This document shows, in pieces, positions 1-11,866 of a stretch of 11,866 nt of DNA (the first letter of the stretch is position 1; every line of letters begins with the position of its first letter). The stretch lies in assembly GCA_049976845.1 (NCBI GenBank), contig JBMFHL010000020.1, positions 1 through 11,866 on the forward strand, written 5' to 3'. The notes below the pieces were generated by a model. That model had not been told where the DNA came from and made no database searches. It was given only the letters and a program-made list of their open reading frames with translations. A program made the translations under genes and the position numbers. This DNA comes from Candidatus Micrarchaeia archaeon (lineage in GTDB: Archaea; Micrarchaeota; Micrarchaeia; Micrarchaeales; CABMGC01).

Positions 1-373
1 CGCCGTTTTTTAGTATCACTACAGATGCGCCAAATATGTCGGCGTGAAAAAACAAGTCATCATCATTAAAATATTTTGAATTTATGGCGTCGTTTTGCAC
101 GGCGTCTTTTCCGCCTATTGCAAGCATGCCTGTGCTTGTGAAAAACCAGTGGAACTTCTCATACCACTCCTTCTTTCTTATCTTGCTTATCTGCACTGCA
201 CGCTCATTGCTGGCAGACCTTTCTTTAGTCTCGAGTTCCTTCTCAAGCTGCTTTATTGCTTCTGCTGCACCTTGAATTTTTTTCTTCGCCTGCTTAGATT
301 TCAAGAAATAATCGCTGGCGTTCTCCTGCGCAGATTTTGTAAAATCTAGATCTAATTCAGTCTCCATAACCAT
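1..373 (-). CDS. NFACT RNA-binding (DUF814) domain protein, Rqc2/RqcH-like short form; partial, runs off the left edge
   Basis: Not in the ORF track; translated by hand from ATG at 373 (alternative ATG at 367): MVMETELDLDFTKSAQENASDYFLKSKQAKKKIQGAAEAIKQLEKELETKERSASNERAVQISKIRKKEWYEKFHWFFTSTGMLAIGGKDAVQNDAINSKYFNDDDLFFHADIFGASVVILKNG. WYEKFHWF, GGKDAxQND and HADIFGA match NFACT-R motifs; the start overlaps the secE stop (TAATG). Confidence 0.88.
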   Translation of the reverse strand, partial: MVMETELDLDFTKSAQENASDYFLKSKQAKKKIQGAAEAIKQLEKELETKERSASNERAVQISKIRKKEWYEKFHWFFTSTGMLAIGGKDAVQNDAINSKYFNDDDLFFHADIFGASVVILKNG

Positions 374-564
374 TATATTAAAATTCCTATTATCAATGAT
401 ATTATGTAACCCATTGCACCTATTACCAATGTGCCCAACAGCACTATCTTTATTGTCCTCCTGAACTCACTCATGCCTGGCTTATAGCTCACGCTCAGGA
501 CATGCTTTGAGCTCTCAAAAAATTGCTTTATCTTTGGAATGCTGAATGGATTAGATATGTTCAT
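373..564 (-). CDS. secE: Protein translocase subunit SecE / Sec61 gamma
   Basis: 63 aa; HVLSVSYKPGMSEF matches the (R/H)VLxxxxKPxxxEF motif, followed by one C-terminal TM helix; lies directly downstream of ftsZ as is usual in archaea. Confidence 0.93.
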   Translation of the reverse strand: MNISNPFSIPKIKQFFESSKHVLSVSYKPGMSEFRRTIKIVLLGTLVIGAMGYIISLIIGILI

Positions 565-601
565 TGTATTTGCCTCTGCATAAGTATATGCAACCTTTAA
601 T

Positions 602-609
602 TTTTATAA
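602..609 (-). promoter_or_regulatory. Putative TATA box for secE
   Basis: TTATAAAA on the minus strand ~38 nt upstream of the secE ATG. Confidence 0.4.
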
Positions 610-610
610 G

Positions 611-1702
611 TTATTTATTGGTATCTTTCCTTTCTTCAAACATCTCGTCAAGATCTATGTCTTCTTGCTCCTCTATCTTCTTTTTTATGCCGTATTCTGT
701 ATATTCTGCAAATTCGACGCCGCCCATTACTACCATTACCTTTATTGCGCTCTTCTGCATAGATGGGTCTATCCTTGCGCCCCATTTAAGCATGGCGTCG
801 TCGCTTATCCTGCTTGCAACTTCCTGAAAAATAGACTCTGCCTCCCTTAGCGTGAGATCTTCTCCGCCCACTATGTTTACCAGCGCCCTCTTTGCCGTAG
901 ACAAATCAACATCAAGAAGAGGGCTCCTGAGCGTATTTTCTATGGCAACCATCGCCCTGTCCTTAGATTGCGTTGAATTGGCCTCGCCCACGCCGATGAC
1001 TGCATATCCTGAATCCTTGAGCACGCTTCTCAAATCGGCAAAGTCAAGGTTGACCATGCCCGGCTTTGTTACCATCTCTATTATGCCTTTAGTTGCATTT
1101 GCCAGCACCTCGTCGCTTACCCTAAAAGCCATATTAAGTGGCAGGTCTGGAGCAACAGAGAGGAGCTTGTCGTTAGGTATTATTATTGTTGTATCCGTTA
1201 CCCTCTTCAGCCTGGCTAGGCCCTCGAGTGCATTTTTCATCCTGAGCTTGCCTTCGCTAGAGAAAGGTAATGTCACTATTGCGATGCTGAGGGCCCCTAA
1301 TTCTTTTGCTTCGTGCGCTATTATTGGAGCCGATCCTGTGCCTGTGCCGCCGCCTAGACCGCATGTAAGAAATATCAGCTGTGAATCGCTGAGGATGTGC
1401 TTAATCTCGTCCTTGCTCTCCACAGCAGCTTCCTCGCCTACTTTTGGATCGCTGCCTGCGCCTAAACCTCTTGTTACCTTTTTCCCCAATAGAATCTTCC
1501 TTGTTGACTTTGTTTTTGCAAGATGCGGAGCATCTGTATTTGCTGCTACGAGCGTAGCTCCTTCTATATTTATTTCTGCCATTCTTGTTATCGTATTAGA
1601 GCCGCTGCCGCCTGCGCCAACAACATATATTTTCGGCTTAGCTGATTCTATAAATCTCAACAACTCTTCATCGTCTGGAGAGACGCTGCTAATATCAACC
1701 AT
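611..1702 (-). CDS. ftsZ: Cell division protein FtsZ (FtsZ1-type by synteny with secE)
   Basis: VVGAGGSGSN, NTD, GLGAG, tubulin signature GLGGGTGTG and T7 loop VNLDFADL. Confidence 0.98.
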   Translation of the reverse strand: MVDISSVSPDDEELLRFIESAKPKIYVVGAGGSGSNTITRMAEINIEGATLVAANTDAPHLAKTKSTRKILLGKKVTRGLGAGSDPKVGEEAAVESKDEIKHILSDSQLIFLTCGLGGGTGTGSAPIIAHEAKELGALSIAIVTLPFSSEGKLRMKNALEGLARLKRVTDTTIIIPNDKLLSVAPDLPLNMAFRVSDEVLANATKGIIEMVTKPGMVNLDFADLRSVLKDSGYAVIGVGEANSTQSKDRAMVAIENTLRSPLLDVDLSTAKRALVNIVGGEDLTLREAESIFQEVASRISDDAMLKWGARIDPSMQKSAIKVMVVMGGVEFAEYTEYGIKKKIEEQEDIDLDEMFEERKDTNK

Positions 1703-1750
1703 AGTATTACCCTAGTCGCCTTAGTCTTCAATTATTATTACATAAAAAGA

Positions 1751-1759
1751 GATATAAAG
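1751..1759. promoter_or_regulatory. Putative TATA element between divergent ftsZ and dhs
   Basis: GATATAAAG on + (TTTATATC on -) in the 95-bp divergent intergenic region. Confidence 0.4.
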
Positions 1760-1797
1760 CTAATTGGACAATTGAATAGATAAGCGTAGATGATAAA

Positions 1798-2742
1798 ATG
1801 GGAAAAAAAGAGATGCTAAGTAAGATAGTGAAAGATGTCAAGCTCAGCAAGGACATGAAAGTCAAGGATCTTCTTGATAGCATGGACGAAATAGGGGGAT
1901 TTTCTGCACAGCACATGATAACAGGTGCAAAGATAGTAAAGGATATGCTTGAGAACAAGGATTCGTTCAACTTCTTCTCTTTCCCCGCTGATATAATAGC
2001 AACAGGGCTTAGAGGAATGATAGCTGATTCTGTAAAGTATTTTGACGCAATAATGACTACTGGAGGCACGTTGGACCATGATCTCGCCAAAGCGCACGGG
2101 GGCAAATATAGCATTGGCAGCTTTGATGTTGACGATACCGAGCTGCACAAGCTTAACATATACAGGCTTGGGAATCTTTACATAGAGAGAGACGAGTATG
2201 GACTTGCAGTAGAGGAATATTTCACTGAAATAATGAATGACATATACAAATCTCCTGATTATAAAATAGAATACAGTGCAAGCGAGCTTATATACGAATT
2301 CGGAAAGAGGATTAAGGATGAGCACTCAATATTAAGACAAGCATATTTAAACAATGTGAAGGTTTACTGCCCCGGGATTTTGGATGGCGCCTTCGGCACC
2401 CAGCTCAGCCTCTTTGCACAGGACCACAACTTCAAGCTAAACCTCATAAAAGACGAGCTTGAGCTTAGCAATATCGCCTTTGACAACAAGGTGACAGGAG
2501 CATTGATGGTAGGCGGAGGCATAAGCAAGCACCATGTCATATGGTGGAACCAGTTTAAGGGCGGATTAGACTACGCTGTTTACATAACGACTGCAAGCCA
2601 GTACGATGGCAGCCTTTCTGGAGCAAGACTCACGGAAGCGGTTTCGTGGGGCAAAGTTAAAGAGAAGGCAAAATATGTTACTATAGACGGAGATGCTACA
2701 ATAATATTGCCCATAATATTCTCTTACCTTAACCTTGTCTAG
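1798..2742 (+). CDS. dhs: Deoxyhypusine synthase
   Basis: 314 aa; TTGGTLDHD, VGGGISKHH, DGSLSGA and EAVSWGK with the active-site Lys. Confidence 0.96.
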   Translation: MGKKEMLSKIVKDVKLSKDMKVKDLLDSMDEIGGFSAQHMITGAKIVKDMLENKDSFNFFSFPADIIATGLRGMIADSVKYFDAIMTTGGTLDHDLAKAHGGKYSIGSFDVDDTELHKLNIYRLGNLYIERDEYGLAVEEYFTEIMNDIYKSPDYKIEYSASELIYEFGKRIKDEHSILRQAYLNNVKVYCPGILDGAFGTQLSLFAQDHNFKLNLIKDELELSNIAFDNKVTGALMVGGGISKHHVIWWNQFKGGLDYAVYITTASQYDGSLSGARLTEAVSWGKVKEKAKYVTIDGDATIILPIIFSYLNLV

Positions 2743-2763
2743 CTGCTTTACTTTTACGCTTTT

Positions 2764-3249
2764 TTATTTCTTCAGGAAAAGCTGGGCGTTGTGCTTATAG
2801 AAGAGCAGGTATGTCACTATTATGAAGTCCACTATTATTGCAATGTGCATTATGGTGCAATATACGCATATGGACTTTACCACAAACAGCTCCAAGAAGA
2901 CCAGGTAGGGAACAAGTGCAAGCCCAAAAAAACGCCATACGAAAAGGACCCTTAATGACTTGATAGAGACCTTATCGCTTGCGAAGCTTACTAATATTAC
3001 TAAAAGCAGGTTTATTATAAACCATACCGCTGCAAGTGCATCTAGAGGGACACCATAGATATTTGCATAGCTGCTGCCCAATACTTTATAACAATCGAGT
3101 ACAACACCTGTACTCTGCTGATTGCCTAAAGTGCAGAACGGCAGAGGTTGATGCATTATATCATAGAGATAAAGGACTGTCATTGATGACCAGATGCCAA
3201 AGAGTGACATTACTATTAGAATAAAGAATTTAAGATAGCTAAAGCGCAT
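2764..3249 (-). CDS. Vitamin K epoxide reductase (VKOR) family membrane protein
   Basis: About four TM segments, loop cysteines (PFCT...LDCYKVLGSSYANIYGVP) and C-terminal CVYC; GGTGA SD-like motif upstream of ATG. Confidence 0.92.
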   Translation of the reverse strand: MRFSYLKFFILIVMSLFGIWSSMTVLYLYDIMHQPLPFCTLGNQQSTGVVLDCYKVLGSSYANIYGVPLDALAAVWFIINLLLVILVSFASDKVSIKSLRVLFVWRFFGLALVPYLVFLELFVVKSICVYCTIMHIAIIVDFIIVTYLLFYKHNAQLFLKK

Positions 3250-3353
3250 TAGTTCACCGAGCAGAAACCTGAACTTTGCAGACTGTATTTATATTTTACT
3301 GCGCAAGTATTAAAATATTGTGCAGGAGAGGATATTGAGCTGCTGGTGAGTTT

Positions 3354-4805
3354 TTGCAGGAAAGACCCAATATTGTATTTATATTGACGGATACGCTTAG
3401 GGCCGATTTCCTAGATGTTTACAATGGCAGGGTTAAAACAAAGGTAATAAGAGAGATTGCTAAAAAAAGTACAATATACAAAAATGCAATTGCCCCTGGC
3501 ACTTATACTGTGCCCTCGCATGTTTCTTTATTCTTAAACAAGCGCGTCAGGAGCATTAAAAGCCTTACTAAAGACCCGATGAAATATAGCGACAAAAACA
3601 CCGACCCATTTCTTAAAAAATCAGTTTACATAAACAAGAATGAGCTTACGCTTGCAAGGCACCTTGGCATGCTGGGCTATGACACTGCATTATTTTCAAA
3701 CAACCCGTTCCTTTCCCAATCTACTGGACTTGGCGAGGGATTTTCACACATAGAAAACCTGTGGTTCAAGGACAAGATAGATAAGAATAGAAGATCTGTT
3801 AAATTAGTGCTTGAACTTATAGAGAATGAGAAGATAAAAAGAAGCCTTGTGCAACTTACTTACCTGATTTCAAGGGTATTGCCGCAGAGGAGACTTGACA
3901 AGCTATACCTGGACATGCGGATTAGATTAAACAAGCATTTCTCAGAAGAATATGGATTCTACGACCTTGATAAAGGGATTTCTAAGACTACTGAGAGTAT
4001 AAAAAAATATGTGAGAGGCGATGATTCAAAGCGCCCAAAATTTATTTTTGTAAACTATATGGAGCCACACGAAGGATACCCAACAAATTTGGTTAAGGAA
4101 GGATACGTTGAGCAGGACAAATGGCTCTATTTAAGCGGCCTTGCAGGAAGCAACGCCAGAGAGGGATTGGATGCTATAAAGGGCGCCTACTCGAAGAGGA
4201 TAGAATACATGGACAAGAAGCTAGGATCTTTTATAGATATGCTGAAAAGGGAGGGAGTATTAGACAATGCAATAATTATAATTGCCAGCGACCATGGGCA
4301 AGCTTTCATGGAGCATGGGGTTATGTACCATAATATGTTTCCTTATAATGAAATTGCAAATGTGCCGCTTATAACGTCGCGCTTCGTTTCCGGAAAGCAG
4401 ATAGATACCAGTGAAATCGTAGAAAATCCGGTGAGTACAAGGGCATTACATGAATCTATATTAAATGTTGCCTATGGCAAAAATGATGTGATAGATGGCA
4501 CCCTACGAAGAGACAACTTTATCTTCTCAGACCATATAGGGATAACAGAGGTATGGGACAAGTGCCTGCTTGAAAAGCTTAAATACCGCTCTGAATCTGT
4601 AAAGAAAATATACAATGTAAAGAAGTACCACAATACTCAGGCCACTGCAGTGTATTACAAGGATTATAAGCTTATACATTACTTTGGCAGAGGCATTAAA
4701 GACCAATTATTTGACCTCTCTGAGTCAGGTGAAGAGGAGGATGTAACAGATAGTAATAGGAGCATTGCCTACGAGATGCTAAATGCTTCAAAAAGGTATA
4801 GCTAG
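3354..4805 (+). CDS. Sulfatase-like hydrolase/transferase (alkaline phosphatase superfamily)
   Basis: [34 protein letters not shown] and IIASDHGQ metal-binding motifs; TTG start preceded by GGTGA. Confidence 0.88.
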
Positions 4806-5605
4806 CTTATAGCTGCTTCTACCCTTTTTACATATGCCTGACCGCATATTTTTACAGGAGTATTATTGTCCATTCCACAAATTTCCGCGGTAACTATATT
4901 TGCTTCTCCTATTATCTCTTGGGCAACGGATGAATTTGATTCGCTTAGTTGACTTATTATTTGGGTCCAATTCAAATTTTCTATTATGCTGGGGCCTAAT
5001 TCAGATCCGGCACCTTTTTGTATTGAATTATTATTGTAGTCTATGATAGGTATATTCTCACTCGGATCAAATTTTGACAGTATTGCATTTTCAAGACTAT
5101 TTGGCTGCTGAAGTACAGGATACGATCCGTTCACCTCCTTGTTGGTATATAGTTCTACTGGAATAAAATTAATGTACTTGCTTTCATAAGTAGAATTGTA
5201 AAAAGTGAATGTAGGCAGATTTGGTGGAAAATCTGTAGGAGATGAAGTCATGTATTTTAGCCCTGTGAAATTGCCAAACCTTAAAAGTGCTAAAATAAGG
5301 CTCCACCTCTCGACAGCACAATAAGGGCAGAAATTTGCACCTATATATACTATTGTTGGCTTGCTGCCAATATTTAGTGCAGGTGCGATGACTTTTTGGG
5401 GAAAATTGCTAGAATCACCTATACCGATGAGGCTAAAGGTATTGTTGCTGAGATGCAATGCGTTTATCACGCTTGAATTAACAAGCACATTGTCAAGCAG
5501 TGACAGACTGCTTGTAGCAGCACTTGCGCCTTGAATGTATGCCAATATTATTAGCCCCGCAGCAACCACTATTGTCAATAAAACATATGCATATAGCTTA
5601 TCCAT
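4802..5605 (-). CDS. Membrane-anchored/secreted thioredoxin-fold protein, DUF929-like
   Basis: N-terminal hydrophobic helix; [15 protein letters not shown]...ALLRFGNF and PTFTF resemble DUF929; C-terminal Cys pair; many N-x-S/T sequons. Confidence 0.8.
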
Positions 5606-5670
5606 CCAATCATTGCTTAGTTATTTTAGATAGAACGAATTTATATTTATATAAGAATCAATAATATATT

Positions 5671-6261
5671 CTAGATTTTTCTGAATAGGTCATACACTGT
5701 TATTATTCCTATTATTCTGCTCTTTTCTGAAACAAGGACGGCACCCCACGCCTCCAGCATCGTTTTTATCATGGAGATTTTTACATTTTTATCTACTTGG
5801 GGAAGTGCCACTTCCATCACCTCGCTTATGCTCGTGCTTCTTGCCTTTCTCGGATTGCTTATATATTCAAGAAGATTTTTCTGGTATATCGTGCCTACAA
5901 CATTCATGCGCTGATTTATCACAGGAAGCTGCGAGAAGTCGTTGGAGCTCATTATCTTAATCGCCTTGCTCATCTTATCTTCAGGTCTCACGTAGATTAT
6001 TTTCTTGTGCATAAGATCATTCGCACTGACAGAGCTTATTGTATTGGCATTGTCGCCTAGATCGTTTAAAGTTGTCACTATTTTTAGTATCATAGAATAG
6101 CTAGGATTTAATTTTTCTATGTCTCTTTCAATTCTTGCTATTGTGCTTTGGCTTACTCCGACGTCCTTTGCAAGCGAGGCTTGGCTAATACCAAGTGATT
6201 TTCTTGCCATCTTTATTCGCCTCGCAATTACATCGAGCGAATCTATCTTAATAATTACCAT
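5671..6261 (-). CDS. Cro/C1-type HTH + CBS-pair transcriptional regulator
   Basis: ARKSLGISQASLAKDVGVSQSTIARIE HTH followed by two CBS repeats (FSQLPV...VVGTI; IIGIITVYDL). Confidence 0.92.
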   Translation of the reverse strand: MVIIKIDSLDVIARRIKMARKSLGISQASLAKDVGVSQSTIARIERDIEKLNPSYSMILKIVTTLNDLGDNANTISSVSANDLMHKKIIYVRPEDKMSKAIKIMSSNDFSQLPVINQRMNVVGTIYQKNLLEYISNPRKARSTSISEVMEVALPQVDKNVKISMIKTMLEAWGAVLVSEKSRIIGIITVYDLFRKI

Positions 6262-6326
6262 TAATAATTTTTATTATATAAATAATTATAAATACTTTTT
6301 TACACATAATAATTTCAGTGGATTAT

Positions 6327-7526
6327 ATGAGGGAGATAACAGTGCGTGAACTTAGGGCGGGGGCCGTTGAAGATGGAGAAATAGAGTATGTAGAAAGGAA
6401 AGGCATTGGACATCCGGACACACTTATAGATGGTATAGTAGAATCTACAAGCATAGAGTTAAGCAAGGAGTATGTCAAGGAATTTGGTATAATACTGCAT
6501 CATAATGTAGATAAGGGCCTTATAATAGGTGGATCATCAAATGTGAAATTTGGAGGAGGAGTAGTAAACAGGAGCATTGAGGTTATAGTGACAGGAAGGG
6601 CTACAGAAGAGTTCCAGGGCAGGAGGATAGATGTAAATGGTATAGCAAAAAGGGTAACTGCCGAGTATTTGAAGAAACACACAAGGTTTTTGGATGTGGA
6701 GAATGAGGTTAAGATTGATTCGAAGATTTTTAGAGGTAGCGCAGATTTGAATGGTGTTTTCATGAGAGGTAGTGGCATGCCTCTTGCAAATGATACCTCT
6801 TTCGGCATGGGTTTCGCGCCTTTTAGCGAAACTGAGAGGCTTACCCTTGAAACGGAGCGGTACTTGAACAGCAGTGCATACAAGGAGAAAATGCCTGCAG
6901 TTGGAGAAGATATTAAGGTTATGGGAATGCGCCGTGGAGACAGAATAAATTTGACGCTCGCAATAGCATTTGTTGCGGGGCAGATAAAAGATATAGAAGA
7001 ATATGAGAGCTACAAGGAAAAAGTTGTGAAGGATGTTATTTTGCATTCAAAGAAAATTACAGACAAAGAGGTAAATATAAAAGTAAATACAGGAGATTCA
7101 ATTGAAAGAGGCGAGGTGTATATAACAAAAACGGGGCTTAGTTGCGAATCTGGAGATGACGGATCTGTAGGCAGAGGTAATCGCGTCAATGGTTTGATAA
7201 CTCCGTTCAGGCGCATGAGCCTTGAAGCTGCAGCTGGCAAAAATCCAGTGAATCATGTTGGAAAAATATACAATGTGCTTGCAACTGCATTATCCCAAAA
7301 TGTAGTGAAGGATTATCCTGAGGTGCGCGAATGCGATATTGCAATACTCTCCGAAATAGGGACGAGAATAGACACTCCTTCAAATCTTGATATTAACCTT
7401 GCGCTTGAGAAAGGAAAAAGTATAGAAAGCATTAGGGGCAAGGTGAATTATATCGCTGAGGGTTGGCTTGAGAGGATAGGTGAACTTACCTCGGAGATAT
7501 CGCTAGGAAAATATACTGTCTTCTAG
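6327..7526 (+). CDS. mat: Archaeal-type S-adenosylmethionine synthetase
   Basis: ERKGIGHPD, HHNVDK, ANDTSFG, GDDGSVGRGNR, EAAAGKNPVNHVGKIYN; ATG at 6327 preferred over GTG at 6318; TTATAAAT box at 6286-6293. Confidence 0.96.
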   Translation: MREITVRELRAGAVEDGEIEYVERKGIGHPDTLIDGIVESTSIELSKEYVKEFGIILHHNVDKGLIIGGSSNVKFGGGVVNRSIEVIVTGRATEEFQGRRIDVNGIAKRVTAEYLKKHTRFLDVENEVKIDSKIFRGSADLNGVFMRGSGMPLANDTSFGMGFAPFSETERLTLETERYLNSSAYKEKMPAVGEDIKVMGMRRGDRINLTLAIAFVAGQIKDIEEYESYKEKVVKDVILHSKKITDKEVNIKVNTGDSIERGEVYITKTGLSCESGDDGSVGRGNRVNGLITPFRRMSLEAAAGKNPVNHVGKIYNVLATALSQNVVKDYPEVRECDIAILSEIGTRIDTPSNLDINLALEKGKSIESIRGKVNYIAEGWLERIGELTSEISLGKYTVF

Positions 7527-7557
7527 CCAAAACAAAAAGGTGCAAGAAAAGAAAAAA
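7527..7557 (-). terminator. Oligo-T terminator downstream of rps10
   Basis: Minus strand reads TTTTTCTTTTCTTGCACCTTTTTGTTTTGG right after the rps10 stop, in a 31-bp gap between convergent genes. Confidence 0.45.
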
Positions 7558-7863
7558 TTAGCTTATGGACATTTCTATCTGCACTGTGTCAGGTACGGGT
7601 ATTCTCATTACCTGCCTCAGAGCCTGCTCACTGCCATCTATTTCAACGAGCCACTTGTGTATGCGCATCTCCCAGTGCTCATATGTGTGACTGCCGCTGC
7701 CACACGGCGTCTTTCTTGTAGTCACGCGGAGAGTCCTGGTTGGCAGGGGCACTGGCCCTTTGTACTTGACATTGACTGCCTTGGCTATTTCTACTATCTG
7801 ATTCGCTATGCTCTTGACGTCTTTTGTATTCCTGCTTATCAACTTTATCCTTGCTACTGGCAT
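7558..7863 (-). CDS. rps10: 30S ribosomal protein S10 (uS10)
   Basis: GPVPLPT, RKTPCGSG and WEMRIHK; follows EF-1alpha. Confidence 0.98.
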   Translation of the reverse strand: MPVARIKLISRNTKDVKSIANQIVEIAKAVNVKYKGPVPLPTRTLRVTTRKTPCGSGSHTYEHWEMRIHKWLVEIDGSEQALRQVMRIPVPDTVQIEMSIS

Positions 7864-7870
7864 TAACAGT

Positions 7871-9139
7871 TCACTCTCTCTTTACTACATCTAGTATTAC
7901 TCCTGCAGCCACTGTCTGACCCATGTCCCTTATTGCAAACCTGCCCAGCTGTGGGAACTCGCTGTATTTCTCAGCAACTATGGGCTTTGTGGGCTTTATC
8001 TTCACTATTGCTACATCGCCATTCTTTATGAAATCAGGATTCTTCTGAAGCGTCTGGCCTGTCTTTGGATCCTTCTTCTCCATAATCTCTGTTATTGTAG
8101 CAGCAACTTGCATTGTGTGGATATGGAATACAGGAGTATAGCCTGCTGCTATTGCTGTAGGGTGGTTTATTACTACTATTTGAGCGGTAAATTCCTGCAC
8201 GACTGTAGGTGGATTGCTTGCTGGCCCAACAACATCACCCCTCTTTATGTCTTTCTTGTCTACGCCTTTTATGTTGAAACCTATGTTGTCTCCAGGCTCA
8301 GCCTTTTGAAGCTGCTGGTGATGCATTTCTATGCTTTTTACATCTGTCTTCACGCCACTTGGCATTATTATTATCATGTCTCCAGGCTTCATTACACCTG
8401 TTTCTACCCTGCCTACTGGCACTGTACCAAATCCTGAGATGCTGTATACATCTTGGATTGGCAGTCTAAGAGGCTTATCTGTTGGTTTTACTGGCACCTT
8501 CAAAGTATCGAGAACTTCCAAGAGGGTAGGTCCACTATACCACTGCATTTTGTCTGACTTTGCACTTATGTTATCACCTGCGAGTGCCGAATAAGGGATC
8601 ACAGGTATTGCAGACGTATCGTAGCCTACTGTCTTGAGCAGGTTTAGTATTGAAAGTTTGACTTCTTCGAACTTTGCCTTGTCATAGTTTGCAGCATCCA
8701 TTTTGTTTATGCCCACTATGAGCTGGTTTATACCGAGAACTTTGGCAAGGAATGCATGCTCCCTTGTTTGTGATTGTATGCCATCTGGACAAGAGATTAC
8801 TAGCACTGCGGCATCTGCCTGGCTTGCGCCAGTTATCATGTTCTTTACGAAGTCCCTGTGACCAGGTGCATCTATTATTGTGAAGTAGTACTTAGGAGTC
8901 TGGAACTCTTTGTGCGCGATATCTATAGTTATTCCACGCTCACGCTCTTCCTTGAGCTGATCCATTACAAAAGCAAACTCGAAAGTAGGCTTGTTGTATT
9001 TTGCAGCCTCATCCCTCATCTTCTTCATGTCCTGCTCACTTATTGACTTTGTCTCATAGAGCAGCCTTCCTACTGTTGTTGACTTTCCGTGGTCTATGTG
9101 TCCTATAAAAATTAAATTCATGTGTGGTTTTTCTGCCAT
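7871..9139 (-). CDS. tuf: Translation elongation factor EF-1alpha
   Basis: [26 protein letters not shown] and [12 protein letters not shown] at 9139 (MAEKPH) with AGGTG upstream is preferred over the 9148 start. Confidence 0.98.
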
Positions 9140-9225
9140 TTCATACACCTTGTTTTTTTAAGCGTTAATTGGATTGCGACGAGAAAAAATGCCCCCGAAG
9201 CATCACTAATATATGATGGTAACAG

Positions 9226-9233
9226 TATTTAAA
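9226..9233 (-). promoter_or_regulatory. Putative TATA box of the tuf-rps10 unit
   Basis: TTTAAATA preceded by purine-rich ATAAAG on the minus strand, ~87 nt upstream of the ATG. Confidence 0.5.
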
Positions 9234-9443
9234 CTTTATGGAAAAACAGGCGTTGTTTATTTAGTCTGACTTTATCAACATTTTAAATATTTTATCAGCA
9301 AAATTCGGCTTTTCAACAAAGCTGGAAAGATGGTTGTTTATTAAGTTGCAATAATGAGTAAAAGCATCCTTCGCTTTTGCAGCTTGTTTTTCGTATTGCT
9401 ATCGTGCATGGCTAAAGCTAGCTTAGAATTTTTATAAAAATAA

Positions 9444-9477
9444 ATGTAGTCTTGAGGATTATTGCGAGATCCGCATT
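9444..9477 (-). other. 3' arm of the pre-16S processing stem (BHB)
   Basis: 9444-9458 ATGTAGTCTTGAGGA is the exact reverse complement of 11551-11565. RNA reads AAUGCGGAUCUC-GCAA-UAA-UCCUCAAGACUACAU. Confidence 0.85.
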
Positions 9478-9929
9478 TTGCACACATCATAAGTTAAACT
9501 TCTTATAGAAGTTTGAGGTGATCTATCCGCAGGTTCCCCTACGGATACCTTGTTATGACTTAGCCCCCCTCATAGAATACTAGTTCGAAAGCACCATAAC
9601 GATGCTGCCTCACTAGCACCCCATTTGGATGACTTGACAGGCGGTGTGTGCAAGGAGCGGGGACATATTCACCGCTCGATGGTGACAAGCGATTACTAGG
9701 GATTCCAGCTTCATGAGGGTGAGTTTCAACCCTCAATCCGGACTTTGATTGGTTTTAGGGGATTGGCTTCTCCTCTCGGAGTTGCTGCCCATTGTACCAA
9801 CCTCTGTATGCCGCGTGTAGCCCTGGAGATTTGGGGCATACTGACGTGCCGTCGCCTTCTCCTTCCTCCTTTTTAAACAAAGGCGGTCCTAACAGAGTGC
9901 TAAGTTTATCTCTAAACTTTTAGCAACTG

Positions 9930-10430
9930 TCAGTGAAGGTCTCGTTCGTTACCGGGCATTTGAATGCGCTCAATGCGAATGCTAAAACCTTTTATAAGCG
10001 TAATAAGATTCCTTGGATTTAAGATCTTGGAACCTTTCGTATGTATATTTAGATTTTCAAGCATTAGTCCTTCGCTTGGACTTATGCCCTTTATTTCCGC
10101 GTACGTGCTGCTTCCTCCTCTGGAATCGAACATGCCTGCAACAAAATTTGCAGACAACTCATTCCTGTACTTGAAAATTCTGGATTCATTTTCCCTTATC
10201 TCCCTTATCCACTTAGCCAGCTTCGAATGATAGAAATGGGCTTCATAGGTTCCTTTGTCTTCGCTTATTATTATCTTGCTGGGCTCCACACCCAACTTGA
10301 CAGCGATTTCGACAAATTTTATCTCTATCTCTTGTATTTCAGTTTTTATCCCTATGTACCCTTTCTCATCCTTGCTGAGCCAAGCTAGGCCAGACAGGTA
10401 ACAGATTTCAGGTTTTAGTTTCGCTTTCAT
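9930..10430 (-). CDS. Intron-encoded degenerate double-motif LAGLIDADG-like protein
   Basis: Motif 1 YLSGLAWLSK, motif 2 FVAGMFDSRG, 85 aa apart, with YEAHFYHSKLAKWI between them. ATG at 10430 (alternative GTG at 10439). The genomic stop lies 18-20 nt inside 16S exon 2. Confidence 0.75.
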   Translation of the reverse strand: MKAKLKPEICYLSGLAWLSKDEKGYIGIKTEIQEIEIKFVEIAVKLGVEPSKIIISEDKGTYEAHFYHSKLAKWIREIRENESRIFKYRNELSANFVAGMFDSRGGSSTYAEIKGISPSEGLMLENLNIHTKGSKILNPRNLITLIKGFSIRIERIQMPGNERDLH

Positions 10431-10449
10431 AGCAAACACTCAAAATGCT
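9950..10449 (-). mobile_element. 500-nt archaeal BHB-type rRNA intron at 16S position ~1101/1102
   Basis: Removing 500 nt restores GGUUAAGUCCGGUAACGAACGAGACC. CCGGUAA occurs at both junctions (10455-10449 and 9955-9949). The intron termini pair (GCAUUUUGAGUGU / GCAUUCAAAUGC). Confidence 0.9.
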
Positions 10450-11531
10450 TACCGGACTTAACCGGACAGTTCACACCACGAACTGACGATCGCCATGCAC
10501 CACCTCTCGGCTCATCAGGTAAGGTCATTAGCCTGACCTTCATCTTGCCGTCGCTCCAGGTAATGTTCCCGACGTTGGATTCAATTAAACCGTAGCATCC
10601 ACCCCTTGTGTGCTCCCCCGCCAATTGCTTTAAGTTTCAACCTTGCGGCCGTACTCCCCAGGCGGCAGACTTAACAGTTTCCCTACGGTACTGCGCTCAC
10701 TCGTAGTTAGCGCAACACCAGAGTCTGCATAATTTACTGCTAGGGCTACTCGGGTATCTAATCCGATTCGTTCTCCTAGCCTTCGTCACTCACCGTCGGA
10801 TATGTTCTGGTCGAGCGCCTTCGCCACCGGTAGTCCTTATAGGATTACAGGATTTAACCCCTACCCCATAAGTACTCTCGACCTCACCCACTCCCTAGCC
10901 GAAAGGTATCTCGTGCAAGCATAGGCGTTGAGCACCTATATTTCACACAAGACTGTTTCAGCAGGCTACGGACGCTTTAAGCCCAATAGTTGTGGACACC
11001 ACTTGTGCCGCGGGTATTACCGTGGCGGCTGCCACCCGTCTTACCCAGCACTTATTCGCCAAGCTTACTAAACTTGGCAAAAGATTCACCGAAGTGAATC
11101 ACTCAGACTTCCCCCATCACGCTTACGCGCATTGTGGAGTTTTCGCGCCTGCTGCACGCCGTAGCGCTAGGGCCCTTGTCTCAGTGCCCTTCTCGGGGCT
11201 CCTACTCTCATAGCCCCTACGGGTCAAAGGTATGGTGGGCCGTTACCCCGCCATCTGCCTGATCCGACGCGGTCTCATTGTAAGGCGGAAACGCTGCATT
11301 TTGCGCACCTTTAAGCTACAGCCCCTTCCAGGATCTATAGCCTATGGAGTATTAGCCTCAGTTTCCCGAGGTTATCCTCCTCCTTACAGCAGATTGACCA
11401 CGCGTTACTGAGCCGTTTGCAGCCCAACGAAGCCGTTGAGCTAACTTGCATGGCTGTCGAAATCTGATAGCAGTGCCCTCCAGCAGCATCGACTGGAGTC
11501 AATAAAGATCTTGCCGCAAAAGCAAGAAAGC

Positions 11532-11565
11532 AATGCGAGTCTCTTTGCACTCCTCAAGACTACAT
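11532..11565 (-). other. 5' arm of the pre-16S processing stem (BHB)
   Basis: RNA AUGUAGUCUUGAGGA-GUGC-AAA-GAGACUCGCAUU pairs with 9477-9444: 15-bp outer helix, central helix GUGC/GCAA (one G.A mismatch), 3-nt bulges AAA and UAA. Confidence 0.85.
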
Positions 11566-11628
11566 CCAATTGCAAAAAGCAATTTTCACCCTAAACGTAA
11601 AAGATACAAAATGCATCCCAATAAAAAG

Positions 11629-11659
11629 TATATATAATATAAGGAGATACCTTTATAAT
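11629..11659 (-). promoter_or_regulatory. Candidate rRNA promoter TATA boxes
   Basis: TTATATATA (11637-11629) and ATTATAAA (11659-11652) lie upstream of the 16S leader stem. Confidence 0.4.
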
Positions 11660-11774
11660 CCTTGCGTAGATTTTTCAAATAATGGCATGCACAGTTTTTT
11701 CTTCATTTACTCTTTTTCTACTTATTATTAGCAAAGCTTAAAAATGCAATGACATATAACTAAATTGTGATAAT

Positions 11775-11866
11775 ATGAGAAGTTACAAGGGTAAATCTAT
11801 ATTAGTTTTATCTAACGCAGATCCAACTGTGCAAGGATGCCCAACGATGAAGCTGAATGAGAGCAG
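11775..11866 (+). CDS. Possible 5' end of a hypothetical protein (partial)
   Basis: MRSYKGKSILVLSNADPTVQGCPTMKLNES is open to the window edge; TTAAAAA at 11738-11744 and GTGA lie upstream; no recognisable motif. Confidence 0.3.
   Translation, partial: MRSYKGKSILVLSNADPTVQGCPTMKLNES

Follow-up and report, generated by a model that had tools for sequence, protein, structure and literature searches.

A read-through open reading frame in a 16S rRNA intron of a Micrarchaeia archaeon, its RNA circle and a shared exon stop codon

By which RNA the genes inside archaeal rRNA introns are expressed has been an old question since the D. mobilis intron, the candidate templates being the precursor, the linear intron and the circle. 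We consider it here for an intron that interrupts the 16S rRNA gene in a genome of the Micrarchaeia (DPANN). The intron's open reading frame (ORF) has no stop codon of its own and, when the intron ends are joined in silico, stops on its own start codon. A preliminary description of this DNA had proposed that ribosomes might cycle on such a self-coupled circular mRNA, and we ask whether the circle, or RNA still attached to the 3′ exon, is the more plausible message. The window, by which we mean the whole stretch of DNA analysed, is an entire contig of 11,866 bp from a 731-kb genome that is ~90% complete, and its relatives are Micrarchaeota/Micrarchaeia metagenome-assembled genomes (MAGs). Elsewhere the window has ordinary chromosomal genes, for FtsZ, deoxyhypusine synthase, VKOR, a sulfatase, DUF929, a CBS-HTH protein and SAM synthetase, and one for aEF-1alpha lies immediately behind the 16S gene.

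The complete archaeal 16S model of Rfam is spread over a region with a surplus of about 500 nt, and the gene, its exons and the putative bulge-helix-bulge (BHB) intron are laid out as follows.

9513-11499, minus strand: 16S rRNA gene with intron (Rfam RF01959, 1339.5 bits, model positions 1-1478 over 1987 nt)
10450-11499, minus strand: 16S 5′ exon
9513-9949, minus strand: 16S 3′ exon
9950-10449, minus strand: BHB-type intron of 500 nt, its cut ambiguous within the 7-nt direct repeat CCGGUAA

The intron is inserted between GUUAAGUCCGGUA and ACGAACGAGACC, which we take to correspond to about positions 1095-1102 of E. coli 16S rRNA, a range that spans the 7-nt ambiguity. The repeat CCGGUAA stands at both intron borders (10455-10449 and 9955-9949), so equivalent cuts within it give the identical 500-nt circle and the same ligated exons. 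Joined without the intron, the exons read AAGUCCGGUAACGA.. and restore a contiguous 16S sequence that is the same as in 75 intron-less relatives, in which the uninterrupted site reads AAGTCCGGTAACGA.. at this point. A search of positions 9900-10500 against Rfam (E ≤ 10) returned neither a group I intron nor any other RNA family in the insert, the sole match being a 30-nt rRNA fragment, and by this search the insert is not of the self-splicing group I or group II type.

An RNAalifold consensus built from 13 homologous introns consists of an exon-exon helix, a 4-bp CCGG/CCGG helix, a 3-nt 5′ bulge (UAA) and six unpaired nucleotides (UAACGA) on the 3′ side; the central helix and the 5′ bulge are invariant in all 13. 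The corresponding elements of the window, together with the stem that closes the intron, are these.

10449-10455, minus strand: 5′ half of the splice motif, with the CCGG helix strand at 10455-10452 and the bulge UAA at 10451-10449 (RNAalifold columns 18-24)
9946-9955, minus strand: 3′ half of the splice motif, with CCGG at 9955-9952 followed by the unpaired UAACGA at 9951-9946 (RNAalifold columns 543-552 and the single-sequence MFE fold)
10414-10448, minus strand: 5′ strand of the terminal stem, pairing with 9956-9986 (RNAalifold)
9956-9986, minus strand: 3′ strand of the terminal stem, which also codes for the last residues of the protein (..IERIQMP) (MFE fold and RNAalifold)

We interpret the predicted motif as a relaxed BHB, with 6 nt unpaired on the 3′ side as against the canonical 3-nt bulge; ARMAN-type splicing endonucleases accept a broad range of substrates. 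At least nine pairs of the terminal stem show compensatory changes (columns 26/541, 28/539, 29/538, 35/532, 40/530, 41/529, 51/521, 66/517 and 69/514). The earlier assignment of the insert to the archaeal BHB-type rRNA introns is borne out by the Rfam placement within 16S, by the restored exon sequence and by the covarying stem with its CCGG/CCGG helix. Within the 5′ stem region lie a leader of 19 nt (10449-10431) with an SD-like GAGUG (10441-10437), and the opening codons of the ORF. By eye, neither this leader nor the conserved exon preceding it shows an obvious TATA-like element, which says little either way about a promoter at this place. The suggestion that the candidate SD is buried in the terminal stem agrees with the fold, GAGUG and much of the leader being paired in the predicted covarying stem. 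We note that this GAGUG fits the 3′ end of the 16S rRNA (..GAUCACCUC) worse than the GUGAU found in most relatives.

The intron is excised and circularized in the RNA of a close relative. We compared Logan contigs from four hot-spring metatranscriptome runs (from four coded studies that share year and habitat, perhaps a single campaign) with positions 9700-10700 of the window, and the circle junction that the preliminary description had predicted is present in all four, as a joint that goes back 500 nt from 10448 to 9949, with 7 letters fitting either side. Each run yields one such contig, at a depth of 4.8-10.2 and with 49-137 nt on the shorter side of the junction; the contigs come from a relative that is roughly 88-100% identical to the window over the aligned pieces, and may not derive from the window's own genome. 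Contigs bridging intron and exon, which would represent unspliced precursor, were found in none of the 4 runs, a weak negative given that contigs lose rare species. One contig in run X2 (depth 3716) skips the 500 nt; we set it aside as proof of splicing, the rRNA of an intron-less relative being another possible source.

Depending on whether the RNA is linear or circular, the ORF is read to different ends.

9930-10430, minus strand: ORF on the unspliced RNA, 166 aa, with AUG at 10430-10428 and UGA at 9932-9930, 17 nt into the 3′ exon
10427-10432, minus strand: CUAUGA, comprising the last sense codon and the UGA of the circle reading, which overlap the AUG start (in silico)

The ORF starts 19 nt into the intron, and its frame is open from AUG 10430 to the 3′ border with no stop within the intron itself, as had been described. 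Linear translation gives 166 aa with the C-terminus PGNERDLH, and when the intron ends are joined by script the product is 167 aa long and ends in IERIQMPGKHFECLL (PGKHFECLL). In the circle, the UGA occupies intron position 20 and the AUG has an offset of 19, so that the two form the AUGA overlap at 10430-10427. Translation and the scripted joining reproduce every coordinate and number of the preliminary description, and its arithmetic for three predicted products (from pre-rRNA, linear intron and circle) is right. A GUG upstream, at 10439, was rejected as the start: ATG is invariant in the 13 aligned introns, while the leaders that precede it, of 14-19, 30, 34 and 41 nt among homologous introns, vary by non-multiples of three, and we therefore take AUG as the start codon.

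No Pfam model matches the protein above threshold (there is a sub-threshold match to Abp2 and none to a LAGLIDADG model at E ≤ 1), phmmer against PDB sequences returned chance ankyrin matches only, and a profile search of PDB sequences gave weak matches only, to PI-PfuI (E 0.013) and E-DreI (0.19). There are 11 close homologs, and 97 representative ones at E ≤ 1e-3. An AF2 model computed from a 53-sequence alignment has a pLDDT of 93.2 and a pTM of 0.88; its top Foldseek match is I-DmoI (2vs7_G, E 1.3e-5, TM 0.62), followed by I-Tsp061I, PI-PfuI and I-SceI, with 39 PDB matches at E ≤ 1e-3. Model and matches agree on two alpha-beta-beta-alpha-beta-beta-alpha domains in a single chain, and we regard the modelled protein as an I-DmoI-like, two-domain monomeric LAGLIDADG fold, for which homing endonuclease activity is not claimed. 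Confidence in the model falls at the C-terminus (block means of 79 for residues 151-160 and 50 for residues 161-166, with residues 164-166 below 50), which would put the exon- or circle-encoded tail outside the fold.

The family is atypical at the positions that are catalytic in these enzymes. In the profile alignment, the catalytic E/D of the PI-PfuI and E-DreI motif lies opposite a non-acidic residue of the window protein. Motif 2 reads [YF]xAGxFDxxG, and its position 8 (R104) is C, R, S, N, A, V, T or K in 154 sequences; D102, at motif position 6, is retained in 150 of these. At the catalytic place of motif 1 there is S, R, N or G and no conserved acid, and the nearby E22 is present in just 53 of the 154. 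Seven residues (Y11, G14, A98, G99, F101, D102 and G105) are kept in at least 90% of 53 sequences.

Of the 401 genomes of the class, 276 contain homologs. For one order, 43 of 248 genomes match the intron pattern and 75 of 248 have the uninterrupted site. On the protein tree there are at least 14 changes in the genomic surroundings of the gene, which is tied to 16S and lies either inside it or directly behind it. For the copies that trail 16S, we considered expression from the ligated leader-trailer RNA left by excision of pre-16S, and dropped it: a T-run comes after the conserved processing stem (AGUCUUGAGGA/UCCUCAAGACU), and in the five other loci that were folded (L101, L105, L011, L092 and L113) the start of the ORF lies 138-781 nt past the 16S end, which makes separate transcription more likely.

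We pooled loci from genome contigs, metagenome contigs and a genome collection, leaving out L042 (an unpublished genome). The 79 rows with an intron at the 16S site reduce to 50 unique introns, 49 of them with an intact ORF (~160-177 aa, with one of 143 aa) and one with a broken ORF (L028); L022 is a second frameshifted copy. Intron lengths in the family are 489-562 nt, and length phases 3n, 3n+1 and 3n+2 are represented by 25, 16 and 8 of the 49 intact introns, 3n+2 being the rarest. An own stop is present in 21 of the 49, either 10-60 nt before the 3′ border (17 introns) or as a UAA straddling it (four introns; L045 and L150-152). The other 28, including the window, have no own stop and read through.

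The frame past the circle junction is fixed in these introns (..CCN GGU A/AG, with the slash at the junction), so the fate of all 28 read-through circles is set by leader length only. Seven close by AUGA (the window, L005, L019, L065, L006, L038 and L073), and these are all, and the only, phase-2 read-through members; in phase 2 the overlap arises of necessity, every phase-2 member having a second codon that starts with A. Ten circles meet a stop in the leader (eight at the first post-junction codon and two at position 11), four a late out-of-frame stop after 6-26 extra codons, and seven are endless (L002, L020, L021, L082, L033, L037 and L147). Some stop is thus reached in 21 of the 28, and for 17 of these it precedes or overlaps the AUG (7 AUGA, 10 leader). 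Seven AUGA closures among 28 do not differ from an expectation of one-third (binomial p 0.43), and on the protein tree the 28 rows show at least nine changes of phase. The nearest relatives of the window (L002, L003, L004, L014 and L017) have 17-nt leaders and are in phase 0, and the 19-nt leader of the window therefore represents a lineage-specific difference of 2 nt. The tails that the circles would encode are not conserved (K, KHFECLL, KQVRGV and KQVEQR, each followed by a stop).

Once relatives are compared, the AUGA closure looks ordinary, and nothing in the sequences appears to show selection for closing the circle. That AUGA acts as a termination-reinitiation device, as had been proposed, sits poorly with the labile phase (25/16/8 of 49), the varied circle stops and the seven endless circles. 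The preliminary description had suggested asking whether homologous introns keep the 3n+2 length and the overlap, and had said that random phase and stop position would make the overlap a matter of chance. They are not kept (AUGA in 7 of 28, phase 2 in 8 of 49), and the labile phase and varied stop positions point to a chance overlap. The reading as a self-coupled circular mRNA is not supported by this comparison, and the closure is probably best taken as a by-product of leader length. One other feature could hint that the circle is under some selection, namely UAA or UGA at the first post-junction codon in three phase-0 groups (L003/L004/L014/L017, L041 and L068/L076/L083); this codon is a stop in 0 of the 21 own-stop introns.

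The stop shared by all read-through members lies in the exon. Codon +7 of the 3′ exon (+17 from the border) is a stop in 28 of 28 read-through introns (UGA in 20, UAA in 8), in 10 of 21 own-stop introns (the others having CAA, UUA, AGA, GAA or CGA), and, by hand count, in 43 of the 75 16S genes without the intron in the same order (42 of 74 without the unpublished G086). Read by eye and outside these counts, the variant-junction read-through introns L043 and L097 end on the same exon UGA, and L089 has own stops. The codon is absent from the circle. That it is a stop in all 28 read-through members, and in about half of the others, suggests termination on exon-linked RNA. Raw Fisher p values for the association are 1e-5 to 6e-6, for kin that are not independent. 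Kinship-controlled comparison provides four well-supported pairs (eight in all), scored 2.3 the same way, 0 the opposite way and 1.7 without difference, and is underpowered (sign test p 0.125-1). We regard the retention of the exon stop with read-through ORFs as suggestive, the association not being established once kinship is controlled. If the signal is real, it matters that termination occurs on RNA with the 3′ exon still attached, which the circle cannot explain.

We favour the explanation, with a probability of roughly 0.6, that the protein is made mainly from exon-linked RNA and that the AUGA closure is a by-product of leader length. The intron, near archaeal 16S locus 1093, would be excised by the tRNA-splicing endonuclease and ligated into the 500-nt circle, presumably by RtcB, in line with general knowledge of BHB introns as summarised in passages of PMC4496867. 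A compact I-DmoI-like gene would fill the intron because the two ends of the ORF also form the terminal stem, one strand each, on which the splice motif is presented. The ORF may have lost its own stop, or never had one, its frame passing the 3′ splice site, and the UGA in the exon, 17 nt further down, is most likely the decisive stop. The template would be either the nascent pre-rRNA or another transcript, one that extends from the intron into the exon. The closure would follow from the fixed post-junction frame, a second codon beginning with A and a 19-nt leader that shifts the AUG by one base from that frame. The circle would either go untranslated or serve as a secondary template with an irrelevant tail, which falls outside the confidently folded part.

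Four other explanations have to be weighed against this. Both forms could be translated, the pre-rRNA giving the exon-terminated protein and the stable circle a variant that differs by a few functionally irrelevant residues. The circle found in RNA alongside a retained exon stop, the unconserved circle tails and a tail outside the confident fold of the AF2 model all accord with this; the seven endless circles, if efficiently translated, would trap ribosomes or yield concatemers, and we consider it an unlikely alternative, though one to keep in mind. That the circle serves as the principal or sole mRNA, as was classically proposed for the D. mobilis 23S intron, with AUGA restarting the ribosome so that few circles give many copies, seems to us decidedly unlikely. 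The circle is the sole intron form assembled in the four RNA runs, and the D. mobilis circle is cited as an early translated circRNA in excerpts of PMC11724312. A protein of normal size would be the usual outcome of circle translation, with a stop reached in 21 of 28 circles, in 17 of these no later than the AUG and with the AUGA overlap in 7, and the first post-junction codon is a stop in three phase-0 groups. Against a circle-only message, 7 of the 28 circles are endless and 4 have 6-26 extra out-of-frame codons, phase is labile with phase 2 the rarest (8/49), the exon stop present in 28 of 28 goes unused by the circle, and the SD-like GAGUG lies inside the terminal stem and is a poorer match to 16S than the GUGAU of the relatives.

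If circles were real mRNAs governed by leader length, ribosomes on phase-2 members would restart at AUGA while staying on the RNA, and the endless phase-0 circles (7/28) would produce tandem repeats of the LAGLIDADG fold by rolling-circle translation. This is very unlikely in our estimation; if true, no earlier natural example of self-coupled or rolling-circle translation would exist for archaea. We give even less credence to the ORF being a decaying, unexpressed remnant whose open frame and closure are functionless. The canonical motif 2 acid is missing in 154 sequences, motif 1 lacks a conserved acid, and two copies are frameshifted (L022 and L028), as decay might produce, but ORFs are intact in 49 of 50 unique introns, seven residues are kept in at least 90% of 53 sequences, the AF2 model is confident, and homologs persist in 276 of 401 genomes of the class.

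The family offers a comparative handle on the expression of rRNA-intron genes, read-through members always sitting on an exon that supplies a stop (28/28) while circle closure is haphazard. If the exon-stop pattern survives better control for kinship, such genes would be read before or without splicing, and their circles would be by-products and not messages. The family is unusually widespread for a selfish endonuclease (276/401), lacks the canonical acid and is tied to 16S, which raises the possibility of a domesticated role. The points worth following are thus the exon-stop pattern and the wide, 16S-linked spread of a catalytically atypical LAGLIDADG-fold family.

Several known systems resemble parts of this locus. 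In prokaryotic operons, an AUGA stop-start overlap is the mark of termination-reinitiation coupling. The same four-base overlap occurs here, with the difference that both 'cistrons' are one ORF on an in-silico circle, and that the overlap is not conserved among homologs (7/28). Translated circRNAs and rolling-circle translation of infinite ORFs are described for eukaryotes and for a viroid-like satellite RNA (PMC11724312, in part). The ORF likewise crosses the junction here, and 7 of 28 relatives would have an infinite ORF; in contrast, the circle predicted from the window ends on a stop codon, its host is an archaeon with SD-type or leaderless initiation, and the circle is known here from RNA contigs.

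Within the same phylum and gene, the 16S genes of ARMAN-2 and 'Ca. Mancarchaeum acidiphilum' Mia14 contain introns (Golyshina et al. 2017, PMC5498576), for which the available passages of that paper give no anatomy, ORF, circle or comparison; our searches of a limited literature collection found no papers on the anatomy or expression of Micrarchaeota 16S introns. Introns in the 16S genes of Thermoproteales and Desulfurococcales occupy 13 loci including 1093, many with LAGLIDADG ORFs, according to excerpts of Jay and Inskeep (2015, PMC4496867). Like the window's intron they are of BHB type and lie at conserved 16S sites, and many of them encode one- or two-motif LAGLIDADG proteins (PMC4496867); locus 1093 lies within the same conserved 16S stretch as the window's insertion, identity of the site not being claimed. 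They differ in belonging to another phylum and in being often longer than 700 nt (PMC4496867), compared with 489-562 nt here.

The closest parallel in fold is the D. mobilis 23S intron with I-DmoI, whose circle codes for a 194-aa endonuclease and is cited as an early translated circRNA in the portions of PMC11724312 at hand. The preliminary description had stated that I-DmoI gains its stop through circularization; full-text searches of a limited literature collection found no such statement. The window's intron is in 16S and not 23S, and its host belongs to the DPANN and is not a crenarchaeon; its protein has 166 aa compared with 194 aa, shares ~16% identity with I-DmoI in the fold alignment, and has neither a Pfam LAGLIDADG match nor an acid at motif position 8. 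What the two have in common is a BHB-type rRNA intron excised as a stable circle and a protein with a monomeric two-domain LAGLIDADG fold (2vs7_G, TM 0.62), and the D. mobilis circle, too, is discussed as a template in the same portions of PMC11724312.

Genes of the P0001 family, named for the 166-aa I-DmoI-like, LAGLIDADG-fold protein encoded in the 16S rRNA intron of the window, lie within the 16S gene in 54 of 126 loci and behind it on the same strand in 33, at distances of 126-2441 nt; two of these 33 (L023 and L061) are truly intronic, and the sequence stretch examined for the other 39 loci contains no 16S gene. Among the 87 loci containing 16S, there is none with the family gene upstream of 16S or on the opposite strand. 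Both arrangements occur on separate contigs of a single metagenome-assembled genome, G237, where one 16S gene carries the intron (L041) and the other is intron-less with a homolog directly behind it (L094); the two proteins cluster together on the protein tree, and the pair could mean either that the genome has a second rRNA locus or that the bin is mixed.

The 16S gene of the window is flanked and followed by these features:

about 11506-11700 and about 9340-9490, minus strand: long processing stem formed by the 16S flanks, from folding
7871-9148, minus strand: aEF-1alpha, after the 16S gene and on the same strand

The stem is as expected for a 16S gene. Within it lies AGUCUUGAGGA/UCCUCAAGACU, shared by 5 of 6 loci folded, and a T-rich run comes after the stem in the window. 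The 16S-EF-1alpha order was found at 15 further loci, 14 of them intron-bearing, in a search of 126 loci that included the window, and there is no 23S gene on the 11,866-nt window contig.

Several introns vary in how the reading frame ends or in the splice junction. At four loci (L045, L150, L151, and L152) the UAA stop of the intron ORF straddles the 3′ splice site: the last two intron bases are completed by an A, which the exon provides on the precursor and the first intron base provides just as well on the circle, and termination is therefore identical on the two RNAs. The read-through introns L043 and L097 end in GGUU instead of the usual GGUA, and that of L043 also begins with U instead of A, such that the bulge sequence differs and the ligated exon is unchanged. 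On two metagenome contigs (L022 and L028) the ORF is frameshifted and the introns, 491 and 490 nt long, are otherwise intact; the frameshifts could reflect either decay or assembly errors.

The LAGLIDADG motif regions of P0001 are placed as follows:

about 10400-10359, minus strand: first motif region, residues 11-24
about 10145-10116, minus strand: second motif region, residues 96-105

In the 154 family members compared, the canonical catalytic acid is absent from both motifs while D102, at motif position 6, is almost invariant; nuclease activity is therefore doubtful, or depends on an unusual site.

Matches to the family are present in 276 of the 401 sampled genomes of the class (a tally that counts the unpublished genomes G298 and G086) and in 147 of the 186 high-quality genomes, with one copy in most matching genomes. 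The family is far wider in occurrence than expected of a sporadic selfish gene.
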